A stretch of DNA of 63,540 nucleotides, filler included, from Bigelowiella natans CCMP2755 (lineage: Eukaryota; Protista; Cercozoa), in NCBI GenBank assembly GCA_000320545.1. It is 7 parts of 7 records of this genome, joined end to end, with 100 filler letters (N's around TTAATTAATTAA, not from the genome) between each part and the next. Parts side by side here need not be neighbours in the genome. Positions count along the whole stretch, not along the records: positions 24,121 to 38,057 come from ADNK01000933.1; 6 more parts are not named here. One strand, given 5' to 3'. Under the pieces are notes generated by a model, which was not told where the DNA came from, did not search any database, and worked only from the letters and a program-made list of their open reading frames with translations. Below, one piece after another: positions 1 through 63,540 of this stretch; positions within the stretch are counted from its first letter, which is position 1; every line of letters begins with the position of its first letter. The position numbers and the translations under genes are program-made.

Positions 1-36
<36 letters not shown>

Positions 37-261
37 CGAACAATCGAGAGAGGAATAGACGTTGCGCACACGAAGTATTCTGCACAACAACAACAACAAC
101 AACAAAGCGATTATCTCCAGATACAGACACCAATGCTGTGGCCATTCATTAATCATCATCATCATCATCATCATCCTCATCACCACGCTATAGTTAAGAA
201 CGTCATCAACCCCCCCCTTCCCTCCCCCCCCTCTCCTCTTCCTCCCCGCCCATTATTGCAG

Positions 262-686
262 ATATCCCTCCAACGCAGCTCTGGTTGCATTGTACGAGAA
301 GTGCTTCGAGAAAACGGTGAGGACATATACCTTCTAGAGCCGCAGCTATGATACAGCTCACTAGGGGAGGGAGAGCCTCATTATATAACGCTAGCAGTCT
401 CGCTTTCAAGCGAATTGTTATCATCGTCCTCTTCATGTTCATTGCTGCGGCTGACGTTGTTGTTCTTGTTGTTGTTGGTGGTGGTGGTGATGATGACGGT
501 GGGGCAGGTGCGGCAGTACACGTACGAAGTTTGCCTCTTCAAAGACTCCTACCAGAAGGAGGGCTCGTCGAGTAAGGCCGATGATGATGATGATGATGGT
601 GATGGTGGTGATGGTGATGATGATGATGATGATAATGATGATGATGATGGTGATGATGATGATGATGATAATGATGATGATGATGG

Positions 687-718
<32 letters not shown>

Positions 719-860
719 ATGATGATGATGATGATGATGACTGCGAGAATGATTATGACGATGATAAGACGCACGAGTACACGAACGAAACTCCGATGTG
801 AAGATGCGCCTTCATAAACTTCATTTTTACGCCGTTTAATATTAATAATTTTTAATTTTT

Positions 861-895
<35 letters not shown>

Positions 896-1100
896 TTAGT
901 ATATTCTTACACATATATGACAACCTTGGCCTGTAGTGCCAATGGCTAACTAACTACACCATATAATGATGATAACAGGGACAAGGCTTGGAAACTTTGA
1001 TGCATACGACGAGGCCACGAAGAAGATGAGGTTGGAGAATGCTCGCTCATCAATGAGAGATATTGATTGTATATAATATATATATATATATATATATGTA

Positions 1101-1144
<44 letters not shown>

Positions 1145-1156
1145 GGGTATTGATTG

Positions 1157-1188
<32 letters not shown>

Positions 1189-1384
1189 CCATTTATATTA
1201 TTCGTCAGCTTCAAGAACGGCCAAACATGCTGGAATGGGCCTGCAAGGTACTCGATACTTCATTCACCACCATCGTCATCGTCATCATCATCATCATCAT
1301 CACGATTGACTTCTGATGGAGAGAGGAAAGCACATGAAGGGGTCCAAATAGAGCAGAGCAGGGATAATGACAGCGATGGAGAAA

Positions 1385-1428
<44 letters not shown>

Positions 1429-2091
1429 GAGAGAGAGAATGAGCACCCTTACTCTGCAATGTTTTTCATTTCTTCGCGCGCCTGAGCTTCATACGCACGA
1501 ACTCCTTTGCACGCATACTCACCCCTTCACTTGTCGCTTTCGCTATAATTGCCTCTCATCGAATCGCATCGCGTGTGAAGGTCCCTCACCGTATCGCTGG
1601 AATGTGGGGCGGAGACAGTCTTAGGCAGCGTGGTAATGCGAATAAAACGAGCACAGACAAAACAAGCACTGCGCAGCGATTTTTCACTCCAATCTAGCGT
1701 GGTGGTTTGCGGTGAATATTGATGCCTTACCTTCGTAATAATACTGAGAGGGAACACTGCTCGCCGCTTTGCTCTCAGGACGAGCCGTCTAAGTGCGTGT
1801 ACGCGACCACGCTCAAAACCCCCGTAGTTTGCGATCCCGACGAGGTACGTGCCAGCGACTGACCGCACCATGAAGAAGCAAACCATGCTGATTGAGCAGC
1901 CTGCATTCCTTTTTCGCTCGCTCCTTCTCGCCGCCCCCGCTCTTCGAGCATGGGAGAGACAATGATGCTCTGTCGTGGCCGGGCAAGTGCGCGTGCGCGT
2001 GTGCGGTGCTGTGATGCCTACCTTTTTGGAACATTGTTGCTTGTAGGCGAAGAAGCTTGAGGACATCGTGCAGGCAATACAGCGCGGTTAG
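262..2091 (+). CDS. PRKCSH: Glucosidase II beta subunit-like, C-terminal MRH domain (5' part upstream or unresolved). Exons about 262-316, 508-571, 979-1030, 1209-1247, 1581-1632, 1779-1844, 2047-2091
   Basis: GT-AG exons join in phase to ALYEKCFEKTVRQYTYEVCLFKDSYQKEGSSRTRLGNFDAYDEATKKMSFKNGQTCWNGPARSLTVSLECGAETVLGSVDEPSKCVYATTLKTPVVC, matching the PRKCSH MRH pattern (NGQTCWNGP, EPSxCxY). Confidence 0.9.
585..740. repeat. Intronic (GAT/GGT)n trinucleotide array
   Basis: Visible tandem GAT/GGT units between PRKCSH exons; source of spurious poly-D/M/I ORFs. Confidence 0.95.
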
Positions 2092-2215
2092 CATGCGGGC
2101 CGAGTTTCAGTCACACCGGGTGCTGGTGCTGCTGCTGCTGAGAGCGGAGGATTTGCCCAATAGCTTGTTTGTCTAGTTACACCAAGCGGAGAACAACAAA
2201 TGTATTTATGCATGC

Positions 2216-2257
<42 letters not shown>

Positions 2258-2262
2258 CATAT

Positions 2263-3050
2263 CTGTGCATGCACGCACGCTTTCGGAGGTTCCAATGCTT
2301 GTCATTGAGGCCATTGGGATGTGCCGTGTCTAGCGTATACGGCTATCTAGCTATTTGCACTGCTAGAGATCTAGAGATGTTAATGCCTGCCATGTCTTGC
2401 TAGCTTGCACTCCAGTCTAACTTGTAGCATCTAATTGCGACAACCAGATGCAACAGCGCATCGATCAACACTAGCTAGAGTATTCCAGCATCGCTGCTCA
2501 ATCCTTCCGCGCCAATGACAGACACACGCACATGCATGTTACAATGTCCAGAATGTGACACATGCACAAGTGCAAATGCTGTACGTGCAAGATGTACGTG
2601 TCGATGTGTCCACAGTGCCAATGACCATGCTAGCATGGTAGCTAGCTCTCATGCTAGCTTGTATACGCAACGGATGACTATAGCTGGCAGCTAGCTATGC
2701 GGCTGTTCGATCTCATCTAGTCATGAGAGAGCTGATCGATTAGGCTAGCTAGCTAGCAGCATCCATTGTGCGCACAGCGAGCTAGAACTACTAGAGCAAG
2801 CTAGCAAGGAGCTGCGTGCGGCTAACCAGTAACGAGGGATGCAGCCATTCGCAGCAGAAAGCTGCCGCCTGCTACGTACAACAACAAAGCTAAGACGGCA
2901 CAGGCTAGCAGGCTAGCAGGTCCCATGATTAGGTAAAGCATAAGCGAAGCCTTGACTTCTATGCAATGCGCGTCTTTTAGCTTTTACTCAAAAATTAAAA
3001 TACCATGCACGCGTGCATTAGCGGTAGGCATGCATCCATTCTAGCATTTA
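2263..3050. other. Intergenic CATG/TGCA/CTAG/AGCT-rich island between convergent PRKCSH and PLAC8
   Basis: Dense gctagc/gcatgc/atcgat words, no long SSRs, no credible ORF. Confidence 0.75.
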
Positions 3051-3473
3051 CGCACATATAGCATAGTTCTCCAAAATCAAACGACCTATAATAACAACAA
3101 GGTGATACAACACAATGACGGCATTTCGAAGCATATCTCCTTCTTCCAATAAACGAAAGCTCTTTATTTGCAACCCGCTCATTCTATTAACAGCTTTATG
3201 CCCGCCTTTGTGTCGGGTCTTCGCAATAGGCAAAGCAGCACTTTCCACACTGAAAAAAAAATATACTCAGCGCCAGAGAATCAGTCGCCAGGCAAAATCT
3301 CACCCAGTGAATATCTGGAGTATATATATATATATATATATATATAAACAATATACACAAACTAGAAAGCGTATGTTATCCATAAAAGCTAGGACGATGA
3401 GCTACGGTTTGTGTGTGCTTGCGGCAGAGGAAGGGCTCCTTACTCCGCCACGTAGTAACAACCCCACTAATCC

Positions 3474-4556
3474 TCAAAACTCCTCATCACATTCATCACC
3501 GCCTACCATGTATGCATAGGCAGAACATATTACATCGCACGTGTCATCGTAGCGAAACTCGGTCCTATCCATCTGGGAGAGCACGCATAAGCTGCAGAAC
3601 GTTCTGTATGTGGCGGAAACAGTGATAAGAGAAACCGGTGGGGGGGGGGGGAGGGGGGGAGGGGGAAAGAGGAAATAGCGTCCACATCAGTACTTGTAGG
3701 CGAAATATGCTTCATGATACCGCTATAACCGAGCACGATTTTCGTTTTTTTAATAATTTGAGGATGGGTGTCTGAGAGGGGCTACTACTCTCCTTACGCT
3801 ACATACGTCGCAACCGGCTGGAAGCTATTCCAGTCGGAAGCGGTGGCCTTTTCTACTTTTTCTATTCTAATGTTCGTTCTTCTTATTATCTGCGTCGTCG
3901 ATATATTACACAGCACAGCAATCTGGAAGGCCCTCGCAGCCGCACGGGGGCTCTGCTGGTTGGTGGCCATCTTCCATACAACAAGGCCTTGTACTGCATA
4001 ACACGCAATAGAGGCCGGTCAAATTTGGCATTGGCTGATAATAATACTACAGAGCGGCTGGTTGATGTCTCCACCGAGTCTCGCTGCTATTTGCATTTTC
4101 GTTGTCAAACTAGACAGCAGCACTTACGGGGTCTTGATGTTGTACTTGTCGCGAAATCGTTTCCTTTGATGATAATCAAATTCCAAACATCATTCTCAGC
4201 GGAAAAGGAGACAGACCACGCGCTCGCTTGTCAATATAATACCTCGTTCCCCAAAGCAGGCAGCAGTTGGAGATTCCCATGATGTAAGACGCCATTGAGC
4301 AGAGGAATGCTATCACCGGGAGAAACGAGAACTGTTCATGTAGGTAAGCATAATGCACGGCTTCAGTCGGTCGTTACAGACACCAAGAAACAGAGGAACT
4401 TACAAGCCTAGAAAGTAGATCTAGCCAAGCTGGTAGAGCGTAGAAGCAGCAGTTGGGCCAAAACTTTGATTCGATGCCGCAGAAGCTGCATTAGCAGGAG
4501 AGGAGGAGAGAGAGAGAAAGGATGTTTTCAATTAGCTCTTTGTAACACGAGAGTGC

Positions 4557-4598
<42 letters not shown>

Positions 4599-5060
4599 TG
4601 GTGGTATAGCATGTATATCAATCCGTACTTCGGTTCCCTAATTCCAGTGCTAGCCCTGATTCTGGCAATGGTGAAACATGGGCAAATCCAGCTCATCAAG
4701 CAGCTCGGAGCGCACTGAGAGAAGCAGTCACAAAACCCCGTCCCCCATCGCTTCTTTCCTTCGGCCATGTCGTCGTCAACCAGCGGCACTCCAGATGGGC
4801 CTCCCGCGACAGCCTAATCGCAGCAGAGATTCACCGACGTAACATCGCTGCCGAAGAGGTGCTGGTAAGAAGGGAGGGGGAAAGCCAACCTGTGCAAAAG
4901 GAGGGTCATTCTGAACATCTACCGCAATCGCTTCAACTGCCACTGGCTGAGCCTGAACGACAGGATGCATAGGCATAGGGTCATTAGTTGAAGGGTCTTC
5001 TTCATCGTGAAGCGGCTGGTGCGCTCCCGCCCCCTGCGGAACTTGGGGATACAGGGACAT
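3474..5060 (-). CDS. PLAC8 family cysteine-rich membrane protein (multi-exon; 3' end approximate)
   Basis: ATG at 5060 (MSLYPQVPQG...). Exons encode WGTGFCDCFSQCAPSCLMSWICPCFTIARIR and TFCSLCVLSQMDR, the two PLAC8 Cys motifs. Confidence 0.8.
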
Positions 5061-5520
5061 AGGTGTAGGGAGAGGAAGGAGCTGTTAAAAGATATTTTTT
5101 TAAGATATTCCCATAAGAAGAAAATCAGAAAGAATACCGCTTCTCCTCTACAAATATTTTCTGCGACAACAAAAAATGAATGTCGCATTAATATATACAA
5201 GATATTTTGAAGGCAAACTCGCGAAAAGCCGGGTTGGTGTTCGGCATAGCGATTATCAGGGTTCCGGTTTCTTTGAGGAAAGGAAGAAAATTATTGTCGC
5301 ATATATGAAATTGTCCTGTGTTCTACAATGAAAAAGAAAAAGGACTCTAACTCTGCGCAGTCATTAGCTGCGACTTGAATTTAGCAACTCGCACGTGGTA
5401 TAAAAGCTTGATAATGCTGGCTACTCTCTTCCTTTGATTCATCGTCGTCCGGATTCACCGACGGCGGCAACTGAGAAGCTTTGGTCATCATCGTCATCAT
5501 CATCATCAGCAGCAATCAAC

Positions 5521-6400
5521 TCGATTGACAGCACACTTTGTCATGATTTGCATGGGTGTGGCGATTTTTGAGCCTGTTGTTTCCGTCTACCATCTGCACA
5601 TGGTTTGTGTTGCAATTGCAAAACTGTGTGATTGGACAATTCCACAATTTCAACATCGAAACATCACGCATCTAGCTCACATGCAATCTGCCTCCATCAA
5701 GCTAGCGAGGTGCTCATGACCAGACGACGACACGAATGCGCCACTGGGCAGCGATCATGTGGTTTGGATTCTCACATTTTGTCAGCACTGCACGCAATGA
5801 GCAAGGCACAGCCTGTTCCAGTGTTGTCAGCAGCCAACCGTGGTGCAAATTTCAACATCTCAACGTGCAGTGCCAGAGTGCTGCACCGCAGCTCGCGTTG
5901 CATTGCCATGAAGACAGCATGCCGCCAGCATGCCTGCGGTAGAGGTCATGATGGTGCATTGGCCAGATGGCATTGCAAAAATGAAGCAGTGGTGACCGCT
6001 AGACCGCTAGACCGGCCATGCTAGCATGCATGCAAGGTCGACAATCAAAGTGACCTGCACTCCTAGACTCAGCTGCTGCAAAAGCTTTGCAGTTTCAGTG
6101 TTCAATGCACCCGTCTAGCCGTGCAGACATGCTAGCGTGCATGCACAACACACTGCGTGCGTCCGATCGAAACTTCTGTCCTTGTTTAGCTTGCAACATG
6201 TGCCAGCGATTGTGTGGTGATCCACAGCTAACAGTTAGGAGCGCAGCGTGCTACATCGTGACAGACAGTGACATTTTTGAGATCGATCGCTGCAAAATGT
6301 TCATCTTAGCGCACGTCATCGCAGCGTTGCAAAGTGAAGCGCATCATGTACTGCGGCCCATGCTAGCATGCTAGCATGCACATCGTGTCTTCAGAGAGAA
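5521..6400. other. Intergenic TpA-depleted island
   Basis: 10 TA dinucleotides in 5521-6180, all flanked by G/C on both sides; rich in CATG/TGCA/CTAG. Confidence 0.8.
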
Positions 6401-6799
6401 TTTCATCAAGATTAGATTTTTCCTAATCAAACCGAATATTTACTGGAACGATGGTAACAGATGTGCTGTCATAATTGTCAAAAGCTTTAGTACGCTATCC
6501 TTGCCAGAATTTCGGCAAAACTAACAAGAGGTTCAACCCCCTTTTGACATGCTCACAATCGCCGAGTAAGTACCCATGAAACCCGTGATAAGCGCGTAAC
6601 ACACCATGAACCGCGACCAAAGCCTGATGTGAGGTGGAAGCTTTCAGGAGAAAACGAGTTAAAATCTCCAGAATCTGATGATCTCATTGATGATTACACA
6701 AAACGCGATTACAAGAAGCATGTCGAATCATCACGCGTTCGCACAACACGTGCCACATCATCCAGTACCGCTGAAGACAAGAAGCCGTCTCTATCACAT

Positions 6800-7591
6800 A
6801 TATGAACCTAAACAAATGTAAGAATGCAAAACCGTAACGCTCTCTTTCTTCTTCGCGACAACGAGCATGTTGTAATTCAGCGCCATCTATATCGCCCCCT
6901 AATCCCCCCCCCCCCCCCCCCGTTTACGTACATGGCATGCATGGGCACATCAGAAAGCTCGATGATGCAATCAAAGTACACTCATCAAAAGATTGGTGAT
7001 TAGAACTTAGTGCTACGACATCAGATTGGGGAAAAGGTAAACAATGAAGGAGTTCATAAGAGCGCCTATCAAACCGATGAAAGCACCTAGAGACGCACAC
7101 AAGCGCGCAATCAGAGGCAAGATGCTAACACATACCGCTGCACACTTAATTAGTTCAACAACAATAATAGATAGAAAAATAAAAAAAAACTCACGCAATC
7201 GATACAGCATTTCAAGGCAGCATCACATCTCCCAGGGAATGGGTAAAGCAGCTATCCCTGGCCACACAACCGACGAATCTACACCGAGCGCTAATTATCG
7301 TTTCTCAAGTCATCCAGGCTGGGTACTACCGAAGCTTGGCATCACATATGCGAACACGAAGGCCAATATCTGCGCAGAAGATGACAATGACGAGGAGGAG
7401 GAGGAGGAGGAGGGCAAATAATCGCGGACTTCTCAGCTTCAAGCGGCATCTTATCACGCACCATTGACAGGTTAACTACTACAATGTGCTGGCTGTTTAC
7501 AATAAGACTATCAACGACGCATGCAGCGCTAAAGCTGAAACTGCATTGCGATAGATGTATGGAAATACTCGCCGATTACACACACATACAC

Positions 7592-7632
<41 letters not shown>

Positions 7633-8384
7633 GTCTATATAACCATATAATACCGTATATGATATAATATGTGTGGTGTGTATGCTGCGAGTGTGTTGTG
7701 CGTGTTGAGTTTAAAAGCACACGAATTCTCCACTGCTACCGGGAAAACAACTCTGCACGCAACCAGCAGAAGCTGTTTGGAAGCTGAAAGGCGATGCTCC
7801 TGTATTGTACCCCGACCCTAAGAGTAAGAACGCTCTCACTTATCCATTTTCCATGAGATCATATACAAAGTTCTCTTTCTATATCTCTATCCCCCCCCCC
7901 GCCCCATCTTCCTCTCCCTCTCTATGTTTCCTACCTCTCCTTGCGTGTACGATCTCCGAACAGCCTCGTTGTTGTTTCTGCTCGGAAGGAGGGTGGGAGG
8001 GGGGTCGTCAGCTACATGGCATAGCTCATTTCTGACAGCATCCTCTCCTTCGCATCCTGCTCCTAACACTGCCAGAGTCGCCGGCACGGGCAAGCAAATC
8101 ATCATCAACTTACCAAAACGGATTTGAACTTAACATACAGTTTGAAGAGTTTACAATACAGCGGTTGCAGATTCGTCACATGCAGTCTTTCTGTGCATGC
8201 TGCGCAAGTGGTAGTGTCACTTACAGGCAGCTTGGTTCTCCCGTGAGCGTTGGTGGGTGAAGGTGCGGAGGTCCTTCGTTGGTGATGCTTCTGACGTGGA
8301 ATGTTGGTAGGCCGTTAGATAGGCAGCCTCGTGATGATGATGGTGGCTGTGATGATGAGGATGACAATGATGATGATGATGATG

Positions 8385-8418
<34 letters not shown>

Positions 8419-8423
8419 GGATG

Positions 8424-8455
<32 letters not shown>

Positions 8456-9438
8456 GATGAGGATGATGATGATGATGATGAGGATGGGGATGATGAGGAT
8501 GATGATGATGATGAGGATGAGGATGATGATGATGATGGTGATGATGATGATGAGGATGATGATGATGATGATGAGGATGAGGATGATGATGATGACAATG
8601 ATGATGATAATGGCGATGAGGATGATGATAATGATGTTGGTTGATACTTTGGGACGAATGAAACAGCAGCGATTCATAGGAAGAATACGTCTGGTAGTTT
8701 ACCTACCACGTATGTTACGCTTGCGTGCAGGAAAAGTGGATGGCGATGTGGCGCATCGCCTCATCCCCCCCCCCCCTCAACCCCCCCTCTCCCCCCCTTA
8801 TTTCTGTGGGCAGACGTGAGATCAACACGTGCAGTGATATAAGTCGCGCGTGGAAATCAATATAATGAACCCATTATGATATTTCGCAGTACAAGTGCAA
8901 TGTGAAGACATAAAGGGAGGACCGCCTTCTACTACTTACTATGCCCTTCTTCTCTATAAAGCGCTTCCTACCAGAATGGCGGTCACTACGAGAGTCAGCG
9001 AGTAGCATAAAACCGCAATCTGCCCATCAACATTATTGCCAACATTAATGCAGAATTACAGTACCGAACGACCGTACGACCGTCTCTACCTCTTCCCCCC
9101 CCCCCCCCCCCCCCCCGCCGCCTCCCCCTTTGTACACGATTGCAAGACGAGTGGAACTTACCTTGTTGATTAGCTTAGCGTGATTCATACTGAGAGTCAG
9201 CTCGGCCTCGACGCCATCCTGGGGAGAGAATGGCGTGGTTTGTGTTGTTGAAAACGATGCAAGATGCATTTCAAGCCGGGCACATCGGCGCACGCAGCGC
9301 AGTATGGGCATGAGCGCTGAACATTATCGTCTCGTCAGTCCGTTCACTACAGCCTGCATGTACCTCATAAAGCGAGTATCCGAAGATAGCAACCGTTATG
9401 TATGCTAGGGTGAATAGACCTGGTTGGAAGGTTGCGTG

Positions 9439-9480
<42 letters not shown>

Positions 9481-10112
9481 CGCGCGCGCGCGTGTGCTTG
9501 TGCGAGTCTCCAAACACACATGTTTTGGCAACCCCCTCCCCTCCCCAACAGCCCCCTCAATAATATTAGAAATCGGAAGATTTGTGCCTATTTTAGAGTG
9601 CGCAGAGTAAATCTCAGCGCCGGCAGCAGCGGCAGCAGCATTGCGAACAAACCCATCGTCGTCAGGAGCACGATTCTCTTCCTCCTTGCATCTCCTATTG
9701 CCAGTGCTACAGGGGCCCATACCACCATGATCTAGGAAGAACAGCCATGCACAAACCACACGAGTAGCAAAGCACCAATCGAATTCGCAGCAATCAAGAT
9801 CAGCCTCTCCTCGAGGTGTTGTCACGTCCAACCCCCCTCCCTCCTCACAGAAAACCAAGCGCATGCTCCTGCATCTATCGTCGCGCATTCGCCGCTCTCT
9901 GACCCCCTCGCTCGAGAAAGCTGCGATGCCAAGAGCTATGGGGAGGGTGTCCGGTTTGTAAACGTCCGACTTTGAAGTGAAGATCCTCCCGATGTGCTCA
10001 ACCTAAGGGGAAAAGAAACACGCGCGCGCGCGCGCGTGGGGGCAACCAAAGCACCGCGGAGAGACCAGCAGATGAGAACTGCAAACGGCATGAAAGCTGA
10101 TATTATATATCA

Positions 10113-10149
<37 letters not shown>

Positions 10150-10702
10150 ATATATGTGATATATCCGGTGGAAAATCGCAGCCTTCGTTCAAAGCACTCT
10201 ACAATCACCCAATGAATGGGTGATGATGACCCCGTGGCACTCTCACCGAATCAATGAGTGATGATGACCCCGAAGGGGGGGGGGGGGGGGGCAAAGAGGC
10301 GACTCATATCATTGATCGCGCACGCAATACTACCATTCCCTCTGTGATGCTCACGCTAAGAAGAAGAAACACGAAGGCAATGCCAAACGCCAGGCCGAAC
10401 ATACCTAGAGAGGCAATCCAGCAGTGAGATTGTAGATTCGATTCAGAGAGATTAGCACAGGCACCCATTTTACTATCTGGCAATCTATTTTGTTGTCATT
10501 ATCTCCATCATCATCGTCGCCATCATCACCATCATTGCGAACATCGTGATTCTGCTCATTTCATCCTAGAGCGGGATACGAGCAGCAGCAAGCAAGGGAG
10601 CGTCGTACGTTTCGGGGGGTGCTAATTTGCCGCACCTACCATCATTCCTACAACTACTCTTACTACTACTACAACGACAACGCTGGAAATACTACTCAAT
10701 TT

Positions 10703-10744
<42 letters not shown>

Positions 10745-10955
10745 ACATATATTAATATTTATATATACATATATTCCATAGAACTATATGATACTCTCTC
10801 TGATATTCTCACTCGAATACGCAAAATAATCGAGCCTTGCTAAGAACTGCATTGGAACAAGGAACAGGGCTGCATGCGTAGGAGGAGAGAAAAACAAAAT
10901 CAGGAACCCTCAGCACAAGATGAGCACACCACACGAATATGGGCATTTCGCAAAA

Positions 10956-10993
<38 letters not shown>

Positions 10994-13150
10994 TATATAT
11001 TATATTTATAAGAGATACAAGAGATGTCTTCTTTTGCCAGCTGCTACCACGCGAAGTACCCATCGAGAGGCCAGAGACCCATGGTTTTACACCGAGATAC
11101 GCGTGCAGATTGTCTTGCACGAACTTGTTGTACGCGACGCTACTTCCAAAGCAGCCCACGCATATGCAAAACGCCGCAATTCTGGAGAGAAGAAAGAGGC
11201 CGATTAGACGCACTAGACACAAGGCAACGGCGAGTGGAATTGTGATGATGATGTTGATGATAATAATGATGATAATGATAATAATGATAATAATGATAAT
11301 AATGATAATAATAATATAGTGCGAAATAAATGCGAGTGTTGTTTTTGATTGTTTGTTTGTTTGTTTGTTTCTCCCAACCCCCTTCCCCTTCTCCCAGGTG
11401 CGAGCTAAGGGCCTAGCAAATTAGTAGTTGTTGTTGGTTTTTATGTCTCGGTCAATGCTGGAAATGACAATGATGCTGAATGAACGTAAAGCTTCAAAAT
11501 CGATACGCGCATCCCTACCGGCTGAATCTCTTCCCAAGAGCTCCTTCTGTGATGGCTACATACGTGTCAGCCTGGGGATGCTGGTGCTGATGGTCACGCT
11601 GGTGACGGTGCCGTTGGTGCTGCGGCGAAGATGAGTGCGGGGAGGCCGTAGAGGAAGTGAGCAATGAGCTTCCTTGATTCGCTAGATATTGCCTCTCAAC
11701 GTCTTGCTGCTGACAACCTGCGGCGAGTTTTACATAGCCGGAGATCGACGATCCGAAGTTGTTCTTCGCGTCTCTGCCATTTACCTGAATGGCGGCAACG
11801 GTACAGAATCACTCTCGACTCGTGTTTGCAAGATGCGTTTGATGATAACTGTTTCTTCACCACCATTAGCGACAGTGTCGGGTTCTCTTCGTTGTCCCCC
11901 CCCCCCCGTCCAGCAGTGCTATGTGGCAGTTCGAAAGGTACTGATGCAGCTTTGCAAATCGTATCCTGCTCGTTGATTAGGAGCTTGCTGCTGCCGGCGT
12001 CCATTGTGAAGCTTTGTTCTCCTTAAAAAAGAGAGATTATGGTGAGGTATATGTTAATAATTGTCATCTCCAAGGAAAGCAAGTAGTTTTTCTTTTGTTT
12101 TCTCTTTCAGTGGGCGATGATTACTTTCCTCACTGTCACCGTCATTATCCCCATTCATACGATCATGCTTGGTTATGCTACACTGATCTATCACCGCAGG
12201 TATGTATCCTCAACACAGCCAACCGCGCACATATAGTCGCGTGGATGCCAATTGACCGTGTTTAGAGTCTTCTTCGTCAGAAATATCGTTCCCATGATCC
12301 TCCCTATCCTCTTTTCTCCTGCTCACAAGCACATGCTGCACTTGATCCAGACGATGCACAGAGTCCGTAACCATGATCATACTGAGCAGAGAGATGTTCA
12401 TATATAACTTTACGAAGCGGAAAGTCGTTCAGAGAGAAACCCGAGGACAAGGCGCGCTCTACGTGCATGGCTGAATTCGCCGAGGGTGAACATTGCTGGC
12501 CCACCCTCGCGAGCGATGTCGCGATTTCAATGCTTGGATGTATTTCCGAACTCACTCCGTTGTTTTGAATGACGACGAGTTAGCAGCCTGGCGTGGCCAG
12601 ATACTACTACTAAGAATCTACCTTAAAACAAACATCGCAAGGCCTGTCACAACACCAGCCGATTTGAGCATGAAAGGCATTGCCATCATACCTAAGAATA
12701 CCCGCGATCATTAGTTAAAGTTAGCCCTTTTTCATGGCCAGCATCACCGTTATCATTGCAGTCGTTTGTTGACGGCAATTCACCCACTCACATCTGATCT
12801 GGCTGCTTATTACCGATTCCCCAGTTTGACTTAAGTACGAAGAAAACCGCCCCCAGAATCCCCAGCTGTTTCGCATCCGCTGCAGCCCCTCGTTGGGGGC
12901 CTGGCTGCATCGATGACACCGCGTATGTCTAAAACCAGATGTGAGACTTTCTTAGCTCTCAAGTTTCCTTGACCTTTGGAAGATTTATGATTTTCTTACC
13001 AGGCACCCCTTTACGTATGGGGTATATCAACCAAGAACTCCGTATGATAGGCTCCGTACTCGATTTGGTGGTCCCTTCCCTCCCCCCTCTCTTCCTGTGC
13101 ATCAACTACTGGCCAGTGCTCTAACTGGAACAAGCAGGCAGTAGTGGCAA
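6800..13150 (-). CDS. Amino acid transporter, Aa_trans/AAAP family; highly intron-rich; both ends approximate
   Basis: Exons in expected TM order: LGMMAMPFMLKSAGVVTGLAMFVL (~12620-12690), ADTYVAITEGALGKRFS (~11520-11570), CVGCFGSSVAYNKFVQDNL (~11110-11170), LAYITVAIFGYSLY (~9365-9410), DGVEAELTLSMNHAKLINK, IAVLCYSLTLVVTAIL, ILAFVFAYVMPSF, GAFIGLIGALMNSFIVYLFP (~7030-7090). Confidence 0.8.
8330..8640. repeat. Intronic (GAT/GAG)n trinucleotide array
   Basis: Visible tandem GAT/GAG units. Confidence 0.95.
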
Positions 13151-13449
13151 CAACTATTACAACACTTTTATAAATAACAATGATCTGTCCTGTCGCAGAC
13201 GAATTTTGGATCACGTTTTTGGCATATTCCAGCTGGAATGATAAAAATCGGCCTCTACAAACATCGGCGAGTCGCAGATTCATTATTGCCGTTATTTTTG
13301 GTATAATTAAGGGTTGAAAAGTTCGGAATTTAAAAAATCGGCCACAAGAAGCCTTCATCTTCCGACGACGAGACTGCCGTTTGCTCGACTTATCCGCGCC
13401 CCCCCGCGCAGGGCCAAAGTGCTGACTGATCGCATGGATCAGTCGCTCA

Positions 13450-13749
13450 TATGACTAGCGACTCTGGGGCCGGACTATCTTGCGGTATGCTTGCCATTGT
13501 GAAGGCGAAAAAAGAAACGAAGAGCTGCAAGCGCGGAGGTTTCATCCTCCTTCAAAAACCAGGGAGATGACTTTCTGATCGTGATGAAGTGGAGGCGGCC
13601 TAGTTTACGCAGTAATACTGCTGTCGGTAGCATCGGCTGGGGTCAAACAGTAGCTGTGCTCGTCCTCATTACAGCTTCGTACGACAGAAGGTGAGAAACT
13701 ACGCAAATCATGCGTCCTAAAGAATGTAAAATAACGAGCAAAATAACCC

Positions 13750-13793
<44 letters not shown>

Positions 13794-16118
13794 CATCTGT
13801 GAAGTTCTCTGACTATCGTTTCAATAGAAACTGCGGCTTGGGGGGCGACACATACCCTCACAGCCAGGGCACAGACAGGAAGCCGATGTTCCAAACGGAG
13901 CAGCAGCAGCAGCAGCAGCTGGCCAGAGAAATACCTAGAACCAGACATGCTGCATCAGGCTTGCCCGATCCACATCGCTATCAACGTCGCCTTATTCCAG
14001 AAGTGGTAGCTACCGACGATACGAGCGGAGACCACGACGGCATTGATGAGCTCGAAAGCGACGGCTTAGACTACGTGAGGGGGGCGAGTAAATCAGTCAT
14101 GCTAGAGCGTTCTCGAAAGGTCTTTCATATTTTGTCCTTTGTCTCTTCCGAAAATTTTATTTGTTTTTATCTCTGCGTACAATGGAGGCAACGGCGGCGG
14201 CTGCAGGCGCACTGAGGCAGCATTTCGCGCGCGTATTTCGACCTGAGCGGGTTGTGTTGAATCTGTGCAGGTCCTCCGGGAGATGACGCTGCTGAGAAAA
14301 GAAGCATCAGCTAGCGAAAGTCGCTCTCGTAAATCTAGCACGATATGCTATCGTATTTCTCATTTTTAACGAAACACAAAACGCCACCCGACCCCGTGTA
14401 TCTTGCCGCCTGAGAACGACTGATATTGCGTGTTGATTTTGCCCTCGTAAAACAGTTGTTCGAATGGCTCTGCTAACATACGGAGCTATCGCTAAAAGTG
14501 ACGTTATATATGTTTAATACCCTAGAAGACTTAGTTATGTGGGACCCCACCAGACGCCGCTTTGCGCAATTCGGTATGACTCGCTGGTTCCGTGTTGCGT
14601 GTGTGCGTGTGCGTATTTGTGTGCTCGTAGGGTTATAGCACTCCTTGATCCGCATTTCAACAACGACTTGTGTGTGCAGAAAACAGCGAGAAAGACACGG
14701 TTGGGCAAGGAAACAACGGCCAGAGATCTCCATCAATCGACTGCCGTAGCAAATGGCGTGGTCGCACGAATGATGAGCAGAGGGAGGAAATTAGCAACGA
14801 GGACGAAGGGGGGGGGGGGAGGGGCAAATACCTCGCCACGAACCGAAGGAGGAGGATGCGAGTGCCATCGTCTACCTCTCCAAGGAGGCAGAGAGACGCC
14901 GCACGGCGTCGTCACTCCATCAACCGTGCAGAAGGCAAAGACGCTATTGGAGGCGAATATGGTAATCATATCGATAGCTTCTTCCCCCCCTCCGGCTACA
15001 GAAACAGAAGAATTATGGCCGCACGCAATGGAGGGGGGGAGGGGATACGCGGTCAGGCCTCCGCAACTACTAGCAACCGTCGTAGTTGCAATCGCCAGCC
15101 CGATCGCCGCCTATTCCGAGGGTACAACGGTGCAGGCCAGCTAGCAATACTCCCATCGTCTCGCGGCGAGAATGCGAGCTCTCCGTTGTTCGCACTGCCT
15201 CCTCATGCACGATTTGACATTTACGTTCCTTCCCCAGTCCTGAAAGACATGCCAGTGGACGCCATCGAGCGACAGGTCACTGACGGGGCGCGGTTTGAGC
15301 AGTAGTGGAGCGCAATAGCAGCCGGGGAGAATATATACAGCATGCACGCACGATATTTCGAGAGAAATGCTTTGGAGAATAGCGTCGGTCATCATCTTCG
15401 TTTTCGGTATCGCTAATTTGCATTTCGTGACGCTAGTGGAGGCGGGCAGGTATCTCTGCGGATGAAACGGACCTTGCCAGTAACAATATCACGTGAGAGC
15501 GCGCGCGTCTGCGACGTCTGATTGGCGCTGATGATGACAGATGTGAAGGCGTTGTGTAAGAGGGTATGATGATGACGACGATGTGGTGTGGTATCGTTAT
15601 GACGGCGAATGATGATGATTGATTATGATCGGGATACAAATAATGATCATTATAAATGATATTGGTGATTTTAACAATGGTGATGATGAATGATGATAGC
15701 TGATGGTGACGGGGATATAAATGATGATGAAAGGTGATGATGATATCAATGGTGGTGATATAAATGATGATGAACAATGATGGTGAATGTGGTGGTAACT
15801 AACTGCGCTATTAGCCGTCGGCCTGCGCTCCTGACCTCGTTCTCACAGCTGCTTCTCCCAGCCCGGCTACTCGCTTGCGTGGCATCGTCTCTCTCTGCGA
15901 GAGGGGGGGGGCGGAAACTTTGTCCAACCCCAATTCAGTCTATTGCCATTCCGATGGCGATGAGCGGAGCGAGTTTCGCAGCTGTTTCACCCAGCGGGTA
16001 CAGTGTAGTAGTCGCGGCGGTGAAGGTGGCGGGATGGTGATTTTGCAATACAGCTGTTTTGAACACCATCAGCGATGTCTTCAACTTGCTCTCTTTCTCT
16101 CTCTCTCTCTCTCTCCCC

Positions 16119-16149
<31 letters not shown>

Positions 16150-17209
16150 TTCTAAGCACCGGAAAGACACTATCGTATGCGTTGGCCACGCTCCTCCACG
16201 TTCGGGCACAAGTAAGTTAACCGGGTAGCCTTTGGGAGAGCGCTACATATGACACACACACACACACACACACATGCACATGCACATGCACACATGCCCA
16301 TACACACGCTGAAACTGATGATAGCGACGGCAGCCATGACCGATGCACATGCCCGTTTGAACCATATTCAGCTGCAGAGGACTAGCAGAGATGTAGGCAG
16401 TCCCATTGCAATAATCGCGTGCCCTACCCGACAGCAGATAGAGGCTGTGCGCTCTACAGGTAGAATAGCATGATGCTGTGATTGGCGACGTGTGCATTGG
16501 TCGCATGCGTGGAGTGTGCGAGTCGAGTGGCTCGAGCACAGAGAGAGGTGATGGATTCCAACGATATAACTAACTCTCACAGTCATGCCTCTCTCCCTGT
16601 CGCTCGGGGGGGGGCTTGCGGTTGCGGTGGCAATGGGGACCGACGAGGACGTGAAACGAAGAAGGGCGTTGGAGCGCCGCTTCAAAGACACCGTGCATGT
16701 CGCCATTGGGACGGTAGGGAAGCTCGTTGCGCTCGCTCAGGACAAGGTGAGTTGTAGGCTGATCTCATCTTCCTCCTTCGTCGCACTGCCCCTCCGGTGC
16801 TCCCTGTGCTAGTTCTCTGAACGCCGGGTGAACGCTGTTGTGACGACGATGTGTCCATAAAATGTACAGCTGCTCTCTGGTCGGTGCGCGTCGTTTCTGG
16901 TGATGGATGATGCGGATCTTCTACTGAACGTGAGGCGGAGGGAGCCATTTTCCATGGCTCTCTCCCAGTATGTTCACCCGAACACCCAGGTGGCGATGTT
17001 TATGACTTGTAGCGCCGAGGATGATGATGATGATGATGACGGTGACGATCACGATGATGATTGGGACATGTGCTGACGCCTTCATTCTCTTTGGTTTTGG
17101 GTGCGGATCTAGCGTCTTTTCTTCTCTTCTGTGGCGATCAACAGGGGCGTGCTTTGTTCGGTGCGGATCGTAGAGATTAATATATATTTAAAAATATAAT
17201 TATGTCTTA

Positions 17210-17245
<36 letters not shown>

Positions 17246-17318
17246 AGTAGGACCTGCTTCTCGCCTGATCTCGAAAGCAAAAAAGAAAAGGGAGAGGGGG
17301 AAACTATGTTACATTGTG

Positions 17319-17349
<31 letters not shown>

Positions 17350-18832
17350 TTGTGTCGGCCATTGTAAATTACCCAACAAATGCTGCATCCTGCGCGCATG
17401 TGTCTTGGGGTTCAGATTGAAAGATGGTTGGACCGCAAGCTAATCCAGATATTCGTCGGAGGATGTAAAAACAGTAGCGACGCCGGAAAGGGGGCTGAAT
17501 TGGTCGTAAGAGAAGGGGCTTTGATTCCGAATAACATCTCATGCTCTTATACGGCAACCCCCTTAATTGCTCCTCAATCTCCCGCCTCTCTGGTAAGCCT
17601 CTTCCTAGCCTTTCAGCGTTCATTCTCTAATCGATCTCGCTGCATTCTTCCTTCCACCACTCCTTAGCGGCAGACAAGGAGCCTCCGTGGGGATTACGAC
17701 ATTCATCGAGAGAACAATAGTCGCGCCGCTGGCAATGCGGATATGGCAACTGCGGCTGCTACGAAGCCGCTAGCGTCCTTGGGCGAAGATGCACGGCATG
17801 CGGACGATGGAGACGGCTGCATTAGCGATGACTTTAACGAGGCCCCCCAATACGCTACGACGAGCAGTTTCGAGAGCGCTGGCTTTCTGAAGACTGCGAT
17901 CTTGCCCAGCGCTTTGATTGAGAAGTATGATGGCAATGGCAATGTCGCAGCGGTGATGGTTGGTGATTGCATGTGTCCTGCATACCCTGCGAATTATTTT
18001 TAATTTAGATTTTACTCTTTCAAGTCTTGAGATTCTAATAACTTGTTGCGAAGGTACGGGTCTGCGATCGTGGAGCGCACCAACCAGGCCGTGACTTTGC
18101 TGCATGCTAATGGGAACTACACCGTTGTGGCATCGGTGAGGAGGGATCAGTGATCGTACTTTAGTTCCGCAGCAATGAGCATGTTCACGATGATGATGAT
18201 TATTGCAATGGTGGCGACGATGACGAGGATGATGATGACGGTGGTGCTATTTATCGTTGCAGAACAACTCCGGAAGGACGGATGCGAAGAAATGCGGTTG
18301 GCATCGTGGTCATCATCATCATTCCTTGGAAGACACGGAGCGACAAGCTACTGGCGTGGATGCCATGAAGCATTTCAATGAAGGGCTGAAACACATCCCC
18401 GAGGTGGAGAGTGTACCTCAATCCGTGTTTTCCTCCGACCCTCGTGCATCAAAGCAAGCGCTCCGAAGTAAGAGAATGTCACCAATAAGTTTCCGTTCGG
18501 TGCTCAGATGAATTGCATTCCTTGCTGCAAGAAATGAGCCATTGTTTCGATGTTGTTTTGCTCACGAAGGATGGATCGGAAACGAGGGCCCGCGTCGGCT
18601 GGATGCAGCGGCCGGCGTGCATTTTGCAGCGCAAAGTGAAGGCTCGTCGGCATTGCGGGCTCTTGATCGTAACAATGCTCGTCCAAAAGAAAGGTGCGAT
18701 AGACACGGATTCAGAGGTGATGTACAGAGAGAATCTCGAAGAAAAGGACGGGGCGATTTCGACGTTTCTTCAGAGGAAGGCATTACTGGGCAACGACAAC
18801 TAGACCATGTTGTCAATTCCATGATGTGTTGA
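13450..18832 (+). CDS. Multi-exon gene (possibly two) with low-complexity N-terminus and a degenerate DEAD-box RecA1 domain (~15849-17510); no helicase C domain found
   Basis: Q motif CPTPIQSIAIPMAMSG; Walker A SPSG|TGKTLSY joined in phase; Ia ACPTRQQ; Ib HVAIGTVGKL; motif II FLVMDDAD; QVAMFMT in place of SAT. Downstream exons do not resemble motifs IV-VI. Confidence 0.7.
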
Positions 18833-18834
18833 GT

Positions 18835-19420
18835 ACATATGCATGCACGCGCGTTTGCATGCACTTTCATTCATAATAGTCACGCATGCTAGAATGTCTA
18901 GAGGGCATCTGCCACGTATGCAGTGGCAGTGTAACCTAGTAACGAATATGGTTTACATGCATTGTTAATGTCTCGACTAATCAAAAAAGTGCACCCGTGG
19001 CACATATCTATTATGGCACACGCGTGCATCAAACATGACATATTTAATGATGCATGTCGATCAAGCTGGAGAGCAAGCTAGCAAGTTGCAAAGATCTGAA
19101 CATCGTTGGCCTGTCTAGCTGTGCCTAAACTCGACCGAAATTTTGCTTTGCTGCTTTGCAAAGCTACACAGCATAAGGATGACTATTGAGACAATGTGAT
19201 CATAACAACTTCACAACATCCGCCTCACACATCAATAGCAAATGTAACGTAAGCGCTGTAGCCGCTGCTTTGCATAGCTAAGGTACATTGTATGGCCATT
19301 CAAAAAATTAGAGTCATTGTGCTAATCATGCTATTGCTTCATTACATCCGCTCCTATAAGCGCTACACCGCTGCTGCTCTGCATCGCCATTGATTTGTAA
19401 CGTTACAAATCAACATCTGT
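18835..19420. other. Intergenic CATG/TGCA/AGCT-rich island between convergent genes
   Basis: Starts 3 nt after the putative stop at 18832; SSR-free and rich in palindromic tetramers; TpA loss weaker than in other islands. Confidence 0.65.
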
Positions 19421-19470
19421 AGGTTGCTGGTAAGTTTAATTCTGTTACATTGTGGCATGCATCTTCGGTT

Positions 19471-22210
19471 TCATTTGTCATTGCTATTGATAGTTGCTTT
19501 ATCGTCTATTTTTGTTTCTAATTTCTGCTTCTTCTCCTTGCGAACCTCATCGGACGCTTCCACTTTTGTAATCTTTATTCCCTCTTCAATTTTCTGCGAA
19601 GAGTCTCCGACACCAGCGTCCTTTCGTTTCTCCAAACTGCTAACATACAAATGGTTCTTATCCGGTATTGCTCGGAATTCATAACAGCGGATACCTCTTG
19701 TGTATCACATTATCAGTTTGAAAGCGGTTCAGGATCATGCAACAGCCAAAAGGCAAAGGCGCGCAGACCCATGCGAGTCGATTACATATCGTCAAACTAA
19801 GTAACCTATTTTCTGTATTTGCATCTTTATTCCCATCCTTATTCGCATCCTTATTCTTAATCGCAGCCTTATCTATCGCTGGAACTGAGGACTTTTTCCT
19901 TCTTTTTCTCTTCTTTGAGGGCGCAGGTCTGCAAATAATTAAACACATTTTTCAGATTAGGACCTCATGGCAATGTACTACGAATACCGGAAGGAAAAAC
20001 ACTCGCGTTAAACTCGAATAAAGTATAAATCAAATAAGTGAGTGTGGTTCTTCATAGTCCATCATCGTCCTCCCAAATACATCGAAGAAACCGCGCCGAG
20101 AGAAATCCATAAAGCTCTCATTCCCTCCCCCGAATCAATGCTACTCATCACCCAATGCAAAATGTGGAAACCGAATGGCTCTATCTTCGGCAGCACAGAC
20201 GTACATGCACATGTTTGCGGTACCGTTTTTCATCAGGAAAGACCCACTCGGGGAGTTTCTAAAAACACCAATATCATTCGTCGTTTCATTAATTTTAAGG
20301 AAAATAAAAGTACCAAAAGGAACCTAACAGCCTACTACATCATCTATTTACACATGAACACTCTCTTCGTTCTCTCTCCTACCGTAGCTGTGACGTGCTT
20401 AAATTCGCACTTGAAGCCGCCCTCTCCCTAATTACCAACATCGAATTGATATTAACTATTACATCTCAGGGAGTCGGTTTCACCCCAACTCCACGCAAAT
20501 CGAGCGGTCTTGATTTGCAGTGTGAATCGAAGTGAAAGGGGGGGGGGTAGCGGAAACAATATATGGCATGCATAAACACTATAAATAGATCAATAAATAC
20601 TGAACAAAATGCAACACAGGAAGTCCCTCATCGATAGGACGAAGTAGCTCTAGAGGGAGGATGCGTGGATGAGCGTTTTTTGATTGGCTCTTACATTGTA
20701 TTTCTCGATTATGCCCTTAAAGTAAGTTATGGCACTTCGGATATCCACCTGCTTCCTGATGGATATGGTGTATTATGTGGGTATATGTTGTGTGCAGCAC
20801 TCGTTTGCCCAGGTTTTTCCAACAATATGTTCATGATTATGACTATCAAGCAAGGATTTGTATCGGTTGTGAGGCATCGAGCAACCTCTTTCCTTTGCTG
20901 GCTCCCTCGCCTTTTTGCTCTCCATCGGCTTTAAAATCTAGGCCTAGGAAGAAGCTCTGCCATTCACAGACAAACATGCGTTGGAAATGACCGTGTTATC
21001 TCGGATGATGTGCTGCTGCTCTCCGTGTTGTTGCTCTCGAGTGTTTAGTAGTGCGATAACAATATGGCAGGGGTTAAGGCATGCGTAGCAAACGCATCCA
21101 CCGCGAGGAAATGGCAGTGCAGGGAATAGATGCTGCTTTCAAAATCTCCATTTTAATGAAAAAACAGACTGTGAGTTGCGTGATGAATACCTTGACACAC
21201 TTTTGGTCTGGATGCTGCAAAAGAAGATATGACGTGAGCACCCATAACCAACCACAGAAACATTGAGCGTGTCGCAAACACCGATAGAAAAAAAACCCTT
21301 GAAGGCCAATCTATAATTAACGCTAACTAAGCTACATGCACACTGCTGATGAGATACCTCCATCGCCTTTGGATAGGGAGTGCACTGCACGCCAAACATG
21401 TAAGGCGGCTCTAAGCTGAGCACCTATTCGTTCCATACCGCCATCACCAAAGCACAGCAATCGGTACAACAGATAGTCAAACATGACTCCAAAAGGCGTA
21501 AAGGAAACGATAACTATTGAATAACATGCATCAAGACTTCCGCGACAACTAAATGGGGGGGGGTTTTGAGTAGTAGAAATAAGATGAAAACCAACCAGCT
21601 GACGCATTTTCGATTGCACGAATCCATAGTATCTGCGCAATGAGAGGCAATAAATCAGACACTAGATGGATATACAGTTTTTCATTCAGTTATGAATTTT
21701 GACTCAATCGAGATGGCCAATTTTCCCAGCACATCTCCCATTACTTGTTGAATTCGTCTTCGTCCTCGGGGCCTTTAATGAGCATAAAAAGCACGCATAC
21801 AACGATATGTCAGGAAATATATATGCTACGCTTCATCGGCGTGATACAAACACGCACACACTCACACACAGAGAGATAGAGAGAGAGAGGGAGAGAGAGA
21901 GAGAGAGAGAGGGGACCTGATAGTTTGACTTGTAAGTAGTCTCTATGCTCGAGGAAGAAGTTGCGCTTCTGCATATGCCCAAACATGCAATCTTTGAGCG
22001 CTTTGCGCGTGTGCGAAACGAACGACAACGAAAATAATACAACAAACGATAGCAGAAACAACCCCAAAAACAATAAAACACTATGCTTTGAGATCCAGGC
22101 GGAGATAGGGTGTCAAGACATCCATATTCGACTGCTGGCATGATGCATGCATACTTTGTGAAGAGGTACTGTATTCTAGAGAGAGAGGAAAAGAAGGACA
22201 ACGAGATAGA

Positions 22211-22251
<41 letters not shown>

Positions 22252-23230
22252 GCAGGCAGAGAGATTCATTAGCATTAGAGTAAAACTACGAGTCAGCAAA
22301 CCTCCATCAACTCCTCCCAGATCTTCGAGACAAACCATACAAGGCCAACACAGCGACGATAAGGGTAAAGGGCAAAGGAAAAAATAACAATCATGATTAA
22401 AAATGAAAATAAAACATCACAAGATGATCGGGGGAAAAAACACGAGTCAAAATTCAAGCGTAAAGTCAAGGATTTTTGTAACGCTCAAACGCCTTCAATA
22501 TTATATTGCTACTGTGATGGTCGTTATTCTTCGTCTTCTTCTCCTCTCCTCCCCGCTAAATCTTGCGATTTGTCCGCAAACAATCCTCCCCAACACAACA
22601 GCACGGGTCACGGGTCACAACGTGAGACCTTGAGAATGTCCTCGGTGCCAAGGTTCTCATTCATAAGTCTGAAAATAACATAACGCCAATCTGTCATCAA
22701 CATGGAGAACACGTTCAAATATATATATCATTGTCACGACGAGATGGGGCGCCAGCATATATCTGTTCCGAGCCCTCCGCAACAGCAGTGTCAAATGAAG
22801 AATCGATAAACCGTGTCTAGCATACCTGGAAGAGATCTTCTCTCCCCGCATGAGCTGTGGATTTATGCAAGGAGAGATCAGACGATCGTTGCAAGGTGAA
22901 TGCGTCATTATAACCGGGAAAATCATGCAAAAAAAGATACAAAAAGCCTCTCTGCAGTGTTGTGCAGAAGAATTTGGGACAACGCGCACACGTGCAATAT
23001 ATCCTTTCGTCTAAGCTACATCTCCAACACACACACACACACACACGTTTTATTTGCAAGTTAGTGCTGCAACGGAGACTTGCTTTGAGGCATTTCTATG
23101 GCCTCTTCCCTACCTCTTTTTTGAGTACTGCCAGAGTTGATTTGTTCACGTTGAAAGTCGAATTCATGGGCGGGTAGGAAGGAGTAATGATAGGTGCCAA
23201 GTCCTTCTTATTCCTGATTTTAATAACAGT

Positions 23231-23270
<40 letters not shown>

Positions 23271-23650
23271 CACTATCGAAGAATGCTAACGTGACAACTA
23301 CTCGTTAAAATACGCGAGATGGGGTTTATATATAGTAGATTAGCTGGTAGTAGTCGCACTACCGCAGCGGATCCCATACTTCGAATTTGAGCTCCTTAGG
23401 ACAACAAATAAACAACAGTACACGCACTCAATATTACCACCACCGACGATTGTCACTTTTGCATGGATTATAAAACTGCTCATCGTGTAGAGGGGAATCG
23501 ATATCTGCAGCTGACGATCTACCCGAATTCGGTCAGGATTGGTGAGACGAATGGGGGAGGGCCACTTCCAGTGGTTCAAGACTAAGAAGAATTTGCCTGA
23601 GAAAGAAACCGAACACCATGGCGTTCCATAAGGCTCACGTCAACTATACA

Positions 23651-23718
<68 letters not shown>

Positions 23719-23887
23719 GAGGAGACTTATAGAGTCTACATATTCCAACAGGCATGAAAGCGAGGATGCGTCTGCGTAACCGCAAAATTAAATATCATAC
23801 CATACCTACCCCCTCCCCCCCCCTCACGTACCTTCCTTCAGAACACAAATGATTGTACATATACACACAAATATCTGTCTTTTATAC

Positions 23888-23927
<40 letters not shown>

Positions 23928-24020
23928 CTTACATAAAACGTATTCCCGGTGCTGCATTTGGATACCATTGGCACACCTGCGGCGGAGCAAATAGCCCCTG
24001 ATATATAACAAACACGGGCA
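19471..24020 (-). CDS. PAPOLA: Canonical poly(A) polymerase, central and RNA-binding domains; 5' part lost in gap
   Basis: Exons VCQWYPNAAPG, KFFLVLNHWKWPSP, EVWDPLR, PMNSTFNVNKSTLAVLKKE, IWEELME|KRNFFLEHRDYLQ, YYGFVQSKMRQL and KLPEWVFP occur in PAP order. Confidence 0.88.
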
Positions 24021-24120
24021 NNNNNNNNNNNNNNNNNNNNNNNNNNNNNNNNNNNNNNNNNNNNTTAATTAATTAANNNNNNNNNNNNNNNNNNNNNNNN
24101 NNNNNNNNNNNNNNNNNNNN
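24021..24120. other. Scaffold gap (44N-TTAATTAATTAA-44N); identical fillers at 38058-38157, 54097-54196, 56369-56468, 60810-60909, 62055-62154
   Basis: Fixed 100-bp format with an all-frame-stop linker. Genes on both sides are truncated, so true gap sizes are larger. Confidence 0.97.
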
Positions 24121-24279
24121 GGCAGATGGTCATATTCGCTTTAGTTTTCGCATATATAAAAACGTGTGCGCATACAGGAGTACAATCACACACACACACA
24201 CACACATCCAAAGTCGTACATGAGTGCAAAAGAATGCATATAATATACATGCATGCGGGAAATGGACAGAGCATTTTGT

Positions 24280-24755
24280 ACAGTGCGCCATGGTCAGCTT
24301 AGAGCAAGCACGTCCCATTCTATCTCCTTCCACTCGATGGATGGGCCCTGCCATCTCGTTGCGTGATGATACAGTGCTCATCATCACCATCATCATCATC
24401 CTCAGCATATCTCCATCCCCATCCCCATCGTCACCCTCGTCGTCATCGTCGTCCACCATCATCAGACTGGGAGCGACCGTGGGCGCACGATATGAATAAA
24501 CTGACCGATTCCCTCGTTCCTGGCATAATGGTAGTGCCATCATCACCACCACTATCACCATCACTCATCTTCTTCACTGTCTCCATCGACATCGCCGTCT
24601 CTACCGTGTATAGTTAATAGTAGAAATCGTGCTAGAATAGCCATTGGCTCCGGGAGGTGTATTAGACGTATAGAGAGAGGAGGGGAGGCGGCATTTTTGT
24701 GGTGACGCATATCAAGTGCCAACAATACAAGCACACGCTAACATCATATGATGAC

Positions 24756-24792
<37 letters not shown>

Positions 24793-25380
24793 TGTTATCA
24801 GGTTCAGGGCCCATACCCCATGAGCATTGATGAAATGGAGCGGGGGGGGTAGAAATTAGGAAGAAACAACCAATACAATCGTGATTTGATGAAATGAGAA
24901 GAAGAAGAAGATCGTTTGCACGGAAGGGCGTGATGATTGATTGATGATGACAATTATTTGACGAAATAATGCTGGATTTTCGACACTCCGCTGTTTTGCG
25001 TTATGATGGAGCTTCCCTCCACCCCCGTGGTTGCCAACACACACACAACACACACACACACACGCGCGCGCGCGCATACGGTACCTTCAAATACGGCCAA
25101 TTGACCCGTTGGTGCAACACGCCATGGTAGGAAAAAAACCGTATTCGAGTTGAAGGTAGAATGCTTCTGGGGGCGGGCCTACCTGGCAAGTGTGAACTTC
25201 GGCAGGGATACGATCATCCTGCGAGATGGATCGATAGAACTCTACCCGACGTACGCGATGATAATGATGATGATGACGATGATGATGATGACGATGACGA
25301 TGACGGTGATGATGTGTTCACGCCATGGATAAGGGGGGGGGGGGGGGTTAATATAAAAATATGTGCGCATATAACATATC

Positions 25381-25429
<49 letters not shown>

Positions 25430-25713
25430 CATATGAAAATGAGAGAGACAGAGTGTGTGTGTGTGTGTGCGTGTGTGTGCGTGCGTGTGCGGAAAGGTGC
25501 GACCATTGTTTTGATGTAAGATTCCACGGCCCTCATTAGCCGCGTAACCTAGTGGCTATTTCCATATCTATGTATCACATCTCTGTCTTTCCGCCAGGTG
25601 GTGGCAGAGCAAAGTCAATGCACATACAGAGTCGCCATATAACACGTGGATCCGAGAGGAAGGCCACCTTGATAAGGTGGGGGGAGGGGGGTTGCAAAGA
25701 AAACGAAACGACA

Positions 25714-25752
<39 letters not shown>

Positions 25753-26300
25753 CTCGCACACCGCTCTCGTACGCCGTGCGTTTTTGCTTCTATATCGTCT
25801 GCTACTTTCCCTATTCAGTAGCCCCCCCCCCACACCCCTTCCCCCCTCTTTCCCTACCTGAGATCAAGGAGCGTGATTGTGTTGATTGACGTGGGCACCC
25901 CGTAATCGATGATGATAGGTTTGGAAACTTGCTGAAACCGCGGCGAAAATCATGGGAATTGACCAGGTGTCGTGTCTTCTTGGAGCTTTGGGCATTGCCT
26001 GCGTATGCATGTGTGTGCGTGCGTGTGTGTGTGTGTTTGTGTGCACGCGTGCTTTGCCGCCACACGTTGGAAGAAGAAGAAGATACCTGACAGCATTGCT
26101 CTGCATGTAGGTTCGGATCGACATCTTCATCACCAAGGGCGACCCGGATGCCATTGCCATCAACGAGAACTCCATCTCCTCCGGGATGGGCTACCGCTCC
26201 CACTTCGAGTTCATGCCGAAGATATGGGCGCAGGTAAACGACGATGATAACAACGATAGAAGGATATAACAACGAGTAATGATGAGGAGAACAACAATAT

Positions 26301-26331
<31 letters not shown>

Positions 26332-26785
26332 AATTACAGTTGTATAGTAGGAGCAGTAATGCATAGATACACACGCACGCACGCACGCACGCACGCACAC
26401 ACATATATTGAGGTCCAACTGCATGTTGCGAACCCCTGCCTCTTCTTATCACTGCTTCTGCTGCTGCCGCTGCTGCTGTTGTGGTTGTTTTTCATTTTTT
26501 GTTGTGTTTTTTGGTGTGCCGTCATCGAATTAGGGGCACGTGGAGAAGTGGTTCAAGAAGTATGAAGGGCCTGGCAAAGACCTGCCGGTAATCCCCCCCC
26601 CTCCTTACTCACTCCCGTAATCTTCCAGGCCCGTTGATTCGTCGGCCATTTGAATTTGATGGCGTGATCGTTCCCCTTCTCGTTGTCGTTGTCGTCGCCG
26701 TCGTAATCAGGTGTACCAACTGAGTTATCCAGATAAGACTTGCCCGAACCAAGGATTGATTAGTTCCGAGCCTCCTTACGCCTGA
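24280..26785 (+). CDS. TupA-like ATP-grasp protein (PF14305-like); 5' part lost in gap
   Basis: Exons join in phase to SLVPGIMVQGPYPMSIDEMERGGKKTVFELKVECFWGRAYLASVNFGRD...EEGHLDKVWKLAETAAKIMGIDQVRIDIFITKGDPDAIAINENSISSGMGY, paralleling TupA PRIIxEEY, DYKxxCFxG, MxxxAExLS, VRVDLY and GExTFxPxSG. Confidence 0.75.
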
Positions 26786-26869
26786 AGCTGGTAGCGCCCT
26801 GCTGGCTACGCTCGGAGGGGGGGGGGGGTTGTCACGTCCTCACATTCGCTTAGCAGATGATGATCTGCA

Positions 26870-27680
26870 ATGCAGTCCACAGAACACGTGCACTTGACAA
26901 CAAACGCACATATAATGCTAGATCATTATCCAAACATCGCTTGTGCGCGACGCACGATCATTCATGTGAACACGTCTAGCTAGACGTGCATGCAAGCTAG
27001 CAAGATGCGCGCGGGATGCACCCATTCCAAGATCCCTGCAAGCTTGTTCGCACGTGCGGCTTTGCACGCGCACTCATGCAGCTCTGGAGCTTTTGCACAA
27101 CGCACGATCGTCACGTCTAATTGACGACGCACGGTACATGCTTCCCGGGTTTGACGTTGCTGTACATGCGGATAGATGCTCATTGATTGCGCAGTACGTT
27201 GTTCCCAGCCGTCGACGACATTGTGCAATGCACCACGTCTCACACGGCGCTAGCTAGCTAGCATCGCAGAGTGCAAGCAGTGGGATCCATTGGGATGTTT
27301 TGTGCATGGCATGTAGTAGCGTTGATTATTTCTGTGTGCATGCTAGCTACAACCCACCCTGTACGAGTGTACGAGCAGTGAACAATGTGTGTGCAAACGC
27401 ATGCAAGTGCTGACGATTAAATCCGCGTGCATGCAAGCAGTGCGTTGAACGCCCACGCACAGCTACACACGCACATGTGATTGCTTTGCGAGCAAACGAC
27501 TGAACCATCAACTTGCACCCAATCACCATATTAGTACACAGCTTTGCTTGTGATAGACATCGAAAAATGGGCATTTGCTAATAGTTTAAGATGCGGCTGC
27601 TGTTTGCACGCATCTGGCACGTCATACTTTGCAAGGTACAGCACCCGTGCTCCATGATTCGATCGCAGCATCGTCAACTA
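26870..27680. other. Intergenic palindromic-tetramer island between convergent genes
   Basis: Dense TGCA/CATG/CTAG, SSR-free. Confidence 0.7.
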
Positions 27681-30600
27681 ATTGTAAGTGCCGAGATGCG
27701 AAGGAGGTATGAGAGTATCTGCCCCATTCCATTGTGTGTCTTTTCGAGTATTGAAGATTTTACCTCAAACATTTGGAGTCGGGTTCCTACTTCACTTGTC
27801 GGGACTGCCGTGCTTCGTAAGGTTTTCATCTTGTGCGACGGCTCGTTCTCGTCATGAGCTAATCCCTCCCCCAGTGAGCGCATAAGCTGCGAGATCCTCT
27901 TCCTTTTCATTGTTTCCCGGCAAGTTACAAAAACACTAATTTGAAGACTTACTTCGCTCTGTTCTAGCCCCCCCTCCAGCCCCCCCCTCTTACGGAATAA
28001 CCTTAAAAAAAATTATTACCTTAGATCTTCAATCAAAACCGGCATCTCTTCGATCTTCACCATCGCCTGCTTCTGCTTTTGCCACGCCCCGAAAAGTCGA
28101 AGATTTTTGGCCGTACTCAGCAAGTACTGCACGTCACCCCAAATATCATAGGAGCTTTGATATGCAACCTAGTTGGGAAATCACAAGACCGAAAACGTAG
28201 CATGAGCAGCCCAAAGTCGCACTCTCACCGGAGTGCGCTCTCAAATTCTCAGTTTCCTTACCTTGAAGCCATCGTACGAAACAGATAGAGCTTTGGTCAG
28301 ATAAGCGTACCTATGGAGGAGAGAGAGCTTTTTAGGGGCCGACGTGGCTGCTGGTGTGTGCTTTGTGTGCTTTTGGTAAAAGGACGGGGATGAGGAGTCG
28401 GGGCGGAATGAGCGCTGTCTCAAAATGTCCCAGCTACGTTTTCCTCCTGTTGCGCTTGGCAGCTTCCTCCATCTTCGCGATCTCCGATGATAGCACTTGA
28501 GATTCCTGATGATAGTACCACCACCCAGAGCATTGCTATCAGCTGTCATAACGGGAAAGCACATGCTTCGTCTCATCGAATCATCAGTCGTTTTACGGCG
28601 AGGAAGTCAAACTGATAGCCGGGGAGTTGTAGCCTGAGAGAGGGAGAGGCGGGGGCATGAATATGGCGGATTTTGGTCGAGAGATGGAATGAGAGCTTGG
28701 CGTGCGCATGGGGCGTGTGCACGTGGATGGGTTTGAACGGGGCTGTCACTGATCGTTACATTGCTACCCTGGAGCGTGTACGCAGAGGGCATCGCTTAAA
28801 GACTTCTCCTGGCGACGGAATATCTGAACACGGATATTCTACGGTCAACATGCTGATAGTTGCATTGTGAGGCAGCGGGAACACAGAAATGCCGACAAAT
28901 ACGAATTGCATCGCCTAACACCTTGTATAGATTGGCTGCTGCACGGCCTGCCGCAAAGGGCGTGAGAAACGCTTGTTTTGCCTCCTTTTGCGCTTCGGAG
29001 AGCTTTCTGTCAGCAAGTTTACAGAAATACTCAAATCGCGTCGTTAGCCTTAAGAACAGCAAGTGTTATACCACGACGACGTGTACGGGAACATCACCTT
29101 TTCGTTTGTTGGAGAAAGCGCTGCCACCTCTCGAGCCTCTTTGCGCAATTCTCTGTATGGCCGGAGTGATCCACGCTGAATCGCACTCTGCTCGTTTTCG
29201 CCCCGGCAGTTCTAATTTGGAGAGAAGTGGCAGCTTGGACGACGGCGGCGGGATCGGTTTCTCCGGTGTTCAAAGGCGGGTCTAAATCGTTCTTTGTGCC
29301 TCTGGAATGAGGTAAAGATCTCGCCAGTTTGTGGCCTGACGTTTTCGCATTCAAGTGGCTCCTACCAGCGGCCTCTTCCTCTTTCCCCAGCTGCTTTCGC
29401 ATCGCTCTGTTTATTGCGGATGAGGTCATCATGGCCTGGTTAGCCTCGATAGTATGGCGCATCGTTGCCTGATCATCGTTGAATTAAATTAAAGCTGATT
29501 CCTAAAGGGAAAACAACGATACCGACACAAAAAAGCGTCGAGGAATAAACGAAATCGCGACAGCTAGCAGCAGCCCACACAGACACCTTGAGAGGATCAT
29601 CGACTTGCGTGCTGTTCAGACTTCCGTACTGATACGATGATTCACGATAGGAACTCCCCAAAACTGGATTCTTCGTCTTTTTCCGCGAAGACGTCCGGGA
29701 CGATGATGACAATAGAGATGACGGCACCGCTTTCCTATCAAAGCCGCCGCTCTCCAATGACACGGTGAAGGTGTCTAACCCTGTGTTTGGCAGATCGCCC
29801 CAGGTGATATTCCTTCCCTCTCTGTCAAGACCGTCGTTCTTCTTGTTCGGAGAAGGCTCGGCCTTGGTTCGCTTGCGAGAGTGGGAGTTTCCTCGTGGAA
29901 TCTGTGACCCTTCGGGGGTGGGGGAGGAGCTTGTAATGCCCTGGCTTCCGCGGATAATGTCTGGAGAATTCAATAGGCGACAGAGAAACTAATCACTTGC
30001 ACCGCAAAGGCGGGGGAAACTGCTTGCACAGCAAACCTTTCTGTAGTAGCTTCATATCGATGAGAGAGCCGCCTTTTGCGTAGAGTAGCTTGTGGGAGGA
30101 GACGAATATCACCTTGAACAGAACGTCCCGAGCACGGCCATCCTCTCGCACCCCGCTTTTTCGCCGCCCCACCCATTTGGCCTAGTGTTATTATCGCTGG
30201 CATTAGTATAGTACTGAGCGTATTGGAAATTTCCCCTCCATACCGAATCAGCTCCGAGAAGAGAATGCTGCTCGATGTATCCTGGCATCCCTGTACAAAC
30301 AACATTTTCCCCGCCCGATCTTAGCCAAATCTTAGCTACTCTACCGATCGATAGAAAGCGAAAGGTAACCTTTGAGGATCTTCAATATTTCCTGTTTCCT
30401 TCCCAGCCATCGGCATAATGGAATGTAGGTGGTGCGAGGATCGTCCTTTAAGAATCATAGAAGCCGGTGCCAGGGGGGGGGGGGGGGGGGGAGAACAGGA
30501 ATCACTACATGCGATACCGATTTGCACCTGCCAAGAATATGCACAATAACCTCTTTCTCCTTCTCCTTTGTCGTAAGGGATCTTCTGCCTTTTCCCGATG

Positions 30601-31275
30601 AACCAGGTCGTTTCCCCCTGCTGGTCATCTACACGATCACAGCCAGAGTTTACAGCAGCGCCGCCCCCTTCCTAATTTGAGTGAATTTATGATGTGGGGA
30701 TTCATTCCTATCTGTCACGCCCTATCCCCAATGTCTTGCCACAGGCATTGATCGTGCCTTTCTTCTGGATGCCGACAATAAATAGCAACCACACGGCGGT
30801 AACTACCATTTCCCCCCCAAGGATTATGCAGAGTAACCAATGGCTATTGACAGCGGACATGCAAGCGTCGATAGTATACCCTCGCATTGGTGACTATCTT
30901 ATGCAGAAGATAACTCTCCACCAGGCGCCAATCCGGCCATCCATCGCATCAGAACACGCCCTCAAGATGACTGCTGCCCTCGTTTTGAGCACCCTTCGCC
31001 ATCGGCCCGAGAGCACGCAGAAGGGACACAGGCCCAAGCGTTCCCTGCGACAACGAATTCCAGGATATTTATAGGTGAAAACAAGGGGATTTTTTGTTTT
31101 CCCTCCCCAGATTTGTCGTTAAGGCCACTGGCCATCTATCTCCTCCCTCAGAAGGATCAACCAATTGGGGATCAACGCGGGCTTTTTCCTGGAAAACTTG
31201 CCGATTTTGAGGGAAAATCATGGCAAATAGAGGCCAACAATGCAGAGAAACCGTCGTCAGGTTTGGGCGTTTCAT
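27674..31275 (-). CDS. Hypothetical protein(s) with long exons; no recognisable domain
   Basis: Chain of minus-strand ORFs (27674-27910, 28241-28576, 28796-29062, 29094-29462, 29473-29973, 29970-30305) with protein-like composition and GT donors; 5' end uncertain. Confidence 0.5.
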
Positions 31276-31284
31276 GAAATATCT

Positions 31285-31780
31285 CCTTGAATGCAGGATG
31301 ACGGACTCACAACACTAGCCGCGCGCAGCGAAAGTTGACATGCATGTCGATCGAATGACGCTGTTTGTTGTCGTACTGCGATGACCTCTGCTGCACAGCG
31401 ACGAGTGAGAGGACATTGCTCAAACCGCTCATTTTGCATGACAGTTTGCTACGCAACATTGAACACATGATGTACGAATGAGATGCACGCACATCCCGTG
31501 CGCACGCGATGTCGCTACACATTCCGCCACCATGTTTATTCATGTATGACAGCGGACGCGCTTGTTCACGAGTAGTAGTTCATTCCCGCTTCACATGCTG
31601 TGTTGCATGTGCAAACGAGCTAGGCCATCATCATGCGTTGTGCATCATGTGCATGTGAAACCAGCTAGGCTGCTAGCTAGCTAGCAGTAGAAGCAGTGTA
31701 CAACTTGCCGCCAAATTGATCCCGCAAATTTTTGCATAATTGTGGTGTGATCGACTAGGCGTCGATGCTACTTCGTAATA
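31285..31780. other. Intergenic TpA-depleted island at the TrmN6 3' end
   Basis: 14 of 16 TA in 31310-31735 are (G/C)TA(G/C). Confidence 0.75.
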
Positions 31781-31798
31781 GTAACGTCTAACACAACA

Positions 31799-34071
31799 TC
31801 ACGTGTAAACAGAATGCAACATTTCATCGACGTAGAGGTGCGCAACAAGTTGTCTAAAAGCCTCACTATACCGCAGCTCTCCTTTATCTCCATTCGTAAG
31901 CACTGTAATCTCATTCTCAACACAGTTTGCAGTGGCATGATGACTGTGGGGAGGACTCTCTTCCTTCGACAGCTCATCAGCTTCGAGACTGTAGCCGCCC
32001 AACGCAGCCTCTGAGCCCGATTGCTTCTCGAATTTAAGAATTGTCCTTTTTGGAGCTGCGTTTGGGCTGCGAAAATAAGAAAAACACATCATATGAACTT
32101 GTTAATGTGCTATATAAAGATATCAGATATTCAATTCAACCGGAAGCGAATGCGCAATCTTTCCGCAAGGCTGAGAGATCTCATTGCGGCGGCCTCGATA
32201 CACTGTTGTATGGGCTCTGGTTAGATCAAAAGCATGTACGGTTGCACTAAATGAGATCTACCTCACGCTCATTTTGAAAAGATTGGAGAACCCATAATGT
32301 CCCCCCTGATTGAGGAGAAATTAGCTGCAAGCTTCTCGAATACTAAAGCCATCTTCCTGACCTGGTTTGAGCAAACCTGATGCTTTCTGCATGAGCGTAG
32401 GCGTGGGGAGGTTCTGCCGCATAGATGACACAACGGATAGGTATTCATAAGAACGGTTTCGGACGGAAGAACCAGCTCAAAGCATTGTAGCGAACCTCTG
32501 CAAAACGTGCTCTTTCCCGGGATATGGAAGAAAGACTTCCCCCTCGCTTCGTTTTGAGGGGGGGGCGTTTATGGAAGGGCGGATTGCATATTATCCAGTC
32601 GAAAGAGCATGGTTGCCAGATTTGGGCTTCTTCTACTGCGTGTTTCAATGCAAAACAATAGAAAATACCGCCGCACCCGCACCCTCAGCCAAAGCTTGCA
32701 CCATGACACAAGTTACTCGGAAAGAATCTTAAAACATGAAAAATTATTATCTTTTCCCTCTGTAGCGGCTACCTTGATTTGCACGCTTGAAATCGAGGAG
32801 ATGAAGTTTCAGGGAGTCCCTCCATCTTTCCAGTGCCATCTCATGCTCTGTTGATCTCTCACTGTTCCCGTCCTCATTGCTGCTACTACTGTGTCCGAAA
32901 TTTTCGGATGCCTTTATCGTTCGATTTGGTGTACATAAAAACACAATGGCAGTTTCAGTGGCGATGCGTTGAATGGAGTGCAAGAATCACCGGTCCTCTA
33001 ATCTACGTCTTCGTTCAATTCTACTAAAAAAAACACGTGTCGCAACGACTTGTTGATGAGCGCAAGCGTCAGAATCAAGAGCGTGAATCCGGGAGGCAGA
33101 TAACGGCGCGATTTCCCTGTTCAATCAAACGTTTCAGCTGAAACCCACACCTCTCTGTGTATTGTTGATATGTACCTGCCAAGAGTACTGAACTTGGAGT
33201 CAAGTTGTTGAGCCTATGCATTTCAAGTGGAATTGGATGAAGACGTAGATTAGAGGGCCGTCGATTCTCATACTCGATTGATCGCATCAGCACTGAAATT
33301 GCCATTGTATTCGTGTTACCAAAATTAATGACAGGATTCCGGTCCCCGTCCCTATGTCAAGGAAGTGCCCACCTCTGATGCGAACAGTGGATGAAAACTC
33401 AACTCGGTAAAACAACACTCTGCTTTTTTGCAAACCATCCATCGCTAGAATCAGACTTGCTAGAAATCGCGCGCCACTTTGCACTGTCTACGAGTTGGAG
33501 CAGAGCTTACCTTTGAGCGATCCGTCTGAATTCGACATCATCTGACCGGGTAGCGTATGCGCCAAACAAGATTGATTCGAGAGTGACCTAATCAGGATAT
33601 GGAAACTTGAGAAACAGCAGTAGGGCAGGGATTATGTATATACCACCTTCAATCCCATATCTTTATGCTGGTAGACTCTAAAGGATAAATGAGTAATCGA
33701 CGGGCAACACAGAGGCAGAATTCCATGATGGCAAGCTTTCCTTAATGTACCTGAAGTTCCGGCAATCGAATATATGAGGGTAAAGGCCAGTGAAACGCGA
33801 CCCATACCGAGAGACTTTTTCTGGGGAGCGTGTGCTGAAGAACGAATTGCCGCTATTTGAAACAAGGGGGTTGTGAGATGCAAATTAAAGTAGCTGTCCT
33901 GCTGCAACGAGATTTGGATAGCTCGAGGCTCTTCTCTTGGTGTGCATTGGTAGGGAAATACCTTATCATTCGCTTTCTCCCCATACTATGTCCAGAACTG
34001 CAGACAAGGCCCTGAAGCTTGGCTAAAGCTACTCTACACCTTGCATTCCCCACACTCATTAATTCTGGCAC
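31799..34071 (-). CDS. trmN6: tRNA1(Val) adenine-37 N6-methyltransferase-like (TrmN6/YfiC family), spliced; start uncertain
   Basis: Exons give YQHKDMGLKVTLESILFGAYA, FLDIGTGTGILSLIL|AQQ, IHALDSDACAHQQ|ASEN, FDWIICNPPF, RERARF, KASGLLKPG|GTLWV, PKRTILKF and RYSEAFRQLVAHLY, colinear with bacterial YfiC. Confidence 0.85.
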
Positions 34072-34389
34072 CGCTGGCTCTCCTCCTCGTGGAAATCGTA
34101 TTTTAGAAAATAATTTAATCCTAAAATAACTAAAATAATTTTAAGAACACAATATCTCACCATCCCCAGAAAGCGCATTCCGCAGAACATCCAACATTGA
34201 GAAACTGCATTGTCTCAGAATGTTCTCGCTTGAATTTCGGACCGGACTGAGCTGCTCGTGATGCTTCTGACAACTCGATCTCCGCCCTCCCTCATTTTCC
34301 TCGTTTTCCGGGTAAAATCCCCTACGATTCCACCTCGGAGACAAGGTCTCGCGGAGGGTATTTCTTAATTTCATCGGCAGTACCAATTT

Positions 34390-35205
34390 GTTCAGACCCA
34401 ACACCGCACAACGGCCAACGAAGTGGGGGAGGAAGGGCCTTCATTTGGGGAAACGTCAACATTGAAAGGATCATTTTCGGTCGGATGTCCCCTTGCTTTT
34501 GCGTTCAGGAGGCACGTGCAAGCAGACCTTTGGTCAGTGCTCCAAGTACCTCGATGAATGGAACGATGCCCGTGGTGTGTCCCTCAAATTCCAAGCTCGT
34601 TGTGGAGCCTTGTGGTGGCGTCACAACACTGCCAGATTCTTCGCACTGGAGCAGCATGAGGGCTGGTGCTCCTTGTGCGATTCTCACGAAGACACGTCCC
34701 TGATGCACCTTTTGTTCTCCTGCCAAGGAACGTGCGACATCAGAGACCGTTTTTGGACCAGGATTCGTCACCTGGTGTCTCGTCATCAACCTGATGCCAA
34801 TGATGACGTGGTCACGTTGCGTGCTTTCTCTGCCATGTCTTCCCATGACAAGTTTTGCCTCGCTTTGGGGGCCACATCTGGTGTCCCTTCGACTGACAAA
34901 GAAATCGACAGGGCTTTCCGTCGAACCATTGTCTTGCTTGACACTTTTGCTGCGGTTCGGCATCCAAGATGCCAGCTTCAGTTCCAATCAATTCACATCT
35001 CAACGGCACCATCAATCGGCATGCATGCCAATTTCAGGTAGAGGAGGACCGACCTACTGTCTCTTCACCAACAGGGTGCTGACAAGTCCTTGCAACGAGT
35101 GTTGTTGAGGCTCTGCTGCGTGCAAATGCCTGTCTCCCATGTGGTTCTGGCGCATGTAGTTTTGATCAACGCTTTCTTCATTGTTCATTGTTCATTGTTC
35201 ATCAT
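34390..35205 (+). mobile_element. 5'-truncated non-LTR retrotransposon (LINE) 3' end: ORF2 C-terminus with CCHC zinc finger, 3' UTR and (TTCATTG)n tail
   Basis: ORF 34493-35041 contains GVSLKFQARCGAL...WCSLCDSHEDTSLMHLLFSC...IRDRFW (zf-RVT-like C-x2-C...H-x4-C); in-frame TGA at 34463; short tandem tail at 35177-35203. Clade not determinable by eye. Confidence 0.75.
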
Positions 35206-35320
35206 GCAATCAATGGCTTCCAATGAACAATGAACAATGAAGAAAGCGTTGATCAAAACCACATGCACCAGAACCACATGGGAGACAGGCATTTGCACGC
35301 AGCAGAGCCTCAACAACACT
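35098..35320. repeat. Inverted repeat: 100-bp arms (35098-35197 and 35221-35320), 2 mismatches, 23-nt spacer
   Basis: Arm-to-arm comparison: identical except C35151 (vs T) and A35158 (vs G). Confidence 0.93.
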
Positions 35321-36269
35321 TCTACCAGCAACAGTGGGCCGACCGTGGAATCTTCAGGTGCTGCTGCATGCGAGGTCTCTGGGAACATCTGGAGGCAAAC
35401 AAGCCGCTTCGCCGGCTTTGAGCCCTCCGAGTGCGTGCCAACGGCAACTTTCTCGGATGCCCTGAACGCAATGCAAGGTGGAGAGGAAGAGTTTGGAAAC
35501 GACATCTTCAAGAGGCTCTCTAGTCGACCAATGACGTGTTGCAATGATTTCAAGAAAGCCTTTGCCTCCCGCCGCCAAATGCAAGGTGATGGCCGGAAGA
35601 ACTGCGGCAGTCTGACACGTGCAAATTGTATCGGAAGCAGTGTGGGCAAAAATGTGGGCTCTCAAATTTGCACACAGATGGAAGTGAAGAAAGAACAAAG
35701 TGTCTGTGGAAAACCAATTCAAACTGCTGCACAACAAGCTCTTGTGATGCTGAAGATTGTCGTTTCCTGTTTCCTGCGTTTTGGATGAATGAAGGAGTGC
35801 GGCTCAACAAACACAGGATTGTGTTGTTGATGTGGGATCATTGTGCAGTGCGTGCCAGTCATCTTGGAGCACCCATTGCAAATTGGTTGATTGCTGCCAC
35901 ATCGTTCCAGCGTTGTCGAAAAAGTTGCAACTGGGCACACCAGTGGCAAAAATGAATGAAGCCACATTTTGCTGGCGCATCCATGTTGCTCGTTCACATG
36001 CATGGTGATGCATGCAAAGTGCGTTTCTTGATGAGCGCGTTTCCATTGTGGTGTGTGCATTGCAAGCTGCTTTTGCAACAGATTCTACGAAACGCGGCCA
36101 ATGTGCGAAACACCGCCATTGTCAATTGCCACGTTTGCAAAACGAAGATGATGACACATTCCGAAAACCGCGCGTGCACATGGCAAAGAACGACGAATGG
36201 AAGCCTGCATCGCTGGTTTTTTTGGCAATGCGCCAGCTAGATGAAATGCAGGACATGTCACATCGATAA
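35237..36269 (+). pseudogene. TpA-depleted decayed coding sequence of unknown origin, adjoining the LINE
   Basis: 183-aa ORF with 0 Tyr and 11 Cys, followed by broken ORFs in the same composition. Confidence 0.4.
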
Positions 36270-36464
36270 AAAACACATAGCTAGATGGCTAGGGCGTACG
36301 CGTGTGCACATCATGTGTTTGCTATCTGATCGATCGAAGCACGCTTGCACGTGCTATGCGTTTGGGGTTCAAAGCAAAGTGTGTAAATGTTGCATAGCAC
36401 CTTGTCGTTTTCATAATGCCCCAAGATTCTATCTTGTATGTCTAAGGCCACATAGGACTTGCGG

Positions 36465-36986
36465 CTAGTTAGCTGTTCGACCACTTTCAAGATCTACCTT
36501 CGAGAATTCTTCCCGAAGCATGTCCTCTGCGTCACCCTTCTGCAAAGCTATCATTCTTGCCCTTGTAGCAGTGTCTTCGCCATCAATATTCTTTGGGTGC
36601 TTAGTCGGATCGAATCTCCTGTGGTACCTGCGAATGTGCTGATTGTTAGCTCTCCAACCATTATTCACCTATCTCCCTTTGAAAAACAACGACAACAACT
36701 CTGCAGGTGATACTACTCCTTAGAGGCCAGAAAGCGAAGAGGCAAAGAACGCAAGAATCATGTGGGTAAAGAATAGCAAGTAATTCGTTGGAAGGGATGA
36801 TAACACAGCCAAATCGAAACGAAGTTTTTTTTCGCACGCCATCTTCCGAAAGCATCAATGCTGCATTTCAATGGTGTTGTTGGGCATTGCATGGCAGGAT
36901 CATAGCTATTCTAGGCCGTACGGCTCTGACTGCCCCGCCAAATGGTAGATGCTGATATTATGAAGCTGCTCCCAATAATCCGCAAC

Positions 36987-37029
<43 letters not shown>

Positions 37030-37748
37030 ATATGGCGTGCTATAATAAGCTGAAAGGAACAGGAATTATGTGCTTATGCAATCGGTTAGAAGTGTCAGCG
37101 GCCTTTCGGTTCGCACCGTGTGATTGTAGATATCCTTGTGCTCTAGGTTTGCCCCCCTCCGAGCCAGGTGCTTTGCCATTTCTTCATCTTTCCTAATGGA
37201 GACCACGTTACCACCCGCGGAAGGAGTAGGAGTAGGAGGAGAAGAGAGAGGGGCGGAAAGAGAAATGTGAGCAAAGAATCATTCGATTGATATCAAGTGA
37301 CGATCATTCTTCCTCCCTCCCATCCGGCCTCTGATCTCTCCCCCAGCAGCGCCATTGAATACGAATGCTCCATTCAACCCTGCATCCATGGTAGGCAAGG
37401 CCCATCATACAAGCACACACCGGAAAGTAGCGGCGAAGATCGGAGTCCAACCCCTGCAAATATGGCAGCGGCAGTAAGAATGCAACTAGTAAGTGCGGTA
37501 TCACTGCGAGGCTTTGAAGTGAGAGCGGGGAACAAATGCGCCGCGTGGCAGGGGGTGTTTGCCTCGCGCACTGAAGGAGAATCGTGGCCGATAAACACAG
37601 CTCCAATAATCTCTTACAGTAATTGTCCTTACGGCGTACGATGCGGGGAGATCTAACCGATTTCTACTCACTGCGTCATCAAACAATGCGCACACCTTTG
37701 ATTGTCCCTGTTTACTTCCGCGCCATGGTCTAACAGAAGATCCACCAG

Positions 37749-37786
<38 letters not shown>

Positions 37787-37870
37787 CATCATCATACCAA
37801 TAACCAAGTAGTAGCAGGCGCATTCTTCCAAAAGAGCAATGTCTCTACCATATGATCGCCTGCGTTCGCC
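36465..37870 (-). CDS. Ankyrin repeat protein, 3' part (5' end in or beyond gap)
   Basis: Exons join to GFTALAYAANAGDHM|LVDLLLDHGAEVNRDNQR|GWTPIFAATFR|KDEEMAKHLARRGANLEHKDIYNHT; last exon ends EEFSKVDLESGRTAN*. Confidence 0.85.
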
Positions 37871-38389
37871 GCATACGCCAGTGCCGTAAATCCTGAATAG
37901 GAACGGGGGGGGGGGGGGGGGGGGGGGGGGGAGGGGAATATTTAGATTGTCTGCCCCCCGAGAAATTTTCTCTTTTGGGGTCCCCGTTTTAAGAATCCAA
38001 AAAAAAAATAGAGGTGGGTCTTAAGAAAATTTTTTTTTTCCAATATGGGGGGCTGCCNNNNNNNNNNNNNNNNNNNNNNNNNNNNNNNNNNNNNNNNNNN
38101 NTTAATTAATTAANNNNNNNNNNNNNNNNNNNNNNNNNNNNNNNNNNNNNNNNNNNNAGTACCCAAAGCTTTGCCGTGTCCAGGTCTCGCCTCGATTCTG
38201 GGCATAGGATCGATCACGATCAATTAGTAGCGAGGTTCTTCTGCAGTAACAGCTATGCCTTTCCTCCTTCCCCAACATCTTTCTTCTTCGCCTCTCCCCT
38301 CCCTCCCCCCCCTCCCCCCTCCTCCTCTCTCTCTCTCTCTCTCGTTGTCATTCACTTTCCTCTCTCCTCCCCTCTCACCGCAAGCAGCG

Positions 38390-39557
38390 CCTGCATCGGT
38401 TAACGTCCGCCTTCTTTGATAACTCGATCACATCGCCTCGTCCTTTCACCTGAGCAAAGATGCCACGAAATATTTTTGTTACCCAACCGCCATCACCGCT
38501 GCCTTTCTCGTCACATTGAACGCGGTTCCGTCGCATAGACAGTTTTGCCAAATAAGCACCTATATCGATAAGTTGTGTTTTCTACTTTACCATGGAGGAG
38601 AAGCGGTTGCCTAGAGCCTCCTGTATGTCATCCACCCATAATATTATCACTATTGAGCTTGCAAACGCACCAAGCTCCCGAAGCAGCGACAACAGCAGCA
38701 GCAACAACAACAACAGCATCAGTCCCGCTCGCCCTCCCCCCCCCGCCAAGGACGTCCTTACTTTGTTGTTATTAGCGTTGTCGTCGCATCTCTGGCAGCG
38801 GTAGGTGGTCGAGGTGCTGGTGCCGTTTTGTGTACTAAGAGCAATGGGCGTCTTCCGGCCGCACTTCACGCACTTGTACTTCACAATTCCAGCTGCACAT
38901 GCACAAACACACAATGCATCGTCTCAACCGCCATCAATCCATGCTCATCACCACCACCTTCAAAGTCAAACGGTTTCATTTCATTCATCATCAAAGCGTC
39001 AAGGCGTTGGAAGTGCAGCGGCGCGGACCCTGCTCTGCTGCGGCGTTCCCCGATGTTGATACAGGCTCCACCCCCGCATCGAATATGATAGGCCCTCTTC
39101 CTCTGCTAACAACACGGTGGATGACACCCGCCACCATCGGTGGAATGAACGCTTGAGCGATCGGCAGGGATGGGAGGAGGCACAGGAGGAGCCATTCGCG
39201 CTCCCTCCCCATCGCCCCCACTTGTGCGTTGACGAGCAGGCCCTCGCCAACGAGGGTTGGGGGGTTTGGTTGAGCGGCGGCTGTAGACTGCTCCGTGTGT
39301 CGGCCGGTCAGCCCGAAGCAGCGAAGCGTCTAATCGGCAAGGGAAACCTTGAGAAACACAGTGAAATCTAAAAAAAATAGGATAGTTATAGGATAATAGG
39401 AGACGGTTTTGGAAGCCAGGGCGCCGAAACGAGCTCCTGACGAGCTCCTCGGGGATAACGATGAAAAGTATTCTCCTATATTCTTCCGATGTATTTCTGA
39501 CTTCCGGATTGTTGGAAGTGCATATGGATCTTTGAAGCGAGTGCAATTATTTTCCAT
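38390..39557 (-). CDS. Hypothetical Cys-rich protein, 5' part (may continue across the gap into the ankyrin gene)
   Basis: ATG 39557 (MENNCTRFKDP). Exons include YKCVKCGRK...YRCQRCD and RCRRCLR (CxxC pairs) with canonical splice sites. Confidence 0.45.
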
Positions 39558-39630
39558 GTCGCAGGCATGAAATCACATGTATTCGACCACAGATTTCTTC
39601 CGATCTCGTCGGGGCGAGTCCTGTCCAGTG

Positions 39631-40213
39631 ATGCTCGTCCGCCCTCCCCTCTCCCTTCTCGTCGCCCTGGCGGCTCTCCCGGTCTACTCCGTCCCAATCT
39701 CGTGCGGTCCGAACGTGGTATCGGTCTCTTCTCTTAACGCTCCCTTGGGCCTTGCGGAGGCGTGTGGTTGGGCGGATGGTGCGGCACACCAGTAAGCTGT
39801 GCACGGAATGCGGCACGTGGAGAATTCTGAATATGTGCATCTGCTACGACAGGCTTAGCTCATCTGTAAGAGGCAGCACTAGCACTACGGGGCAATTATT
39901 AGCTCGGCAATGGGGTTAGTAATGAAACAAGTCGCAGCTCGCGTTCGTGCTTTGCATGCCGGCATGTTTGCCAAAAATTGTCTGAGAAAAACGGGGATTC
40001 GAACCAACAAAAGAATGCTTGAGGAGGACATCTCATTTCTTCTAACATCTTTGAAGGATTGGAAAAAGTTCCTGATAATTGCAAGGCTGTCATCTTGGTA
40101 TGAACTTCCACCGAGCTCTGCACGTTGTCCTTACATTTTCGAATATAGCCCACACATTACGTATCGTATGAACTCATGTATGTTCCTTCAATCATTTCAT
40201 GTCTGTGTCGTAT

Positions 40214-40285
<72 letters not shown>

Positions 40286-41449
40286 TGTGTGTGTTTTGTG
40301 ATGGGATTTATTGCAGTTCGATGGCGTCTGCAATTTCTGCAATGCATGGGTCAACATCGTTGTAGACAACGATCCAGAGGGTTCGTAGCTTCAGAGATCA
40401 GATCACAATAAAATGATGACAATGAGGATAATGACGATAATGACGATAATAACGATAATCTATGGATATGTGTGATCGCGATTCAAGCGAAAATTCGTTA
40501 TATTATTGGCATGGATTTGCATCTCTTTAGAGAATTGTCATCTAAATGCACGTTCGCACTACACGCAGGGAAGTTTTGCTTCGCACCATTACAATCAGAC
40601 GTGGGAAAGAAGCTACTGCAGAAGTAAGCCACAACATGTTCAGTCCGATCTTCCTTCGTTCATCCGCAGCACTCTTATATTTTGGAAACTTTCTTGAAAA
40701 TTGCGTTGCGAAAATGATGAGTCACAGAATATGAGCCATCCGCGTATTTTAAATGGCCATCTTTATCTGATCTGTTGATTCCGTGTCGAAGTAAAACGTT
40801 GATTCCAGAAACTTTCTCGTTGCGACATTCATTCGCTCCTTCATTGGAATGTTCAAATACACTCTTCAGAATCACTAATACTACTACTACTACTACTACT
40901 ACACATATCCTCTAGCGCTGGAAGAGATGCCAATGATCTTAGCTCTCTGCTACTCGCAGATGAAGAGGTCGATTTTTTATCATGTTCTTTGTGTTTTCAT
41001 GTGGTGCCGTCCGGTGCGGAGGCGTGCGGAAGTGCACAGACGAAAGATGCACAGCAGCTGCTTGCATGTTCTTGTTTGTAGTCGTGCTTCGATGGATGGA
41101 TACGAGATCATTGCCTTACTGCAATGTGTTTATGTGAATCGAGCTTGGGGGTGGAATTGCTGCTTCCATGACGGTTCAACATCGAAAGCCATAACCATCA
41201 TTTCCTGTCTCTCTGCAGGGCTTTTGGACCGAATCTACGGCGGCATTACGGGTAGGAGCCAAGCTCAATTCTCCTGCGGTCGCAAACGCGGCATCCGCCT
41301 TACAGTTTATCCCCAAACCACTTAGAGACGTCGGATATCGGTATCAGATGACAAAGCGCGTAGAGTAGGCAAAAATACGAAAAATCTAGCTGATTTGATT
41401 TTAAGAAGCGAGAGAGAGAGAGAATAGAGAAGAGAGAGAGAGAGAAAAT

Positions 41450-41495
<46 letters not shown>

Positions 41496-41722
41496 TAAGT
41501 CAATGAAGCATATATGTAATGATGTTAACCAAGCAGTATGTCGTGTTGTTTTTGAGTGGCAAGATTTACTTACTATATTTACATGCGCGTCTGTATATAC
41601 GAAGGGTGGTAGCGGACAATAGGTACAGCTTCCTTGGTAAAATATCAAACACAGAAACTCCTCGGTGCAAGATTGGAAAGGATGCGCAGATTCTTAGGGA
41701 GCGCTTCTTGGACGAAGCATAG
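39631..41722 (+). CDS. DCC family thiol-disulfide oxidoreductase (DUF393/YuxK-like) with signal-plus-transit-like leader
   Basis: MLVRPPLSLLVALAALPVYS leader, then AVIL|FDGVCNFCNAWVNIVVDNDPEG|KFCFAPLQSDVGKKLLQK...FIPKPLRDVGYR|VVADNRYSFLG...RERFLDEA*. Confidence 0.88.
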
Positions 41723-41879
41723 AAATTTGCTGATCCTGGTCTTACTTCTTCTTCCTGACGATCCTTTAAGTAACTCAGCCGCATAGCATCGAAGTAACGT
41801 ATTGGCACCATCTATTTTATTTCATTTATTCACATTATCTACATTAAAATCATATGAAATTTACACCTACATAGAACAG

Positions 41880-42200
41880 GCATATTTGTGTGCGATGCCT
41901 AGTACGTATTCCTCAGTTTGCGTGAGATGAGAAGCATGTCAACACGTTCGCTATTTAGAGCTAAGGCGACGACTATTTTGAGACGACGCATTGTGTGGCT
42001 TGCGCTTTGTACATGCACAGCTATGTCTTTAGATCTAGGCACAAGTGTACACATGTCGCACATCATAGCTACGCGCAGTGCTATATACTAGATCTAGAGG
42101 TGTTTAGCTACGTTGTAGTACGATGCAGCTGCTCGCGTGAGAACAAAGCTACAGCACATTCGTTCGCATGTGAAGCAAGAGACTAGGATCACTCTAATAA
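41880..42200. other. Intergenic CTAG/AGCT/CATG-rich island after the DCC gene
   Basis: Same word enrichment; SSR-free; TpA loss partial. Confidence 0.6.
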
Positions 42201-42249
42201 CTTTCCTCGACGGAAGGCAATGCAGGGAATGAACCTCTAATGAATATAT

Positions 42250-43132
42250 CAATTTGTTTCATCGCATCTACTAAATCATTAACGTTTACAGTCCTACACC
42301 AGCGGTTCCCTTGAGCCTAGTTGAGACAAGGTGTCATTGGACTAGTAGATGCAAGACCGATACAACATGAGCCACGGCTCTTTGTGGCACCTTTTGTGGA
42401 TTTCCATGACCACCATCAAACAGGATGATTCCGAATAAGATGGACTGTCATTCGCAGGACTATTCTTACTGTCTCAACAGCATAGCTGATGCTCGTAGAT
42501 CTGTGTGTAAAAGAGACGTAGCCACGTAAGCTTCGCATTATTATGCGATTGATGCTCACAGCTAAATTTGGCCCATGAGCCCTGAGATATCACCTTTGGT
42601 GCACCGATACCAACGCAGTTTAGTGAAAACGGCGTGGAGTTAGGAGTGAAGAGTCGTTCGCAGTTCGAAGCTCAACTCTGTCTGGTTCCCAGCGTCGTGG
42701 ACATTGTTGACGGTCTGCTGTGGGGAAGATCCTCCTTCTGTACCTCATCTTGGCCCTTTTTACCCTCCCCTCGTCCTCAAGCCTTTTTACGCCTTCATTT
42801 CCCTTCGCGCCGTTCTCGGCAAGGCCTCCTGCTTTCCCTCATTTAATAATCACATGTAACCTCCAAGTAACGCCGAGTACGACTCACGAAGCGAACGAGC
42901 TCGAACACCACATTGTCATCATCATCATCATTTCCAAACAAGAGATTTTCAACCGATATACCGAGAAAGACTCTAATGGGCCGATAACGGCTACGCAGCC
43001 CGTCATCTCGTGGTTGCGAGGTTTACCTGAAATCCGGTGTGAAGAAGGCGGAAATGCACTCCACTTCTCGTCGTTTCGCTGAAAGCCGGGACTAAAAGAA
43101 CCATTTCTGGCTGAAGTGTTTTCGAGTGCCAA
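42250..43132 (-). CDS. Hypothetical protein
   Basis: ORF start MALENTSARNG at 43132 plus protein-like segments with GT donors; no motif. Confidence 0.3.
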
Positions 43133-43743
43133 TTACTCTCAAATTACGGCCTTTTAATCTTCCGATCGAACATATTGGCCATTAAACACAACCAAAATTG
43201 GCAATCCCGGATATTCCGGCTTCAGTTCAAGCTAAGACACTTTGATTTTCTTGCAGGAATGAGCAAAATATGGTTGTCACAGGATATTTTTACTGAGCAT
43301 TTCTTCCCATATCAGAAGGGCGATTTACTATTTAAAACAAGAGAAGGCGTTTTCAGGGAGATCAAACACATCTTTTCGGCCATATCAAACGCGGCAGTTT
43401 TTCGCAATGATACATTCCTGATTTCATGATACTTGCATAAAAAAGAGACGATTTTTCGCACAGCCTTTCGAATGCCTAAACAGCGCAAAAAACCATGAAG
43501 ATATTTCGTATCGACAAAGGCGAGAAAGTAGTCGTAGGTTAAAAATGCAAAATTTCGAAGATTTCAAGGGTTCGAATGAGCTCAGATCACAGGTTGACTC
43601 ACCTCCGTCCATGTTTAAGCAACGGTCTACAAAATTAAATTGCGACATCCTCAAAACGTGCAAATTAACGAACAATAAGCGACTAGCTTCGTTCCGAATG
43701 TTTCGGATAAATCTGACGTACGTTGAAACTAAAACCAAAAGCA

Positions 43744-46400
43744 ATGGTGGGACCAGGTTCACTCCGCTCGGGTCTTCCCCCTCGCCTTTCGATCTTCCTC
43801 ATGATGGCCTTCATCGCCTTATTCGTTGCTAGCTTCGCTACCTCCAATTATCTGGCTCTGCAAACGTCCAGGATGAGCAGGTGGAACAGTCCTAGCCCCA
43901 CTCCTCGAAGGAGGACTTCGGAGCGACTGCGGACTCAACAGAGTCGAAATCGAGAAGACTACGGCTATATCACAGCAACTGAAACAGATATGGCTATCGA
44001 GCAGCGCAAAGCGGAACTCATCGTAAGTCTTCGTTTTCTTCGTGCAAAGCGAACTTTTCGTTCGAATAGATTAGGGATTTTCCCGGGGCAACCTGTTCAG
44101 TCGTTGGAGTGCGAGTAGGCCTTCGAATGCAATGTCAAACACATGACGTATCTCTCCTCGCACATTTCGAGAAAATAGGCGAGAAGAGATATGATGCTCT
44201 GATTCGAGTGTTCAACTTTTTTCATGGAGTTCTTTTTTCCCGTTGATTCTCGGTGGCATCCCAAGCAACCAGATCCGTTCGCCTGGCTGTTTTTTGAGGG
44301 CTTCTGGTCGAACGCGAATTCGTACGAGTTCGTACGCTGTTTCTCGTTCTTCTACTGATTAGACCAAAATTCCGTAGGCCCTTATGGGAAAGAACTTCGA
44401 CTGGCGTGAGTATCGTGCCCGACTCGTTCAAATGGGACGGGAAGGCCGACTGAGGTGGTTGTTCGCTTGATGCCATGTGCCGAACCCGCGCTCTTCTCTT
44501 GTGTCTCCTTCGAGCATAGTTTACCCGACCGGCGGGATGAGTTGAAACATTTTGCGCATTAAACAGCACGACCTCCTCACGAAGGAAGAAAAGGGAATCT
44601 GAAAAGAGTGAGAGAAGCGGAGACTCGAAGCCCCCGCCTCCAATGTCGCCTGGGAGGTCCACCCCTGCGAATATGGCTCTTTTGCGAAAGCAGAATCCCG
44701 AACTCAGCTCTGAAAGGGTAGCGGCCACCACGGCACAACAAAGGGAACACAGAAAAGGGGGGGGGGTGATGGGGAGGTATTGGGAAGGATTCGAGAGCGG
44801 GCTGCTTGTCGTTCCAGGGAGGTAGTAGCTGATGACTTGAAAATGTGCAGAAATGGGCACACACTGTACCAACGCCTGAAGTTGGGGGTCTACTCCTAAG
44901 GAAGCCGAGGGAGCTACAGGTGGGTGTGTGTGTGTGTGTGTGTGTGTGAGTGTGTAGTATTTTCCAGCCCCTCATAGGACCCGAGTATATTTTTTATGCT
45001 TACACAGTCACCCACCCCTTGCCCCCCCCCCCCCCCCCCTCCTGCTTTATTTCTTTCCGAATTGCGCTTCTAGATATGGCATAAGCCTGAGTATCGCGAC
45101 GCTCTCCTCAAGCGTTTGAGCCCCGCCCTCCAAAAAGAGGTGAGATCATGATGATAACGATGGTGGTGGTGGTGGTGGTAGTGACATAAACCGAATGAGG
45201 AGGGGAGAGATGGCTACGCTGATGATAACTGATGATGGCTAATGATCGACTCAATGCTCTTCCAGGTGATCGCCGCCTCAAGCAGGCCCGACGGCATGCG
45301 CTTGCTGCCCCCGTTCCACTGCGCTTTAGCAATTCCTCAATTTCTGTTTTTTTGGCTTGTAGGTGATGGATATGGTTGGAGGCGGTCTGCTAGAGGCCTC
45401 GGAGCTGGAAATCCGCAAACGAAGAGAGGCTAGCAGCAGCAGCAGCAGCAGCAGCAGCACGTCACCACAGGATGACTGATTATTCCATACACGATAGTAA
45501 TGAACGAAGGATGATAAAATGGATTGTAACAAGAGAACGCAGCCAAAATTGCGTATTGGAGGAAAAGAAAGCGGGGGGGAGGGGGAGAATGAAGAACCAA
45601 ACCTTGCCACCGGCAAATTCGTAATGTCATAGGGCAAGCGTTTGGTTATGTTAGTTTTTATAAATAGTGAAGAAGGGATGTGAAGGCGCCGTGCTGCCCA
45701 CACGCATGTGGGACTTAACGCCCGCATCATCCGTTATCATCTCCTCCTCCTCCTAATAATAATCCCCCGTCGTCAAGTTGATGTGCTTCTTCTGCCATCC
45801 CCCTACTCTCTGCACCACCGCCACTACTGCTACTTTCCTCTCTGAGAATTACATTATTTTTTTTTTAAAATATATTTTATCTATCATTTACTCGCGCAAC
45901 TTTAAAAATGCACACCCCAATTCACATACGCTGCTCCTCCTACCGCTGTTATAATCTTCGTCTACGATTGCCTCAGTGAGGCACTTAAGTAGTATCAAAG
46001 GAGATTTTAAGTATATTTTAAACTGTACACCCACCTACCTACCTACTTACGGCTGCTGTACAACCGGCGGGCAATTCTAATGAAGATCGCCAACACAAAA
46101 AACAGCTCAGCCCCCCCTTCCTCCCTCCCGTTTCCATCTCATCTCATCATCATCCGTAAGTATTCTTCCCCGCGCCCGCTCGCTCCCTGCCCACCACCAC
46201 TCCTCCCAGCTATGTTCACCGTCGCGTACAAGAGGTGACATGTATATATAGTCTTGTTGTAAAGAAAGCAAATGCGTCCACCGCCAGATGGGTCGCAGCA
46301 TATAATAATGGCGGGCATCATGCGCTCCGAATGAAGCATACATAGAGAAGTGAATTCCCGGCTGTGTCTTCGCCGACTACGGCCGCACGCCAAGGCCTCT
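43744..46400 (+). CDS. Hypothetical protein(s) with bipartite-like leader
   Basis: MVGPGSLRSGLPPRLSIFLMMAFIALFVASFATSNYLALQTSRMSRWNSPSPTPRRR...KAELI followed by a gtaagt donor; later exons plausible but unassigned. Confidence 0.45.
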
Positions 46401-46419
46401 GGTCAGGCCGCTAGTGCAC

Positions 46420-47500
46420 GTGTCTAGTGGACGACGTGTGCGTGCCAACAGGAATCGAAAGAGCTCACTTCGTATAATAATTGTGGCAAAAGCAATAGAT
46501 TTAAAAAGTCGAAAATATTTATTCATTCTGATTTAATAAGATACCGTGCATTGTTCGTATAAGTTTATATCTCACGTGTAATTAGACTAAACGTCTTCTT
46601 CATCGCAAATCGCATACAGTGAGTAAGCGCTAGACACACACGTGTTCACGTGTGCAATGCACATGCACCAACATGGAGCACACATGCACTGAATGCACTG
46701 AATGCACACATGAACTACCCGATATGAACATGTCCAAGACGTGTGCTAGACCGGGTGCACGAATGCAGCCATGAAGGCCAAATTGAATTGGGTCTCAATT
46801 GCATGGATGGAGTGATTGCAGCACGCATGCTAGCATGGTTCAACTCATTCACGCCAAACCAGCGCATGAGAAGGAGTGGGCAATTCCCAGCTGATCAGTA
46901 GCAATGTTGCACGCAACTCATGTGATTCATGCCATGTCATGCATAGCATCGCAGGTTGTTTTGCTGCAAATGCCCCCATGCATTCATATTCCTGTGGTCT
47001 AACAGAAAATGAAGATTTCGAAGAATGCGTACGTGCTATAATCCAACAATTGCAATTGAAAATGCAACAGCAACTCTTACCATCGCCAGATCGGCATTGC
47101 AATTCCCATCGAATAACATGCTATGCCTATAGAAGCATGAGCATTTGTATATTTGAGATCTCGCTATAAAGAACTATATCTTCTATTGTACTGGCTACTT
47201 CCTCAGTTGATAGTTCCGATGAAAGCTCACATCCTCTCCCGTCACTCCAAATACAATGTGATACGCCTCCAAGTTTGCTCGACCAACTAGGGGCTGTTGT
47301 AAAAATGAGCGGAAGCGCCAATTGTACCAAAATCATCATCGGCAACTGAAGCACTATGTTTAACATGAACGGTGTAAGATGTATGTCACTGGCGCAAGCT
47401 TCTTGTAAGCACGCATGTACATCGTTTCAACATGGCCGCCTGTACTAGCGTACATGTATGCGCGCGCGCTGCCGCAGCCAGCTTACATAAATAGTCCTGT
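46420..47500. other. Intergenic island between convergent genes with a TpA-poor core (46628-46980)
   Basis: 7 TA in ~350 bp of core, 5 of them (G/C)TA(G/C); CATG/TGCA-rich. Confidence 0.7.
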
Positions 47501-47660
47501 CATTGTATGATGTAGTACTACTGAACACGATGATTATTTAAAACTTGTATCTTTTATTCTCCGCGCACAAAACAGCAACAACAACAACAATGATGATGAT
47601 GATGATGAGCTGTATGTCATGGTGCTGGCTGCGAAGACAGCATTGTCCTCTTTAAGAGTG

Positions 47661-49193
47661 TTATTGACTCTTCTGCGGTCGTTCTGGTTTATTGGGCGTG
47701 CGCACGACGTTGTCCTTCTGAAATAACGGATCAATTGTACAGATTTAACCAGAGATTCAAACAAGTAATCTGTTTCTTCAATCTTTCCTCGTCAAAGACA
47801 GCATGTGTTTTAGGCGTAAATTTTCTACGATATAGTTCGTTCCTGCGTGCTTCTTCGCTTGCCTACGCTGTTGGCTCACCATATTTTGGAGCCGTGCCAA
47901 GACCTTCTTCTTCTCGTCTTTGCTACACCTGTTTAGACACAGAAAATGTTGTTCAACCTACCACCACCACCACCAGCATCATCATCGTCTCTTGCTAACT
48001 GACATTGATTGCGCCTTCGGCTTCAGCTTGTATATCTTTTGCAAAGCGGATTTGAGCGCCTCCCCATGGCCTTTTTGTTGCACAAGCTCGTCCGCCTGGG
48101 AAAGAGGAGGAGGTCAATTTCACCGCCCATTTGGTCGTTCGTACGTGCATCCCATGCATGCAGTCCGCCAAACTCAACGAGTGGGGCGTGGAAGCTCTCC
48201 CCCCCTCCCCCCAGCCCCGTGACGATGGTCCACCGTAGAGAAAATAAAAAGGAGGAGAGAAGGCATGGGGCGGCATTGCGACACCTTTCTCTCTGCTGCA
48301 GACACGCAGAGCTTTTTGATGCCGTCGAGGAAGAAAAAGAGCGGGCTGTAGGCGACTAGGAACATCTCCAAGCCTGAGTTTTATGGCACGTAGTGGTGGA
48401 AGTAGCGTTCAATGAGAGCGAGAATGGCGAAGAAGAGCAAACAAGAATTAAAGGTGCTTCCAAACTCTGCAGCCCTCCCCTCCCCCCCCTTTCGTATGTT
48501 GATCAGGGTGAGATATTGATAATGATGATATTGATAATGATGATGATCGGTAGGGTGACGACACGACCGATGATAAGAGGTTGCTCCTTTTCCATCCCAA
48601 TAGCGGAGTAGCTGTAATGGTTAGTGGGGACCGATTAGGAAGAGAGAGAGCGAGACAGAGCGAGAGAGTGAGAGTGTATTCAGCATTAGTCGAAGAGGTA
48701 GCAGTTTGAAGCAGCACATATTGATCAACATCATCATCATCATCTTCGTTTGATTTCTCCCCACACACACATACATGCGTTTGTTGGGGGAAAATTGGTA
48801 CAGCAGGAACACAGACAGAGCATCTCCCAGAACGTTCTAATAGCGGGGGGGGGGGGGGGGGGGGGGGAAAAAAGGAGGGTTTGATTGGTTGGGTGCACAG
48901 GTGGGGGGGGGGGGGGGGAGAGAGAGCTCAGAAATAGCAAATTCAAAGAGCATTTGTCGAGACCGCAAAACTCTGTTGTCATGATGACATCAGCACCTTC
49001 GCGAAAAGCATCGCTGCAAGGAGGAGGAGGAAGTGCGATCCCGTCGGCTTCATGGCCTCGACGAGTGCCAGGCCCGACGTGATCACGAATGTGCCCCCCA
49101 TCATTTCGTATAGATACACAAACATCTGAGGGAGAGGAGGAGAGAACCAAAACAGCCAGTGAGGATATACATGCATATATAAATATAAATAAA

Positions 49194-49261
<68 letters not shown>

Positions 49262-49748
49262 ATGCAACGATGATTATCATCATCATCATCATCATCATCG
49301 CGATCGATCCCCATCGTCCTCTTCTTCCTACACCCAACCCCTAGACGCTGCTGCTGCTGCTGCTGCAAACGGGCCCTTCGTTCATTTCTCCATACCCACG
49401 CAGCACCTGATCGAGAGCAAATTCGGCGACAGACAACGGCCGGGTATCCGAGCTGTTGGTGCTGCTGCTGGTGGTGCTGGTCGCGGTGGTGGCCAGATGC
49501 TGCTGATTATGAATCACCATGGCGCGGTAGGCTTTGGCGGGTAATTGTAGAACCCGAGTGAGCAAGTCTCTGCAGATCTCAAATCCCAGAGGACGGAGCA
49601 GCAGAGGGTAGTTGTCCCCAACCTGCGAGCCCATCTGTTGGTGATGGGGTTTAACGATAACGGGCCGAAGAAGAGGGGGAAGAAGACGACGCAGAAGACA
49701 AAGTTTGTTGGATTATATGAATGATGAGACAAGGTATAGTACAGTTAA

Positions 49749-49809
<61 letters not shown>

Positions 49810-49835
49810 CATATTATTTTTAAGAGATTGAGATT

Positions 49836-49880
<45 letters not shown>

Positions 49881-50065
49881 ATGGTGCAAGTGAGAAGGGG
49901 AAAGGGGCCGAATCAATCGTGCTCTGACCCACTGCCAAATCGCTCGATCCAGCTTCGAGATGAGAAGAGCGATGTTGAATCTGATAACGGGTGGTTCACA
50001 ACAACACGAACAATAAATGTGTCGCAGTTTGAACCTTGCAGAGTCAGGAGTCGTGTGATTCGCTG

Positions 50066-50098
<33 letters not shown>

Positions 50099-51500
50099 TG
50101 CAATAAACACGCACACACATTACACCACCATACGTGGATACTATACCAACATACAGCACAGTTTGTCATTCACCCACCCTTTAATGAGCGATTCGTTGAC
50201 GAGCGAGGTCTTGAGCTCCGAAATCTGCTGCGACACTTCGAGATCCATCTCCTCCGAGCTCATCCCGGCCTAAGAGGGAGCATTGTTGTTGGTTGAGATT
50301 ACTGATGGCGGTGGTGGTAGTAAAGACGGCGGCTGGTGAGGCCTATGGAAGCAGGCTATTTTCTCTGGACGCGCGTATTCATAAAGCAAAATCACGGAAA
50401 ACAACAATCGCGCAAAGCAGTCAGTACGCACGTAGATATGGGCAAGTTGCTTCGGGTTGTTGCGGCGAAGGTCCTCCAGGCTGCGAATCTGATGTACCGT
50501 TATTCGCAGGAGAAAGCGAGGGTTACGCACAATGCATAGAGGGGGGGGGGGGGGGGGGCGACACCTCACTGACGATTCGCACGGTCTCCAGCGCGTGGAC
50601 TACGAGATTGGATACCACGATGGCGGTTACGTATGGGAAGTTGTCTGCTGAAGCTCCGAGGAATGCTCGTAGTTGATAATATGAAGAAATGGCCTGTGGA
50701 TGTGTGTATGAATGTTGTGACCGAGTATTATCTTTGCGAACAGCCATGAAAAAATGGCGGAAAATGTGTAAGATGAATAGAGTTTGTAGCAAGAGTAGAA
50801 GTGGTAGTATTAGTATTAGTATTAGAAGTAGTACGGCAGGTATGGTAGCAGCTTTCACAGTGGCCAGTCTAATGTCAATAATAATATTATTATTAATATT
50901 ATTAATAATAATGAGAATAGCAGCAGGGTTCGAATCAAGCATTCGGATGATTTCGGTAACGATAGTTTCTTTTTCTTAATCTTACAAAGAGAAGGGGGGA
51001 AAGTTACTTGTCGACGAAGGCGTTCGCAAGCTCTTTGGTTCTTGGCACCACCGCCGCCATGGCCGCACCGGTGGACGCCACGCACGAGGAGAGGTGCTCA
51101 GATACCCTCCGACACCCACGCAGGGCACAGCCTTTGGCCTGCTCGCTGGCGGTCAACAAGCAATCAATTTCTGAGCGGGGAAATAAATGCTTCTCTGGAT
51201 TCACCTGAATCGCACGCACGACTGGAATGACTTGGTCTTCTGGGCAGCTTTTAGGCCTTCCTCCAGGCACACGCCAAGCTTGGCTTTGAGCTGCCTCCCA
51301 TGCGTCACCGCATTTTGCGCAGCTATGAAACCCACCTAATACAGCAACTGGGAATGAGCTATCGTGCGATTGCGGCGAAAGCTGCTGGCGGGACTCAACC
51401 TGTGAGAGAACCACCGCTCTCGGGAGGAGATAAGCATGCTTCTTTAATTTCTGAGCGACCTGCCGTACCACAAAAATAGTTTTTGGTCTCAATCTTCGAG
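47661..51500 (-). CDS. STE24-like: STE24/ZMPSTE24 (peptidase M48)-like membrane protein lacking the HExxH segment; 5' leader exons may extend to 52367
   Basis: Exons join in phase to HALETVRIVSE|IRSLEDLRRNNPKQLAHIY|AGMSSEEMD...LIKG|FNIALLISKLDRAIWQW|...TRVLQLPAKAYRAMVI...EFALDQ|...TGSHFLLLLAAMLFAK|NVLGDALSVFLLYQFSPNKRI|YSAIGMEKEQPLIIG|LEMFLVAYSP...AAERK|ADELVQQKGHGEALKSALQKI...VLARLQNM|...KSQ*. Confidence 0.75.
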
Positions 51501-51559
51501 CTACGTTTTCAAGCTGATTGCCGGTGAATTATATAATAATTACGTTTACTTCCGTAGTC

Positions 51560-52367
51560 AGGTCGACATGGTTGTCTTCATGTTTGTATGAAGCCGGGAA
51601 GTCGAAGGTTTCAGCATCATGACGGGAGTCTTTCCGCTTCGATGTCACAATGGTCTTGTTCTTCCTGCTCCTGAGAGAAGAGGCCAATCACTAATGCAAG
51701 AACATTTTATGATTTTACGGATGACTTACTTCGCCGTGTGGCGAACGTTCATCGCCCCTCCGGAGAGTCGAGTCGGCATCAAGCTGTTTGATTAAAAGCA
51801 GGTCAGTGCGAGTACTCTCGCAGGTCAGATAAAGGAGAGCATGTCGTAATTGGGCTTCTCGGCGGATGATTTGCGACCTAATTCTTGAGTTACGATCAAC
51901 TGAAGGATCTTCAGGTACGAGAGTACCGCCATTGAGTCGGAGAAGATCCCCTGGTGTATGCACAACGTGTTTCAGTATCTAGTATTAAGTGAAATCGGAT
52001 GCTCGAATCAATCAGTTTCTCGGCAACCATCCTATGAAATTTGAAGCGAAATTAAAACACCGTTTACAGTACGCCTGTAGCCACTTCCATCGAGATCTTG
52101 GTTCTGCAGCTGCAAGGGGGCTCCGACCGAGTTCCTTTGGGTTGAGCTTGACGCTGTGAAGAAGCTTCTTCGACTATGGGAAAAATTAGGTTCTACTTGG
52201 TGCAGAATTCCAGCGGCTACGAAGAGAAGAATAAAGGATGCCACACGCTTCACGGTTCGGCTCCCCACATCTGTTCTCGTCCCGATTTTCTCCGACGGGT
52301 AACCTAGCATCCAGCCGAAGATGTTTCTTTTGCTTTTCACCCCTCGTATTGTTGAATTCTCCGTCAC
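51560..52367 (-). CDS. N-terminal exons with a hydrophobic stretch and S/R-rich transit-like region (probable 5' end of the STE24-like gene, or a separate gene)
   Basis: MTENSTIRG...VKRVASFILLFVAAGILHQVEPNFSHSRRSFFTASSST; GT donors present; phase link to downstream exons not resolved. Confidence 0.4.
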
Positions 52368-52552
52368 TTCGCTATTGCCCTCCCCCTCCTTGATTGCGGG
52401 ATGATAAAATCCTCACTCCGCGCGTGGGTGAAGATGCGGCGTGCTACGAGCGGGTGGTGCCCCTTCCTTCTTTCGTTAGCGAAGGAAAGATCTTGGCAAC
52501 AGCAATGGTGCCCTTCTATTTTTTTCCGCGAAAGCCTTCTCCACAGCCCCAA

Positions 52553-52618
52553 AACCTTGTCGCACCTAAGACAAACGGCCGAATGAACCTTGTCGCATCC
52601 AAGCCAAATGGCCGAATG
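52553..52618. repeat. 33-bp tandem duplication in a divergent promoter region
   Basis: aaccttgtcgcacctaagacaaacggccgaatg followed by aaccttgtcgcatccaagccaaatggccgaatg. Confidence 0.85.
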
Positions 52619-53025
52619 TACCGGCTCCCTAACGGACAACGGCGCTACCAACGGTCACGCCCGGTAGTCTTCGGGGACTAAAAGGAACGACCAGCCACTT
52701 TACTTGACGGCAAAGTGGAACAGAGACATTCGCGTGTGTGCGATTTTTTTTTTTTGACTGTACCGAGAAGGCCTCCAGGACATGCCGCCAAAACGGGTGG
52801 GTATTCCGAGACATGCATTTTAAAATATTGTTCGAAATACATACATATTTACATATACGACTGAGAATTTACGGCTATTTACACTCCAGAAGGGCATATT
52901 TCCTGAAGCAGGGTCGGGTATGTAAATCTTACTCTGTGGAAGCGCTATATCCTAGTACCACCGTTGTCCTGGAAATCGTGTAACTTGTCCGTTGGCCCCT
53001 CAGAGCGAGCGACCGTCGTAACACA

Positions 53026-53853
53026 ATGCCTACCCGCAAGAGAAAGTCCCTCGCAGATTCCAAAACTACCAAGCGCCAGCGGTACAATGGGATGGTGGAT
53101 GCACAGTTTAACATCTGATTTACTGAACTAATCTCTCAGCTCCAGCAGGTCCAGCTCGCGACGCTCCACCCCTGGGTAAGCCTTGTCAATGCCCCCCCGC
53201 CCCCCCCGCCGCTTCCCCCGATCCAAACCAGCCGTTGATATTTACATGTTTCAGACGACCACGCCGATCCACGAGGAGGACGCAGCGAGAACCTGTAAGC
53301 CTAGATTGGAGGATTTATGATAACATCATCGTGATCATGATTATTTCATCAAATTTTCAAATTCCACCGCACGTAGAAGCAGGGATCCACGTGCATTGCT
53401 CCCATAAATTGACAGCGTTGTATGTCTGCGCATGCAGGTCCCTGAACCAGTCGAAACCAACGAAGAGGAGGAGCTCAACCCTCGCCTTCTGGAAGAAGAG
53501 GAGGAGGAGGCGGAGGAGGAGCTCAACCCTCGCCTTCTCGAAGATGAGGAGGAGGAAGCCAATTCTGATCCCTACATGGGAGAGGAGCCAGTAGACAAAG
53601 TGAGGACCTCATTTGACATTCTTTTCCCCCATTCTTTTTGAAAAGGGCACGGTTTTGGTCGTAATATGACTGCACGTACATAGAATAAACGTTTGTTGTT
53701 ATGCGAAGATAATGAATAAGATAATCCCGCAATCACGGCAGAGAGGCTGACTCATTGGTCTTCTCCATTCAACAATGATATGTTGTTAGGGTTACACAGA
53801 GGTGATTGAGAATGATGACGGTGTCCAGAAATCAAGCATGGGATCCGCCCTGG
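53026..53853 (+). CDS. Hypothetical nuclear protein, 5' part (basic NLS-like start, acidic repeats); continues toward gap
   Basis: MPTRKRKSLADSKTTKRQR, then short exons and EEEELNPRLLE x2; canonical splice sites. Confidence 0.55.
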
Positions 53854-53915
53854 TAGTGAGCATACAGTGCTGGGCTGCCTCGCCCTTTCTTTATCCCTAT
53901 CCCCCTTCCCCCCCT

Positions 53916-53961
<46 letters not shown>

Positions 53962-54196
53962 TCTGCTCTCTTTAGCGGTGTGTTTCCCTTTACGTGAGCC
54001 GTTTCCGCAACGTCAGTCTACCTTCCCTGTCAGTGTACCAGTCTCGCTGCGGCTTAAAAGAGTTAATGTTTCCTATAGCCAGGTACCTTAGGGCGGNNNN
54101 NNNNNNNNNNNNNNNNNNNNNNNNNNNNNNNNNNNNNNNNTTAATTAATTAANNNNNNNNNNNNNNNNNNNNNNNNNNNNNNNNNNNNNNNNNNNN

Positions 54197-54236
<40 letters not shown>

Positions 54237-54316
54237 CCACGCGCACAAACACACCCTGACAACCACCCTGATCTAGTCCATGCTGGTTTTGTGTGTGAGA
54301 GAGACAGAGAGAGTAA

Positions 54317-54461
<145 letters not shown>

Positions 54462-54493
54462 AAGTGTGATTTATATTTGTATTTGTTACTTAC

Positions 54494-54555
54494 CAACAAA
54501 ATGCTGTTGTAACTTCTCATTGGCGTAGTTAATGCACAATTGCTCAAATCTGAGA

Positions 54556-54590
<35 letters not shown>

Positions 54591-55174
54591 CAAACGAGAT
54601 CAAGGATGATGATGACAATGATGGTTATGGTGTACACAGCTCGACGAGCGACGGGTAGTAGGACAATTAACGAAGTATAACGTAATTTTGGAGGCGGCAA
54701 TACTAATAATTCTAAGATTTTTACCCATTTGTCTTGAACACCTCAAAACCAAATATATCCAAGATCCCAACGAATGTGCGACGACTACTACTACTGCTAC
54801 TGCTACTACTGTTTCTCCTTGTTCCCTCCTCCTCCTTTTCCTCCTTTCACACCAAAGGGTAGTAGCGATTATAACGATGATATTGATGATGGTGGTGGAT
54901 GGTGGTGACGATGAGGGGGAGAATGCCAACGTTCGATGTTAAAAACATCACAGAGAACAACTAACTGCTGCCAACTCTCACCTGAGAATGGAGAATTCCT
55001 AGGCCGACGTTTATCTTGTGCACGATCCATGCGAAGAGGTTTCCGTATATGCGCTTTGCAATACCTGATGATGATGATGATGATAATGATGATGATGATA
55101 ATGATGATACAGAACGAGAGGACTAAGTCATGAAGAAGCCACGAGCATAAGGATTACATAAAACACACCATCTA

Positions 55175-55208
<34 letters not shown>

Positions 55209-55401
55209 CGTCTCTGTTGTCAATCGCCGCCGGTGCTGAGCGCGGCATGTGAATGATGGAACCCGTGGGGGAACCGATGGTTCTTGTTGTCAAGATATTG
55301 ACCAAAATATCGCCTGGATGTCCAATCACACACGCACACACACACACACACACAACACCATATATTAATTACCCTATTTTCCATTTTCATCATGGTATTA
55401 C

Positions 55402-55439
<38 letters not shown>

Positions 55440-55618
55440 ATGCATCCACCCATGCATTATTTGCGTTTCTTTCATTCATGATAATGGCTATTAGTCGTCT
55501 TAGTAGCGCGAGAAGTAACAACGGCTACATATTGTACCTTCCACCCCAAGCCTCTCCGCTGTCAATGTTACATAAGGCATTGCTGCTGGGGGAACCGTCA
55601 CTGCCTTTGCCCCATCCG
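54494..55618 (-). CDS. Myosin motor domain fragment (both ends lost to gaps)
   Basis: AAIDNRD|GIAKRIYGNLFAWIVHKIN, FVGILDIFGFEVFKTNG and FEQLCINYANEKLQQHF are diagnostic myosin head motifs. Confidence 0.93.
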
Positions 55619-56489
55619 CTAAATAGCAGAAAGCATACCACAGCAGACGAAACATGAACATCGAACACATCAGCACCCAAAACACCACCACAAGCATTGC
55701 GACGGGATTGAGGCGAATAGGCACACTCACAAATACACATTAAGCAATTCTATTTTTATGCATATAAGAACGTTGGGGGGGGGGGGGGGGGGGGGGCAAC
55801 CCCCGTGTCCAAGGTATTTCTGCAAAAAAAATAACCCCTTCCGGGTACGCAAGACTCACGTAATTTTGGGTTTTTATGGCTGTTGGGGTATTTGAATTAA
55901 TTGTTGTGTGGGGGTGTGAGAGGGGAGGCTGTTTCCCGTGGAATGTGTTCTATTCCCCTTTGAATGCCTGGGCCAACATCTTTTCTTTCAAATGACTGTG
56001 TAAACACTAACCCATACAAGCAAGACAAATAAAAATATAAATATATTAATAAAAAAAAATTTATAATTTGACGTACATTCTGATTGTACTTTAGATTGTA
56101 AACATGCATATCGCGGTTGAGAAAAAGACGAACAGATGGTTTTCTTGTCTCATGACCCTAACACTATGCGCTGCGTTGTTAAAATATTTTTTATTAGTGA
56201 GGGCTTCCTGGCACCGGATGAACGCTAGCAGTATGCCTCACACGCACAAACCTAATCACACACCTTCGTTCTCTACTGGTGCACGGGTGAGTATCGCGTA
56301 CCAATCTACCTCTACGTAGAGCATACCAATTCGAAACAAATGCTAATACTCTGTAAGCTGACTAGTGANNNNNNNNNNNNNNNNNNNNNNNNNNNNNNNN
56401 NNNNNNNNNNNNTTAATTAATTAANNNNNNNNNNNNNNNNNNNNNNNNNNNNNNNNNNNNNNNNNNNNCAACAACACTTGATGCTGATT

Positions 56490-56677
56490 AGGGCAACCTG
56501 GCCGCAAATTGAGGATCTCGCACGTCCGTATCCTGCAAAGGACCCCCACATCTTCTTCGCAGGTGAAGCGACGTCACTTGAGGGCATCCAATGCGTTACC
56601 GGAGCATATAAATCAGGTGTGCATGTTTGCGTGCGTGTGTGAAGTATTTTATAGACAGCTTGCGCAAAAAATAATGT

Positions 56678-56715
<38 letters not shown>

Positions 56716-56765
56716 AATACATTGGTTTTCCATTATGTGCACGATCATGTTCTTTTTAAATAGAT

Positions 56766-56821
<56 letters not shown>

Positions 56822-56990
56822 CATTCGGCTATGCAGGCCTACGAGCTGCTAAGCAGATCCTAGCAGATATAGCGAACAGACGCAGAGGGTTTATACATAC
56901 GAAATAGCCACCAAGTAATTAGCTAATGCAGAGGCCCCAAGGCCAACGCCAATTGTAATATCTGAAGCAGTGACGTGTACGATATGTAAT
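56490..56990 (+). CDS. Flavin amine oxidase (polyamine oxidase/LSD-like) C-terminal exons
   Basis: HIFFAGEATSLEGIQCVTGAYKSG|LRAAKQIL matches the FAGEAT...GAxxSGxRAA FAD-binding C-terminal motif; end approximate. Confidence 0.85.
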
Positions 56991-57099
56991 AATCCCAGTC
57001 ATCACGTCCATCGGTATGATGAGGCGGATGTAATAAAATGATTACATTTTTTTAATAGTCATCGGTATGTATCACATGTATGTATGCACACAAAGAAAC

Positions 57100-57600
57100 A
57101 GTTTTTCGTAGCTAAATAGGGGAAAACAACAATAAGACTGTTGTAGGCTCTCAGTCTCACTAATTATCGTGTGGTATGTATCGCATATTGCAGGCATGCA
57201 AGAACGTAGCGCAACATGCTAATCAAATAAAAGAAAATTTAAACAATTCCATGCGGCAAATGGAGAACGACAATTAACCGTGCTAGCGTGCGAGCTGCCA
57301 CTTGTTTTTAGCAATAGTATCTTGAGCATGGGTAGTGATAGTTGGCTGAATAAGGATTGATAGATTTTGCATCATCGACACTCATTGCTGCTCAATCTCA
57401 CATTCATGGTGGTTATAGAGATGCACACATGTAGCCGTCATGTGCAAAGGTGTGGAATTGGTGATCAGTACATGCTTGCACATCATATGGCAATGGCGCA
57501 GGCTCGTGGTTTTGCTGTGTCGTGTGTATGCTCATCAAGTCTTCAAAATGCAACACCCTACACCTCATCATGAATGATACTGTCGCAATTGAAGAGAAGT
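57100..57600. other. Intergenic CATG/TGCA-rich island between convergent amine oxidase and ABCD genes
   Basis: SSR-free, same word enrichment, moderate TpA loss. Confidence 0.55.
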
Positions 57601-57687
57601 GATATCAATTTATGACAATAACAGCCTCATCATACCGCCGCGAGCGTTTTGACGTTACTCGCACGCTGAAATGAAGATGCCTTATGT

Positions 57688-60540
57688 TCATGAAGATATC
57701 TTGCTCAAGGCTGAAGATCCGTCGTGCAAGATCTCCAGGACATGGGTATGTTGCGATTCAAAGCCTTCCTCTCGATTGTGTGAAACAGTAACAACCGTTG
57801 GAATCCGGCGGAGAAGTGCCGTATACGGCGCGAAGCCTCTAAGTAAAGGTAGTTGTGCAGAGGATATTCAGCAATAATACAGGATTTTTGCATCGAAAGC
57901 ACCCCTATTAGGCCAAGATGCTATGATTTTTCTCTCGCTTCATTCAGACGTTTGCATGGCTACAACAACACAACAACAACTAGTACTTCTACTGCTACTA
58001 CTACCACTACTACTACTACTACAACTACTACTACTACTACTACACCATTACCGGATGGAGAACAAAGGCTCGTCCAGGAACGCTATTTGAGGTTTTCGAA
58101 GCCAAACACGTGCTGAAGAAGGAGGAGGAGGAGGAGGAGGAGGAGGAGGATAATGACCATCATTGAAAAACAGAAATAGCTGACGATTTTCCAAAGACAG
58201 CCGATAGCAAGGAGGGCGTCGTGATGGCAGCAGCAGTAGCAGCATTATGTCAGTACCTAACGACAGACGTCGCTGCTCGCCATTCGATAGTCCCAGCGAC
58301 TTCACATCAAACACTAATCATCAACATTAATAGCGGATAATAAATGAGGGGAGGATACTGTGACGTGTCGTCGTAGTCAAGGGAAATGTATTCTCACCAT
58401 CCTCACCATCCTCACCATCCTCGGTTGTTTGAAACATACTACTTATGCTACTTTTACTACTACTACTCACAGGATTCGGGGGCTTTTAACATTGCCCTAG
58501 TCGTGCGTGCCTCAAGGCCTAGCAATGGGGGGGGGGGGGGGAACAAACCGGTAAAAACGTGCCTATCTTTCCTCCTAGGCAGTTATTCTGTCCTTGCTAG
58601 TCGGAAGAGCGATTCATATGAATTGCTACTACTATGTTGCTGCTACTACTAGCAGTAGTAGTAGCATTAAATTTGATGATCTTACCCGATGGAAGAGGGT
58701 ATGACAGCGCCGTGCGGAGGGTGCTTTTTGGCGGGAAATAATCACCTGATTATATAGCGGCTGTGTGTGTGGGTGTGTGTGTGTGTGTGTGTAGTTCTCC
58801 CTCTCCTCCTCCTCCTCCTCCTTCTCCTCCTCCTTCTCCTCCTCTTCCTCCTCCTTTTAATCTATATTTTGCTTTGGTGATGATGGTGAAATGAGGCACA
58901 GACTCGAGGGGAGGAACGCAGTTTGGCTTTCTGGCGGTAACATCACGAGACTAACAACAACAACAACAACAACAATAACAACAAATATCAACACAGAAGG
59001 AATACAACAAACAGCTGATAAGGATGTAGAGATGAAACGTGCTAAATTTAATTTCAATGACACAAGAGAACCTCGGTTTTTTTCCTTCTTATTCTTATTC
59101 TTCTAGTAGTAGTTGTAGTAGTAGCAGCAGCAATAATTTCACATATAGTACTACTACTTCTACTACCCCTTTGCAGGTTTTATGCCACATCTTCCCGTCA
59201 GTAGGCGTAACAATGTTGTCTTGCCGGCCCTTTGATCATATTATCATCAAATCTTCACATTACTACTTCTACTTACTACTTCTATTTACTATACTACTAG
59301 TAGTAGTACTACTACTACTAGTAGTAATAGTAGTAGAAGTACCCATTTGGTCCACGGATGAGCAGCCGTTCTCCCTTTTTCACATTGAACGACAGGTTCT
59401 TTAGCATCATGCCCTATCATTGATTAATTGATTGATTGATTGGTTGATTGATTGGGGGTACAGACAAGAGGAGCAAGAAGAAGAAGAAGAACAACAAGAG
59501 CAACAGGAATCATGATATATGTGTGTGTGTGTGTGTGTGTGTTGTGAGTGTTGTGAGTGTCGCTTAAGTTTCTTGCAAGTTGATGGTGTTATACTGACGC
59601 AAGGTTTGGTATGCGATTGATATCATAACCGCAACTACCTCATCATCCTTCTTCTCTCCTTCATTTTGCTGCTTGCCATCACTGAATCTACCAAACAGGA
59701 GCAGCAACGAGGGGGAGGGGGATAATAAGAAAATGCAGCAAACATGTGAGATATGCACCCGCCGCCGTAATCGTCGCCATTGCATTTGTAGCAGCAAAGG
59801 CAGCAGCTTCTCATTATTTCTCGATAAGGCACTACTCGCATAATAATGCTGTTTACTACTCTGCAATGCTCAGGCCCTCGATGAACACGCCCCCGTCCCA
59901 CTTCTCCTCCGATGCAATCCTACGCAATGCAAAAGAGAAGAAGAAGAAGGAGAAGAAGAAGAAGAAGGAGAAGAAGAAGATGAAGGAGGAGATACACACA
60001 GGTATAAATCCGTGCATAAAATAAAGAAATTTCTCCCTATTACCTGATATTCACCGTGCCCTCTTGTGCAGCAGCAGCAGCAGCATCATTAGACGTCGAG
60101 TGTCTCCCACCTTCAATCTGCAGATCTACGACGTGGATATTTGACGACGTACGATTTAAATTGTGCGCGTACTTTTGGATCTTCGATCTTCGTAAATTCA
60201 ACGCAAAAGCACGGAACAACAGCATTCTATGGTGGAAGTGAGTAGGATCGACTTCATTCTAGATGGAAACTTGCCTTTCAGCGTAGCAGAGCAGCGCAAT
60301 GTGTTCTTTTGTTTGAATGGCTTAGGTTGTTGTTTGATTTATTATCTGCGGTCACCATCATTATATTATCACCAGGTATTGTCAGAATCCTATTCGATAG
60401 CCCTGAGATGTTGTCAAGCTCCGCTAGGTTCTTGAACAATAATCCTGATGATGATGATGATGATAATGATGATGATGATGAATGTCGGAGGTGTGAGGAA
60501 ATCTATGGAGCACGACGAGGAAGGCATATTGAGTATCGCT

Positions 60541-60574
<34 letters not shown>

Positions 60575-60690
60575 GTGTATTCGGCTGTCGCTTTTTAATA
60601 TTATAAGATGCATTGTAAATTTTTCAATGGCTGCTACCGAACGACTTTCCGAGATCGATTAAATCGTGCACGGCATTCGTCAGGTACCTG
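57688..60690 (-). CDS. ABCD/YddA-type ABC transporter, 3' part (5' lost in gap)
   Basis: NLAELDNISGLSNRI, NLSFNVKKGERLLIRGPNG|AGKTTLLRLLTG (Walker A), DYFPPKSTLRTALSYP, LSNGEQRRL (signature), IAFLDEP (Walker B) and VVTVSHNR (H-loop). Confidence 0.88.
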
Positions 60691-60722
60691 CCGCGGCGAG
60701 AGGGAGAAAAAATATCAGTGTA

Positions 60723-60788
<66 letters not shown>

Positions 60789-61229
60789 TGTATTTATATA
60801 CTATAATCANNNNNNNNNNNNNNNNNNNNNNNNNNNNNNNNNNNNNNNNNNNNTTAATTAATTAANNNNNNNNNNNNNNNNNNNNNNNNNNNNNNNNNNN
60901 NNNNNNNNNACACACACACACACACACACACACCATGGCAATAACATTCACACCCTAGGAGAAGTGGTCGTAATTGGACTAGAACACTTGTTTTTCACAA
61001 TTGAAAGGACAACATTTACAGCAAGTTGGATCTTTTTTATATTATTCAATTGGTGTGGATGCATGGTGAAGCCCACGAGTAAAATTTAACAATATTAAGG
61101 GGTTGAATATGTAGTGTTTTCTTTTACATTATTGGACATTAGTTGGTAAAGAAAGAAGTTTTTTTTTTCCCCCCCCCCCCCCCCCCCCCCCCTTCTGTTC
61201 CCTTCTCTCTTTCTCTTAACTCTCCACGC

Positions 61230-63024
61230 CTTTGTCCTCCTTGACGCAGAGGTTGATGCTGCGCAAGATGGATGCAACCACCCCCTCGAACCAGTAAGAG
61301 AGCACTAAAATGCATGGAGAGGAAGAATTTCTGAGAAGTGTGTTTCCCACCAATCCCCTCGCGTAACAACAGGCGCGCGGATGGCTCTTGGAGCGCCTAT
61401 GGCACACAACCTCCGTTTTTTGCAAGGAGGGGGAGGAGAATGAGGGGTCGGTAGTTGCTGCTTCCTGTTGTTAGTGTTGCCTCTGGCTTCTTCCAGTCGC
61501 GTTTTTGTGCCATTTCTATCGCTGGGCGTTGATCGCAGTGCGTGGTGATGATTCATCATCCGCAGGGCATGTGGGCAGCGGATAGGCCGTTTGGACGAGA
61601 TCAGGCGCAACATCTCCAGCTGCAAGCACCCGGTTGGTTCGTTGTACGAGAAGCATTGGTCATCCTCGTTAATCGCTCACGGTGTTCTTCTTCATCGTGT
61701 GGGGTGCTGTGCTTGTGTTTGTGGGGGTTTGGTGGATGGTGGTGGTGGTGGTGGTGCTGTTTGGAAAGCTCGCCTTCAATCTACGCACGTATGCTCATCG
61801 AGGGGCGGCCTTGGTAGCGCCCGAAGAGTCTCTGATGGGTACTAGCAGAAGATCTTTCCGTAGAGGGAGAAAGAGAAATTAGAATGACTACCAAGGCAGA
61901 AGAAGAAGAAGAAGAAGAAGAAGAAGAAGAAGAAGAAGAGGGCAACTAGTAGTTGAATAGATGCACTCAAGAACGCACTTACGCACGCCACCCATGGCGC
62001 TGTGCCTTTTGATTTGTCAGGCTATAAGATTGCTAAAGAATCTGGGGCAGGCTTNNNNNNNNNNNNNNNNNNNNNNNNNNNNNNNNNNNNNNNNNNNNTT
62101 AATTAATTAANNNNNNNNNNNNNNNNNNNNNNNNNNNNNNNNNNNNNNNNNNNNCTCTTCACCCACGTGTCTTTTTCCCTTTCCTTCTCATACATTTCGC
62201 GAAGAAGCGCCATGCCAAGAAAGAAGTCCCGTAATACAACCCAATCGGCTCCTTGACCTCCTTAGGCACATCCCCGCGCGCCGCTGGAAAGCACTCCCAA
62301 GGGGTGAAGAAGAAGAACCCTGCGGGGCCACCAATGAAGGGGATCCCAATTAATATCTTTTTGGTGCCTGTTTAGGGTTTCGGAGGGGAAGGGGGAAATA
62401 ACAGGAGGGGAAAGGGGGGGGGGGGGGGGGAATGAGGAGCAGCTGTAATGATGGCGACCAGAACTAAATGAGCGACTGATGGCTGAGCACAGGAGCCATC
62501 AGCAAATGGGGATGTGCTTCGCTGGAGGGGGTTCTTTCAAAAAAGGTAGCCGTTCACCGATTTCTCCCTTCTACTATGGCAATGGCGGCGTTAGGAAGCT
62601 CTCCTTCAACGTATGGCGATTTGTCTGCCCCTCCCCACCCTTTCTCCTGAGCCTGTTTTTCTCCCTCGCCACCTCCTCCTCCTCCTCCTCCTCGTCCTCC
62701 TCCTCATCCCCCTCCTCATCCCCCTCCTGATCGCTGAGCATGGTAAACGCTACATGAATCTTATCCCCGTGCATCTATTCGTGGTCCACCTCTTGCAGTG
62801 CAGTCTACATCGCCTACGTGGTTCTCCTCGCTCAGCCGCAAGCCCAGGTCAATGGTGTACGCTACTAATATCACTTGGAGGCAAAACAGGATGCCCTGCG
62901 CGGAGACGGGGAAGGGGAAGGGGGCGAATATGAGAAAGGGGGAGTGAGGAGGGGGCAGGGAGGAGCACGGAGATCTAAAAAAAAGTGTGCTTTTGTGTCC
63001 TCTATCTGTCTCTCTGTCTCTCTG

Positions 63025-63106
<82 letters not shown>

Positions 63107-63540
63107 GGTGTCGAGCAATGGGTTATTATAAATAAATATTTAAATATATACAAATGATTATAACGATATATCGGATGATATTCCGTTGATTTTGATTTGA
63201 GATGATGCTATCTTTCATGCTGAAGAGAGGCATCATGAACATATACATAGGGATAATTAAGTTTTTATACATCGTGTTGATGATAATGATTCACATCAAG
63301 AAAATGTTTCTGACGCAGAACGGCGTTGATGGTGTGCGGAGAAGTGTTTATTGTAAATAAAATCTAAATTACATACGAGTGATTATCACGAGATATCAGA
63401 TAGTATTCCATTGATGAGGGGTTCGTGCTGTGGGCGTGTTGGAAACTTACGTTACATGCATTAGGTTTACACTGTTGATTTATCGTTTCCAGATTGTACA
63501 TTCTCGACATCGGCAAGTACCTGGATGGCCATGAAGGCAA
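61230..63540 (+). CDS. Fragmentary exons of unidentified gene(s) around the 62055 gap
   Basis: Protein-like segments with canonical splice sites (QRADGSWSAYG, GKLAFNLRTYAHRGAALVAPEESL, AVYIAYVVLLAQPQ); not assignable. Confidence 0.3.

What the first reader, a model, noticed from the sequence alone, without database searches (positions are those of the whole stretch)
34383..36240. Near-complete TpA erasure across a retroelement island: a candidate 'reverse RIP' mutator system
Seen: only 9 TA dinucleotides in ~1860 bp (roughly 100 expected at near-even base composition), and 8 of 9 are G/C-flanked on both sides (GTAC, GTAG, CTAC, CTAG). The LINE ORF has 1 Tyr against 9 Cys and 10 His; that Tyr codon lies in G-TA-C. 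The next ORF has 0 Tyr and 11 Cys. This is the drift expected from TAY->TGY/CAY. Known: fungal RIP converts CpA->TpA and 5mC decay converts CpG->TpG, so neither removes TpA; WA->WG is the polymerase eta signature; dinoflagellate 5-hydroxymethyluracil prefers hmU-pA. Inference: a repeat-targeted A:T->G:C process at W-flanked TpA, for example thymine oxidation by a TET/JBP enzyme or error-prone repair, acts as a genome defence.
Basis: partly seen in the sequence, partly recalled or inferred. Interest (0 to 1): 0.88.

Follow-up and report, generated by a model that had tools for sequence, protein, structure and literature searches.

The report
TpA-erased retroelement island, known hypermutation
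A 1.9-kb stretch that has lost almost every TA dinucleotide is real. It is a retrotransposon fragment plus adjoining orphan DNA in what is almost certainly the alga Bigelowiella natans, and it looks like the end state of a TpA-specific hypermutation of selfish DNA that a 2026 preprint has already shown by experiment in this organism.

Summary
Positions 34383-36240 hold 9 TA in 1858 bp (o/e 0.08) with a matching CpA/TpG excess, sharp edges, and 8 of 9 survivors flanked by G/C.

The island has four parts: a 5'-truncated non-LTR retrotransposon 3' end, its ~140-bp tail module (~1000 genomic copies), an inverted second tail, and about 1 kb of single-copy TA-free DNA with no homologues.

The nearest relatives are Bigelowiella natans gene models. 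Four of them are listed in the low-TpA gene tables of bioRxiv 10.64898/2026.01.13.699255. That mutation-accumulation study shows de novo hypermutation only at TpA (to TpG/CpA) in integrated viral DNA, and TpA-depleted genes enriched in reverse transcriptase domains.

- Dependence on repeats is not supported.
- TET/JBP chemistry is not tested.
- Polymerase eta is disfavoured.

- The LINE family is TA-free as a family yet evolves under purifying selection (dN/dS 0.16).
- Copies show Tyr/His/Cys trimorphism and an excess of CA<->TG double differences, which indicates recurrent independent TpA loss.
- Conserved Tyr never becomes Phe.
- Survivors are rich in TAG half-sites, the class that is also rarest among the preprint's de novo mutations.

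The parts
34382..36237 (.). TpA-depleted, CpA/TpG-enriched island
   Evidence: TA o/e 0.08, CA 1.58, TG 1.63. The edges come from the TA position list and sliding windows.
34382..34504 (.). Single-copy TA-free segment left of the detectable LINE homology; origin unknown, possibly a more diverged LINE part
   Evidence: Depth equals the single-copy level (about 79 in X1) at 80% identity or more. No TA is present. Homology to P0001 starts at ORF residue 5.
34493..35041 (+). C-terminal fragment of a non-LTR retrotransposon ORF2 with a CxxC..H..C knuckle; 5'-truncated, no RT core in the window
   Evidence: phmmer hits: P0001 at 91% identity, and P0002 (1118 aa, RVT_1 at 480-708) matching at its residues 967-1109 with E = 1.1e-25. 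There are 25-120 genomic copies, rising towards the 3' end.
34547..34549 (+). The only Tyr codon (TAC within GTAC), at a Tyr conserved in outgroups; other copies carry His or Cys here
   Evidence: Alignments and sequences: window Y; P0001, P0028 and P0029 H; P0027, P0003 and P0031 C.
35042..35202 (+). LINE 3' UTR. Positions 35061/35066-35202 form the high-copy tail module, ending in (TTCATTG)3.7 at 35177-35202
   Evidence: Summed depth is about 64,000-80,000 against 79 for single-copy DNA, so roughly 800-1000 copies. Loose ends lie at 35061/35066 and at 35198-35202.
35216..35357 (-). Second copy of the tail module in inverted orientation, tail to tail with the first
   Evidence: Arms 35098-35197 and 35221-35320 are 98% complementary. 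Depth is about 190x over 35260-35363 and falls to single copy at 35364.
35358..36237 (.). Single-copy TA-free segment of unknown origin (4 TA in about 880 bp), with no RNA coverage
   Evidence: Depth is 79.8 throughout and one contig of X1 and one of X6 match with 0 differences. No Pfam, PHROGs, protein-database, Atlas or local BLAST hits.

Best explanation
The island is the near-saturated footprint of the TpA-specific hypermutation (TpA->TpG on one strand, read as TpA->CpA on the other) that Bigelowiella natans directs at integrated foreign or selfish DNA.

Shown here:
- The island consists of a 5'-truncated LINE 3' end, its high-copy 3' tail module, an inverted second tail, and about 1 kb of orphan single-copy DNA.
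- The missing TpA is balanced by extra CpA and TpG.
- The edge of the TA-free zone coincides with the edge of the inserted element in a second copy (L003).
- LINE copies differ by Tyr/His/Cys at ancestral Tyr codons and by CA<->TG double differences. Loss therefore happened repeatedly and independently.
- The LINE lineages stayed under purifying selection while TA-free.

Shown by others: de novo mutations of exactly this type at about 6e-7 per site per generation in silent single-copy viral inserts.

Inferred:
- The same process made this island.
- The enzyme is a DNA-acting adenine deaminase (the preprint's ADAT2-like candidate). tRNA A34 always follows U33, which fits a UpA/TpA preference.
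- The family has been driven to a TpA-free state that no longer offers targets.
For: - Signature: TA o/e 0.08, and the CpA plus TpG excess of about 140 is roughly the size of the TA deficit of about 105 plus the CpG deficit of about 30. TAA/TTA count 0, TAT/ATA 1, with CAA/TTG the most enriched trinucleotide.
- Retroelement identity.
- Organism: the closest relatives P0006, P0016, P0030 and P0031 are JGI Bigna1 models, and all four are in the preprint's Tables S6 and S8 of low-TpA genes.
- Experiment: 230 of 231 mutations in the two viral regions are A->G or T->C. The preprint places them on TpA; 4 of the 211 NCLDV rows of Table S2 show ATG or ATT instead. Low-TpA CDS are enriched in RT, endonuclease-RT and DDE domains.
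- Recurrent independent loss: Y/H/C and C/H/Q at conserved Tyr columns, never F. CA<->TG double differences number 4 against 0.8 expected, P = 0.009. Context-blind substitution at the observed 17% divergence would have made 9-13 TAs, and 0 and 1 are seen, P <= 0.001.
- Element-bounded: in L003, positions 1-1925 have normal TA density and the LINE part 1930-3300 has a single TA.
- A distant relative in another sample (L001, 40% aa identity) has TA o/e 0.63 and 29 Tyr.
Against: - No de novo change was seen at this locus. X1 and X6 contigs match the unique parts with 0 differences, although only 9 targets remain.
- The family consensus is TA-free: only 1 of 40 common variants among copies creates a TA. 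dN/dS is 0.16. Selection for TpA-free masters could therefore contribute, or even suffice, for the LINE part.
- The origin of 35358-36237 is unknown, so 'foreign DNA' is assumed for half of the island.
- The organism's name is inferred, because the run labels are coded.
- The preprint reports that known viral genes as a set are not TpA-depleted, so how targets are chosen is not understood.
Confidence: 0.8

Rival explanations
1. Selected avoidance without a mutator. LINE lineages lacking UpA/TpA are favoured, for example because UpA-poor RNA is more stable or because TA-targeting transposons cannot insert. The TA-free state would then be an adaptation of the element.
For: The consensus of 25-1000 copies is TA-free. 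The two lineages have diverged to dS 0.63 with dN/dS 0.16 while both stayed TA-free. Common variants among copies are 12 synonymous to 10 non-synonymous, against 22% synonymous expected.
Against: A TpA-specific mutational process is measured directly in this organism. Conserved Tyr is replaced by His, Cys or Gln, which are reachable by transitions from TAY, and never by the conservative Phe. The non-coding tail and about 1 kb of untranscribed single-copy DNA are equally TA-free. CA<->TG dimorphisms show a two-way mutational exit from TA. Selection for escape from the mutator is compatible with the best explanation and is not a true alternative to it.
Confidence: 0.1
2. RNA-level A-to-I editing (ADAR-like, with a preference for 5' U) of retroelement transcripts or of hairpin RNA from the inverted tails, fixed in DNA by reverse transcription.
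For: ADAR-type enzymes favour U before the edited A (cited in the preprint). The locus holds a 100-nt inverted repeat that is 98% complementary. The tail is transcribed.
Against: CpA and TpG are equally raised on the LINE sense strand, whereas editing of one RNA strand would give only TpG. ApA is enriched (o/e 1.35). The single-copy parts have no RNA coverage. The preprint's main target is transcriptionally silent, single-copy DNA.
Confidence: 0.04
3. One reading: thymine oxidation by a TET/JBP enzyme (5hmU mispairing), or error-prone repair by polymerase eta, rather than adenine deamination.
For: T->C on one strand cannot be told from A->G on the other, so thymine-directed chemistry at TpA fits the sequence data as well as adenine deamination does.
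Against: Polymerase eta's WA motif would deplete ApA too, and ApA is enriched. No TET/JBP evidence was sought or found here. The preprint identifies an ADAT2-like candidate carrying DNA-editing residues, but only by prediction.
Confidence: 0.05

Closest known systems
TpA hypermutation of integrated viral DNA in Bigelowiella natans (Mettrop et al., bioRxiv 10.64898/2026.01.13.699255)
   Same: Same organism, by inference. Same dinucleotide signature: TpA lost, CpA and TpG gained. Their low-TpA gene sets are enriched in RT and endonuclease-RT domains and contain four paralogues of this LINE family.
   Different: This is a saturated end state in a retroelement, not an ongoing event in a virus insert. 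The island is only 1.9 kb, below their cluster rule of three consecutive 1-kb windows. The LINE lineages remain under purifying selection. No de novo mutation was observed at this locus.
Fungal repeat-induced point mutation (RIP)
   Same: A dinucleotide-specific transition hypermutation that marks selfish DNA and leaves sharply bounded islands of skewed dinucleotide content.
   Different: The direction is opposite: RIP changes CpA to TpA and raises TpA, while here TpA changes to CpA/TpG and TpA vanishes. RIP needs duplicated sequence and a premeiotic stage, while here single-copy DNA is affected (preprint) and the mutations arose in mutation-accumulation cultures.
APOBEC3 and ADAR editing footprints in animal retroelements
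   Same: Deaminase-type clustered transitions in retroelements, proposed as defence. ADAR shares the preference for 5' U.
   Different: Here the change is strand-symmetric, restricted to TpA with ApA spared, and acts on resident DNA, including silent single-copy DNA, rather than on RNA or nascent cDNA.
CpG decay by 5-methylcytosine deamination
   Same: Loss of one self-complementary dinucleotide with a gain of TpG and CpA.
   Different: The source dinucleotide is TpA, not CpG. CpG is only mildly low here (o/e 0.74), and the mutations run from AT to GC.

Membership tests
B. natans TpA-hypermutation footprint (preprint criteria) | Rho TpA <= 0.43 | tested here: met
   0.08 over 1858 bp; the threshold is.
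B. natans TpA-hypermutation footprint (preprint criteria) | Rho CpA+TpG >= 1.52 | tested here: met
   (178+195)/(112.4+119.9) = 1.61.
B. natans TpA-hypermutation footprint (preprint criteria) | Cluster of at least three consecutive 1-kb windows | tested here: not met
   The island is 1.86 kb, so at most one or two 1-kb windows would qualify. It may therefore be absent from the 124 listed clusters.
B. natans TpA-hypermutation footprint (preprint criteria) | Sequence lies in the B. natans nuclear genome | tested here: inconclusive
   Run labels are coded. LINE paralogues at 82-86% identity, and others more distant, are Bigna1 models. Contig sets are about 100 Mb, from many single-sample DNA studies. 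This is consistent but not a direct mapping.
B. natans TpA-hypermutation footprint (preprint criteria) | De novo TpA->TpG/CpA mutations at the locus | tested here: inconclusive
   Two DNA runs show 0 differences over the unique parts. Only 9 targets remain and only contigs were read.
Non-LTR retrotransposon (LINE) | Homology to an RT-bearing ORF2 | tested here: met
   E = 1.1e-25 to the C-terminus of P0002, which carries RVT_1. The RT core itself is not in the window because the copy is 5'-truncated.
Non-LTR retrotransposon (LINE) | Copy number rises towards the 3' end, with a defined 3' terminus and a simple-repeat tail | tested here: met
   Copy number rises from about 25x to about 100x to about 1000x. 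Loose ends lie at 35198-35202. The tail repeat is (TTCATTG)n.
Fungal RIP | C->T at CpA, giving a TpA excess | tested here: not met
   TpA o/e is 0.08 and CpA o/e is 1.58, the opposite pattern.
Fungal RIP | Acts only on duplicated sequence | tested here: not met
   35364-36240 and 34382-34531 are single copy at 80% identity or more.
Polymerase eta WA->WG signature | ApA is depleted as well as TpA | tested here: not met
   ApA o/e is 1.35.
ADAR-type RNA hyperediting fixed by retrotransposition | Strand-asymmetric TA->TG on the sense strand | tested here: not met
   CA and TG counts are about equal on the LINE sense strand.

The most novel reading that the evidence does not exclude
The TpA-free LINE and its roughly 1000-copy tail module are not corpses but escape variants. 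Chronic TpA hypermutation, filtered by purifying selection, has driven whole retroelement lineages to a TpA-free and almost Tyr-free coding state that still works and no longer offers targets. That would be an arms race visible in dinucleotide space. In addition, the mutator would have an extended motif in which a G 3' of the target A is disfavoured, and small islands like this one (under 3 kb, including orphan single-copy DNA) would be undercounted in the published survey.
Probability: 0.45. Interest if true: 0.65.

Novelty: already known. Interest (0 to 1): 0.42.

Why it matters
A dinucleotide-specific AT-to-GC hypermutator aimed at invading DNA is a rare kind of eukaryotic genome defence, and a mirror image of fungal RIP. 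That shows the footprint can be recognised without experiments, so it could be searched for in other protists. The phenomenon is already in the literature for this organism, so this locus is an illustration rather than a discovery.

Tried and rejected
- Pfam on 7 island ORFs gave nothing above threshold, and PHROGs on 10 ORFs gave nothing meaningful.
- Rfam over the whole piece gave 0 hits.
- The unique right-hand part found no relatives by the search for homologous proteins, by the protein Atlas, or by local blastx, tblastx and blastn against all fetched proteins and loci. Its origin stays unknown.
- No other copy of the island exists inside the 14-kb piece.
- The look-up of encoding contigs had no record for P0001, P0003, P0006, P0008 or P0009 and no DNA for P0028. 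Only one related DNA copy (L003) and one distant relative (L001/L002) could be compared at the nucleotide level.
- An early idea that CA and TG excess flips at the palindrome centre, which would mean a one-strand process, was rejected after counting in 100-bp bins.
- Target-site duplications around the island or around the LINE fragment were looked for by eye and in the repeat output. None was convincing.
- The strand of the tail RNA could not be settled. First mates lie 60:1 on the + strand, but the library's orientation is supported by too few reads on the neighbouring gene.

Full report
**Observation.** The stretch 34383-36240 holds 9 TA dinucleotides in 1858 bp, against 113.6 expected from its even base composition (o/e 0.08). 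CpA is at 1.58, TpG at 1.63 and CpG at 0.74. The 14-kb piece as a whole has TA o/e 0.67. At the background TA density 93 would be expected, giving Poisson P = 6.5e-29. Sliding windows and the list of TA positions show sharp edges: the TA at 34381 on the left, and 36238 on the right, after which TA is dense again. All 9 survivors have G/C on the 5' side and 8 of 9 on the 3' side, against 24% of background TAs flanked by G/C on both sides (P = 7e-5). The CpA plus TpG surplus of about 140 roughly matches the TpA deficit of about 105 plus the CpG deficit of about 30. TAA/TTA is absent, TAT/ATA occurs once, and CAA/TTG is the most enriched trinucleotide. The locus is present in at least 14 DNA runs.

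**Anatomy.**
- The + strand ORF 34493-35041 is the C-terminal part of a non-LTR retrotransposon ORF2. It matches P0001 at 91% identity. It also matches the last 140 residues of P0002, a 1118-aa protein with an RVT_1 domain, at E = 1.1e-25. It carries the CxxC..H..C knuckle usual at that position.
- Laying contigs of two DNA runs at 80% identity or more gives a single-copy depth of about 79. Only 34532-35363 is repeated: about 25-30 copies at 34532-34843, 60-120 at 34844-35051, about 800-1000 at 35052-35259, and about 190 at 35260-35363.
- Loose ends at 35061/35066 and at 35198-35202 define a ~140-bp 3' tail module ending in (TTCATTG)n.
- A second tail lies inverted, tail to tail with the first. 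Arms 35098-35197 and 35221-35320 are 98% complementary.
- The remaining parts, 34382-34504 and 35358-36237, are single copy, carry no RNA reads and are just as TA-free.
- The right-hand 880 bp has no relative in any search. ORFs occur there in all six frames.

**Organism and literature.** The run labels are coded. However, the LINE's close relatives P0006, P0008, P0030 and P0031, and the more distant Tyr-free P0016, are JGI Bigna1 models of Bigelowiella natans. Others are MMETSP transcripts. The DNA runs are about 100 Mb of contigs from many single-sample studies.

A literature search found bioRxiv 10.64898/2026.01.13.699255. In a mutation-accumulation experiment on B. natans, 231 of 302 nuclear point mutations fell in one integrated giant-virus region and one virophage region. 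Of these 231, 230 were A->G or T->C. The authors place them on TpA (TpA->TpG or CpA). The rate was about 6e-7 per site per generation, and the mutations occurred in only some lines.

The authors also report the following:
- 324 predicted genes with almost no TpA, enriched in reverse transcriptase, endonuclease-RT and DDE domains.
- 124 clusters of TpA-depleted, CpA+TpG-enriched 1-kb windows.
- An ADAT2-like candidate adenine deaminase.

Four Bigna1 relatives of this LINE (82088, 80443, 146792, 127844) are in their Tables S6 and S8.

**Mutation or selection?** Several new comparisons bear on this.
1. A distant relative from another sample (L001, 40% aa identity) has TA o/e 0.63 and 29 Tyr. The Bigelowiella-type copies have 0 Tyr in 107-525 residues.
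2. In a second DNA copy (L003), positions 1-1925 have normal TA density and the LINE part 1930-3300 has a single TA. The TA-free zone therefore starts at the element's truncation point.
3. At columns where outgroups conserve Tyr, the copies carry His, Cys or Gln, and the window alone keeps one Tyr. Phe, the conservative replacement, never occurs. Closely related copies differ by His versus Cys at the same codon. That is CA versus TG at an ancestral TA.
4. The window and L003 are 83% identical over 440 bp. CA<->TG double differences occur 4 times against 0.8 expected (P = 0.009). Context-blind substitution at that divergence would have created 9-13 TAs, whereas 0 and 1 are present (P <= 0.001).
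5. The family consensus is itself TA-free: of 40 common variants among copies, only one creates a TA.
6. Those variants are 12 synonymous to 10 non-synonymous, against 22% synonymous expected (P = 0.001). Between the window and L003, dN/dS is 0.16 with dS 0.63.

Together these show a recurrent mutational loss of TpA operating on LINE lineages that stayed under purifying selection. It is not simple decay of dead copies.

**Flank context.** I tallied the preprint's Table S2 for the giant-virus (NCLDV) region. With both strands folded together, the base 3' of the mutated A is A in 67 cases, T in 67, C in 52 and G in 20, with 5 mutations off the motif. TAG/CTA half-sites are thus about 10% of events. 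They make up about 22% of TA half-sites in this window's background, although that background is a rough stand-in for the viral region. In the island, the surviving half-sites are TAA 0, TAT 1, TAC 8 and TAG 9, and 7 of the 9 survivors contain a TAG half-site. In L003, 3 of the 4 TAs in or beside the element are CTAC or CTAG. A slow TAG half-site therefore fits both data sets.

**Mechanism.** Shown: a strand-symmetric TpA->CpA/TpG process, bounded by the element, recurrent among copies, and acting on single-copy and untranscribed DNA as well. Inferred: the enzyme is a DNA-acting adenine deaminase, as the preprint proposes. From general knowledge, the natural ADAT substrate A34 always follows U33, which would explain a TpA preference. 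Sequence alone cannot exclude thymine-directed chemistry. Polymerase eta is disfavoured because ApA is enriched. RNA editing fixed by retrotransposition is disfavoured by the equal CpA and TpG gain on the sense strand and by the silent single-copy parts. How targets are chosen is unknown. The sharp right edge, 880 bp beyond the last repeat, suggests that the orphan segment is itself part of an inserted element rather than host DNA reached by spreading.

**Verdict.** What is added here:
- The locus anatomy.
- Evidence that TpA-free LINE lineages remain selected, which makes an escape-variant reading possible.
- The His/Cys and CA/TG dimorphisms as a hallmark of independent loss.
- The TAG half-site survival pattern.
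- The point that islands under 3 kb fall below the published cluster rule.

**Limits.**
- The organism is inferred rather than mapped.
- Only one related DNA copy could be aligned.
- Copy variants come from a truncated table of contig differences.
- No per-line reads were examined for new mutations at this locus.

Noticed in passing
window 33700-34115: RNA contigs show a spliced transcript just left of the island. Its introns at 33748-33804 and 33853-33961 have CT..AC ends on the + strand, so the gene is on the minus strand. Its exons have ordinary TA content.
   Followed up: partly
window 36300-36800: A transcribed region begins about 60 bp right of the island's edge (RNA contigs, and raw reads with the first mate on the minus strand). 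TA content is normal there.
   Followed up: no
window 35052-35155: Raw RNA reads on the high-copy tail module are strongly strand-biased (first mate on + 61.7 against 0.96 on -). This may mean mostly antisense, or mostly sense, tail transcripts. The library orientation could not be fixed.
   Followed up: partly
P0003 (protein, EukProt label Prorocentrum lima): A Tyr-free 107-aa fragment, 81% identical to this LINE, is filed under a dinoflagellate transcriptome. This is either contamination of that data set by a chlorarachniophyte or a shared element.
   Followed up: no
preprint Table S2: In the giant-virus region, TAG (A->G) occurs 3 times but its mirror CTA (T->C) occurs 17 times. Four T->C events are listed in ATG or ATT contexts, not TpA, although the preprint's text says that all of these A->G and T->C mutations fall on TpA.
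   Followed up: partly
window 31021-31470 and 25921-26220: Two shorter stretches have low TA (o/e 0.25-0.44) and raised CA/TG. They may be small or partial footprints of the same process, or chance.
   Followed up: no
window 34154-34312: A 160-bp TA-free gap lies just left of five ordinary W-flanked TAs (34313-34381) that separate it from the island. It is not significant on its own.
   Followed up: no
L003 1-1925: The related contig joins TA-normal sequence directly to the 5'-truncated LINE in one record from a JGI sample whose type I did not determine. If it is a transcript assembly, this would be read-through transcription of an inserted copy.
   Followed up: no
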